The translations under genes and the position numbers were made by a program. From Camelus ferus (lineage: Eukaryota), in contig NC_045696.1 of NCBI RefSeq assembly GCF_009834535.1, positions 2,730,001-2,794,000 of the forward strand: 64,000 nucleotides of DNA, written 5' to 3'. The first letter of the stretch is position 1. Every line of letters begins with the position of its first letter. Below the pieces are notes generated by a model. The model had not been told where the DNA came from, ran no database searches, and saw only the letters and a list, made by a program, of their open reading frames with translations. Below are positions 1 through 64,000 of the stretch, one piece after another.

Positions 1-323
1 CCTCTAACCATCTTCGGGGTCCCCTTCCTTGGACGAGCCCCGTGTCACAGCGAGCTCCACGCATTTGCTGCCATTGCCCCTGTTCCCTCCCAGGCACCCA
101 GTGAGAGCTGAGGAATCGGGGTTCAGTGCTGCACCCCGCTTTTCTCTGGGCACACTCGCTTTTCTGTCTCTGCCCCCACATGCCCTTCTCCCTCATGTGA
201 GGGCGGAAGGGGGTGATGCTGGGCACTGGGAATCCTGCAGCACCCACTCCCCTGGGCATTCCCGGGGGTGGCCGGGTCTGGGGGGGTGCTGTGGGCCCCC
301 CTCACCCCATGTGCTGCCCCCAG

Positions 324-403
324 GGATCGGGCTGGCTCTGGCTGCCGCTGTGAAGGGCTACCGCTGCATCATCGTGATGCCAGAGAAGATGAGCACGGAG
401 AAG
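324..403 (+). CDS. CBS: CBS exon, 80 nt ([27 protein letters not shown])
   Basis: cccag|GG acceptor, AAG|gtgggg donor. Confidence 0.96.
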
Positions 404-3400
404 GTGGGGCCTGGGGTGCTGGGGGCGGAGAGCTGGGGAGGTGTGGGGCAGGGCGTCTCCCGGGCCCCCGTCCCCGCGCTGCAGGCCTGGCAGTGCAATG
501 AAGGCTGCAGCGTGCCTCTGCAGGTGGATGTCCTGCGCGCCCTGGGGGCTGAGATCGTGAGAACTCCCACCCAAGCCAGATTCGACTCCCCCGAGTCACA
601 TGTAGGGGTTGCCTGGAGGCTGAAGAATGAGATCCCCAATTCCCACATCCTGGACCAGGTGAGGCGCCAGGGCCCGGGGGCGAGTAGGTGCCCAGCGGTT
701 GGGACCTCAGTGGGGCCCTCCCGGGGGGGCTCTGTGGGGGCTTGGGGGTGGTGTTGCACGCGTGCTGCAGAGGTGACTGAGGTGCTGGCACGGGGTCGCT
801 GGCTGCTCCCGGCCCGTTCAGGTCCCCCAGCCAGCGGGGTCGGCCAGGCTGTTGCCTCTGCTGTCCGCTCCGCACACTGGGCTGGAAGGCCCTTTGCAGA
901 GGGCCTGGGACGCTCTCTACAGGCATCAGACATGAAAAGCTTCTTGCTGGAAGCTCTCTGCCACTTGTTCCACTTCTGGGTTAATTCAGAAATCGCGTCT
1001 TCTGGAGAGTTGGTCTTAGTGCTTGGCATCTGTTGAGGTGCCTGTGTCCTTCTCTGAGCTGCTGGGATCCTCTCCGGCTTGCGCTGAGCTGTTTGCCTGG
1101 CGCCCTGTGGCTGCTGCCAGTTCTGTGCATCGACCTGAACATGGCTCCTCTGCTGTCTTTTCTCACAGTACCGCAACGCCAGCAACCCCCTTGCCCACTA
1201 TGACATCACGGCCGAGGAGATCCTGCAGCAGTGTGACGGTGTGTACTTCTAGCCTAACCCTGCTGTCCATCTTGACTGGGAGTGTAGAAGTTACTTACCC
1301 TCTCCTTGGTAAACTCCTACTCATCCTTCAAAACCCAGCTCAAATGTCCCCTCTCTATAAAATGTTTTCTAGAGCATTTCCCTAGAGCAGTTTCCGGCCT
1401 CTATGGTGTTCTCTTGGACTTTGCCCTTGCCTCTCCTATAATATCAAACATACCGTCTTTGTTTACCTAGCCATCTTTCCTCCAAACCTATAGGAGCTCC
1501 TGAGCACAGGGAACAAGTGTGTCCCAGGCTGGTATGGGGCTCACAGCAGGGGTGTCACATTGCTGATTGGCACTTGGCATCAAGCCCCAACTTGGCACTG
1601 AATTCAACATTCAGGTTTTCTCATCTCCAGGTCTGGGGTGGTGACGTCCTACTCTGTATGGACAGGAGGCATCTTGGAACCTCTCCACACATTTGGTGCC
1701 AAGGCCGGTTGGGGTTGTGATGTTTCCTGATGGGCCATCTCCCTAAGAGATTTTCAGGACGAGTTCCAGGGGGTTGGCACCCGCCTTGGCTTCCTGTTGG
1801 AGCCTGATGTTGGCTTAAATGCACCTCGTTCCGTGCCCGGGAGCCAGGCAGCAGAGTCCGGGTATTTGCTCACCCAGGTTTTATGTGTGAGAATCTTCTC
1901 ATTTGGCAAAACCAGCCTTTCTGCCTCATCACAGGGGCCCGTGCTGACTTGTCTGCAGGTGCCCGAGCTGGCCCCTGGGCCCCCTGAGAGCCCAGACGAT
2001 GTCTGAGCCGAGCTGAGTGATTTATGCCAGTTCATTTCATAATTCAGCCCACTTACTCACGTCGAACAAAACCAGAGAGCTCAGGAAAGTGTGAGGGGCC
2101 GCTCCCGGGCTCAGCCCTCAGCCCCGTGCCCTGCCCCCCACAGGACGCCACCTTACCTACGACTCACAGATTCAGGACAGACAGGGATTTCAGTGGCGTC
2201 TGTCCTTTAGCAAAGACTTCAGTGAGGACTCCGGGTCCCTGTCACTGTCAACGCCTCTTAAAGATAAAGGACTGTGATCAGAGGTTTTAAATTTGAGAAC
2301 AGTTTCTTTAGAGCTTTTTGACAACCCGTCTTCCGTGTGCTTGAGTATGTTTTTGCACATTATTGAGAGTGGTGGGCTGGCCGTTACGGCCGGCCGAGAA
2401 CGTTCTCCCTGACGCAGCATCTCCCCCTCAGGGAAGCTGGACATGCTGGTGGCTTCCGCGGGCACGGGCGGCACCATCACGGGCATCGCCAGGAAGCTGA
2501 AGGAGAAGTGCCCGGGGTGCCAGGTGAGCGGCCCGGGGCTGCGAGGGTGCCGCCCTGTCCGGGAGAGGTGGGCCTGGACGTGAGCGCGTTTCCCACCCGA
2601 GGCCTGCGCTGCCGTTGGAGGCTTCATCGTTAAGCTCTCTGGCGTTGGGTAGAGTGGAAGGTTCTCGTCCCTGCCATTTCTGTGTAGACAGCCTTGTGTC
2701 TCACACGGTGGGCGCGCCTGCACCTGCCTGGAGATAAATGGCCCAGCAGCCCACGACGGGCCCCCAGATGAGCCAGGGTTGGGGGGGAGTCAATTTGGGT
2801 GGCCTCGAAGGATCATTCCAGAAGCCATAAGCACTCAGGTCCATGTCCTGCGGCTGCCCTGCCAGGGGCTCTGAGAGCCAGGGACGGGTACCTGGATTTG
2901 GAATTGAGTGGGCCTGGGGAGGGGCTCAGGGAGACGCCCCACTGGTGGCTCTTCCCTGCAGCCGGTCTCTGTGCCGTCTGGGAAGGGCAGTCCCAGCACC
3001 GCCCCTTGCCCCCAGACTGCTGTCCCAGGGGTCATCTCTCGAGGCTGTCCTGGGGCACCCTGCACGTGGGGGGCATTCCCAGGAGGCCACCTCCCCAGCC
3101 TCGAGCCACCCACCCCGAGTGCCCGGAGCTGGGGTTTGCCTCATCACCTCCCAGTGCCAGGCCTGGGTTTCTGGGCTTCCAGTCTTGCCCCTGAGACCTG
3201 GGAACAGCAGGGGGCCCTCACCCCAAGCATAGCCGCACGCGGCCAGGTGAGACTTTCCCAGATGTGAGCCCTGACGCCACCCGCTCTTCAGATCATTGGG
3301 GTGGACCCCGAAGGCTCCATCCTTGCAGAGCCCGAGGAGCTGAACCGGACGGAGCAGACGGTCTACGAGGTGGAGGGGATCGGCTATGACTTTGTCCCCA

Positions 3401-6400
3401 CAGTGCTGGACCGGACGGTAGGCGGGGGCAATGACAGGCCCAGCCTGAGGTCGCACCCTTGCACCCGCTGACCACGAGCAGAGAAGCGAGCCCTGGTGCA
3501 CAGTCCCGGGGGCCAAGACTTGGTACACGCAGTCCTGTGGCCATGATGAGCGCGTGCAGTGGCCCCACGGAGCAGATACGGAGGCCGCTGTGGGGGGGGG
3601 AGGGGTGGCACGTCCAGCCTGCACACAGATCAGGACCCTGCAGAGGGAGGGAGCAGGCAGCTGAGGCAGGCAAGCAGGCCAACGTGGGCGGTGGGACCGC
3701 AGGAAAGGCTCTCTGTGAGGATGCTAGAGGACGCTTGGCCCGAGAGACCAGGAGCGTGGCCATGCAACAGGGCTGGCACGCAGTTTTAGTACCCCAGGCG
3801 CACAATGTGCTCGACGGAGGCGGGGGAAGCCTTGGGTCTGCAGAGCGAGTCCCAGATCCCAGACGAGGGGCCAGGCCACACCCCTGGAGGGTCGCGGCCA
3901 CTTGGGCTGAGGCCGGCAGGGAGGGTGCAGACCAGATGGTGGGCTCCCTGCCCGCCCTACCCAGAACCACCCAAGTGCCAAGCTCCCGGCGCCGCCTGGC
4001 TGACCGCCTGCCCTCGGCCGCCCGCAGGTGGTGGACAAGTGGTTCAAGAGCAACGACCAGGACGCCTTCGCCTTCGCCCGCATGCTGATTGCGCAGGAGG
4101 GGCTGCTGTGCGGTGAGCGGGGCGCCGGGCTGCGGGCGGCTGGCTGCTTGCCCTCCGCCAGCCTCCAGGCCAGCGTGTGAGGATGCCCTCCCTACTTCTG
4201 AGGCTGCCCCACCCGCCTGCCCCCCATCTGCTCCAAGCCTTTGGGGTTCCGGGTGAGGGTTTGGTTCTGAAACCCTGAGCAGGCGTGAGGCTCCGTGGTA
4301 TCGAGGAGAACGTACACGTTCTCCTAGCTCCTCCCCTTGCACACATAGCTGCACACTGCGCCCCGGCAGGTCTGACCCCCGGGCCCTCTCGGCAGGTGGC
4401 AGTGCCGGCAGTGCCATGTCCGTGGCCGTGAAGGCCGCCCGGGAGCTGCAGGAGGGCCAGCGCTGCGTGGTGATCCTGCCCGACTCCGTGCGGAACTACA
4501 TGTGAGGCGCGCTCCCCCTCTGTTGCCCCTCCCCCTCCGCTTCCTCCAGCACTTAAGCTGTCACTGTCACTGCCCCCGGGGGTCTGCGCTGACAGCTGAC
4601 GGCAGGAAGGAGGCAGGCTGGGGGTCCCGGGAGTTCACGTTTTCTCAGCCTGTTCGTCCCCGGCTCGGGGCTCCCAGATGCCTCTGAAGTCAGTGCCCGC
4701 ACCGACAGGCCGGACAGACCTCCCCAAGGGGCCACCCCTCTGGCCCCCTTGCTTCTCTGAGCTCTCTGGGCCTAACCTCCAGCCAAGGGAGGAGGAGGGG
4801 GAGGAAGACGGGCCGCCCTCAGAACAGGTCCCCGCCCCTTGCCCACCACCCACTGGCTCACCCACCCTCTGGCCTTGACCGAGGAGACCCTGGCTGGGGT
4901 CAGCAGCCTGGGGACATGCTGTGCAATGTCTGAGCCACGGCCCCCGAGGCTCCTTCGATCTGATGGTGCTGCTTCTGCACACCCGCACAAGCCCTCTCCC
5001 CACGTGGCAGCTCACAGCCTCCGCTTTGAATTCCCGTCCTCTGGGCTGACGGCCTGCCGGAGGTCACCAGCCTGAAAGTGCCAAGGGTGTTGTGTGGGAG
5101 GGAGGGAGGGAGGGAGGGAGGGAGGGGGCAGGGGCCTAAAGACCGCCCTCACAGACCCTTGGATCCTCCAGCTTCCTCCCTGGCTCGGGAGCGGCAGCTT
5201 ATACACCTTGGGTGAGCTCAGATGTCCCAGGCTGGGTCTCCAGTTGGGGGCGAGTCACCTCAGGGTCCCCTGCTGAGCTGCCCTGAGCTGCACCGCCTGC
5301 CTCCCTGACTCGGTGCATGAAAACAGACGGTCATCTCTCCATGTGCCTGGCTGGCCTGCTGTGTACACACACGTGTGTGTGATGGGAGTGTGGGTGAATG
5401 AATGTGTGCGCACACGTGTCTTCTGCACCTGCGTCTGGTCCTGGGGTCTGTGGGTCATCTCTGACCCACACTTGGTTGGCCCTCGCCTGTCTTTTTAGGG
5501 CAGGTCCCTGGCAGCCCCCAAGGCATGGTCTGGCGCCCTCTGACCCCAGGTGGGACTCAGCTAGAGCAGACGTGAGGATGGCCAGGGAAGTGGCCGCCCG
5601 GGGAGCCCTGAGCAGGGGTACGGGATGTCACAGTACCCGGGACAGAACCTCTTCCCGTTCTCTGAGCTCGTGCGGCCCTGGTGGGCCAGGCGCCCCCGTC
5701 GGCCACAGCTCCCTAGGGGCTCTCTCTGGAGTCCAGCTCTCAGGCCGCTTGGTGGAGCTTCCAGCCAGCCCCGTGGAGTCTCTGCTGGACCCTTGGGGTC
5801 TGGGCAGAAATGCTGCACTTTCTCTCTCTGAGAACCGTGTCCCCTCGGTGTGGGCAGAGGCAGTGGTGAGACCCTGTGCCAGGCCTGGTGTCTTCTGCGG
5901 CTGCAGGTCCAAGTTCCTGAGTGACAAGTGGATGTTGCAGAAGGGCTTCATGAAGGAGGAGGACCTTACGGTGAAGAAGCCATGGTGAGGGCGCCTCTTT
6001 GCAGAGACCACTCCTGGCAGCCACCCACGTGGTTGGGGCTTGAGTTCCCGGGACCCGGCTCACAGCCCCCACCGTGCCCTCTCCCCTCAGGTGGTGGCAC
6101 CTCAGAGTTCAGGAGCTGAGCCTGTCGGCTCCGCTGACAGTGCTGCCCACGGTCACCTGTGAGCACACCATCGAGATCCTCCGGGAGAAGGGCTTCGACC
6201 AGGCGCCCGTGGTGGACGAATCGGGGTCAGTCTCCGCCGCCACCCAGAGCTCGGCCCTCTGGGCTCTGCCGGGAGCCTGCGGCCTGTGCCCCTCCCTCCT
6301 GTGTCTGCAGCGCGGGCCGGGCAGCCTGGTGCACCCAAAGCTGGCTGGCTGACCTTGGCCACTGTATATACAGATGCTCAGAGCATTGGACCGCTGGTCC

Positions 6401-9400
6401 CTGAGGACTGGCCAGGGTGGGGGCTGCTCATGTTAATCCTCTGGGCCTTAACGCCTTGGTCCCACCCCACTGCACCCAGTGTGTGCACAGGAGCCGGGTA
6501 TAGCAACCTGGCCTTGCTCTGAGGACGTGCCTAACAGTGGAAGGCCATGGCAGACATGCCCTGGTGACAGTGACCAACCATCCAGTTTCTCCCAGAACTG
6601 TCCAGTTCCAGCCCTGAAAGTCCTGTGTCCTGGGACACTGGCCAGTTGTTCACCTTTGACACCAGTCAGAATGGAGACACCCAAAGGGCGTGGGTTCCTG
6701 TCTCCCTGCACTGGACAGTCGGTGTCAAGGCAGGGCACCTGGTCGCTGCTGTGCTCCTGCCACACGGAGACCCTGGGCGGGCGGTGGTTGAATTCTAAGA
6801 AGAGTTCCACGCTCGACCCCGAGGGCGGCTGTGCTGAATTCTGCTGTCTCACAGGCGGAGGGGCACCCGTGCTGACCCCTGCCCCGTCCCCTCTTCCCCA
6901 GGGCCTGTCCTGGGGATGGTGACTCTGGGGAACATGCTGTCGTCCCTGCTCGCGGGGAAGGTGCGGCCGTCGGACCAAGTTCGCAAAGTCGTCTCCAGGC
7001 AGTTCAAGCAGGTGCGAGCCCCACTCGCCCGGGCAGCTGGCGCTGAGACCAGCTCCGTCCTGGAAGGCAGGGCTTGGCCCTCAGCTCTTCCCTGGCATCT
7101 GTTGGGCCAGTGCTGGCTGGACCCCATCAGACCCATATATCTGAGAATTTGCCCCAGCTTTGCAAACCGAGAGGCCCAGGTTGGGGAGGGGCCCACGTGG
7201 GTGAGGGCTCGCCAAGTCCATACCCGGGCAATGCCAGGGTCACTCGCAAGCCCAGAGACCCTCAGTCCAGCCGAGCCAGGTGTCTGCTGGCCTGACCCTG
7301 CTCCCTGGCGCCACGCCCTGATCCTGTCCTGCGCACGCTTCCATTTAAGAGTACTGGGCACACCCGATGATTCCACAAGAGCTGGGAGGCCCTGCTGTGC
7401 GGGGCCACTCGGACCCTGTGGTCCTCCTGAGGTGGTGGCCACCCTGTGGTGGGCCTGTGTCCCTGAGGGCAGGTGGAGTCGGGGCAGCCCCAGTCCCCAG
7501 CCTCGTGGCCCCCGACACCTGACACTTGGCAGTGCCTTCCTCGACTGACCCCCAAGTGAAGGGGGTGGAGAGCTGGTGGCTGTTTTACACTCGAAGGGCA
7601 AGGGGGTTGAGCCCAGGTCTCGGAATGGATTGGGTTTCCTTCTTCCCCACCATACACGGAGCTGAGATGCTGCCAGGATCTGGTATTTCTCGCCATTTCC
7701 ACCCCACTGCCACCACCTCTAGGGTGGTCCCTGCAGGTCCCTCATCCGGGCTCTCACTCCCCGCAGCTGGAGAGACTGCAGGAGGCATAGGTGGGGTCCT
7801 GTCCGTCCCTGTCAACCCCAGCCCCCCTGGAGAGTGTCCTGATGCTGCGACCCCCAGCTCTCTCCCCTCCTCCAGTCCACCTGTCCCGGTTCTCAAAGGG
7901 GCAGTTCTGTCCTGCCGCCTTTACCCCAGTTGTCTCCACCTGGCACCCCCCACCACACCCCAGCTGTAGGTCTCAGCTCAAAGCCCCCCTCCTCTTGGCC
8001 TCCCTGACCCCAGGGCCCAGCACCTAGCACGTTGGGAGTGTTTCTCGGAGCATTCATTGCCCTCCCCCCACAGTGTAAGCTCCAAGAAGCTGTCCTGGCC
8101 CCAGTGGTCACTGAGTGGGAAGCACGGTGCCCAGTGTCACCTGCTCATCCAGCCCCTGCGGCCCCTCCCAGGAAACCCATGGTAGTGAGGGTTGTGGGGG
8201 TGAGGACCCTCTGGATCCATAAAGGACTGTCTAGGTCCAGGGACCATCAACAGAGGACCTGGTGCCATGGTGACACTAAGGGACACCTGGGGCTGGGGTG
8301 TAACTCCAGGCATGTGGGATACAGGACTCCTCCTGGAAGTCCCCTTGCAGGAGCCCGGCACCCTGACCGGGTCGGGAGGAGCCCTGCGGTGGAGTCCCAG
8401 GCTGCCTGAGCCTTTCCAGTTTCCATCGCTTTGAAAAAGCTGAGTGGCAAGCTGTCAAGTTCACTTACCCCCACCTTCCTGCTCGCCCCCTTCCCTGGGG
8501 GTTGTTTAAAGCCACAAAGATCTTGGTAAAAGGAACTGTGGCCTCAAGTGAGTTCCAAGTGCAGGGAGGTCACCTTCCATCGCCCCAGGCCTGACTCCCT
8601 GGGGACCACCAGGCGCCCGGTCCTCTCACACGTGGAAGGTCAGGAAAGGGCGTAACCAGCTCCCCCCGGCCAGGGGGCTAAACTGATGAAGAGCGTCCTC
8701 AGAAGTGATTGCAGAGACCAAGATCAGGGCCATTTAAGCCTCTTGCCCAGAGCAAACATCTTCCTCCCGGGCATCTGGCTGCTGCGACTTCCGGGTTCCA
8801 AGGCAGCTGGGCTGAGACAGGGACCCTGGGGTTGCCCCCACCCTGCATTTCCGGGGTCTGGGGCGTGAGCTGGGCCAGGCGCTGGCGGTGTGTGGGGAGG
8901 AAGGGGGTGGCTCCACGTGGACCCACATACACCTGTGGACCGAGTGGGGTGGTGGGTCTGGAGGTGGGGGTCAGCCTCGCCCCTCCTGCGCAGTGGCTGG
9001 TCTCTCCGACCCCACCCCCTGACCTTCCCTCCCCAGACTTGCTCTGTCTTGTGCCCCCCAAAGCCCCTCTCCCATCTTGGGAACTCGCTTCCCGTGAATG
9101 CCGGGTGAGTCCAGTTCTATTTTCTTTCGAAAGATGGACCTTCGATGTCCTTTTTAAAACCCTTGCCAGTTCTCACTCTGTCTGCTGAGCAGATGGTGCG
9201 GAGGGAGCCCCCACGCTCCCGCCCTCACAGCCCTGTGCCGTCGCCTCTTGCACCGATCCAGAATTTGTTACGACGGTGATGGATATCACGTCGTTAGTGA
9301 CTGACGTCCCCAGCTGACACAAGGGCTCAGTCTTCGGGTTCTGCAGCTGTGTGGGCCGTGACACGCATGCGGTGACGTGTCTTGTCAGAGCATCGCACCG

Positions 9401-11854
9401 TGTGGCCCCACATCCTGGCTCCCTCCTGTTTCTCCCTCCGTCCTTGACCCACTGCAACCACCGATCTTAGGAGTTTTGCCTTTTCCAGAATGTCACGGGT
9501 GGGGTCACACGTGGGGAGCTGCCCCAGTTGGCTCTTGTGATTAGCAGTATGCACGGAGCCTTCCAGCTCATCCAAGTGTCCTTTTACACACGTCACATCT
9601 CCTTCAGTGTCTAAATCAACAAGAGGTCCAAGAGAACCTTCTGGAGGGAGGCAGCCTCTCCTGTTGCTTGGTGCTCCGTTCCTCGGAGGGCCTGGCAGAC
9701 GGGGACCGCAGGGACAGCAGGCCTCAGGCTCTGGCTGGGCTGGGCCGGGCTGGGCTGGCTGGTGAGTGCTGACCGTGGCTTCTCTTCCAGATCTTCCTGA
9801 CGGACCCGCTGGGCAAGCTCTCACACATCCTGGAGACTGACCACTTCGTCCTGGTGGTCCACGAGCAGATCCAGTGTAAGTGGGGCTCTCTGGGGGCCGG
9901 GGTGCTGGGAGCCGGAGTGCCGGCCACTGAGCGCCCAGCTTCCGTGTGCACGTTCCTGCCATGAGCTCACAGGGAGCCTGGGGAGTCTGAGGTGCTGACC
10001 GTCAGCCACCCCCAGCCTTGGGTGCAGATCCCAGAAGGGTCCACATGGGTGCCCGCCCCCAACAAGCTCGTGGGGCTGATAACCTGCTCCCAGGGCCCTT
10101 CCCGGGCCTCCTCACTGTGTCTCCAGAGACCGGGGGTGTCCTGGTTCTGGGCGAGGACAAGGGCTGTAGAAATCACAAGAATCGGGAGGGCCTTGGGGCC
10201 TGACCACTCTGCTGCCAAGGCTGGTCCTGGGGCCCAGGTGCCCCATCTAACCCCTCTCCCGTCCTTGGCTCCACAGCACGGGACCTGGCCTTGTCAGGAG
10301 TGGTGGGGGGGCCAGCAGGTACGTACCCCCGCTCGGCTGTGCTCAGCATCGCAGCCCCTGACCGCAAAGGAGGGCGTCCAGGCCCCAGGTCCCGAGCCGG
10401 GCTGGGAGCTCCCTCCCCTTAATGTCACGTCAACTCATGTCTCAACATCCACACACCCCGACCTGGGTTCCAGAGTCAGGTCTGTAAGTGAGGTTTCCTT
10501 GGACACAGCCATGCCTGAAAACAGGTCCACGGCTGCTTCTGTGCTGTGTGGGCAGAGCTGAGTGGTCATTACAGAGCACACAGCCCTTTACAGAAAGTTT
10601 GCCAACCCTGCTCTGGATGGTGTCCCCTGGGGGGCCTGGAGGCCCCTCAGATCGCCCCCTCCTGGGGGGCGCACAGCTTCTCCAAAGTTCCCCTTTGCCC
10701 AAAAGTTCCTGAGGTGCTCCAAGCAGGCCAGTGGGATGCCAGGCCCCTCTGTGCCTCCCCCACCCCCACCCTGTGCGACCTTTGCCCCGAAGGCATGGGG
10801 GACAGACAGGGATGTGGGGCTGGTGAATGGGATGAGACCTGGGTGTCTCCCACCCGTGCTCAGCTCTGCCGGCCCTCTTTGTGCTCCATGACACTGTCTC
10901 AGTCCAGGTTCCCCCGGGAAACAGAACCAACAGGATGTGTGGAGAGAGATTTGCTTAACTGGCTGATAGGCTGGGAAGTCCCAAGATCTGTACATGACTG
11001 GGCGGGCTCGAGCCCAGGCAGGAGTCAGCGTTCCCTCCCGAGCCCGAAGGCAGGACTGGTCCCCTCTTACTCTTGGAGGCTCTGCCTTTTTGTTCTATTC
11101 CGGCCTTCGACGGATTGGACGGCCCCCCGCCCCCTGCACTGAGGAGGGCATCTGTGTTACTAGGTCCCTCCAACCAGGCACTGACACCATCTGGAGACAC
11201 CCAGGATGGTGTCTGACCGCTCTCAGGGCACTCGGGGTCCAGTCAAGTTGAAGTGGAAAATTAACCATCTCAACCACCCTCTCTGCTCTTGGAGGCTGGC
11301 GGGGGGAGACCAGGGGCATTCATTCTAAGTCTGAGGGAAAGGCGTGGGTTTGCAGACGGAACTGTGGGCAGAGACGCCAGCTGCTGGTGGTGGGGGTGAG
11401 CAGTGCTGGGACTCGAGCCTGGGGCACCGAGGGAGACCACGCACCGCTCAGGCAGCCCCAGGGGGCACAGCTCAGAGGAGTCAGCACTCTGCTCTCTGCG
11501 GCTCAGCCCACTTGGCTGGTGTCGGGGGAGACGGTCCTTGTCACTGGGCTGCCTTGGGTGCCGCCCTGGGACACCTGGGCTCAGGGCAGCAGGCGGGGTT
11601 GGTCCCCGACGGCGCCTGGGGGTGGGCGCGGCTGCCTCAGACCTGCCCGGGCGGAGGCCCCCCTAAACCTGCGGCCTTGTCCCTCCTCAGACCACAGCCA
11701 CCGGGAGGCCAGTAAGAGGCAGACAGTGTTCGGGGTTGTCAGCGCCATTGACCTGCTGAACTTCGTGGCCACCCGCGAGCGGAACCAGAAGACAAAGCTA
11801 GGAAGCACCTCAGAGCCCAGAGGCATGGGGGCCGGGGCCCAGCCCGCCCCGTGA
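324..11854 (+). CDS. CBS: Cystathionine beta-synthase, 5'-partial spliced CDS: join(324-403,524-658,1169-1238,2432-2523,3292-3417,4028-4112,4396-4501,5907-5984,6091-6225,6902-7011,9791-9875,[10277-10318 optional],11691-11854)
   Basis: Exons translate to recognisable CBS peptides ([32 protein letters not shown] loop, CPGC motif, GIGYDF, DSVRNYMSKF, CBS domains). All introns are GT-AG and phases are consistent, except a +1 nt in exon 6902-7011. Confidence 0.98.
524..658 (+). CDS. CBS: CBS exon, 135 nt ([15 protein letters not shown]...SHILDQ)
   Basis: ctgcag|GTG acceptor, CAG|gtgagg donor. Confidence 0.97.
1169..1238 (+). CDS. CBS: CBS exon, 70 nt ([23 protein letters not shown])
   Basis: tctcacag|TAC acceptor, G|gtgtgt donor. 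Confidence 0.96.
1300..1570. mobile_element. Degenerate L2-like LINE fragment
   Basis: ctcctactcatccttcaaaacccagctcaaatgtcccctc resembles the L2 3' region (pattern recall). Confidence 0.5.
2432..2523 (+). CDS. CBS: CBS exon, 92 nt ([31 protein letters not shown])
   Basis: ccctcag|GG acceptor, CAG|gtgagc donor; contains the GTGGT loop and CXXC motif. Confidence 0.97.
3292..3417 (+). CDS. CBS: CBS exon, 126 nt ([14 protein letters not shown]...[14 protein letters not shown])
   Basis: cttcag|ATC acceptor, ACG|gtaggc donor. Confidence 0.97.
4028..4112 (+). CDS. CBS: CBS exon, 85 nt ([28 protein letters not shown])
   Basis: ccgcag|GTG acceptor, G|gtgagc donor. Confidence 0.97.
4396..4501 (+). 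CDS. CBS: CBS exon, 106 nt ([15 protein letters not shown]...DSVRNYM)
   Basis: ggcag|GT acceptor, AT|gtgagg donor. Confidence 0.97.
5907..5984 (+). CDS. CBS: CBS exon, 78 nt ([25 protein letters not shown])
   Basis: ctgcag|G acceptor, TG|gtgagg donor. Confidence 0.96.
6091..6225 (+). CDS. CBS: CBS exon, 135 nt ([19 protein letters not shown]...[10 protein letters not shown]), CBS1 domain
   Basis: ccctcag|G acceptor, GG|gtcagt donor (phase 2). Confidence 0.96.
6902..7011 (+). CDS. CBS: CBS exon ([35 protein letters not shown]), 110 nt as sequenced, one base too long for frame
   Basis: CTGAC branch-like motif and pyrimidine tract, ccccag|GGCCTGTC acceptor, CAG|gtgcga donor; 109 nt is needed to join phase 2 to phase 0. 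Confidence 0.92.
9791..9875 (+). CDS. CBS: CBS exon, 85 nt ([28 protein letters not shown])
   Basis: cttccag|ATC acceptor, T|gtaagt donor. Confidence 0.96.
10277..10318 (+). CDS. CBS: CBS alternative 42-nt cassette exon ([15 protein letters not shown] when included)
   Basis: ccacag|CA acceptor, G|gtacgt donor, symmetric phase 1-1; resembles the known mammalian optional CBS exon (human SQDQAWAGVVGGPAD-type insert, from recall). Confidence 0.85.
11691..11854 (+). CDS. CBS: CBS last coding exon ([33 protein letters not shown] plus 20-aa tail, TGA)
   Basis: ctcctcag|AC acceptor; [17 protein letters not shown]2 motif; stop TGA at 11852-11854. Confidence 0.94.
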
Positions 11855-12269
11855 CTGCTAACCGCCTGCCGCCGGGCACGGCTCTGTCGCGACCGGTAGC
11901 AGAAAGCAGGTGTAGGACGCTTAGCGCGGAGCCCGGGGCCGGCAGAAAGGTTAGGCTTCCCCTGCCAACGCCTGGCTGCCTGAAAGAATCTATTTATGGT
12001 TTTTTCCATCAGATGTGTTTTTCTTTAACTTTCTCCTAAAAATGTTCCCACAAGCAAGTCTATTCAAAGAGAGCTCAGCCGGGCAGGTGGGCGGTGGACC
12101 CACAGCAGGACCAGGGCGGGGGAGGAAAGGCAGAGGAAAGAGCCTTTTCCAGGAGCCCAGGACGGGAGCCGCAGAAAGGGGCTGAGGAAGGCTGGGTCGG
12201 CTCAGCGGCCCTTCTCAGCGCTGTCCCCTCGGGGCTGGGTCGGGTGGAGTGGCTTGAGTGTTTGGAGGT

Positions 12270-13660
12270 TTTTAAATTGAGATGACATTCACATAACCTA
12301 AAATAATCAATTTAAAATGTATACTTTGGTAGCATTTATGACACTCCCAGTATTGCACAGCTCTGTCGGGTTCCAAAACATCCCCCGCAGTAAGCAGTCA
12401 CTCCCCTCCCCTCCTCGCCCCCGGCCACCGCTCGTCTGCCCCTGTCTGTCCCCACGGGCTTACCTGCCTTGGATAGTTCATATAAAAGGAATCGTACAAT
12501 CTGTGACCTTTTGTGTCTGGCGTATTTCCCTTAGCACGGTATTTCTGAGGTGCACTCCTGCTGCAGCAGGAACCAGTGCTTCCTTGTTGTGGCTGAATAA
12601 TACTCCGTTGCTTGGACGGACCCCGTTGTGCTCACCAGCCACCAGCTGATGGACATCTGGGTTGCTTCCACTCTCGGGCTGCTGTGACCAGTACTGCTAT
12701 GAACGTTTGTGCACAAGTATTTGTCTGAACACCTGTTTTCAGTGCTTTTGGTTATATACCCCAGGCTGGAACTGCTGAGCCACGTGATAATTCTGTTTAA
12801 TGTTTTTGAGGAACCACAGCAACTGTTCCACAGCTGCACCATGTTTCATCCCCACTAGCAGTGCACCAAGGTTCTGGTTGCTCCACGTCCTTGCCAACAC
12901 TTTTATTTTCTGGTTTTTGTTCTTTATAGCCATGCTAGTGGGTGGAAAGCAGTGTCTCACTGTGGTTCTGAGCTGCATGTCCCTGCTGATGAATGATGTT
13001 GAACATCTTTTCATGTGCTTTTTTGGCCACTTGTGTATCTTCTTTGGAGAAATGCCTGTTCAAGTCCTTTGCCCATTTTTAAGTTGGGTTGCTTGTCTTT
13101 TGTTGTTCGGCTGCAGAAGACCTTTAAATATTCTGGACACCAGACCTTTATCAGGTACGTAATTTGGAAATATTCTCTCCCATTCCTTGGGGTGTCTTTT
13201 CCCTTTCTTGACACTGACCTTTGGTGCACAAGTGTTTTGTTTGTGATGAAGTCCAGTTTATCTGTTTTTCCTTTTGTTTTGCTTTTGGCACATATCTAAG
13301 AACCCATTGCCAAAGCTAAGCCATGTTCTCCTAAGGGTCTGAAAATTCTAGCGCTTACATTTCGTTCACTGACCCATTTCGAGTCGATTTTGGTACGTGG
13401 TGTGAGGCGAGGGCCCAGCCTAATCCTTTTGCATGTGGCTGTCCGTTGGGTGAAGAGACGCTCTTTCCCCCGCTGAACGGCCTTGGCGCTCTCGTGGGAA
13501 GCCAGCTGGCTGCAGAAACGTGCGGGTTTCTTTCTGGACTCGGTCCTGTTCAGCTGGTGTGCGTGCCTGGCCTGTGCCAGCGCCGCGCCGCTCGATGGCT
13601 GTGGCTTTGTGGTAAGTTTTGCCGTCGGGAAGTGTGAGTCCTCCGGTTTCCCTTGTTTTC
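12270..13660 (-). mobile_element. Old L1 (L1MB-like) 3' fragment, antisense to CBS
   Basis: Antisense L1 3'UTR start (tttaaattgagatgacattcacata...); - strand translation LTLPDGKTYHKATAI and MKRCSTSFISRDMQLRTTVR resembles the L1 ORF2 C-terminus. Confidence 0.85.
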
Positions 13661-15149
13661 AGTGGCTTGGGAATCACGATGTGTCTTGACGGATCTTTCC
13701 TCGTGTTTCTTGTGCTCAGTATCCTTAGAGTTTCTTGGGTTCTGGTATCGGATTGGTAAGAATTCCAGAAACAAAAGAAGAGACAGGGAAGGAAACCACC
13801 TGTGCAGTAACTCAAGAAGCCGCCCCGACTGGAGGACCCGGTCTGCAGACTGGAAGGGTCCACCCAGAACCCAGAGCAACGGCGGGGAAGGACCCGACGC
13901 AGAGCACGGCCGTGAGGCGTCAGGTCACTGGGGAGCAGAAGATCCAGAAAAGCTCTCAGGTGTGGTGGGGAGACGCAGCTCACAGGGAGTCCGGGGAACG
14001 GGAAGAGCCTCCGACCTCTCCGTCCAGCCATGGAGGCTGCGAGGCCAGGCAGCGCGGCCTGGAATCATCTGCAAGGATGAAAGGCGGCCAACGTCCCGGG
14101 CACAAGCACACCTGCCTTAGCCCTGGGCCGGGGGTGGGGTGGGGGGGCGCCGACATTCCCACCGAGGCAGGGGCCTCCGTGGTCTGGGGAAGTGGGAAGA
14201 TGCACCCACCAAGACGAAGGAGGAAAACAAGGACGCCACCAGGCGAGATCACAACAGGCACCCCCAGGACGACGGAGTAGGGGTCCCAGGGCTGCAGGGC
14301 TGGGCAGCTGCAGACTGCGATGGGACCCAGGGCTTTGGGACGCACTGAAGCCGCAGCCTGGGGCCTCGCCCTTTCTCCTGCAGGCGCTCCGGCCTGTGTG
14401 GGGAGTTGTCAGCAGGGACCGTGCCGTGGTCCCTTGGGGGCTCTGTGCTGGGCTGTGGGGCTCACAGCTGCCCCATTGTCCTGGTCGCCTCCCTCCATCC
14501 CTGCTTCCCGGGGAGCAGGCCCCCGGGAAAAGCCGCCTGTTGCGGCCCAGGCCTCGCTCCTCTGTCAGGACCCCTGGGGGGGCAGCTGAGGCTCACAAGC
14601 AGGCCATGCCGCCATCCACGGGTGGGGGGTGGATGGGAGGCACCGCGGGGACTCCTGGCTCTGCCAGGCTGTGCGGGAAGCCGTCCCGGACCCCTGGTCA
14701 AAGAGCCACTGCACCCCCAGAGACAACTGGGCAGGCGGAGGCCTCTCTCCCAAACCAGGTCTGGGAGGGGCTGGGGCTGCGCGAAGCCGGCGGGACACGT
14801 GCTGCGACCTCTCGGAGTGACGCATCGGGTGATTGGCCTGAGAACGGAGAAGTTTTTAAAAAATCTGTTTTTCACTAGAACTGTGGTAGGAGGAGTAACA
14901 GGCCCCCCCCAGGCATCAGGTCTAACCCCAGGACCCTGAGACCGTTCCCTTGTCTGGAAGTCTCTGCAGGTTGAAGATGAGGTGAAGTTCTTGAGACGAG
15001 GCCAAGACGCCCTCACAAACGCGGTAAAAGCGTCCATCTCAGGGGAGGCGGAGGGAGATGTGAGACCCACAGATAAGGTGAGGTGGCGGCCACGGCCCAG
15101 GGACTGGAGGGCGAGACTGGCCAACTGGGCGCCTGGATCCCCAGAAATG

Positions 15150-15300
15150 TAGGAGGCGGGAAGGCGCCTCCCAGAGCCTTCCCAGGGGGCACGCCCCCCG
15201 AGCCGTGACCTCAGACTCCTGGCTGCCTGGCTGTGAGGGGACAGGTCTGTTGCTTTAAGCCCCCCAAGTGTGGTCCCGTATCCGCAGCCCAGGAGATGCA
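15150..15300 (+). mobile_element. MaLR (MLT1-like) LTR remnant
   Basis: agagccttcc...gacctcagactcctggctgcc...ctgtgag...ctgttgctttaagcccccaagtgtgg resembles an MLT1 3' end. Confidence 0.55.
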
Positions 15301-17074
15301 CGTGAGTTTGTATTGTGGAACCGTCAAACTGTCCTCTGACAGTGGACTTCGTTCACTCTGCGTAATACACTGCTGAGCTTAATGCAGTATTTCAGACACA
15401 TAAAAAGCTGTAAACGATAACCACCCCCCCACCCCCCGCTTGAGAAGGAAAACCTCACCGAGGCAGTGGGAGCCCCGAGGGGCCCTGACGGCACTGGGCT
15501 TGCGTCAGTGTTGCTGGGGGCCTGGAACTGCCCCGGGTCTGTTCCTGAGACAGCCGGCTCGCTCCTTCTCCCACCCATTACTGAGCAATGGGATCCCAGG
15601 AACACAGACTAAGTTCTTCAGAAAGTATGACTGACATGTGATAAGTACCAAGAGGAATCATTTCCATTTGAGTGGAGCTGTCACTCCCAGGCGCTGTTCC
15701 CTAAGGGGTGAAGAGCTGGGTGGCGAAAACGGTCCATGGTTGACTGGCAAGCACAGGTGAAACAGTTATGTTCCTTTCTGCAGGGCTTCTCAGAGCCTTC
15801 AATATGCTAATGAGCATCAAGATTCTCTATCAGTTATAATTCAGTTCTCCTGCAAATGATAGAAAACCCCACATGACAATGGCTGCCTTCAGGTTAGAGG
15901 AGTTTATGTCTCTCACTGAATCACAGGGCAGAGGCCAGCAGTCCCATCACCAGCAGAAACCCAAGACCTTTCTACCTTGCTGCTCCCTCTATCCTCAACA
16001 CATGGCTTCTACCTCATGATCCCAGAGAGCTGCTTGAGTGCCAGCCATTATGTATACATGCCAGTGAGCAGGGAGGAAGAAGGGATAATGGAGAGTGCCC
16101 TCTTCTCTTTGTCAACACTTCTTAAGTCATACACCACACTTGCATTTGGATCCCACTGGCTGATCCGACTGTCAGCATACAGCGTACTTGGGGAATCTGT
16201 AAAAGGCAAACCCCACCGCACCCCCCCACCCCCCACCCCTGGCCAGATGCAGCCCTGAGGACACACAGCCTGGCAAGCTGACAGAGCCTTTGTGCAAACT
16301 GGAAAAGCAGTGAATTAGCCCATCACTGCCCTTTCTCCAGGCAGACCTGGGACACAGCCCTGTGCCGGGGACCCTCTAAGGGTGAGCAGAGGTCAGCCTG
16401 GACTCAGCCGGGCTCACCCTCTCTGCTCCACACTCTCACTCTGGGCACAGGAGGCTGCCGGCCCACTGGCCTGCTTGGGAACACGGCCCACCTGTGAGGG
16501 AGGCTGGGCAGTGGGACCTTTACTCAGGTGCCGTGGGCGCAGCTTAAGACCGGAGGCCAGACCAGCTGGAGAGGGAGCCAGCTGCCCTCTGGGAGGTCTG
16601 GGGAGTGTCGGGAAGCCTCCAGCCCCTACCGTTCTTCCTCATCTTGTCTTCTTGGCCTTAAATGCTGTCCGCAGCACTCCATTCCTTAAGAAACCGGCTT
16701 GATAACATGCCTCCCCGTGGACACGGAGACACGTGGGCTGACAGCACGGGTCTTTTCCATCTACCAACTGGGTCAGTATCGAGAGGGAGGAAGCAGTGGG
16801 GACAGCTGGGCATCTCACCTGCCCAGGGAGAGGGCCTCTGCCAGCCAACTCCTAACACCAGAGGGGAAATCAGGACGACCCCTGGGGTTGACAGCAGGGA
16901 CCTGAGATGCTCATTCATTCACTCACCAGAAACTCACTGAGCCCCCACCACGGATCAGGCACCATCCCAGGCCCAGAGTTACAAGCGCCGCTTCCCTGCT
17001 GGTGGGAGGAGTCAAACAAGAAATAAGTGCACTGGTGGTCAGTGCTACCAGGGCAAAGCTGGAGAGCGACGGAT

Positions 17075-17402
17075 GCCGGGTAAAAAGCATGGTCTGCGCA
17101 CACGGTGGGACAGTACTCAGCCTCGAAGGGGATATTCTGACATGTGCCCCAACGTGGGTGAACCTGGAGAACATTATGCCGAGTGGATAAGCCGGTCACA
17201 GAAGGACAAACAAGTGTCTGGTTCCACTCACAGAGGGCCCTAGGGGAGCCAGGTCCGTAGGGACAGAAAGTGAGGATGGTGGGAGCGATGGGGAGTGAGT
17301 GTTCAATAGGGACAGAGTTTCTGTTTGGGAAGATAAACTGTGCACCTAAAAATAGTTAAGATGGTAAATTTTATATGTATAGCTTGCCACAATTTTAAAA
17401 AG
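17075..17402 (+). mobile_element. L1 (L1MB-like) 3' end fragment
   Basis: gaacctggagaacattatgccgagtggataagccggtcacagaaggacaaa ... aaaatagttaagatggtaaattttatatg...cacaattttaaaa. Confidence 0.8.
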
Positions 17403-20400
17403 GAAAAGTAGGAAAGGGTTGGAGAGCTCCAGGAGGCAGAGGGGCCACATTTGAGGCTGCATTTCCCACTGGGCTGCCTGGTGGACGGCAGGGCAAGAGC
17501 CCGGCAGCTGAAGGCACAACTCGTGCAAAGGCCCTGGGGCAGGAGCAGCTCTCGCAATCAGTGGACAGGCTGAGGGACCAGAATGAGCAGCGGGATCACA
17601 TTCAGAGCTGAGTCCAAGGGCGGCCCCTCGGTGGAGGAAGGCCATCATTCTCGGCTTGGGGCGCTGTCTCCTGGAGGAGCAAGTGTGCCTGGTCCTGGAC
17701 TCCCGGGCCAGGGAGGACACCTGCCAGAGCGCCGGCACACATGTGCCACATGCAGCTTCCCCTCGCCAAACTAAACAGCTGACATGAACTCCACCAAAGC
17801 TGGGCCGGGCCATCAGGTAGACCAGGTGGGGAGTGGGGACAGCACGGCATTGGGCGCTGGGAGAGACAGCTGGTGTGACGGGGCCGCTTCTGTGTGAAGG
17901 CTGGCCCTGCCGCACAGCCTGGTCCACACTGGGGTCTGGGAAGCTGGCTTTGGAGTGGGAGCCTTGCTCTGACAGCTTGGCACGGCCCCCGGGCTCCCCG
18001 GGCAGTGGACATGCTCCCCGGTGTCCAGGAGCAGGAACCCCACCCGCTGACTTAAGACCAGCCCCACAGGCAGGTGGCAGACAGTGTGCTTGTGAGCAGA
18101 TTTCCTCCAAATTTTTTAAGTTCTCCAAATTTCTTAAAATTTAAGTTAAAATTCCTGTACCATGTAATAATAACATATGTCAGCTGCTTTCACTGTTAAG
18201 ACTGAAGGTTGCAGGATGTGGAGCATGCACTGACGGAGCTGAAGGCTCACAGTGTCAAAGGGAGAGGACAAGCTGCGTGTAGCCTTGGAAACTATCAACT
18301 GTCAAGGCCGAGAAGGCTGAGGACGGGAGGACCGGGCGGGCCCGCCGCCAGCTCCGCGCAGGCAGGGGCGCTGCTGCTGGCAGAAGTGATGGCGCAGTCC
18401 CCACGGAGGCCCCGCCACCCAAGGAGTGTCTCCCGGGGTCCCGCTGGGATTCTGTGGGCCCCCCAGCTCCCTCCCAGCAGGGCAGGAGGACGAAGCCAGG
18501 GTCCTGCGTGCTGTCCGTCGGCTCTCCCGCCCTCCGGCCCCTCCCCGCAGTCAGGACCTCGGGCTGGGTGGGGGCGGCGGCACCCGCATCTGGGCCGGCG
18601 TCCAGCAAGGACGGGCGCGTGGGAGCTGCTTCAGAGACGCAGCAGCACCTGAGTCGTCAGGACACAGACGTTGCTGTTCCCAGTGGGCCACTATGTAAAT
18701 CAGGCTTCTAAAGGCTTCATCTTGGGGACACTTGTTTTGCAATTGATTCATCTGTCGAGCGCTTAAACTACAGGACTAGTCTACCGCCATGGTTTCTGAT
18801 TCTGTCTCTTCGTTAATTCCATCTGGCTTCTGTAATTTAGTCCAAAATAACCTCTTCCTCCCCGGCACTGGGCAGGCGTCTTCATCATCTGCAGGGCGGG
18901 CCGTCCTGAGCCTCAGCGGTGGCCGGGGCCCCAGCAGCAGGGGCTGAGTAATAAGCACATTGAGTCGGGGGTGAAATGGGCTGGAAGGCGGGGCCGCGGG
19001 CTGCACATCCCTGCTGGTCCTTCATGCCGAAGGTGGCCCCACAGAGTTGTGCCTTGGACGACGCAGGCATCTGGCTGGGGCGGCGAGGTCCCTGCGAAGC
19101 CATAGGCAACTCCCACCCGGGCCCCTTTCATGCCCTTTCTTGGGCCCCACGTCAAAGTGGGGGTAGGTTAGTGACGATCCCGAATCAGCATCAAGAACCA
19201 CCTGGCTCATCAGTGTCTTCTCATGGGTCCGTGGGTCCCTGACACGGTGCAGGAGTAGAGGCCACGCGAAGGCCACGCACAGCACTGCGGAGTGCGGGGG
19301 ACAGTCCCCCCGGGCGGCGTCAGCAGGGACGACATCCATCTGCTCACACGCCTCTTCTCGAGCAGAGGCAGTGGAGGGACAGTTCGTCTGGGCCCCACTC
19401 TGTGGCTGCCAGTGGACGCCACAACCTCTGCCCGTGCTGCACGGCAGCGGGGGCCCCAGGGCAGCCTCCGTACAGCGCCAGGCAGAAGCTATCGCATTTG
19501 GTTTAAGCTCAGTCACCCGGTGCCGTGGCCCCTGCATCCAGTCCTGACATCAAGGCGGTAAAAAGCCTCTCCCAGTTTCAGGGATGGGGACGTGCCTGAC
19601 GAAGTTCTAGCAGAATAAATGGGACTGGACACACTGCTGCAGCCCTTGTGGGAAAACATGACCTGCCAGGGGACCCCGGCGAGGTAGAGAATAAACGCTC
19701 CCCAATGAAAGTTGGGGCGGAACAGCTTTAGTCACTCCACGGTAAGGTGAGAGGCCCCTTAAATCCTGAATCAAAATGACTTCTAGACACAGCTTTCCCC
19801 TCCTGACTCCCGTCTTTGTTCCACTCTTGGCCCTTCAGTGCAGAGAGCTTGTCGGGTACTGCACCCCCGGTCTGGACGGGGCCCCCTCACCTCCGCCGGG
19901 CCATCCTCAGGACCCACTCCCATCAACCACACCCCCACCCCGGGCCCCTGGGTTGCGTGCCTTTGGAAAGGAGCAAATCCCTGAGAAACCACATTCTGTA
20001 CCTTCCTCGTTTACCCTAACGAGATGGTGAAATAGGTTTGTACGGGAAAAAAAAATAGAAACAGACCTGTCTTAAAATCCTGTTTTCAGTCATTCTGTGG
20101 CTCCACTTCCACGTGGGCTGCAGCGGGAAAGCCGCTCACACCCTAACCGGGAGGAGTGGACAATCCACAAAATCTTACCTCTCCTCCAGCTCAGAGAGCT
20201 GTGGCTGCTCGGCCACCAAGTGACTGACTTCCAGAGAGGGACGAGCCCCTCCAATGCAGGAGGGGACGCAGCACGGCCCCCGCTGGGCAAACGCGGGACG
20301 AGGTGGCCCAGGCGCTAAGGGCCCGGCCACCGTGGGGAGCAGGACTGGAGAGACCCCCGCCCACCAGCCCGACCCTTCTCTCATTTGAAGCAAAAGCCTT

Positions 20401-21659
20401 AATCCAGCAGGGGAGGAACAAGCCCCCACCCTGGGTGTAGACTCCTGCTTCCGGGGACCAGGAGAGAGCCCCTAAGCCAGGCCCCAGGCCCCCGCCCAGA
20501 CACAGGGAGAGGCAGGAGCGGGGGACACAGCTGACGCCTGCACCCTGGGACACAGGCCCTGCCTGCCACTGAGGCCACAGCAGGAGGGCGCCCTGCCTCC
20601 ACCCGGGGCGGGGGACAAAGCAGATAGCCCCCCAGGGCCTGCTGGAAGCTGGAGGAATCCGGAGGCAATGGCAGAAACGACAAGACCTAAACCCGAAGCC
20701 CAGCACTCGGCTCGAAAGACGACTCAACCCCCACACCATGGGCTGCGGGGGACCATTGGTTCTGGTCCCCACTGCTCGCAAGCAGCCCCAGCACTGGGTC
20801 CCGCGTCGGGAGACACCACAGAGAAAACCACGCGGCCAGGAGCCAGACCCGGGCATGTCCGTGTGCCACCATCCCCGCGGCCAGCGGCCGCACGCCACTC
20901 GCACGGACACCCAGGGTGCCTCTGTGACTCTGCCCCCACAGACGACGGCACTGCCAGGACCACCTCTGCACGGGTCCTCGTGGGAACCTGCCAACGGCTC
21001 TCCGCAGGGCCGCAGGGCACAGCACGCCTCACTCCTCAGGGCCCGCGAGCACCACAGCGGCGTCCGGTGACACTCACGCCACCTCTCCAACCTCTGCCTG
21101 ACGGAGGGCAGCCTCACTGTGCGAGGTGACGGAGCTCCGGTTCCGGCCTGGGGCTTCCTCTCGTGCTTGTTGGCCGTGGGGTTTCCCCTTCAGTGGACTG
21201 ACTGTTAAGACCCTGTCATTTTCTCTTGATTTCCAGGAATTCTCCTTTAATCCTAAACGTGAACTCCTCGTCAGCTGTGAAGGTAAAACAGAAGCAGAGG
21301 AAGACACTTCCCTCAGACGGCCGCCGGCTGACGGTCTGCACTGCCCCTCATGGAACAGGAGTCCTCCCGACCTGGCCAAACCCGCCACTGCTGTGTCCTG
21401 CGACTTACGTTCGGGCTCTCAGGTCTTCCTCGCCCCGAGGTCACGAAGATGGGCTCCCATGTCATCTTCTGCTGGCTTTGTGGTCATCACCCCGAGGCCC
21501 CACCTCTCCCAGACTGCTCTGAGCAGGGCCCCCCAAACCCCCGCCCCAACTCCTAGCGACACCCCGCCCCAGGGCCCCAGGCTGAGCAGCTGCTCCCCTC
21601 CAGCAGAACGCTCTGGCTGGAGCGCTCAGGTCTGCGCGCTGAGAGCACACACCGCTAAG

Positions 21660-24600
21660 GACTTCAGCTTATTTCTGACAGGGGTTGACATGGTGTTAAT
21701 AACGGAAAAAACCTGAGTTAACATAAAGCAAAATGTTTAAAAAAATATACCCGATTTTTTCTACCAACCATTTTCCAAAAAGGTCCAAGCAGCTGAAGCC
21801 AACAACTGCGTCAAAACGTTCCTCCTCACATGCGCTGGGACGAGGGGTCCCCGATTCGCCCCCTGCACCAGGGCCGCTACTGGCCTTCACGGGCTGCAGT
21901 CTCGGGCTCGTTTAAACAGTGACATAAATAAACGAAAGCATCTGTGTAGGACAGTGCCCTCTGAGCACCGCGTGCATGCAAAGTACCCCCCAAGCTAGTG
22001 ACTGAGCAACAGCAAGCAGCCCTTTACAGCCGGGCCAGGGCGGAGCCGAGAGAGACGGGGCGGACCAGCACCCACTCCGTCAGGGCGCACGCGCTCAGGT
22101 GCTACTGCTCTACAGAGTTTTGCAAATTTTAATTTAAAAATGGTACGGAGATCTTAGGGCTTCAGACAAGAGGATCAACTGTAAAACGGCAACGGTAACT
22201 TGTGCCAAGAACGTCTTCCTGGAGCGCACACAGCGCAGCACGTGGGAGGAACACAGTACACGTTACCGAGGACCCCCACCTGACACCCCAAACCCCAGCG
22301 CTGAATGTCTCCACACACAGCTCTCACTTCCAGGATTTGCTAGATCACTTACTTACTTGTCCCTCTCCAGATGGAATTTTATTAGTCAAATATTACCCTG
22401 AGCTAGACTAAACCTCATGAACCAATTCCTTCCTTTTATCAACGAACAGCTTCCCGCTTGCAGATGAAGTGCTTGGAGCCGGAGGGTGGAGGGCTGGCCT
22501 TGGTCTCTCCTGGCTGAACCCCACGCCCACCCTCCCAGCTCCGACCTGGAGGGCCTGGAGGGAGGGCTGGCGACCCCACTTTGTTGGAGCAACCACTTCT
22601 CAGCTGCCGCTCCTCGGCTCCCACAAAGCCCACGATTTTAGATGCACTTTTAAAAACACTTAAGCCTGCTGACTGACTTCGGCCTCCAAGTGCGCACTGT
22701 GCACTTGTGTGTTAGGGCTCTCCGTCTCCGGGACGCCGGGACCCGCTCTGGCGTGTCATCTGACAGCCTGAACTATGACAGGCAGCACCTTACCGATGAA
22801 TCATTTTCTTCTCATTAACTAGCAAAATAATTAGATTTATAATAAACTACAATAAAAAAGAACAAATAAAAACTTTCCATTTTTTTCCTAGAAAACCAAT
22901 GACTAACTGAAGAAACTTGAGTCTTGAAAACGTAAATGGCTCTGAATGCTCCAGTGCAGTGCAGCCAATTTCTAGAATGTGCGGGGGTCACTCTGAACCC
23001 CGAGTGTCACCGGCGAACATGTCAACATCGGAATGTTGTTCTTAAAACAGACAAGCAGCTGCGGTGACATGAGCTTTAGAAAACAAAACATCCATGAAAC
23101 ATGTTTCTGTCTTTAATTTTTTTGCTTTGATAAATCAGTTGCTTCACAAAAATCCCCTTCAAAGACAACAATCCAAGAAAACATCGTTACAGTATTCACA
23201 TTTAAAGATTGTCAGTTCATGGACCAAACACACCTAAACAAAGCAAGGCCGCGGAGTTGTCTCTCACTGACTGCCAGAGGTGGGCCCTGACACCCTCCGG
23301 GTGTGTCTGAGTTCGTCTCAAAGAAAAAGTGCTCCCCGGCCCGGCGCCCAGGGAGCATCAGGCCATCGGCGGGTCACGGGGAGGGACTCCTGGAGCCCTC
23401 GGGCGTGAGCTTCCAGCAGCCTGGCCCTGTGGCCCGAGAGCCAGCTGGGGACGCGGCCCACCTTACTTTGCACACCGGATAAACTCTTAACCTGTTTTAC
23501 ATCTGGACTCAAACAACGGAGCGCCGGGTCAGCATGTCAGCTGGAGCCCACCCGGCCTGCGGCCCACTCGACACCGAGCCGGGGACCACACAACGTGTTT
23601 CACTGGGGTCTCAAAATGCACTCATAAGCATCCTTCACGGGGGAAGAAGTTAACAAGAGCGAAGTCAGGATCAAATCTGTTCATTTACAATGCAAGCTCA
23701 GTGGGGTCGCGACCTCACAGACACTCTCGCAAGTCCGCGCGCTGGGAAACGGGTGCTTCTGAGGCGCAAACCGCCAACCAACTGGCTGGGCAGCGGTTTA
23801 AGGACCAAAGCACTCTGCCTGCTGGGTTGTTTAAAATCCCTGTAGTTACTCACGGGCAGAGGTGAAGGGCCCTCAGGCTATGTCCACAGGTGCCCTCTCT
23901 AAAGATCTTCTTGCTGTTCCTCTGAACATAGTAAGAATTTAGGCCTTAAGAAAACCGACTTCAGCTGGAGAGACACAGGCCACGGCACTGGGTGCCAACA
24001 GGGGTCCCGGACGCAGCCCCATCTCCACACGGACTCGGCTTGTGCAGCCCTCACCCACAGTCCACGCTCGGGGACACGATTTCTGGTGGGGCAGGAACAC
24101 TGACCTGCGTGAGTCCACGTTCTGCGAGTGCATTCACTGCCTGAACTAAAGAGCGGAGGGAGGGAAGGAGGCAGGGAGGGGCTGGCCACCTTCCACGGGT
24201 CCTAGTCTTAAGAAGTCCAATGATGACAGAATTTAAGTTAAGAAGATCTTTTATACTTGTGCAGACTTGACTTAAAATATCAAAAAATGTTTATAAATAA
24301 GGAATGTAATAGCTGCTTAAAAATGTTATTTTCTCCCCAAAAGAGTCAATAATCAAGTTTTTCTTTTAAAGCTCCTGAAATATTTTAAAAGAAATTTCTT
24401 TGTAGTTCTTGCTTCCGTCTAAGTTATCCAGGAAGTATTCTCCATGACTAACTTTAATTATTAATACTTTTGAAGAGAAAAGTCAGTTCCAGAAAAAAAA
24501 AATCTGCCCTAGCTTAAACTATCCTCCAGTGCAGCCGCCGTCCCTAACCGCCACCACGGCAGCACTGCAGGACCCGACGCCCTTCCTGCGGGAGACCCGG

Positions 24601-26052
24601 CTGCAGGCGCACTGAGCTCTGGGGGCCCCATTAGCTGTTATGTAAAGGCATCCTCGTGAAACAGGTGGCCTGTTTTCTCTCTGAAAGCCCCACTTGAAAG
24701 TAAACCAAAGAAAACAAAGCAAAATCCAAGTAAGCAAAACCCAGTTCATTCTTTTGGTTCGTCTTGTCACCAGGAATCAGAAGCCCTAAAATGATTCCAG
24801 ATCTGATGTGATCGAGTCAGACAAGAAGGCTCTGGAAGGCCCGGTGCAGCAGCGTAGGGGAGAAAACACCGACACGGGCCCAGCGGCCGGCGTGGCTCCA
24901 GCGGCAGGAGCTCCCCCCCGTCCCCGCCCCTCAGCAGGTATCTGGAATTACGCCACGAAGCCGAGTGTCCGTACCTAGCCCAGCTCTGAGCCGATGGGAC
25001 AGAGGGCGTTTCAGTTTATAATGAACGTTCTATGCATAACATATGGCTGGCTAAAAAAATTCTAAAACGATACTCAGCTAACATGGTGTACTGACCACTT
25101 AACTGTAGTCAAATTTAACTTAGACTGAAATATGTTGGTAAGAGCTTTTAATTGATTACCAGCTACCATTTCACTTCCCTAAGTCCTACTTAGCAAATAC
25201 CTTTAGATATATGTTTAGATCAGTGTAAAATGCAATCTGAGCATTTACATATAAACTAAAATTTGAAGATATCAAAATTTCATTAAATAGTTGTTTCTTT
25301 TATAGTAGTAAGTGTAAATTACCACCCTGGGATAGCAGAGAACCATGGAGTGTTAGCTAACTTTGGGCAGGATCATTAAATTTGGACAACTCAGAGCATT
25401 CCAAATTGAGACAGTACGCATGTACTGTTTCCTCCCTAGAAACTGTATCCTCGACATAGTCATAATCCAATTCATAACGAATTTATAAAAATAGCTTTTT
25501 ATCCAATAATTCCAGCAAGGTAAAAATAGGCGTTTCTTTTCACACGTAGCAAACGACACAGGGTCAGGGACGCGCGCAGCCGTGTTTCAGCTGCTGTACG
25601 CTCACCGCCAGGCCACACTCCGCTTACTGTGTCGCCGACACCTCGCACTGGCCGTTTAAGGTGCAGAAGCTTCTTTCAAATCCATGGGCTTCGCAAAGAA
25701 ATTAGCCCGCTGAGACCGGCTTGAACCACAGAACTAAGTTAAAACTGCATGATTTTTTAGAACATGGCAGCACTAGTCTTCAATCCAATTGGGGGTTCGT
25801 GGGGGGAGTTGTCATTCATCACATTTTTAGCGTTAAACCTTTAAAGAATTTCCTTAAAAACACACACACACACACACACACACACAAGCACACACACACC
25901 TTGAAAGAAGTCGCTGCACCGGCCGAGCTCACTATGAAGTACAAAAGTGCACTCTTCTAGACCTACATATAAAACATGTTAGCAATAAAACTGTAAAATG
26001 TTTGCTGTGCAAACTATAAAAAGTCAGGCCGTCTGCACGGGCGGCCATGGCC
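21660..26052 (-). other. PKNOX1: Probable long PKNOX1 3'UTR; distal end uncertain
   Basis: Follows the stop codon; U/A-rich blocks with few interspersed repeats; miRNA seed matches; candidate poly(A) hexamers on the - strand: AATAAA at 22383-22378, ATTAAA at 22133-22128, AATAAG near 21670. Confidence 0.5.
25861..25899. repeat. (CA)n microsatellite in the PKNOX1 3'UTR
   Basis: Direct reading. Confidence 0.95.
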
Positions 26053-26264
26053 CTACTGCAGGGAGTCGCTGTTCTCCAGGACCAGCCCGCCGATGTGGCC
26101 AGGTGCCAGTGCCGCTGTGCCGTCCCCCGTGCTATCCACCGACTCGTCCTCGCTCTGCTCGGCCATCATCACCTGCTGCACCGCCAGTGTGGCCCCGTCT
26201 GAGGACAGGGACTGCAGGCTGTCCACGTTCATGCTCACGGGTGTGGTGATCGTCACAACGGCTC
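26053..26264 (-). CDS. PKNOX1: PKNOX1 last coding exon, 212 nt to stop (AVVTITTPV...LENSDSLQ*)
   Basis: ctgcag|GA acceptor; TAG at 26055-26053. Confidence 0.96.
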
Positions 26265-29200
26265 CTGCAGCACAAGGCGCCCGTCACCAGCAGCTCGGCG
26301 CTTGGCTTGAGCACATTCCACCCCCCGACCGCGCGGGCCATGTGGTGGGACCCCGCCAGCCCCCATGCACGCTGCCAGGACGCTTGAGACTGTCCGGGGA
26401 ATTGGCCCCAGACCCTGGGTAGCTAAGCTCTGGGTCCACAGAGGGTCCAAGGGGCTCAGGGCAGGAAGGGCAGAGGCCCAGGTGGAAACCAAGTGCCATG
26501 TGGAGAACAAAAGACCCAAGGACACAGGGAGAGGCCACAAGACACAGCCAGGAAGACGGGGGCAGAGGAAGCAAGGCCCGTCTGAAAGGGAAAAAAGTGG
26601 AGGGGAAGCCACCAAGTACCTGCGAGTGGGGCATAGATTCAAGATGCTGGCCCAGGACTACCCTGAGGCCAGGAAGCCCAGATTGGGGTGTCCCACGTGC
26701 TGATCGTAACAACCTCCACAGAACTAACAAAGGGCCACAGCAAGAGGATGTCTTATGTGTACACACATGTATGTATGTTCATATGTATGTGTGGTAACAT
26801 AACATACATGTTTAGGAAAGTTTTAAAGGAGATTTATTCATCCATTCCTCTGTCTGTGCACAGACCACTGCACCCCACATGCTCTGGGAGCGTCCACAGG
26901 AGACTGGTAAGAAGGACCATCCCTGGAGAGGGTTAGAAGCCAGGACGGAGGAAAGACGTACTGTTCACTGGACTTTCTTGTCTGCACGTCTTGCCCAGTA
27001 GACAGGCACTGCCTTTTCCAAGAGTGGGGCAAAGGAGGAGTGGAGAGAGAACTAGTACCTCTCCAGCTAATTCTTGGATTAGAAGAGAAAACACAAACTG
27101 AAAATACAAATCATTCAAATATGAATGTAAGATCTCTGCATGTCAAAGCCCAAATGATGAAGATAGAGCTTGCAGTGCAGAAAGCATGACTTGAGGTTAG
27201 ATGGACACAAGGTCAGCTGATTCGCTGCCCGGTGAGGAGCCCCCAGGCCCAGGGCCCGCGTGGCTCTGGGATAACTCGAGCGTTTGGTAGAGGACCAATT
27301 AGCCCCTGAGTACAGGAAACCACAGAGGCTGGGGAAAGAGTTGGGCCAAAAGATTACTGAGCACAGTGTCCGGGGCTCGCGGAGCTGGGCTGGAAACACT
27401 GTCCTGCACGGGCACCGAGCGGAACACCCCAAGGTTGTGCCTCTGTTCTGGGGGAAAAGCAGGCCGGACTGAGCACTGCTGGGACCACCAGATGAGAACC
27501 AGTTGTGAAAACAAAGCACAAGAGTATCAGACAAGTAACTTAACTGCTAGAACAGAGCTCAGGAAGACTTGCAGCAAGACAAAAACACCCAGCCCAGCAA
27601 GGTGAAACCCACAGTGTCTGGCGTCCAAAGATCACCAGGCACACAAACAGCCAGGAGAACCACCCACAAGGAGAACTCAGTCCACAGAAACCAGCCCGGC
27701 ACTGGCAGACGTTAGAATTAGCAGAGAACGTCACCCAGTCACTGCCAACTGCACTGTTTGCTCAGAACTGAAGCAGACTCGTGAAGGATACACAGACCCA
27801 CGCGGAACCTCCAGACAAGGCCCGACAGGAAGGTGTGCCCAGCGCAGGATCAAGCACCACGATGACAAGACCGAGGAAGCGGAAGGTCCGAAACAGAAAC
27901 AAGCTCGCCAGAATAAGACACAAAAAGACTCCAACAACCTGGAACAGCAGAGCCTGTGTGAGTTTCCGTGACGGTTACATGGGCACCTGGAGCCCCTGGC
28001 GGAGGAGGGGCCGGAAAATACATCTGAAGAAATAATGGCCCCGAAACTTTCTGACTTGACACTTAACTGCTGAGCGAAAAAAGTCTGAGGAGCATGAGAA
28101 GGTGAGAACGCGACGCTAGCGCGGCTCAGGGGCACCTGAGGACGCGCCCGGCCGCGCCCGGGCCGGGAACCCGCGCCCGGGGCGGGCGCTCGTGCACACA
28201 GCGCGCTCACGGCGGCGGGGCGAGGGGGTGCGGGGCCGGGCTGGCGCGGGGACAGGACCCCCGGGGTGCGGAGAGACCGCGCTGCTCCCCCGGCCCCCGG
28301 TGCCCGGGCCCGGTCCTACCTTCCGACATGGTGAGCTCGCTGGCCGCCGGCTGCGCGGCTCCTGAGGCGATGGAGTCGGGCCAAAACCTCTGAACGGGCC
28401 TGTTCTGAGCGGTTTTTTTCTTTGTTTTCGGAGTTTCTGAACAACTAGAATCCAGCATGGGCTGCAGAATGCGTCTCCGCGCGTTGATGAACCTACGTGG
28501 GGAAAGCGGCAGAGGAAGCGCGTCACCGCGCTCCCGCACCCCGTGCTCTGCGCCCCGCATCCGCGCCCGCACCCCGCGCCCTGACCGCATCCGCGCCCGC
28601 ACCCCGCGCCCCGCACCCGCGCCCCGCACCCCGCGCCCGGCACGCACGGCGCTCCCAGGCCCCGGAGCAAGAAGCAACTCAGAGGGATGCCAGGCACACT
28701 CTCTAAAGGGCCACAGAAACAGGGCTGGTTCAAGGCAGCTCATCTGAAGAAAGCCCAGCTCTACCCCGTGCCCTTTTCCACCTTAACTGATGTAGCCCAC
28801 GTCCGTGGACTTGATACTCATAATGACACTGACGATACTGTCAAAGTTGTGGATTTGGCATTATTTTCTCGAAGGAAGAGAAAAGTTAAACTACTGCAAA
28901 ACCACAGAGCCTGCAGCCTCATGACGCCCGAGGCCCTGCGGGCTGCGTCTCTACCCGAGAGTCACACCCAGCCGGGCACTGAGTGTGGACACATGTCCAG
29001 CTCCGAGGCTGCTTAACTGTGAAGTCCTAGGATTCAAAACCATCTAGGGCTGCACTAGGACATGTTCTCATAGTACGAACGAACAGGCTGGTGCCGCAGA
29101 GCTTCACTTACAGTCCGTCTCCGTTCCCCGCAGCACAGCCTGCGCAGGGCTGGGAGAGCCACGCCAGCGCCCCCGCCCCGGCACCCGGGTGCCGCGGAGC

Positions 29201-32200
29201 CACAGCTGCCTTCCGCCTGCCCCTCACCCTCTGTGAGCGCGGCTGCAGGCAGCGGCGCAAGCGGACGGTGGGTGTGGCCAGTCTGACTCCAAGATGTAGT
29301 TTTTGTAAACAACTCACAAAAGGTAAATGCAGCTACTAAAAGACTTCAGAAATTTTAGAATTTATAAAAGTTGTGTATGAAACTGTCGTTAATTTTAAAA
29401 TTAAAAGTTGAAGTCAAACCTTCTAGATAATATAATTCTGTTAACAGCAGGCGAGCAAGTTAGGGACAGCACTGACGCCCACAGATGAAGGAGGTCAGAA
29501 GGCTGGACAGGGACAAAGCAGAGTCTCCAAAGAGGGAACCCTGTGTCTCTCACCCCAGCCTATCAGTCACTATTACGACTGAATCAAAACAGTTTCTATC
29601 TGAGACTACATGAAAAGAACAGAACCATGATGTGACATTACAAAACTCATGGTTACAAAGTGCTTGAAATCTCTGAATTCTTGTTAACACTCTATTTAAA
29701 AGATCCAACAGGAAATAATTCAAATAGTATGGTCTGTTATTGCTACCAAAATAAAAAAATGGTCCAAAGGCAAGATAATAGAAATATTTCACCCAACACC
29801 AAAGCCTGCCTTCCGCATATGTAACTGCCTATTGGAAGATTTTTTTTATTTATATGGGAACCTACTTGACCTGCAAGGTTAAATTTAACAGTTAAAATGA
29901 CAAGATAACAAAGTGCACAAGTGGTAGAATTTGTGGTTTCTTCTCTTTCATGCATGTCAATTTTATGCTGAAATCGTTTCCTACGTCTGAATAAGTTAAT
30001 AAAAAATGAGACAGATGACGAACAAGCGAAATGTAGGTGCACCCCAGACCTTAGCACCATGTGAACACCTCTTACTTAAGGGAAGACACGTGGTCAGGTC
30101 CAGCCGTCCACAGTGACATGTGACACTAGAACCAGAACGGGGCCCCAAGTCGTGCCGTGGGACAGGACCACCACACGGCCGGTCAGCTGAGGGACTCTCT
30201 CCCCCAGCCACTGCTGAACAGGTGACACGAGGGTTCTAAAGGGGGGCCAGGTGCAGAGGGGCCACCAGAGGTCAGGAGACGGCACCTCGGCCGTCCACTG
30301 CCCAGAGGAAACATCGTGTCTTTGAGTGACTGCAGGAGTAGGGCCAGTCACGCACTGGAGAAACACATTTCTGATGGAGCCAAAGGGTGCAGGCAAAAAG
30401 TCCACAGGGGGTGCTGGCTGCTGAAAACTGAAGGTGAAAGTGTGTGCTGGTTTGTGCTTAAGTATCCGGCCACCGATCCTGGCACTTTGACAACAGAGGA
30501 ACGCTAGTTAGGATATTTTCAAGCAAACTCCACTACTGATTAGTGCCAGCATTTCCAGGTGTTCTGTTGACGGCACAGTTTCAGAAAGAGGGTGCATCTT
30601 ACCAGTTGTTAACTTGGAGTAGTGTCAAATTTGTCTGAGCAGCAATCTGTTTTTTCTCATCTTCTGTCGGGTAGGGATGCTGAAAATAAAAAGAAGGGTC
30701 ACCGTGTACTTCAGCTTTTAAAAAGGAACTTGAGAGCATCCAGGGAAAACAGCACACAAATAATCATTAGTAAAAGTGGTGTCGACGGTGCTTTCAGCTA
30801 AAACCTAACTTTAGACTCGTAATCTTTTCCATAAATGCCTAAAACAGGATGAAGCCTTTCTCCCAGCCACCCAAGGGTGCATGGAGCTGCAGCAGCTGGT
30901 GAGAGTCGGGTGGAGGAGTGGGCAGACGGGAGTCTGAAGGCTCAGGGACCAGGAGGACGGCGCCTCGGGGAGCAGGGGGGCTGCTGCAGCCCCGCCAGGT
31001 GCTGTCCTGACACCTGATAAGATCTGCGGGTTTTGTGTCAACCTCACAGGTGTCATCTAAGAACCATAAAATGCATCCATTTGAAGCAGATGGATGGCTT
31101 CGTTTGGACCTGCAGCAAGACATGGTGCATCCGTCACCTGCCCGTGCCACAGCAAGTCACCGATTCCTCACAGTCACCTTTGGAGACAGTGTCGTCTTCT
31201 CCCACAAGCAAACTGAGCAGGGTGTGCACGCCCTCCAACCTGGGCCGCTAAATGGGAGGAGGAGGCAGGAAGCAGACCTCCAGGCCCGTCACATTCAGGT
31301 GACATGTGCCATCACAGGTCGTGTGAGAATTGGCCAGCACCGGAGCAGTGATGTCATCTAGGTCCCTAGAACCAACCTCTGCCAAGCTGACCCGTGCTGT
31401 GGGGGAAGAGCTGCGCCAAGGACGGGGTAGGAGTGTCTGTTATGTTCCTCTTTATTTCAGGTTTGACTGAAGTATTTCACTTGAAAAACACCAGAACTAA
31501 ATCAGAAGTAAATACAGGCATACTGGGGGATACTGTGGGTTCAGTTCCAGACCACCTCAATGAAGCAAGTACTGCAATACAGCGAGTCACGGATCTATTT
31601 GTTTCCAAAAAAAGTTACATGAAAGTTCGGCCTGCACGATACTGCGGTCTGTTAAGTGCACGACGGTACTATATCTAAAAAAACAACATTCATGACTTAA
31701 TTAAGAAATACCTGATTGCTAAAAAATGCTAGCCATCATCTGAGCCTTTAGCAAGCCGTAATCTTTTTGCAATAGGCACACTGAAGAGCACTGATGGGGG
31801 TGGGGAGAGTACAGCTCAGTGGTGGAGCGTGTGCTTAGCATGCAGGAGGTCCTGAGTTCAATCAATCCCCAGCACCTCCTCTAAAATAAATAAATGAACC
31901 TAATTACCTATCCCAACCGCAAAATTTTTTAAAAAATTTAAAAGATCACTGATGACAGATAATCCTAACAAATACAATAATGACGGAAGTTTGAAATATT
32001 GCGAGAATTACCAAAATGTGACACAGAGAAATGAAATCAGCAAACGCTGTTGGAAATAACGGCACTAACAGATCTGCTTGATGTGGGGTTGCCACAAACC
32101 TTCAATTTGTAAAAAAAAAAAAAAAAAACCAGTATCTGAGACATGCAATAAAGTGAGGTCTGCCTGGAATCAAAATTCACAGAAGTACCAAAGGAAAATA

Positions 32201-35200
32201 ATTTCTACCTATAGTAATGAACACTTTCTTCAAGGTTGATGACCGTTCACATGTAGAAACTAGTAAGACATTTACTCTAAGACCTACCCGCACCAAAGTC
32301 CCTTATTCTGCACCGACCAGGACCCCGAGAGGGAAGGCAACAACAGGTGAGGCTGGGGTCTGTTCTGGCTCCTCAGTGACACTCGGCACGTTGGAAGAGC
32401 CACCGCAGCGTCCCGGTGATAATGGAGCAGCATCAGGCCGATCTCAGCAGCAGCCTGACTCCTCAAACCAAGTGACAGTGATTCACTTTGATTCTATAGA
32501 TGAGCACATGGCCCCAAGTCAGAGCTCATGCAAATATAGACTGTTCTGCCCTTTAAAAAGCTCATAAAATAAAAAGGAGGCAGGAACGAGCACACAGACT
32601 AGGAACAAAACAAGACAGGACGACAAGCAGCAGCTGCTGCCTGGAGGGCGAGGGAAGGACGGGGGGGGGGGGGGGGGGGGGCTCTAATGCACACAGGCAG
32701 GAAGACCCAGAAATGCCTCCGGGAGGAGCAGCGTCTAACTGGACCGTCAGCCCGGCCGCCTCAGGAATCATCCTCACACCAGGGAAGCCTAACAGGAATC
32801 CTCCTGCTGGCAGGGACAGAAACAGGAACCAGGAACAAACAGGGGCCTCGGGCTGGGCGACAGGTGCCTGTGGAGAGTGGAGAGCGAGGTGCCCACAGGC
32901 ACAACAACGCCCCAGGCAGGGAGGATGCAGCCACAGCGGGTGGCAATGGCAGTGACGTCAAGGGGCAAATAGGGGCCAACAGACTCAGCTCTCAGGGACA
33001 GCCCCGCGGATAGAAGCGCGGATGTTGGAAGGAGAGCGGCTTCCTGCTGGCCCTCCTGACCTGGCCCCTGGACCACAGGATCGCCTCTGCATGCTCCCCA
33101 CGCCCCACCTTGTGCTCCCTGAGAGCCAGGCTGGCCCTTCTGACCCCAGCAGCCAGACAGGGTATCACTCCCGAAAGCTCCTCAGGGTCACGCCTCCTCC
33201 TGAGGTCAGTGGTGTGAGGACCAAGGCGCCACACAGGGTAATGAGCCAGTCGTCCCGCGAGGCCAATGGGCAGCTGTGCGCCCCCCCCAGACAGGATTCC
33301 CAGATGCAGGGAGGAGGCACAGACGAGGCGGAAGAGGAGTGGAGCTGCGGCCAAAGCCCCTTCAAGTTCAATCCACCCATCTGCTGACCCCTCCCCTCCT
33401 ATCGCTTTCAAACCCAATGCACAAAATGTTGCTATTTCCCGAGGTTTTACCCCAAAGCACCTCTTCTCTGCGCATTTCTCTAGCTAACCTCACCTCACCC
33501 AGGCACCTCCAAGGGCGGTTTCTCCGCGTGCACAAACACACCAACAGGAGGCTGAATTTATGCCCTGCACAGTGGGACGCTCGCTTACTCTCATTCTCTG
33601 AAAGCAGTGTCCTCCACTTATTTGGTGACCCTCCTTCCTGTCTTGTGCTCAAGCCATTACGGACAGTCACCAAAATATCGGTTCTTAAAATAGGGCTGTG
33701 AAGCCACTTTGTTCTTACCCCGATGTGCTGGAACAGCCAAGACCGCATCACGCTTGTGGCGTGCTTCGGCAGGACTCCCCTTTTGCTCTTAGATGAGCCA
33801 TCATCTTGATGCAAGATGCTTAGATCTTGGTTCAACTGTAACTGAAGCTTTTAAACAATTGGAAAATAACGTTAGAAAGCACAGAAAATTAGGACATTCC
33901 CAAGTAGCTTACGACTGCAGGTGGAGAGTCAGCTGGGGTCGCACGGGTGAATGATTTAGTCCCCGTCATGGCTTGTACGCTGGAGACCCGGACAGGTGAG
34001 TGTTTTGAGGACATAGTTCCCTCTGATTATAACTACTGACACCTCGTGTGGCGAGGCCGCCAGGACAGACACTGAGGAGGCCTCTGGGTCACCCCAGGAG
34101 ACGGGGGTCCCAGGTGCCCTCATTCACACCTGTTCTCATTGTCCCTCCTCCACCAGCAGACGTGATACCAGCCCGCTTCCTGGCCCAAAAGAGATTTCCG
34201 GCAGCCAAGGAGGGTGGACAGGGACGCAGAAAGCGCACTGGCTAGAGGAGCCACGCAGTGGGATAGATGGGAAAGAACCAGAAACACACAAAGGGCAGAT
34301 AGAAGGGTCCCAGCGCAGAGGGGCCAAGCCAGCAGCTCCCCTCACCCTGGGGAGCACACCAGACGCGTTCTGCTCGTTCCATTTCAGGAGGGAAGGACAT
34401 GTGCATGACCTCTCCTAGAAGAGTGTCCTGACCACAAATGGGAGAAGAGAGCTGATGCCCGCCAGGCCTGCCCAGCCCAGCGTCTCGCTCCCAACACGCT
34501 GCAGAGTCGGTGCCCCCGGCGGTCACTGCGCAGAGCAGAGGACAAGCAGGGCCCCTCGCTCGGGCCTCGGCACAGAGGCAGTGGGGGCCTCTCCACTGTC
34601 ATTCGTGCTTTAACTGAGAGCTTACACAGGAACCTAACTTTATAAACACACCAGCATCGACTTCCGTAGGTCAGTGTCCATATAATAGTCATAAACAGTT
34701 TACAGGATGTGGCGGTTTATTTTGGAGAGGTTTTCACTATTATTATTTGTACTTCCTCTGAGTTTCCATCATTTTGAATAATTCATTAAAAGCCTGAACA
34801 CCAACACTAAACAGACAGAATTCATGACTTAAAAGAGACATTAAGACCACTAACTGTATCCAAAATTTCTAAAAACTCAAGACAGGGGCATAACATTTTT
34901 GGAATCTATGTGTTTGTTTGATAAAGGACTGAAAGCAAACGGTAGTAAGCGCTGCCTGTATACTCACATTCGTGTGCACAGGAAAAGGAATGGAAAATGA
35001 ACTTTTAAACTAGTTCCAAAGCACTAGGGCCAAAATGGAGCTTGTCTGCTGTATCTGCCTCAACTTAACACATGACCTTCCTTGTAGAATCTGCCACGTG
35101 CACCAGTTTCAGTGCTGCTTTTTCTGTGCAGGGTTAAAGCCCACGTGGGCTCGTGAATGTGGACCTGCCAGCCAGCTGCAGGACTCGGCTTCACAGATGC

Positions 35201-38200
35201 TGCCCAGAGGGCCTGGGAGGGGATGGGCCACCTGCCCCCAAGGATCTCTCGCAAAGCCTGGGCCTGCATGTGGTGGTAGGGGATTTAAAAACCTAGGAAA
35301 TGGGGTGAAAATCCATTCAAGAAGACGTGGGACCCCCAGTGCACCCCCATCATTCTCTGCAGATGACCGGTCTAGACGCCCCCTGCCCTGCAGACACTCG
35401 GGGTTTCTTCCCCAGAGAAACAGACCAGGGGCTGCAGACTGAGCCCAGCTGGAGAGTGGGAGGGGGCAAGGCTAGGAAGAGGAGTGGGGAAAATCTGCAA
35501 ACAGCGGGAGACCACCCACTTCTGCCCCTGCAACCCTGCTCCTGCCCCAAGCAAGAAATCAGTCCTTCTCGGGAGAAAGTGAAGTAAGAAAAGGCCGAGG
35601 GACTGGCTGAACTTGACGGTCAGTCAGCAGAAGAGCCGGCTGGCCACAGCCCAGCGCCCGACAAGCACCAAGCAGCTTTCCAGTAGCTCGTGCTTACATT
35701 TGGAAGGACAGCCGGCTGTCCCCAACTTGAAAGCCTCCATCACAAAAAGCAAACACTGGAGTGAGTGAACAGTGTGATGCAGAGGGAACAGTGGAGTGCA
35801 GAAGCCACAGAAAACGGCAGTTGTCCATGAACCCAAAACAGGGTGCTACTTCCAAAAAAAAAAAAAAGGCACAGAGGACAAAGAAGAGTCTTAGAAATTA
35901 AAACTACGCTTAAAATTTAAAACATAATAGATGGGTTGGAAGATAAAAGGAAATTTCTCAGAAAGTAGACAATGGGAAAATAAGTACAAAAATACACAAA
36001 AACCAAGACTCGGTTTAGAAGGCCCAGCGCCCGTTCATAGGGCCCTGGGAAGGGAGGCGATGCAGGCTGGGGAGGGGGGCAGGGCTGTCCGCAGGGAGCT
36101 CAGGAGACTCCCAGACTCAAGGGCATGAGGCACGAGGCCGTGCTCAGCATGGCCAATGAGAAAGACCTGCGCCTGAAACTCAGAAGAGAGGGAAGCATGC
36201 GGGAGAGGAGAAAACACAGAAAACTGGACAACGGAGCCCACGCCGACCTTCTCAAAGAAAAACAGGGACACGTGGTGCCCGCAGTGCCCTCCCGACCGGC
36301 CCCCACACAGAGACAGCCAGCAGGTCAAGGACGGGACCCCAGCGAAGTCACTTCAAGGTTTGCTGCGTCCCAATGCAGTGCACTCCCCACGCACTGATCA
36401 TGGGAAGTTTTCACAGGCGGAGTAAAGCCAAGAAAGTAGAAAAGGAGAAGGCGTGGGCTCGCAGAGAAGGGACTCCTCAGGCTGATGTGGAGGGAAGGTT
36501 CGGGAACGTGCGTAACGTGTGTAGTGCCTGGCCGAGGTGGAGACAGGAGGATACACGCCCTGAGGAGCCACGTGGCAGGGACCACCGAGAGGGTGCTGAG
36601 GAATCCGTGAGGATTCAGCCACCGATGCCATGGAGAGAAGGGGAAAAATAAACAGCTACTAACTCGGGAAGAAACGAATGTTTGAACCAGAAAAGCACTG
36701 TGATGGTGGTTACTCCCTCAGCTCAGCAGAAACCAGCACTTACATGTTCACGAGGACATTCACAGTGGAAACGATCAGCCTCGCGGTGCCTAAGTGAACG
36801 GGCACCAGCTGGGGTGGGGACAGGGCACCCAGAGCACAACAAAAAGCCCAAACTATAGGTTTTACAGGGTGAGACAAGAGGGGGGTTTTATTTAAAATCA
36901 TGGAGGAAAACAGCAAAAGAAAAGGCTAAAAGTTCTGAGAGCGGGTGCCTGAGGGGAGCAGACGGGGCGGCGAGGGAGGGCCGGGAGCCGCTGGCCTCTC
37001 AGCACCCTGGACACGGAGTGACTTGATTATTAAGGAGAGAATTCAAAGTAACTGTGAGGGGTAAAAAGGAGGCAAAACCCTAAAATATATGAATAATAGT
37101 TGCGCCAATAAGACCACCCGGGGAGAGGGCAGAGGGACGAGACCGGTGACATCTCCCTCCCCGGCGCCCCTTAGTGCCTGGAGGGAAGTGCTTTTAGGCG
37201 GGAGGTACTGCCAGCGTAATTAAGGGCTTTTCAGTCAAGGTGGCCCAGGAAGAGCGTCCAACTGCAACGCCTGACCAGCCCCAGGCCAGGAAGAGCCCCA
37301 CGGCAGGGCATTCTCCGGGGAAGCGCGGGGACGCTGTGCTAAAATCACCCCGGGGCGCCCCGACCCCGCCCGGCGCCGGGGGAGCCGCCTGCGGGGCAGG
37401 CCGGGCGGCAGCACAGCGGACGCTCCCAGGGCGCCGCCTGTTCTCTGAGCAGAGCAATCCTGACAGTTTCTAACACAAACCCCGAGTGATCTGAAGCACA
37501 GCAGAAACCCAGACTTTGGCCCGGTGAGAAGGGGAAAAAGCCCAGAGCGGCCCAAAGAGCTGCGACAGAATCGTACGTATAAATGTACAGGTTTTACTCG
37601 AAGAGGCTGTTTCCTCTTCTTCCTGTGAGAAACCCCGAGGGGCCTGTCCCTCGGGCTCCCAGCCCTGCGGCTCCAGGACGGACAGACAAGGTGGGTGTGA
37701 GGAGAGGGGACAAGGGCGGGGGGGGGGTGCTGCCAGGGCTGCGGAGGGCCAGGGCAGAAGAGGTCTGCTCGCCCGAGGGAGCCGGGCGCCCACACAGGCT
37801 CCCCGCGGGAAGGGGCTCAGCTGAAATCGCCCGAACCCGCACGTGGGCCACGTTGGCTAGGAACCTCCGCCTGCAGGCGAGTCCAGTTCGATTCTCTCTT
37901 AAACAACAGAACGAATGACCCTCTACCACACCAGTAAGGCGTTTGACTTCAGAATGTTTTCTCCTGAAGACAGTTCACTGCAGTATGAGGAAACGCTCCA
38001 CAAACCAGCGTTACGTCCACAGCTACTGTAAATGGGCAACTTCAGGGCGAGGGGGTTGGTCGGGGGTGAGACCCGTCTGGGCCTCAGAAGTCACCTCACA
38101 TCCTGGGCCGGTGTGTGCCGGGATGGCCTCTGCCCACGCCGCCCCAGGCCCTCCCGTACCTGCGACCTGGTTTAGGAAAACCCTGACCTCCCTGAGGCCG

Positions 38201-41200
38201 GGCCTCCAAGTTGTAAATGAGGATGTAGAATGTACCCATGCAGCCCAAGCACAGAGAACGAACACAAAGAGTGAGTCCGTGTTCTTAAGTAAGAACTAGT
38301 AACAAAATACTGCTTCTGCTTTAAACCTAAGTGTGAAAGAAAGAAAAGCATGCGTGTATCTGCAGAATGTAAAGGCTCAGAGACGGCTGGATGGCCAAGG
38401 TCTGGCCAGCACATCCCGGCACCTCCAGCTCTGTCACCCAGCCCTGCCCCTGTGGCCTGAAAGTCCTGCCTGGAGGTTCCGCCATGAACTTCCGCAGGCC
38501 TGGAGGGTGCGTCTACGCCGCCACCTGTCCCCTGCAGCAGAGGCGACACCACACCCAGGGTTGGACTGGACAACATCAGTCGCCCGCGGGGAGGGACAAC
38601 ACAGGACTTCTCCTTCCTCAGAGTCCCCTGAACTTTGCAACAATGGGGAGATGAAGAGTGAAAAGGGAACAGAACACTGACGTTCAGATGAGCTGGAGAC
38701 GCCGCGGGAAAGCGAGTCTGAGACAAAGGATCTCTCTCACGTGGAGGGAACAGCTGGGGCCACGTTCCACCTGCGTCCCCACACCTGTGCCGCCCGCCCC
38801 ACACCCTTCCCGGGAACCGTGCCCGCACCTGGGAGTTCTGGATCCTGATCGTGCCAGGCGACAATGCCTGGGTCACCACCTGGCCTTGGGGAGTGACGAC
38901 TGTGACAGGCTGGTAGACTGTGCCACCTGGAAAAGGAACAGGGAAAGTTAAATCCCTCTCACAACTCAGCGATGAGAGCGTCTTCTCAGTGTGCTCAAGG
39001 AAGGGACACAGCCTGTGGCGTACGAGCTTTGGAAATCATGTCAAATGGTCCACAGTGTTCTGCCAGGTGACCTGCCACCCAGCGGGGGAGCAGGTGCCAG
39101 GCGGGCGGCCGTGGCCCCTCACCACCCAGGGCAGGGGATGGGGGAGGGCTGGGAGGGGCGCGGTCTGCGCCTCTCTTCCGTGGCTCACCTCTACTTCCTC
39201 CTTTCCCCACAGTCAGTGTGTAGGGAAGGACTTGGCCAAGGTGTCTGACAACAAATACTTTTATTCTACTTATTTTTTTGATTCAACGTGCTTTCGACTT
39301 CCGATGGAGGCTTCCGTTTGAGCAATTATGTGGGGGGTTTAGTGTAAAGGCTCCACTCCCCCCAAGCCCCACTCCACTTTCATGATGGTTCTGTGTATGC
39401 AACGTACAACAAAAACCATTACAGGAAGGGGACAGATTCTAGAGGCCTGTGGTGCGCCTAGAACAAGTAATCCTGACCTCCAGGCTGCATGTTCATCTGC
39501 GTGTCATTAAGTAATAGCTCTGCTTAAGATCTTCCAGTGCTGCTGGAGCACAATTAAAAGCTATGTTATTTGAAAATTATAACTGTTTTTGCAATATATT
39601 TTTAACTCCTATAAAACCTTTCTTCCCAATACTTTTTGACAGGAAAACACAATTTGCATAAAACATTCGTTACTGAGAATTAACAAGAATCAGGCATTCA
39701 AAGAGCTCCAGGCCTTGGCGCTCCTCTGTCGGGAGCCGGCGTTAACTAAAACCTGTAGTTTTGAACTTCTTCATTCTACTATAAAGGCTTTTTTTTCTGC
39801 AAAAGCTCAAGGAAAGTGTCCCTATTCCTGTCTTCGTACCTGCCACTGTTGCCATGGTTACGTTCCCCTGTTGCAGCGCGGACGCCGGCACCACGATTCC
39901 TTGGGGGCTGAGAGTGCCCGTGATGGCACTTTGAATCTGCTGTAAGTCACAGATACACAGTGAAGGGATGAGTAGAAAACAGGAGACCCACGTTTACAAC
40001 TTCAGAACAAGTGGCATAACAGTATCACTAATGAAGGAAAGCTGCCTGAGGCACAGAGCGTATCAGACGACAAGCCTTCCGGAACGCATGCGTTACATAC
40101 ATACCTGGAAACCTGGAGGCAAAACTGACTGAACATTAAGTATGATGATCAATACTGAGATACTAGTTTCAACTGAGCTTCCAAAAGATGACCTTTCATC
40201 TCATCAGCATACTAAACACACCCTACGGCCCTGGAAGACCAAAATTACCTAATCTCATCACACAGCTTTTCCATTCAATTTGGCTCAGACTCTTTTCCAG
40301 GAACCAAAGTCTCCCGGACAGGATGAGCTATTCTCCAAAAGATTACGCCACAGGCTGGGGAGTCAACCCCGGCGCCTGCACGCTCCGTGCCTGCCCTCCC
40401 CATGTCGAAGCCCTCGTGTTCACATTTGTGGGGTGTGGGGCCTGGGCCTGGCCTACAGTAAGCTCCATGCACATGTCTATAAACACCGCGTCGGAGCTTC
40501 CACTCTTCCACTCATGTGAAGGCAGATCCTAAAGGGCTAATGTATCCATTTGCAGTCAGGGTGAGGTGGGGACTGGTGAGGGAAGGGATCTCTGCCCCTG
40601 GCATCCAGCACAGGGTCTGGCACGCAGCAGACACCCAGGAACTTGAACAGCTAAACAGTGGATATCCTTCAAAGACAATTACTCTGTGGGCTACTACATC
40701 AATTTGAAAGCAGAAGCTTTGGTAGGTATATAGAAAGTCTGCCACATTACCCTTGTCAGAATCAAAATTAAGCCACCCAAATCAGTGATTTAAGCCCCAC
40801 ATCAAGAACCTAGAAAGAGAGGAAAGAAATGAAAGCAACACAAAAGGAAGGGACAGATACTCTGAGTGGCCCTGTAACTATTAAGGAAGCTGAATTAGCA
40901 CTTCTAGAACTTTCAAAAAGAAATCTTCAGGTCTAGGTAGTGTCACTGGAGAAGTCTACCATTTAAAGAAGAATTAATGCCAGCTCCACACAGTCTCCTC
41001 CAGAAAACAGAAGAGGAGAAAACATTCTCCAACTCATTTTATGAAATTTGTATTATCCTGATAACCAAACCTAGCCAAGGACTATACCATGAAAGATTAA
41101 TTACAGATGACTGCCCCTTAATGTACACACAAAAATGCCTTAAAAATATTAGCAAACAGAATAAGGCATCTGTATAAAAGAATTATGTGCCGTGACCAAG

Positions 41201-44200
41201 TGGAGTTCATTTCACGAACGCAAGGCTCGCTCGATATTGAAAAAATCAAGTAATGTCACCTGTCATGCTGGCAGGTGAAAGGGGAAACATCACAGAACCA
41301 TATCAACTCACGTGGGAAAGCATCTGACAAAATTTAATGTAATAAAAACTCCCGGAAAAACAGGAACAGAGGGGTGCTTCTTTAACTTGACACAGGATAT
41401 CTAGAAAAAAAAGCTACCAGTAAAACTGTAACCAACAAGGAAGGGCGGAACGCGTTCCCTCTGCAGCTGGGGAGACGCCCGCTCTCCCCACCCATTCAGG
41501 CAGCACGGGACGCTCTGTCCAGTGCGACAAGGCAAGAAAAGGAAATAGAAAGCATACAGATCAGAAAGGAAGAGACGGAACCGTCCCTGTTTGCAGACGA
41601 CAAAACTAAACAGGTAGATAACCCAAAGAAACTACAAAAAGGACCTTCTAGGACTATTGAGTTCATTGAGGTCATAGGATACAAGGTAAACATGGAAAAA
41701 TCAACTGGATTTCTACATGTTAGCATGGACTCTGAAGTTAAAAATAAAGTACCATTTACACTGGTCAAAAAAAGGAATACTTAGGTGTAATTCTAAAAAC
41801 ACATGTGCAGGACTTGTATGTCAAACACTACAAAACACTGATGAAAGAAATCCTAGAAGCATAAATAAATGGAAAGAACACCACGTTTGTGGACTGGAAG
41901 AGTCAAGAAAGTAATGATGTCAGTTCTCCCCAAAATGATGCACAGGTTTAATGCAATTCCTATCAAAATCTCAGTAACATTTTTGGTAGATACACACAAA
42001 ATTATTCTAAAATTTACATGGAAAGGCAAAGGAACTAGAATAGCTAAAATAATTTTGAAAAAGATGAATAAAGCAAGAGGAATCAGTGAACCCAGTGTTG
42101 AGACTTACACAGCCACGGGAATCCAGACTGCACGGCACACGTACAGAGCAGGTAACACAGAAACAGGCCCTGCAAACACACCCAACTGATTTTGGACACA
42201 GGTGCAAAGCAGCTCAGTGCAGGAAGAGCTGCCTTGTTGACAAATGGTGCTGGAGCAACTGGACGCCCAGAGGCAAACGCACAAACCTCAAAATGGGCCA
42301 CGGGTTTAAACGTAAAATATAAAACTTTAGGTTAAAAAAGAGAGAGAGAGAGAAAATCTTTGGGATCTAGGGCCCGGCAAAGAGTTCTTAGACTTTACAG
42401 TGAAAGTATGACTCATAAAAGGAAAAGTTGATAACTGGGATTTTATCAAAATTAAAAATGTTTGCTCTGCAAACGACCTTGTTAAGAGGCTGAAAAGTGG
42501 GGGGAGGGTGTGGTTCAGTGGTAGAGCACGTGCTTGGCATGCATGAGGCCCGGTTCAATCCCCAACACCTCCCCAAAAAAGGAGAATGAAAAGACAAACT
42601 ACAGACTTGGAGAAAATATTCGTAAACCACGTGCCCAGTAAAGGACTAGTGTGTAGCACACTCTCAGGGGCTAACAGGTTTTAAATATCCAGTTAGAAAA
42701 CAGGCAGAAGACAAGAGCGGACAGTCTCCCAAAGAGGGCGCAGATGGACAGTGAGCACGTGACAGACGGCAACGCCACTAGCCATCGGGGATGCGCAAAG
42801 CACAACCACCAGGAAATGTCACCACGTGCCTGCAGAGCGCTAACTGACAGCGACGAGCTTGAGGGCACCATGCTGCATAAAACAGGCCAGACACAGAACA
42901 CACACAGTACGACTGCCTCTCACAAGGGACCCAGGTTAGTGACATTCACAGAGACAGAGCGGAGTGGCAGGGGCTGCGGCTGCGGGAGGGGGAAAAGCAG
43001 TCGGTGTCTCCTGGGGACAGGGTCTCAGTTTGGGAAGATGGAACAATCTGGAAGCGGATGGAGGTGATGACTGCACAACAGTGTCAATGCGCTTAATGTC
43101 ACCTAGCTGAGTGCTTTAAAATGGTTAGCTGGCAAACTTTATGCTATGTGTATTCTACCACAATTTTAAAAATACATCTTAAAAAAAGAGAAAGAAAGAG
43201 ATGAATGGTACTCTGGTCTCCAGAAACGTGGACTCCAGGCTCCAGGCCACAGACTGAGGACCTCACTTCATTCACTGCAGAAGCAGCTGGGGCCTCTCCC
43301 AGCCCGAGGGAATTCAATGTCAGAGCAGGCCAGGTCCCCGGACCCGGGGGTCCTTGGCGCAGCACAGCCACACGACAGCCCACAACTCTGACGGGCTGGT
43401 GTAGCAACACGCGCCAGCCCTGCAGACGCTCCGGGACCGGGACGTAGTACCTGGGACTGGACGGGAGAGTATGGGCTTCCGGGTTCCCCACTCAGGAGGG
43501 TTTCACTGTTCATTTTCGTTTTTAGACAAGCAATATATCGACTGCAGAAATCTTTGCAGAGTTCATTAACCTTCTCCAGCTCAAGGAGATGAATACGCAA
43601 AACCTGGATTGCTTTCACCATCTAGAAGCAGAGAAAATCAAGACTTTCAGACAAGAAAAAGGTGGCGCAGTGGTAAGGTACAAGTACCAGCACACAGCTG
43701 ACCACTGGCATGAACATTGTGCAGCGTGGCCATCCGCACTGCCAGTAACAGAGGGAAAACACCAGAGATTATGCAGAACAACAAATCGTTCCAGCCCCAT
43801 CGGGCTGCGGCTCGGGGTTTGGGATCCTCCTGGTGTGCAGGGAAGACGGACCATCCCTGAACCGCCCCAGACAGTCACGGCACCAGGAGATGGCCGGGCC
43901 CCTGCCCAGCCCCACCACGGGCTCGCTACAGGCTTACCCTCGCTCTGCTCCTGTTTCTTCATCTCTAAATGGGGATGAATCCGGACCCACCTCCTAGGAG
44001 GTTCTTAATTTTGAAGAAGTTCAACTTACCAACTCCACCTTTTATGGTTTCTGCTTTTGGTGTCCATGCAAAGAACTCTTTGCCTAGCCCTCGATTAGCC
44101 CTGGTTCTAAAGATTTTCTCTTACAATTCCCCTATAAGTTCTATGGTTTTATATGCAGTCACTACATTGGGAGTAATCTGCCCCCAGCGGTAGACAACTG

Positions 44201-47200
44201 ACACTAACGAAGACCTGTTACCATGAGCACCACTTGCTGTGAACCCTCAGCCTAAAACTCAGCTCCTTCCCCGTGACCTTGTTGGTGGGTTCACACCGTC
44301 GGGGAATGAACCAGTCAGCCGGTCAATAACGAGAGTGAGTACCAGGCATCAAGCCTGCCGGGCCCTGTGCTACGGAACTGGGCAGGAGAGCCCGGCCCCT
44401 GGCAGCCCGGGCCCACGCTGGCCACACCTGCTTCCTGCTCGCTGGCGGCTGCATCACAGATTCAGAGGCAGAGACAGCCTCTGGTCCTCACCCTGGAAAG
44501 GAAGGTGCTGTTAGTCCCATTTCAAAGGTGAGGAGACCGACTGACAACGCACCCGTAAAATTCACTTGGCTGTAAGGGTCGAATATGTAATGAGAAATTA
44601 AAAGCAACCACGACAACACTGCCACCTGAGACCAGGGCAACTTCTTCAGGGAAAAGTTTTCCAAAGACCTTTCCCTGCTGGTCAGGGCCTATGGTTTTGG
44701 TCCGAGAGCCCGCGGGCTCTGAAGGGGGAAGGCTGGAGACCTGGGGACACTCCAGCCGCACACAGTAAGCTACTCATGAACTGTACGGTCCTCCGCCTCA
44801 GCAGAGCTTCAAACGACCCAGAGTTCTAATTAGAAATTTAAAATTTAGTGAACAGATTTTAAATTTAGAAGAAATAAAAAATGAAAACACTTCTTTTACT
44901 TACTAAATTGTCAGTTTCTGGATCTTCACAAAAGAAGGGTTTTCCTTCCTTCTCTTGTTTCCTTACGAAATTCTCAATGTCCACGTCAAAGCTGGCAGAT
45001 GTGCTGCCTTCCGAGCCCTGGGTAGACTGCTCGCATTTTTCAAACAACAAAGCTAATAATGGAAATAGTGGATGCCTGGGGGAAAAATTTTAAAAATATA
45101 TGTTGTACATTTCCCTGAGAATGTATGTACATATGCACCATTTTACATAACAGCTCTACTGCGATGTAACTCACATGTCACACGGTTCCCTCGCTACGGC
45201 TTACACATCAGTGGCCTCAGTATACTCACAGAGATGTGCAACTCTCACCACGGTCAATTTTATAACATTTCATTTTCCCCAAAAGAAATCCAGCAGCTAT
45301 TAGCAGTCAGTCTCCATTTCCCCCCAAACCCCAGCCCTAGGCCACCACTAACCTACCTCCTGTCTCTACAGATCTGCCAGTTCTAGACATTTCCCATAAA
45401 TGGAGTCATACACCGTGTGACCTTTCATGTCTGGCTTCTTTCACTTAGTGTGATGTTTTCAAGGCTCATCCATGTTGTGACACCAGTCAGTACTCCATTC
45501 CTTTCTGTGGCCATGTAGCATTCCATTGTTTGGTTAATACCACTTGTACAGTTTTAAAATTTACCTTGGAGCCACACTCCGTTTGAGAAGATTTTTTAAT
45601 AGTATATAAGATTAGGTCAAGGATCTTTTCTTTGCACATGGATGTCCAGTTGTTCCAACACCATTTGTTGAAAAGTCTACTTTTTCTCCACTGAGAAAAT
45701 CAGGGAGATGGATTTGCCCAACTTCATTCCTCTTTTTCCAAATTGTTTTAGCTGGTCTAGTTCTCTTGACTTTCATGTAAAATTTAGAATTAACTTGTCT
45801 ACATGTACAAAAATATCCCGCAAAGACTTTAACTGGGATTGCTATAGAGCTATACATCAATTTTAGGAGAAATGACATCTTTACCATGTTGAGTCTTCCA
45901 ATCCATGAACATGGTATGTCCTTTATGTAGGTGTTCTTTGATGGCTTATAGTGGCATTTTATAGTTTTCAGCATAAAGGTTCTGTATGTGTTTTGGTAGC
46001 TTTATATCTAAATTTTTTTGGCGCTCTTGTAAATGCTATTATCTTTTTAATTTCAGTTTCCAGTTGTACATTACTGGTACAGAAACAGGAATGGTTTCTC
46101 TGCATTCCTCTTACAACCTGTGGCCTTATTAACTCAATTATTTAGTTCTGGTAGCTTTTGGTACACTCTTTGTGATTTTCTATATATAGATAATCATGTT
46201 ACTTAGGCATAAAGCCAGTTTCATTTCTTCCTTTCTAATCTGATAAGCCTTTTCTTTTTTCTTTGCCTCACTGAACTGGTGAAACATTCACTACTGTGCT
46301 GAACAGGAAGTCAGAGTGGACACCTCTGCATGATTCCCAATCTCAAGGGGAAACATTCTCTCTTTCACCAGTAAGCACGAGGTGAGCTGTAGGTTTTTTT
46401 CAGTTGCCCTTCCTCAGGTTAAGAAAGTCCCCTCTATTATGGCTTTGTTGAGGGTTTTTAATGGTAACTGGCTATTGACCTCTGTCAAATGCTTCTCTGC
46501 ATTGCTTGGTATGATGACATTGTGTTTCTCATTGGTTGATCTCTGAATGATGAACCAGTCCTGCACTCTTGGGATAAAGTCCACTTGGTCACTAAATGTT
46601 CTTTTTATATGTTGCCAGATTTTATTTGTTACTATTTTATTGATGACTTTAATGTCTAAGTTCATGAGGCATACTGGTCTTCACTCTTCTTTTTTGTATT
46701 GTCTTTGTCAGGCTTCAGTATCAGTAGGATCCTCAATTCATAAAAGGAGTTCAGGGTGTTCCCTCGTCTTCTCTCCTCTGGATGAGACTGCGTAGACTCG
46801 CTGTTTGTTTCTTCTCTGTATTTCTGTAGAATTCGCCAGCACAACCATCTGGGCCTCAAGGTTTCTTTCTGCAAGGCTGACTAAAATGTAGATTTACATT
46901 CCCAAACTTTTTTTTTTTTTAAAGATATTAGGAAAAACGTCGTAATGTGAGAAAGCTTTCACCCAGCAATTAGCACATTATGCCTTACTACTCTGCCTTT
47001 AATAGCTCATGTCCCATTTAACAAGGTTTTCTGTTCTCACTGCTCCTCTGTACACCCCTATGCCCCACGTCTCATCGTTACCTATAAATGGCCTGCTTGT
47101 CTGCATCCATCGGTGTCTGGGACCCCACGGGGGGAGGGCTCACTCCTTCCACATCTGGTTCAGAGCAATTGGGGTCTTGCTCGGTTTTTAACTCTGTTAC

Positions 47201-49949
47201 TACTTGCATCTGTGGAAGGAGGAAGGGAATTTTTGTTACTAAACACAAAATGAGCTGTCACTAAGTATTCTATTCTCAAATAGGAAGGCAGTAAAACAGT
47301 AAACTGCCAGACAGTTACCAGTGGCAATAATACGTACAGAACACCACCACCAAATCTCCTGCGAATTTAATATGCTTTTAAACGGCCAAAACGAAGGTAA
47401 AATTCCCAAACCATTTAAGCACTGAGAGGATCAAAATCTGTGAAATGCTTATGGTTTTCAAAACCATAGTGATCACACAGCCCTGCGGCAATGGGACCCA
47501 CACTGTCTCACTCTCCCCGCCCACGGTGCGTCCTCACACTAAGTGCCACCACAGCAGGAGCAGGGCAAGCCACTAGTCCACGCCCTGCTCGTCCTGTCGC
47601 AAAACAACTCAAATCCAGCATGCGACGTGCTCGTGACAGGGCTGAAATCCTCCTCCCTCACCGATCCTTACACCTCAGGAATACGCAAGCTATACAAATG
47701 TTAAGAAAAGTCACTACATCCAGAAAGCAAAGACCAGCTGTGTCTAAAGAAACGGTATTAAACATAAGAGGAAGCCTTAAAGATATGATCTTTTAAATTG
47801 CTTTAAACTAACTGTGTTGTTTGTAACTTAAGAGGAGAGTATTTAAATCCTTAAACGTAAAGAATTCAGTTTACAAATGAAACAAAATTGCTGCAGTAAA
47901 CTTCTAACGATCCCTGAGCAGGTTACTGCCCCCAAGCTCGGCTTCCTCAGGACAGGGTTGTCTGGGATCCACCTGCCCCTCAGGGAAGCAGCCTGTTGGG
48001 GAAACTTGGGGGTGAGGTGGGGGGGCTCATCCTCGGATGCTGGGAGAGCCTGCACCCCTGCCAGGAACCCCGCCTGACGCTTGGGGGAGGGGCCAAGGGA
48101 GCAGCCCTGCAGGCCCAGGCTCTGGCCTCGGCCTGGGCCCTGAGGGCCCCGAGGGCGGGTGGCCACTGCCACTCCGCTGCCGTGGGGTGGGACAGCCTAC
48201 GTGGGAGTTGTTTCTCTCTTAAAAAAACAAACCTAAAGCAACTAACTAAAGCCAAGTCGAACACAGTCTTTCTGGAGGGAAATCTGACAGCACTATAAAA
48301 AAAAGCCTTAAAAGATTTACTTCAGGGTTTTTAAAAACTGATTGTGAAAAAAGAGAAACCTAAATGTTCAGCCTCGGAGGATGCTAAGTCAGTGTGGCCT
48401 GTCTACACCGCAGAGTATTAAATGCTTACTTAAAATCATGCTCACAAAGAGGCTTCCACGTCACGGGAAAGGCTTAGCTCCTGAAAGCAAGGCCTCTCCC
48501 CCACTGTGCCTGGCCCCGCACCGGACGCCCACCGCATCGGGGCTGCGCCGGCCGGAGGAGGGTGGACACAGAAGTTTGTGGGAAGGTGGGCTCTGCTACG
48601 AAGAACAGAGATGGGGGGGCAGCTGGCAAACGGGGAGCGGGCTGCAGTGGTGACCAGGCGGGGGGAGTCCTGGCAGACGGCAAAGACCTGCAGGACAGGA
48701 AGCAGAGCGAAGGGGGGGCCTGGGGCCACAGGGCAGAGGGACACGGGGTGGGGCAGGCAGAGCCGGGGCAGGCAGAGCCAGGGCAGGGCCCAGGGACAGG
48801 AGGGGACACTGCTGGATTTGCATTTTAGAAACAAAATCACTTGGGAATAGCAAAGGACCTCCTGGTGAGGAAAGCAGCTGAAACTGAGCTCCCCACCGAT
48901 AGGGAGCAAAAAACACCGAGAATTTTTAAAAAGCCAACAAAAACAAACAAAATCGCTGCAACGGGAAACATACCAGGAATAGTGCAAAACTGTCCACCAC
49001 GGAGAGACATGTTGGGAAGAGGGGGCACAGCCTCGGGTCATGAATGCCCCCGGGACCTCACCAAGCGGGGAGTGATGGGTGGGGGAGGTGCCCTGCCCCG
49101 GGCTTGAGGGGGGTGCCTTGATCCCTAAACCCTGGAGCAGGGAGCTGGGCATCGTGACCACCTCCTGCAAAGGCAGGTGAGTGTCCGCGATGGAAACGAG
49201 CCCCAGGCCTGAGCCAGAGGGGCCTGAGCCAGAGGGGCCTGAGCCGAGCCCCGTCCTTTCCCTGCACACAGCCTTCCAGCACACAGCCTTCCCACGTCCT
49301 CAGGTCCCCAGAAAGGCTGCACGTGCCTCCCTGGCCCCCAGCTCCTTTGGGCCACAGAACACAAAACACCCGGGCTTCACCTGCAGCTTCAAGGGAAATC
49401 AAGCCTCAGGGGCAGTGGGAGGGCACTTAAGAAGCCACCGCATAATCAAAGAAAGCTGTGTAGACGCCGTCCCCAGGGGCGAGCAGGAAAGGTGCAGACA
49501 GCACTGCCCTGGCGCCCTGCACATCACCGGATACGCTGCTGTGCCACCACACCTGGGGACATGCAACCACACGGGTCCTGCTCACGTCCGCAGCCAGGCC
49601 ACGCGGGCATCTGTCGTTATCCACAACAACCAGCTTTTCTTTAAAAGCAACAATACTCACTAACACTGACCTGAAAAAGGTAAATGCCCGAGAAACTGTG
49701 ACTTGGGGGAGTCAGAACTACCAGCAATCTCAGTATCAGTTAGGAAATGACTCGAACAATTCTACAGCTCATCTTCTGAGCACTGACACGTAATAACCGC
49801 ATAGACACTTCACGCTGAACCCGCAGCCTCACGGGGACTGGAGCCGGCACGCACAGGGCACCGCTGAGCGTGAAGAGGGGACTGGCGCGAGCGCTCACTT
49901 GTTGCCCGTCTTGATAGCTGTCTATACTTAACGTCTGTGTAGCCATCAT
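26053..49949 (-). CDS. PKNOX1: PBX/knotted 1 homeobox 1 (PREP1), complete CDS of 436 aa: complement(join(26053-26264,28320-28492,30603-30679,33719-33847,38829-38926,39840-39939,43451-43621,44904-45075,47082-47209,49899-49949))
   Basis: Starts [23 protein letters not shown] domain ([15 protein letters not shown]...[15 protein letters not shown]); TALE homeodomain with PYP and [13 protein letters not shown]. Exon lengths sum to 1311 nt, all GT-AG and in phase. Confidence 0.98.
28100..28660. other. Intragenic CpG-island-like region with a GC-rich minisatellite (28533-28640)
   Basis: Very dense CpG; near-tandem ccgcatccgcgcccgcaccccgcgcc units. Confidence 0.75.
28320..28492 (-). CDS. PKNOX1: PKNOX1 exon, 173 nt ([16 protein letters not shown]...ELTMSE)
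   Basis: cacgtag|G acceptor, G|gtagga donor; homeodomain helix 3. Confidence 0.97.
30603..30679 (-). CDS. PKNOX1: PKNOX1 exon, 77 nt ([25 protein letters not shown])
   Basis: ttttcag|CAT acceptor, TG|gtaaga donor; TALE PYP motif. Confidence 0.97.
31515..32166 (+). mobile_element. Internally deleted Tigger1-type DNA transposon (TcMar-Tigger) with a nested SINE
   Basis: TA then CAGGCATAC...GTTCCAGACCAC left end; GGGTTGCCACAAACCTTCAATTTGT...GAGGTCTGCCTG right end; no transposase ORF. Confidence 0.88.
31796..31941 (+). mobile_element. tRNA-derived SINE (camelid-like)
   Basis: A box AGCTCAGTGG, B box GAGTTCAATC, A-rich tail; TSD AAGA(G/T)CACTGAT at 31784-31795 and 31942-31953. Confidence 0.88.
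33719..33847 (-). CDS. PKNOX1: PKNOX1 exon, 129 nt ([10 protein letters not shown]...[22 protein letters not shown])
   Basis: ttaaaag|CTT acceptor, GGG|gtaaga donor; homeodomain N-terminal arm and helix 1. Confidence 0.96.
38829..38926 (-). CDS. PKNOX1: PKNOX1 exon, 98 nt ([32 protein letters not shown])
   Basis: tttccag|GT acceptor, CAG|gtgcgg donor. Confidence 0.96.
39840..39939 (-). CDS. PKNOX1: PKNOX1 exon, 100 nt ([33 protein letters not shown])
   Basis: ttacag|CAG tandem acceptor, G|gtacga donor. Confidence 0.95.
40750..43190 (+). mobile_element. Degenerate L1 (ORF2 remnant plus 3'UTR), antisense to PKNOX1
   Basis: ORF2-like peptides [23 protein letters not shown] and [18 protein letters not shown]...[23 protein letters not shown]1MB-like 3' end ...tattctaccacaattttaaaaa. 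Confidence 0.9.
42499..42580 (+). mobile_element. Short tRNA-derived SINE inserted in L1
   Basis: GGTTCAGTGGTAGAGC...GGTTCAATCCCC; flanked by the degenerate duplication aagaggctgaaaag / ggagaatgaaaag. Confidence 0.8.
43451..43621 (-). CDS. PKNOX1: PKNOX1 exon, 171 nt ([17 protein letters not shown]...SPVQSQ)
   Basis: ttctag|ATG acceptor, CAG|gtacta donor. Confidence 0.97.
44904..45075 (-). CDS. PKNOX1: PKNOX1 exon, 172 nt ([16 protein letters not shown]...PETDNL)
   Basis: ccccag|G acceptor, TTA|gtaagt donor. Confidence 0.97.
45140..46870 (-). mobile_element. Degenerate L1 fragments (3'UTR plus ORF2), - strand
   Basis: - strand peptides [24 protein letters not shown] and [18 protein letters not shown] resemble L1 ORF2. 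Confidence 0.85.
47082..47209 (-). CDS. PKNOX1: PKNOX1 exon, 128 nt ([19 protein letters not shown]...DKQAIY)
   Basis: ccacag|ATG acceptor, AG|gtaacg donor; not present in the supplied ORF track. Confidence 0.95.
49206..49247. repeat. 15-bp tandem repeat (GGCCTGAGCCAGAGG), about 2.7 copies
   Basis: Direct reading. Confidence 0.8.
49899..49949 (-). CDS. PKNOX1: PKNOX1 first coding exon, coding part (whole exon 49899-50006 including 5'UTR)
   Basis: ttcccag|ACACC acceptor at 50006, accATGATGG start, CAA|gtgagc donor. Confidence 0.95.
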
Positions 49950-51034
49950 GGTTAATGAGCTTTATTACAAAACATCAAATCATCTTGAGTCAAAAGCAAG
50001 TGGTGTCTGGGAAAACAAAAGCAGAGAAGCATCGTTAATCACTGCAGAGCACTGCTGTCCCCTGATTACATAGCACTGGACTTCTTAAAACATGTATTTT
50101 CACATGGGGAGTAAAAACCACCCTCGACACCACGTCATCAGCCAAATCCTATGCAGCACCCCACACCCGCCCGGCGGCCGGGCGGCCGTGCTGCCCGGGG
50201 CCCTGGCGTGTCACCGCGCTTCCAGACGTTAGGATTCATTCGTTCACACCCCCAACAAACATCTAGCAATGTCTACGCATGCAGGCCATTGTCCTGGGCC
50301 CTGGGGTGCAGCAGCAAACAACAGGCGAGGCCCTGCTTTCCCGGGACCATAAACAAGAGGAATGCCAGGCAGCACACGGGACGGGGGGGGGGGGGGACGC
50401 AGGGTGGCAAGGTGACATGACAGGGGAGCGAGAGCCCACGGCTGTGCAGTCGGGCAGATGTGCTGACACTGAGCCCAGGGAGGCTGAGTCTCAGGCAGGA
50501 GTGACAAAGGTGTGCTCAGGGTGCCTGCACCTGGCACTCAGCTAACATCTGCATGTAATGCAAAGACAGGATGCTGTCATTCACCTGTCACCACGCACAC
50601 GGAGAAATGTCCAGAGGTGATGAGAGTAGAGAAATCAGGCAGGGACAGAGAATGACTAGGGGGCGGGGAGGGCAGTGAGGGTACCTGGGGAAGAGGGGAC
50701 CACCTGTGCCACCCGCAGAGGGGAGGCCCAGCAGTGGGACAGCAGGAGGGAGGGGGGAGGGGAGGGGAGGGGAGGGAGACACGGGAGCAGGTCACACTCT
50801 CATGGGCCAGGGCAGGGTCTACGGGTCCCACCTGAGCAACTGGCAGAGCAGAGCCGCATGTCCCGAAGCGGAGCAGACTGTGAGGAGCAGTTTCTGCAGA
50901 CTGGGAGGAGAAAGCAAGAGATGGGACATTTTAGGTTTGAGACGCTTCTTAAGTATCCATGAGGAAGTTGCTAACAAGTGAGTCTGGCCCATAGGTACAA
51001 ACCCAGTAATCATCAGTGCGTGGCTGGCATGTGC

Positions 51035-51435
51035 AGAGGTCCAACTGTGCCCTCCAAGGCATCCCCATCCTCGCAAACAGGACCTTACTGAGAAACAGGG
51101 TCTCTACAGACACAACAACCACGTTAAAGCTCTCAAGAGGGATGCCCTTAAAACCGGGGTGGGGGCGGGAGAAGCAGCTCTCAGGGGCACTGAGGGGACG
51201 GCCGTGTGACTCTGTGTGAACCAGAGGCAGAGACGGGAGAGGTGCCACACGCCAGGGACAGCCGGAGCCCCAGAAGCCGGAAGCGGCAGGAAGGACCCTT
51301 CGCTCGAGCCTTCAGAGGCAGTGTGGCCCTGCGGCACCCTGACTTCAGGTCTGGCCACCAGAGCAGTGAGAGACACATTTGTGTGGTTTCCATACAGCCG
51401 CTGCTTTTAGGACTTAGTCACAGCAGCCCCAGGAC
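51035..51435 (+). mobile_element. MaLR MLT1-type solo LTR
   Basis: gaccttactgagaaacagggtctctacaga ... gagccttcagaggcagtgtggccctgcggcaccctgacttcag ... cagcagccccagga. Confidence 0.75.
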
Positions 51436-52427
51436 ACGGGGCAGCAGGTAAAGCCACAAGGCTGCGGGAGACCTCCCGGGGGGAGGAAGATCAAGGACCC
51501 GGCAGGGCCCACGGGACGAGGGCAGAGCTAGGTAGCGCCCCTGATGCTGGGAACAGAGCTGTGGTAATGCAGCTGAGGGTCGAGGGAGAGGGAGGCGTGG
51601 GCGCGGGAGGGGGCGCCAGGCCGGGAGATGAGTCACGTGGAGTCACCACCAGAGTTGCCCTCCCAGCCCCCTGGGACTCCATTCTTGAGATAGAGGCCCC
51701 ACATGTCCACAGACCTGTCGCTGAGCCCCTCCTAACGGCCTCTGCCTTGACTGACCGCCAGCTCCGCCCCGGCATCATCGCTACACCCTGATCTCAGGAG
51801 GAACCACGTGAGCTCCAGGCTCACCCTCCCACTCCGTCCTCCACCTTCCAAAACCATCCTTGCAGATCAAGTCCCGGCAGCCTGGCCCCACTGCGGGTGT
51901 GCAGATGGCCGAAAGGGACACCCCCCAGCGCCCTCCCCAAAGCTGGCCTCTGAGCTGGGAGCTTGGGAACTGCATCCTCACCCAGGCCAGGAATCTCCCC
52001 GGGGCCCTCACAGGCTCCCTGCAGGCCCATAGCACCTCAGCAGTTCATTTCCACCCTGTGCACGGTCCTTCAGGGCTGAGGGCCGGTCCTGCCGCATCCC
52101 CAACGACCAGTACCAGCCAACGTGAAGTCTAAGCGCCGAGAGTCTAAAGGAGAGACTCATACCCAGGCTCACTGTGCACACGGCACGTTCTGGACACAGG
52201 ACTCACTCTGCACCTTGACCTCTGCCTCTCCTTGGGGACCTTGGCCATTTCCCATTTCTCCCCCAGCCACCACCACGTGGCTGCTGGGATGAGAGCTCAC
52301 AGCTGGGCTCTGTGTCTGAACTCATCTCTGCCTGTAGAGAAGGGAGCTGCCAGCCCACAGCACCGCCCTACGGACAGTCACTGAACAGCAGAAGAGGCTT
52401 CCTGGGGAGATCCAGGCCCCAGTCCAC

Positions 52428-52500
52428 GTGCACACGCACGCACATGCACATACACACACATATACATGCACGCGTGCACACACACACGTACACACACACA
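52428..52500. repeat. Imperfect (CA)n / alternating purine-pyrimidine repeat
   Basis: Direct reading. Confidence 0.9.
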
Positions 52501-53985
52501 AACACTGAAAAAGCCAACTTCTCTCAGTGAACGTCTCTGCAACAGGCAGACTTTGAAAGTGACTCCCTGACTTCACAGCTATACCTTCTGGCCGCGGAGA
52601 CACGGGATAAGGGCCTGCAGAAAGCAGAGCGTGTCCGGTGAGGGCAGAGGTAACGCCACACCCCCGCGGCCAGCGGAGCTGTGAGCTCCAGCTTGCAGGG
52701 AAGGCAACCGGGGCCACGAGATCCCCCTGGGAAATGAGGGGGGCACAGGGCTCCTGAGTCTCGGGGCTTCTTTCCCAGAGCTGCACAACGGGAGATGGGG
52801 GCTTCTCCCCCATCAGCCACTGTGCGCATCTCTGAAGGTCGGCCGCCATTCAAGACGGAAAAGAAAACACTTTATACTACTTTCATTAAAAAAAAAAAAA
52901 GCCAAACTGAAGGAAAAGATATGACCCTCCCCTCTGTGGACGAGTCCCTTCCTGGCCATGCTGGAGAGTCACTGCTGTCCATGCACTGATGGACGCACAT
53001 CCTCTGGGACGAGGCCCAATGCCAGGCCCGCCGTTGCCGGCTCTGCTCAGAGTCCACCGGGCCTGAACCGCAGGGTCGGGAGGAGCCGCAGCTGCTCACC
53101 TATGGTGTCAAACTGCGACCAGGCAGCACTGCCACGTCCCCAACAGCTGAACTCAACAAAACCCACAGCAGAGGCCCTGCAGGGGCCCAGACAAAGAAGA
53201 CAGAGCCCCAGTCACGCCCGTCTCTCAGCTGTGAGGTGGTTCTCACCAGCCGGGCTCTCTGAGCAAACCTGGCAGAGCAGGATGGGGAGGCAGAGTGGGC
53301 GCCCTGCTCTTACCTGGGAGGGACTGCCCTCCCCAGACCAAATACCCCAGAACACCCACCCTGTCCCCTAGACCTGCTCACATCTGCATCAAGGGGCTCC
53401 TCTCCTGCCCGGGCAGGGAGTCGGCGCTGACCCGGTGGACTCTGTCCCCTGTGCTCGCCCGCTGTCGGAGAACTGATGAGACGCTCAGTTGCAAGTGTAC
53501 CGTTCTGTACACAGTAGTATCTACCAGTCCCAAATGACGGGCGTTCTTAAGGCTTGCTTCCTTCCCTCTGGTTACCCATTTTCAGGGTAATATGCCCGTT
53601 CCCTAGCGTTCTCCGATAGTGACCAGGGAGGCGGTTTTAGCATACCATGATCTCATGGGTTTGAACATTTAAAAATTCAGTCATTTTTTATATACTTATA
53701 CATGTTCTGATGTTCCAAGTTATCCTATCTTTTTCCAATGCAAGATCCTGCAGTCATCTCCTACAGCTTCTGACGCACCCTGGAAGTCTGGAAAGCTTCC
53801 TTGCTTTCAGGTAAAACGAGATACTCCAGGCTCATCTTGTTCATTTTCTGTGCCAAACTCAGTCTGTGCCATTCATCCAAGGAGGGGGTTTTGATTCCTG
53901 ACAATGGAAAATGATAGGTAGAGACCACAATCTAAGTGATATGTGTGCTCCTGCCACTGGCTGGTCACTGTCTCCAGGCATTTTC

Positions 53986-54375
53986 TTTCTCTTTTTCTTT
54001 TTTTAATTGAAGCGTAGTCAGTTACAACGTGTCAATTTCTGGTGTGCAGCACAATGTGCCAGTCATGTGTACTCGTTTTCATATTCTTTTTTATTAAAGG
54101 TTATTACAAGATATTGAACAGTAGTTCCATGTGCTACACGGAAGAAACTTTTTTAAAATCTATTTTATATATAGTGGCTAACATATGTAAATCTCAAACT
54201 TCCAAATTTACCCCTTCCCACCCCCTTTCCCCAGTAACCATAAAATTGTTTACTATGTCTGCGAGTCTGTTTCTGTTTTGCAGATGAGTTCTTAGTGTTC
54301 TTTTTTGTTCTGTTTTGTTTTTAAGATTCTACATATGAGTGATCTCACATGGTATTTTTCTTTCTCTTTCTGGCT
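53986..54375 (-). mobile_element. Younger 5'-truncated L1 3' end with target-site duplication
   Basis: T-rich tail then ttttaattgaagcgtagtcagttacaa...; TSD AGGC(A/C)TTTTC at 53976-53985 and 54376-54385; inserted into an older degraded L1-like sequence. Confidence 0.75.
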
Positions 54376-54512
54376 AGGCCTTTTCAATGGACAGTGATTG
54401 GAAATACTTTCTCAAAAAATCTTTTCAAAACAAGTAAACACTGATACTTCCAATTCAAATTTGGGATTACAGGGTATTTACTTAACTACTTTGAATTAGT
54501 ATTTGTATAACA

Positions 54513-54652
54513 TTTTTCTTTTTTTCTTTTTTTGCAGGAGGGGTAATTTAGATTTGTTTAATTATTTATTTATTTAATGGAGGTACTGGGGATTGAACCC
54601 AGGACCTCGTGCAAGCTAAGCACACACTCTACCACTGAGCTGTACCCTCCCC
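54513..54652 (-). mobile_element. tRNA-derived SINE (same family as 31796)
   Basis: Reverse complement reads GGGGAGGGTACAGCTCAGTGGTAGAGTGTGTGCTTAGC...GGGTTCAATCCCCAGTACCTCC plus A-rich tail. Confidence 0.88.
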
Positions 54653-55354
54653 ACTATATATCTTTTTTCTTACCCTGAAAATCTTGTTCCTAATAACAGT
54701 AAAATGACAACTTGTCATATTTTATACATATGTATATACATAGTTTCAAAATAATGAGTATTACTACTAACAATATGAAAACTAAAAACCTTAAGATTTC
54801 TTTGTAATTCCTTTCTCCTTAGGATTTATCCCACTAGAATAGATGTACAATCCAATTTGTTTCGAAGTCACTTGAAATAATTCTTCTCTGTGCAGTTAAG
54901 CCACCAACTCAATGCCCAGTTAGGTTCTTCTGATTCCCTTTGCTTTTAATTTTTAGGTAGTACTCCCACCTGCCCCCCACCATTTGGTTTAATTTAATTT
55001 AAAACTATATAAAACATTCATACGGTTACACAGTTCCATGAATCAAAACTATAGAAGGTAGGTCCAGAAACCTAATTTATAACCCTCCTCTCTCCTCTCC
55101 TCTCCTACGAGGAACCCATTTTAACTAGTCTGGGTTTAAGCTTTTTTATCACAAGCAGATGTTCACATGCCTCTCTGTTCACAGTTCTGAGCCTTACTCT
55201 TCCCACTCACCACGTCCTAAAGATGCCACAGAGCAGGTCAGTAGTCCCCTCACCCCTGTCCACAGCTGCGGACTGAGAAACATACACTGTGGGCTCAGCG
55301 TAGTTTATTCCACCAGTTCCTCTGTGGACATGGGCGTGTTTCTTCTGGAAACCT

Positions 55355-55900
55355 AGGTCTGATCATGACACACCCACTTAAAACCCTCCAGAGGACTCCA
55401 ACTGCCTACAAGATACAGATCATAAATCTTAACACAGTGTGACTGCTCAGCACCATTGCATCCTTACCTGTTCTCCTCCCGCCCTACCCCAGGTCACCCC
55501 CGTCTGCACTGCAGTCACACTGGGCCCTTCCAGGCTCTTCAGCACCCTCAACCCCTCAAGGCCCGTGAGCTCACCGTCCCCACCTGTCTGGAATGCTCTT
55601 CCTACCCTTGTCCCCTTGTCCACTCCTGTCCCCCTGGATGGTTCCCATCGGGCAGCTCCACCTTAGAAGGGCTGCCCTGACCTCTGACCCACATCTCAGA
55701 GCAAAACACGCCTCCTTCCCACAGTCCTCACTGCAGTTGTCACTTTGCATTTATGGGGACAGGCCTTCGATTAGCTTGTGCCGTTACTACTTCCAGGCAG
55801 GCAGGAGCCGGACTCTGTGTTCGTTCACCATCATATTCCTGGCACCCTCCCTGTGTCTGGTACACAGCAGGAGCACAATGATTGTTTCATGAATGGCTGC
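55355..55900. mobile_element. Degenerate L2 fragment
   Basis: tctgatcatgacac...aaaaccctccag...ctggaatgctcttcc...cctggcac...tggtacacagcagg...gtttcatgaatg, an L2-like 3' end. Confidence 0.6.
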
Positions 55901-56680
55901 TACAATATATACAACACAGGAATGAGCTCTTCCATGAAAGTTTGATCTAACTCGCCCCAGTGTCTTTTTAAAAAGGTAAACCTTGACTACCTTCTCCACT
56001 TCATCTAAAGTTGCTGTTCTGTACAAGTTTCCTACCTGCAAGGTCAATTCTGGTCACTTAAGTCTTCTTCATAAGCCATCCGCAGCGCTTCACATTAACT
56101 GCCGTCAAGCTGTACCTGGTATGTTCTCATTTGCCAAATTTCACATCTGTAGTCACCTCCCTTTTTAAATACTGTGTTCTCGTTTCTTCTTAATCAGATT
56201 TGCAGGAAGCAAAAACAGATTTGCCTTAATTTTATTTTCCTCATTTCTTGAGTTGAAAACTTAATTCACTTATTTTTCTTGTTCTCTAATAAATGCATTT
56301 AAGGCCACACACCTCCTTTCTTGTGAGAGCTGCTTTTGCCCCACCCTGCAGGTTGTGCTGTGTAGTCCTGTCACTCATTAACAGAGAGCCTCAAAGTAGT
56401 TAACGATCTCCTCTCTAACCCAAGAGATACAAAGAAGGGGGTCTTAACACGCTCAGGCAGGTACTTCTAGCTCTCCTTTCTCTCTGAGGCTCTAGCCAGG
56501 CTGCCCTGCGGTCTGAGAATCTGGTCTATAGTACCTACTTTTTGAAACCTTACTTTCTTTGTGGCCTAATATGTGGCCAGTTTTGTTCAACACTCCATGT
56601 AATTGAGGAGAATCTGTTTTGTTTGTTGTGCACGCATTTCTGTACATATCCATTAGCAATATTATTTAAAACCTCTATGT

Positions 56681-56895
56681 CAGTGGTTCTCAACCAGAAA
56701 TGATTTTGGCCCCCAGGATACATTTGACAACGTCCAGACACACTTCTGGTTGTCACAGTGAGGGAGGGGGTTCTGTGATACTGGCACGTAGTGAGCAGAG
56801 GCCAGGGACACTGCTAGACATCTTACAGTGCACAGGACGCCCCCTGAAAAAGAACCATCTGGCCCCGAATGCCAGCAGGGCCAGGTGAGAACCCC
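56681..56895 (+). mobile_element. MER20 (hAT-Charlie non-autonomous element)
   Basis: CAGTGGTTCTCAACC start; ttggcccccagg...ggttgtcaca...gaggccaggga...cagtgcacaggac...gagaaccc. Confidence 0.85.
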
Positions 56896-58304
56896 TTCCA
56901 CATCCTTTCTTCTTTTGATCTACTTGGTTTGCGTCTTGCTAAGAGTCACATTAGAGTCTCCCATCTGTGTAGAACTGTCATCTTCTATTTTGATCAGTCT
57001 CCATATTTCTCCACATTACAGATGCATTAGCTTATGGTTACTAACTACACCTTTGAGCAGGAGGACGTGCTCCTCAGACACTTCTCACCTTGAGTCTAGT
57101 TCTCAGCTCTTGGCTCGCTCACGCCATCTGACGTTAGTCATCGGTTCTTAAACACACCAACCAGGCGTCCTTGTTTCCTTCTTTCTCCTGACCTCCCTTT
57201 TGTTGAAATGACGAAGTCCGTCTTTGCTTCGCTTTCCCCCAGGCACCCAGGAGTCACGTGTCCTGTCCTCAGTCTCCTACTGGTTACCTTCATGGCCTAC
57301 AGTCAACGCTAACACCTAGAGCCCAATCCACTTCCAGAACAATCCTTGTTCCACTGATGAAATGTGAACTTGTGTTCTTTCTAATTCACATGTGAACTGA
57401 GTTCTCTCGCAGCAGGCACTGCGACTGACCTGCCTTTACAGGCGTAGTGCTGGCAGAGAGCGCACAATCTGGGAGGGCAAACACATCTAGGATCGTTTTA
57501 GGACATTTTATTAAAACTTTCAGATGAATTTCAGGGCACTTAAAGGTTAAACTTATTGTCTAGGGGGTTCACCCGGCCGTAATGCTCCATCCCCAGGGGG
57601 TGCTGTGTAACCTGATGACACCGAACACACACCCACACACATTTGTGCATCAGCACCGAACTAGAAACGAGGTCCCCTTCAATGGGGCCACACCAAACTG
57701 AGCAAAGCATCTTGTAGTAACTGGTTTTGAACATCTGATTATTTTGACTAGTCTAGAGAAGAATTCAGATTATTTTAATGCCATGCTATCAAGAATACAG
57801 CTACAAAGAGAAAAAGCCTTAAATGTTTTGTCCGCACTATAATCGCTACTTTCAGTATTATCTATTATATGAAAAAAACACCATAGAAAAGCATTTCTTT
57901 AAGCTTTGAAGGCAGAAATCCTAGGAATAGTCCATAATATGTACTCCACTCATGCAAACAAACTCAATAACTGAATTCTCCACTTGGAACACAATTTGCA
58001 TAGAACAATTTTTTTAAAAAACAAGAAAAACAACATACATAAAGATGGAGAGATTTTTAAAGTTTAAAACAGTTATAGCTTATAGACTTAGGGAATACTG
58101 AACTGACATTAAAATTGAAACTGGAAAATCAACATTTAAATAAATAGCAGGTAAAGTACACCCTCAGGCTAGTTAACTAAACACGATCCAGTCCAGTCGA
58201 AAGGTCCACAAGAAACAAGTCCCAGAAAAGCACTCAGAAAGAGTTGAGGATTATTCCATCTCCTGTTCTGATGCCTTTTACACAAGAAATGCTGAGAGAC
58301 CGGA

Positions 58305-58596
58305 AGACAGACAGACAGAAAGAAAGAAAGAAAGAGAGAGAGAGAAAGAGAGAAAGAAAGAAAAAAAAAGAGAGAAAAAGAAAGAGAAGAGAGAGAAAGA
58401 GAAAAGAAAGAAAGAAAGAGAAGAAAGAAAGAAAGAGAGAAAAAAAGAAAGAGAGAAGAGAAAGAAAGAAAGAAGAAAAGAAAAGAGAGAAAGAGAAAGA
58501 AAAAGAAAAGAAGAAAGAAGAAACGAGCACAGACATCCGCATAGAGAACCATCATACGCTCCCCTCTTCCTCCAGAGCTACCATCGGCACCTCGAA

Positions 58597-58641
<45 letters not shown>

Positions 58642-58675
58642 GAAAAAGCAGGGATTCTAGAAAGAAAAAAAAAGA
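58305..58675. repeat. Polypurine (GAAA/GAGA) low-complexity tract with a roughly 70-bp interruption
   Basis: Direct reading. Confidence 0.95.
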
Positions 58676-60639
58676 AGCCCTGATGAGCAAAGACCAGTGA
58701 GGGCGGCCTGGTCTGGTCTGACTGGAGCCCTGCCCCCTCCCCGGCCCCCAGCCTGGGCACTGACCAGCCCGGCCAGGCCTGCTCCCCAGCTCCTGACCCC
58801 GGAGCCCCGCAGCCCAGAGATGCTGGGCCCTCCTGCTGTCCCACTGGCATCCTGGGATCTCTGAACAGGGGCTGCTGGGCAAGGTAGGGGCACCCACAGA
58901 AAAGAATTCAACACGACACACGGCTCAGTCAGGGAGGCAGGGGTTCCCAGTGCTCAGATGCCAACAACAGAGAAAAACAAAAGGGCTCGGAGGCAATGGG
59001 AACTACTCACTGGGGCGGAAATTCCTAGGCTTATGTTTCTAGCATTTATTCACATGGGTTCCTTTAAGATCCTGATTACAACCTAAGAGCTACTTTCCCA
59101 GGCTCAGTTTTTACACAGAGGACACTACATACGAGTCATCATGACGTTAAGAGCCCGGGGAGGGAAAATGTCCCACCTCCCCCCTCATCATTCACGGTCC
59201 CCCAGCAGTTACGCCATCTGATTCCACTCGGATCCAGACCAACGGAGTTTCAAGTTGAGAGCTGGGGGCACCAGGTCTGTAAAGGGCCCGCTGGGAAACA
59301 TGTGTGGCTTCGTGGCCGCACCGTCTCTCTCGACATCTGCCTTTTCCTTTGAAAGCTATCGTGTAAGGCTCCTGGGCTGGAGGAAAACTGGCCACAGTGG
59401 GACCCGGGCCTGATGGCCAGCTGTCCAAGGAGACCTGTTGCACTTGGAAGACACAGCCCCACTGACAGGCACCCTCCAGCTCAGCTTTCACTCCCTGCGC
59501 ACGTGCGGAGCCCCGGCAGCCCCTCCCTCTCGGGCTGCCCCGCGCCCCAGCCAAGGCGGCTCCCAGCCGCTCTCAAAGGTGCTTTAGCTACTGAGCCCAA
59601 GTCCACGAGCAGAGAAACGCAGGAAACTCAGGCAATGTCAGTTTTAGTGGCTGTGAGAGGCAGCTATGAAGTCAGAAGAGGACTCAGGACAACAGCAAGT
59701 CACGAGACAGGGCAAACTCTCTCTCTAGATTTTTGAGCAGAATTACTAATCTTTCCCAGAACATTTAATTGATGATCCTTTTCTAAACTAAACCTGAATG
59801 TTAATAAAACTAAGAAAGCTGTCAAGGAATCCAACTGTCAAAATTCTATATTCAAAAAAAGAGATCTTTTCCAAGACACCTTGCAGGACACTAACTGTTC
59901 AGCACTAAGGCTCAGTAAATTGTCGTTCTGCATGTAGGAAGGCTTAGGTGACTGCAGCCTGGAAACACCAGCCACCTGCCTGCCTGTCCCGTCTCCTGGC
60001 TTCCTGTCCCATCCAGGGGAGGTGCTCGGTCAGTAACTCATTCTGAGGAATACATCTGTCCCAGAACTCACTTTACTTTTCAAACAAGGTTTGGGGAAGT
60101 ACCACTTGAAGTTTAACGTTCAAATAAAATCACAGACGTTAAATCCTGGTAAACAAAATCTATCCCCAAAACGTATTTCTGAGCCAAAGGTCCGTACGTG
60201 TCCACCAGAGACACAGCAAAATTCTAACAACAAAGTTGTTTAATGGTCTCAGAATCCATTTTAGTAATGGGCTGGTCTATCACAGCTGGCAGAATTTAAA
60301 ATTCACATCACAGCTTTGTTTTTAAGACCATGACTATCACTGGCAACATTAAACACTGACATTCAGAACTTTCATCATACACTTGCTGCTAAAGGGCAGT
60401 GGACACGTCTTAGGAAAAGTAGGAGCACAGTCCTTCAAGGTAAGGACTCTCCCACGGGACATCTTTCTCCCTGGGGAAGGAGGGAGCACCGCAGAAACGG
60501 GCCTGGCAGCACTACCCCGACCTGCCCTGGCTGGCACTTGGGAGGCCCAAGGCCCGAGGCCCGAGATGATCAAATAAACACACAAAATATCAGCGCCTAA
60601 GTGCTCCAAGGGGTCTGCAACATTAGGTCGGGCCGTAAA

Positions 60640-60797
60640 GCACGCACGCGTGTACACACACATATACACACACACATGCGCACACACGCACGCACATATA
60701 CGCACATACACGCAGACACAAACACATTCACACATACATGCGCACACGCACATACATGCACACACACACAACCACACACACGCAGATACACACACAC
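60640..60797. repeat. Imperfect (CA/CG/TA)n alternating purine-pyrimidine tract of about 155 bp
   Basis: Direct reading. Confidence 0.92.
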
Positions 60798-60987
60798 CCC
60801 AGAACCACCAAACCGCGTGAGACCTGAGGTAAGTGTTTAAAATGAGAAACGTGGATTATGTAAATACATGAAAACACATGTGGTAACACTGACACCAAAC
60901 AGCTTAATTGAATTTTATGTAAAAATGCATGCATTTCCCACTAAGGTAGGTTCCACATGACGCGTTGTGGGAAATGCTGTCCTGGAT

Positions 60988-61198
60988 CAGTACTTCACAA
61001 CCTGGGGGATTTCTGTCCCCTGGGGAACTTTTGGCAACATCTGAACACAGTTCGGTTGTTACAACTGGGGGTGGGGTCCCACTGGCACCTAGCAGGGAGG
61101 GACCAGGAACGTTGCTGAATCCTACAGCGCACAGGACAGTCTCCACAGCACGAGGCGCCCAGCCCCAAATGCCAGCGGGGCCACAGCTCGGGACCCTG
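60988..61198 (+). mobile_element. Second MER20 copy
   Basis: cagtacttcacaacctggggg...tttggcaacatctg...ggttgttacaactggggg...gcacaggacagt...ccaaatgccagc. Confidence 0.75.
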
Positions 61199-62762
61199 CC
61201 CAGGGGACCACAGGGGTGTTTTACGCGGCAATAAACTCTGCTGAAATAAATGTTCGTTTTTTTTTTTTCCAAAAATGTATACATAAACACATAACTGAAT
61301 TTAGAATAATGCAAAGTTAAACTCCTGACTTTAATTCAAACAAAAATACAAGCCCTGATAAAACGTCTCAGACGACGTGTGACATGTATTGAGGGCTTAC
61401 CAAGCTCTCATTAAGGCAGGGTTTTTTCAAGTCTGATCAGACTGTTCAGGAAACTGCGATCACAGTTCCTCCCAATCTCTGGCCCCTCTGAGTGACCCCA
61501 CCGCACTGCAGACCCTGCTGAAAGGGGGACCCGGAGCCCCTGGCCCACAGGTCAGCCCCCAGGAGACACAAAAGGAAAGAGCTTTGTCCCTCTCTCCCCG
61601 GGGTGCACTGGGAAAACAGGCCAAGGATGCGGTGGGCAGAGCAGGAGGGCAGTGGATCCTGGCGCGGCCCACGCCGTGGGTCCATCCACCCAGGGCCCCG
61701 CACTGGGGTGGCCCCTGCATCCCTTTTTTCCTTCTTCCGGTGTGACCCCAAACCCCTGGCCCTGGAGCCAGCCTGCTCCCTGCCACCCTGGGGCCTGACG
61801 ACGCAAACAGTGAAAGCTGAATTTCCTACAAGGCACCCCAGCCTCACCTCATGAGGCTCTGCAGGGCCAGAGGCTGCACCAAGTAACGTGCACCTTTTGG
61901 GGGACGGGGGTGGGGCGTCACCCTGAGCAGAAATAATCTCCCCACAAGTCCACATGGATCAGCTGGGGAGGGAGGGCAAGGTCTGGTGTCTGGACCTGCA
62001 GGGCGAGCACCTCCTGTCACTTCAAGAAAGACTCGAGGCAATAAAGTGGCTGCAACAGTTTTACTTACACACAGGCCCTCAGTCTTGCAACCTGAGAGAG
62101 CAGGACTTTTCAGGATTTTGACAAATCCTGAGGACCTTTTCCCCAAGGAATCCTAGATGGAGTCGGGCAGCTGCTCTGTCCCCTCCCGGGTCCCCCAGGG
62201 GCATCCTCAGAACCATGATGCTTCCTCAGCGGGGTCTGAAGCCCCCACTGGACAGCATGTTTGCCGCACCAGCACTCGGCCCTCTGTGAGTGAACCTGCC
62301 AGAAAGTGACTTGGCGGGTGGGACTGCCACCTTGACTCCAGGAGCGGCTCAGGCCGAGGTACCCCCTCCCGCTGCTTGCAGGGCAGCTTGGCTGGTGTGG
62401 CCTCCCTGAAGCCTGTGCAGCCAGGCCTCTCCAACCAAGTGACCATGCCTCTAGGCCCTTGAATGTAGATTCTAACAATTTCCAAATGGAACCTCTTCTA
62501 CACTGTATTTCCCTTCCTATGTCTTCCTAAACAGCGTGTACAAGACAGAACCATCACAGCCGCGAGTCGTCACACTGGGGTCAACAGCATCCCCACGCAG
62601 CCTCACCCCGCTATACACCAGACCGCAAGCTCTGAGCTCCCTTATCTGCACTGGTTTTATTTCCTCATCACCTTTGCTATCAGCAACTATTTGAGGAAGG
62701 AAAAAAGAGGCACATATATATTCCTACTAAGGGATGGGCTGAGAGTAAACTGAGTCCTAGTG

Positions 62763-63150
62763 CAGAGGTTCTTAACTTGCTCTCTGTGAACCTGAATAAG
62801 AAATAAAAATCACATCGTTATTTGCAATAACAGCTGGCTGACATTCAGCACTCATTCAACTATGAAGGCAGACACGAAATCCCGGAGTGTTAATGGCAGC
62901 TGTGACTTCTTCACCAACAGAAGCCACAGGTGTCTTCACAGCACTACCACAGCAATCGCACACTGTCAGTGACACCCATCAGCACCCAGAAAGAGATGGC
63001 TGAGCCTGTGTTCAGTCTGTTACTAAGGGAGCCAATAAGGTGGCATTTAAGGAAACTTATCACCAATTTGGTTCAATATTTTGATAACGAAAGTTGAGTA
63101 TAACAGGTTCTCTTCTTGATCCTATTTTACTTTTTCTAAAACAGCTGCAG
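62763..63150. mobile_element. Possible hAT-Charlie-type DNA transposon remnant
   Basis: CAGAGGTTCTTAAC terminal-like motif and degenerate internal similarity (recall only). Confidence 0.35.
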
Positions 63151-63641
63151 TGAGGAAGTCTGGAGGCCAGGAGAGCACAGGGAAACGCCCAGGGCAGACG
63201 CTTTGCTTCACTCTAGTGGTTTCAAGGTTTTCTTTTAAACAGTTTCAATTAGTCTGCAACAAAAGTGACAGTTATAACTAGACCGTTACTATTTACACAG
63301 TTCCTTTCACTATTCTTAAGTAGTACTTTTCTGAAGTTACAACAGAGATACAAGAGTGTAAATGTATGTACCCTTGGGGACACGAACCCAACAAATGCGT
63401 TGGAATCCACTACCATTAACCATGCAACCGGCTGAAACTGAAATCATCAGCACAGAATGTTAATCTTTTAAGTCATATTTCACCAACTATATTTCATCCA
63501 TTCTAATTCCCACTTTTAAATCTCTGAAGTAGTAAGTCCTTCCACTGGTGCATTCAGAAAGCACCGTGTCAGTCAGTATTACACAATGGTACATCGTAGA
63601 TTCAACCAAATATTGTAACAGAAGTATCCACTCTCTGTAAA

Positions 63642-63674
<33 letters not shown>

Positions 63675-64000
63675 TGATGAAAGGCAGATCTGCGTCAGTC
63701 TGCCATCTTCCAATCAACGTACAATTGGATTGGGAGCATCACCAATACCTGTACTAGCAGAATGGCCACATCTCACCTCCACTGTTCCACATGACACTTA
63801 CAATGTGTTATACAAAATGCTATGTGTTATATAAATACGTCATTTTTCAATATGTCAGGAAAAAAATCATATTTATACCCAACAAAAGTTGAAGGTTTCG
63901 TTTACCCTGAAGTGGCAAGTACTCACTTCCTAAGAAAAAAACAGTGAAGCTGAGTCTTAGGCTCTAAGTTATTAATTATAGCCCGTTTCATACGGCAATT

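Follow-up and report, generated by a model that had tools for sequence, protein, structure and literature searches.

An apparent frameshift in the regulatory domain of CBS from the wild camel is probably an assembly artefact

The closest described systems are truncated forms of human cystathionine beta-synthase (CBS), an enzyme of sulfur metabolism, and the false frameshifts of long-read genome assemblies. The regulatory domain of human CBS spans residues 411-551, its AdoMet site is described as including Phe443 and Asp538, and a loop (516-525) drives the formation of filaments (PMC10995199). Human CBS that is cut at residue 414 is reported to be about 3.5-fold more active and to be unresponsive to AdoMet (PMC4133348). 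Only truncations in the linker seem to be hyperactive: nonsense variants that fall in this regulatory domain are reported as largely deleterious and null-like (PMC6993387). As for assemblies, short indels are described as the commonest error in those from CLR long reads and as a cause of false frameshifts (PMC8081667), and nearby allelic variants can give indel errors in collapsed assemblies (PMC8445201).

Here we consider a stretch of 64,000 nucleotides from the wild camel (Camelus ferus), which we call the window. The final 12 of the constitutive coding exons of CBS lie in it (324-11854, + strand; we spliced them by coordinates), as do the coding exons of PKNOX1, our control (Table 1). A preliminary description of this DNA had reported a frameshift in the regulatory domain of CBS. 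We argue that the frameshift was correctly observed, and that it is probably an assembly artefact that is already visible in RefSeq.

The frameshift and the exons around it

The preliminary description claimed that the exon upstream of the break ends in phase 2 and that the next exon is 110 nt long where the frame needs 109 nt. Both points are correct, and the surplus base lies among C6904, C6905, and T6906: of 12 single-base removals that we tried, only the deletion of one of these three restores the camel A-V. The spliced product is open to Gly453 and then runs for 52 codons to a TGA at 9838-9840. The number of codons and the stop were both as described, except that the first residue of this run is still the normal Ala454. 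The frameshift is p.Val455Cysfs*52. Residue numbering is colinear between camel and human CBS, and the exon matches human residues 455-489 if reading starts at 6907. The first changed residue, 455, is thus inside CBS motif 1 (416-468) and not in the linker (about 409-414).

Table 1. Positions of CBS and PKNOX1 features in the window
Feature	Position	Strand	Remarks
CBS exons for the catalytic domain and linker (n=8)	324-403, 524-658, 1169-1238, 2432-2523, 3292-3417, 4028-4112, 4396-4501, 5907-5984	+	All in phase
CBS exon upstream of the break	6091-6225	+	Phase 2 end, within Gly453; donor GG/gtcagt after 6225
Two weaker upstream AGs	6853-6860	+	Exon starts 6855 / 6861; frame restored, 16 / 14 residues added
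3' splice site, conserved	6870-6901	+	Branch-point-like motif, pyrimidine tract 17/18, AG 6900-6901
CBS exon for residues 453-489, from the last part of CBS motif 1 into motif 2	6902-7011	+	110 nt as written
Site of the surplus base, CCT	6904-6906	+	After G6903, two letters complete the Ala454 codon; a C or the T is extra
CBS exon with premature TGA 9838-9840	9791-9875	+	TGA is 35 nt before the exon's donor
Optional in-frame CBS exon, 42 nt	10277-10318	+	AG/GT ends; peptide in database isoforms
Final coding exon of CBS, up to the natural TGA	11691-11854	+	Spliced by coordinates
PKNOX1, 10 coding exons (control)	26051-49949	-	Open frame

In the other exons that we checked, the reading frame is in order. 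The other 11 constitutive CBS exons are in phase and the 10 coding exons of PKNOX1 form an open frame (435 or 436 aa), as had been claimed. The two lengths of PKNOX1 come from tandem acceptors (NAGNAG) in one exon, at 39936-39941 (-). The catalytic domain of CBS (PF00291, PLP-dependent) is found at residues 81-376 of the shifted RefSeq model XP_032312385.1 (E 1e-72). The shifted product has no match to PF00571, and its pair of CBS motifs is out of frame; the coding information for these motifs is still in the DNA, shifted by one base. The Pfam CBS domain is gone from XP_032312385.1 and is found in all three of the in-frame camel proteins that we scanned.

We also considered whether the exon boundaries could be wrong. 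The acceptor (ccccag, ending at 6901) is richer in pyrimidines than any other of the 12 acceptors in CBS, and 30 nt upstream of it there is a branch-point-like motif. Furthermore, in five unspliced open reading frames from another mammal, the intron is in one frame and the exon is in the next, which corresponds to one base fewer. This strong site and the register of the other mammal's reading frames rule out a misplaced acceptor as the cause. Skipping the 110-nt exon leads to an immediate stop, and skipping two exons leads to a stop as well. The in-frame alternative donors near 6225 are poor candidates for a rescue, being GC sites or poor GT sites.

Some other features of this part of CBS are worth recording. 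The optional exon encodes a 14-residue peptide that is found in database isoforms from camel, alpaca, and serow. The C-terminus of camel CBS (11790-11854, +) extends about 20 residues further than that of the human protein (551 aa), with similar extensions in pig, sperm whale, and serow. Near residue 484 (6996-7001, +), all of the camelid records that we saw have V-S-R, versus I-Y-K in most mammals. Because V-S-R is common to all of these records, it is, judging from the sequences, a real change in the regulatory domain in the camelid lineage.

CBS in other camelids and other mammals

We compared the window to 15 camelid CBS records at the protein level; comparison with further assemblies from this species and its sister species was among the checks that the preliminary description had proposed. 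In 13 of the 15, G-A-V is intact across the junction. These are the older wild-camel model EPY88123.1, four records from the domestic Bactrian camel, five from dromedary, one that is dromedary-like, and two from alpaca. (EPY88123.1 has an N-terminus with RRM and zinc-finger domains fused to CBS. The fused neighbour is presumably U2AF1, joined by gene prediction.) The two exceptions are the RefSeq wild-camel models XP_032312385.1 and XP_032312585.1, which lie on one contig of 122,453,268 bp; the contigs of intact records have five other lengths. Because the exceptions share a contig and the other 13 records are intact, the break belongs, as far as these proteins can tell, to a single assembly and does not characterise the species.

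The two exceptions are informative in themselves. XP_032312385.1 (Camelus ferus CBS isoform X1, 505 aa) equals the window's shifted product exactly, from residue 152 to residue 505 including the shifted tail. It does not differ from the window anywhere in the part that the window covers, but it is a computed model and so is not independent proof of the allele. XP_032312585.1 has G-P-V at the junction and returns to frame via a one-base workaround. On the window's letters, G-P-V is the outcome if either exon boundary shifts one base and so uses a non-canonical site, and it occurs in just 1 of the 120 spliced CBS proteins that we examined. The surplus base is already in the public RefSeq annotation, and the simplest reading is that the window stems from the assembly behind the RefSeq wild-camel models.

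Apart from the break, the window's CBS is ordinary. Upstream of the break it is identical to Bactrian CBS over 302 aa, and downstream over 117 aa (419 aa in all). The Camelus bactrianus protein XP_074203366.1 (571 aa), whose residues are identical on both sides, differs from the window in that it stays in frame across the exon and has a Pfam CBS domain at 416-468. A dromedary residue near the C-terminus is absent from the window's protein, which, with the identity to Bactrian CBS, marks it as that of a two-humped camel. Among the best 120 of 201 matches to the window's CBS, the top ones are from Old World camels. We also noticed an unrelated 56-aa ENA protein within the cluster of camel CBS proteins, where it is apparently mis-clustered.

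Could splicing absorb a real base? If splicing moved to one of the two upstream AGs, the enzyme would be full length with 16 or 14 more residues in CBS motif 1. Both of these acceptors give a reading frame that is free of stops to the natural end, and they are in frame only on the window's allele, although a nearby AG would be in frame one third of the time by chance. However, their pyrimidine tracts (12/18 and 10/18) are poorer than that of the undamaged canonical site, neither type of RefSeq wild-camel model uses them, and none of the 120 spliced CBS proteins has an insert there. Across 139 proteins, the junction has a spacer of two residues in 120 and no protein has a longer insert; one more is the shifted model, and we set aside the other 18 as unspliced or unrelated. 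We consider this kind of rescue to be very improbable.

It seems more improbable still that wild camels are a lineage with constitutively active, AdoMet-insensitive CBS. The activity of the human enzyme that is cut at 414 (PMC4133348) would be a precedent, but the camel cut falls within motif 1, 41 residues further on, and nonsense variants in that part of the human enzyme are reported as largely null-like (PMC6993387). Also, the older wild-camel record is intact and the downstream coding sequence has not decayed. More broadly, we reject a lineage-wide truncation or pseudogenisation, given that EPY88123.1 is intact and that the 117 aa downstream are unchanged.

Open reading frames across the site added little. 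A search with the shifted frame gave one match among 99 candidates, from another mammal; it missed XP_032312385.1, which is not the representative of its cluster, so it is insensitive to such records. A reverse-strand frame over the site matched none of 2,803 candidates.

An assembly error or a rare allele

Since short indels are described as the commonest consensus error in long-read assemblies (PMC8081667), we think that the best reading of these sequences is a one-letter consensus error in the wild-camel genome assembly, with a probability of roughly 0.87. If so, the animal's true CBS would be the ordinary full-length enzyme of about 571 aa, regulated by AdoMet. The error would have arisen at the consensus or polishing stage, perhaps by doubling the C of a true GCT codon, or perhaps because a heterozygous and synonymous C/T at the third position was written as both letters. 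From this sequence, the annotation pipeline would have made two models, one that is shifted and one that is back in frame through a boundary moved by one base. Such a pair is expected if the transcript evidence is without the base. The preliminary description had considered a consensus indel error to be at least as likely as a real allele; this judgement stands, and the comparative evidence makes an error much the likelier of the two.

Other considerations point the same way. There is no compensating change in the 419 aa, and the 117 aa that follow the break have not decayed; the latter disfavours an old truncation. At one error per 10 kb (an illustrative rate that covers all error types), the chance of at least one error in the 1,716-nt coding sequence is about 0.16, which should be far above the chance of a real null in a given conserved gene. 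The region's GC content is 63%. The false frameshift in TLK1 in a hummingbird assembly was likewise a single short indel in one assembly, in a conserved gene that was otherwise intact, and was confirmed with reads (PMC8081667); the camel CBS case was followed in assembled sequence and annotated proteins.

Some observations fit an error less well. The break is at a CC pair and not at a long homopolymer. The coding sequence that we checked, about 2.6 kb (1,263 nt of CBS and about 1,310 nt of PKNOX1), has just this one break, so the window is not visibly error-rich. The intact records are from other animals, and are compatible with an allele that is private to the sequenced animal. And if the window came from one animal and the RefSeq models from another, independent one, then the base that they share would be real. 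The words that a short piece with the site (155 words) shares with public sequencing runs cut both ways, and we do not count them as evidence. The piece is present in 20 of 24 listed runs, with a best share of 0.97, 13 runs at 0.95, and none at 1.0. A one-base difference removes about 3.3 of 155 words, for a ceiling of 0.98, which fits with the base being absent. The best run's surplus of three words may equally be one variant that it shares with the window, possibly the surplus base.

The main alternative is that p.Val455Cysfs*52 is a real but rare loss-of-function allele, heterozygous in the sequenced animal and chosen by the haploid consensus. Such an allele would be recessive and of the homocystinuria type, and the protein would probably be unstable. 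The base is in the window as well as in the RefSeq wild-camel models, the loss of the Pfam CBS domain and the placement of the premature stop (below) are what such an allele would bring, and CBS deficiency is described as recessive, with viable carriers (PMC6993387). The absence of a second coding break in the window also fits. On the other side, the allele is absent from the other wild-camel annotation and from all other camelid records, and a null in one given conserved gene should be much rarer a priori than an assembly indel. We consider this allele to be unlikely. We found no report of a camel CBS variant in the literature that we searched, although most subscription journals were outside its scope. 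PMC8069558, PMC7468183, and a preprint on AQP10 (10.64898/2026.09.20.752922) were no help on this point; the variant files that PMC7468183 cites, which are deposited elsewhere, could be relevant to it. CBS protein has been detected in tissue of the domestic Bactrian camel, with no size given in the main text (PMC11276878).

Consequences for the enzyme and for the reference

Suppose that the base is real. The shifted protein would retain Phe443 but would lose Asp538, the oligomerisation loop at 516-525, and the Pfam CBS domain. About two thirds of motif 1 would be kept, its end and all of motif 2 would be lost, and a foreign tail of 51 residues would follow. Like the human core that is cut at 409-414 (the 45 kDa form), it would have the heme and PLP domains and no complete Bateman module. 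Unlike that core, which is a clean cut in the linker and is hyperactive, it would keep residues 414-454 and add the foreign tail. The preliminary description had proposed an active core that merely loses its control by AdoMet, which holds for clean cuts at 409-414 but is not supported for a shift inside motif 1 (PMC6993387). Because the shift at 455 is inside motif 1, and human truncations there are largely null-like, a real allele is likelier to be null-like than deregulated.

Transcript decay is generally triggered by a stop that lies more than 50-55 nt before the last junction. Here, 35 nt separate the premature stop from the last junction, and 77 nt do so if the optional 42-nt exon is included. 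So transcripts with the optional exon would be targets for decay, while those without it may escape.

If the base is an error, then the RefSeq models of wild-camel CBS have an incorrect regulatory domain. A false truncation of CBS could then turn up in screens for gene loss or for adaptation to the desert, and variant calling against this reference would yield a fixed one-base deletion in every animal. The main value of our finding is as a warning about the reference annotation. In the less probable case of a real base, a frameshift allele of CBS would be segregating in the small population of wild Bactrian camels, with a hidden risk of recessive homocystinuria. One of the upstream acceptors, in frame on no other allele, may rescue it in part, or the transcripts that escape decay may give an AdoMet-blind enzyme. 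An endangered species would then carry a recessive disease allele, which would also be a natural test of what happens when CBS is cut within motif 1 in a mammal.
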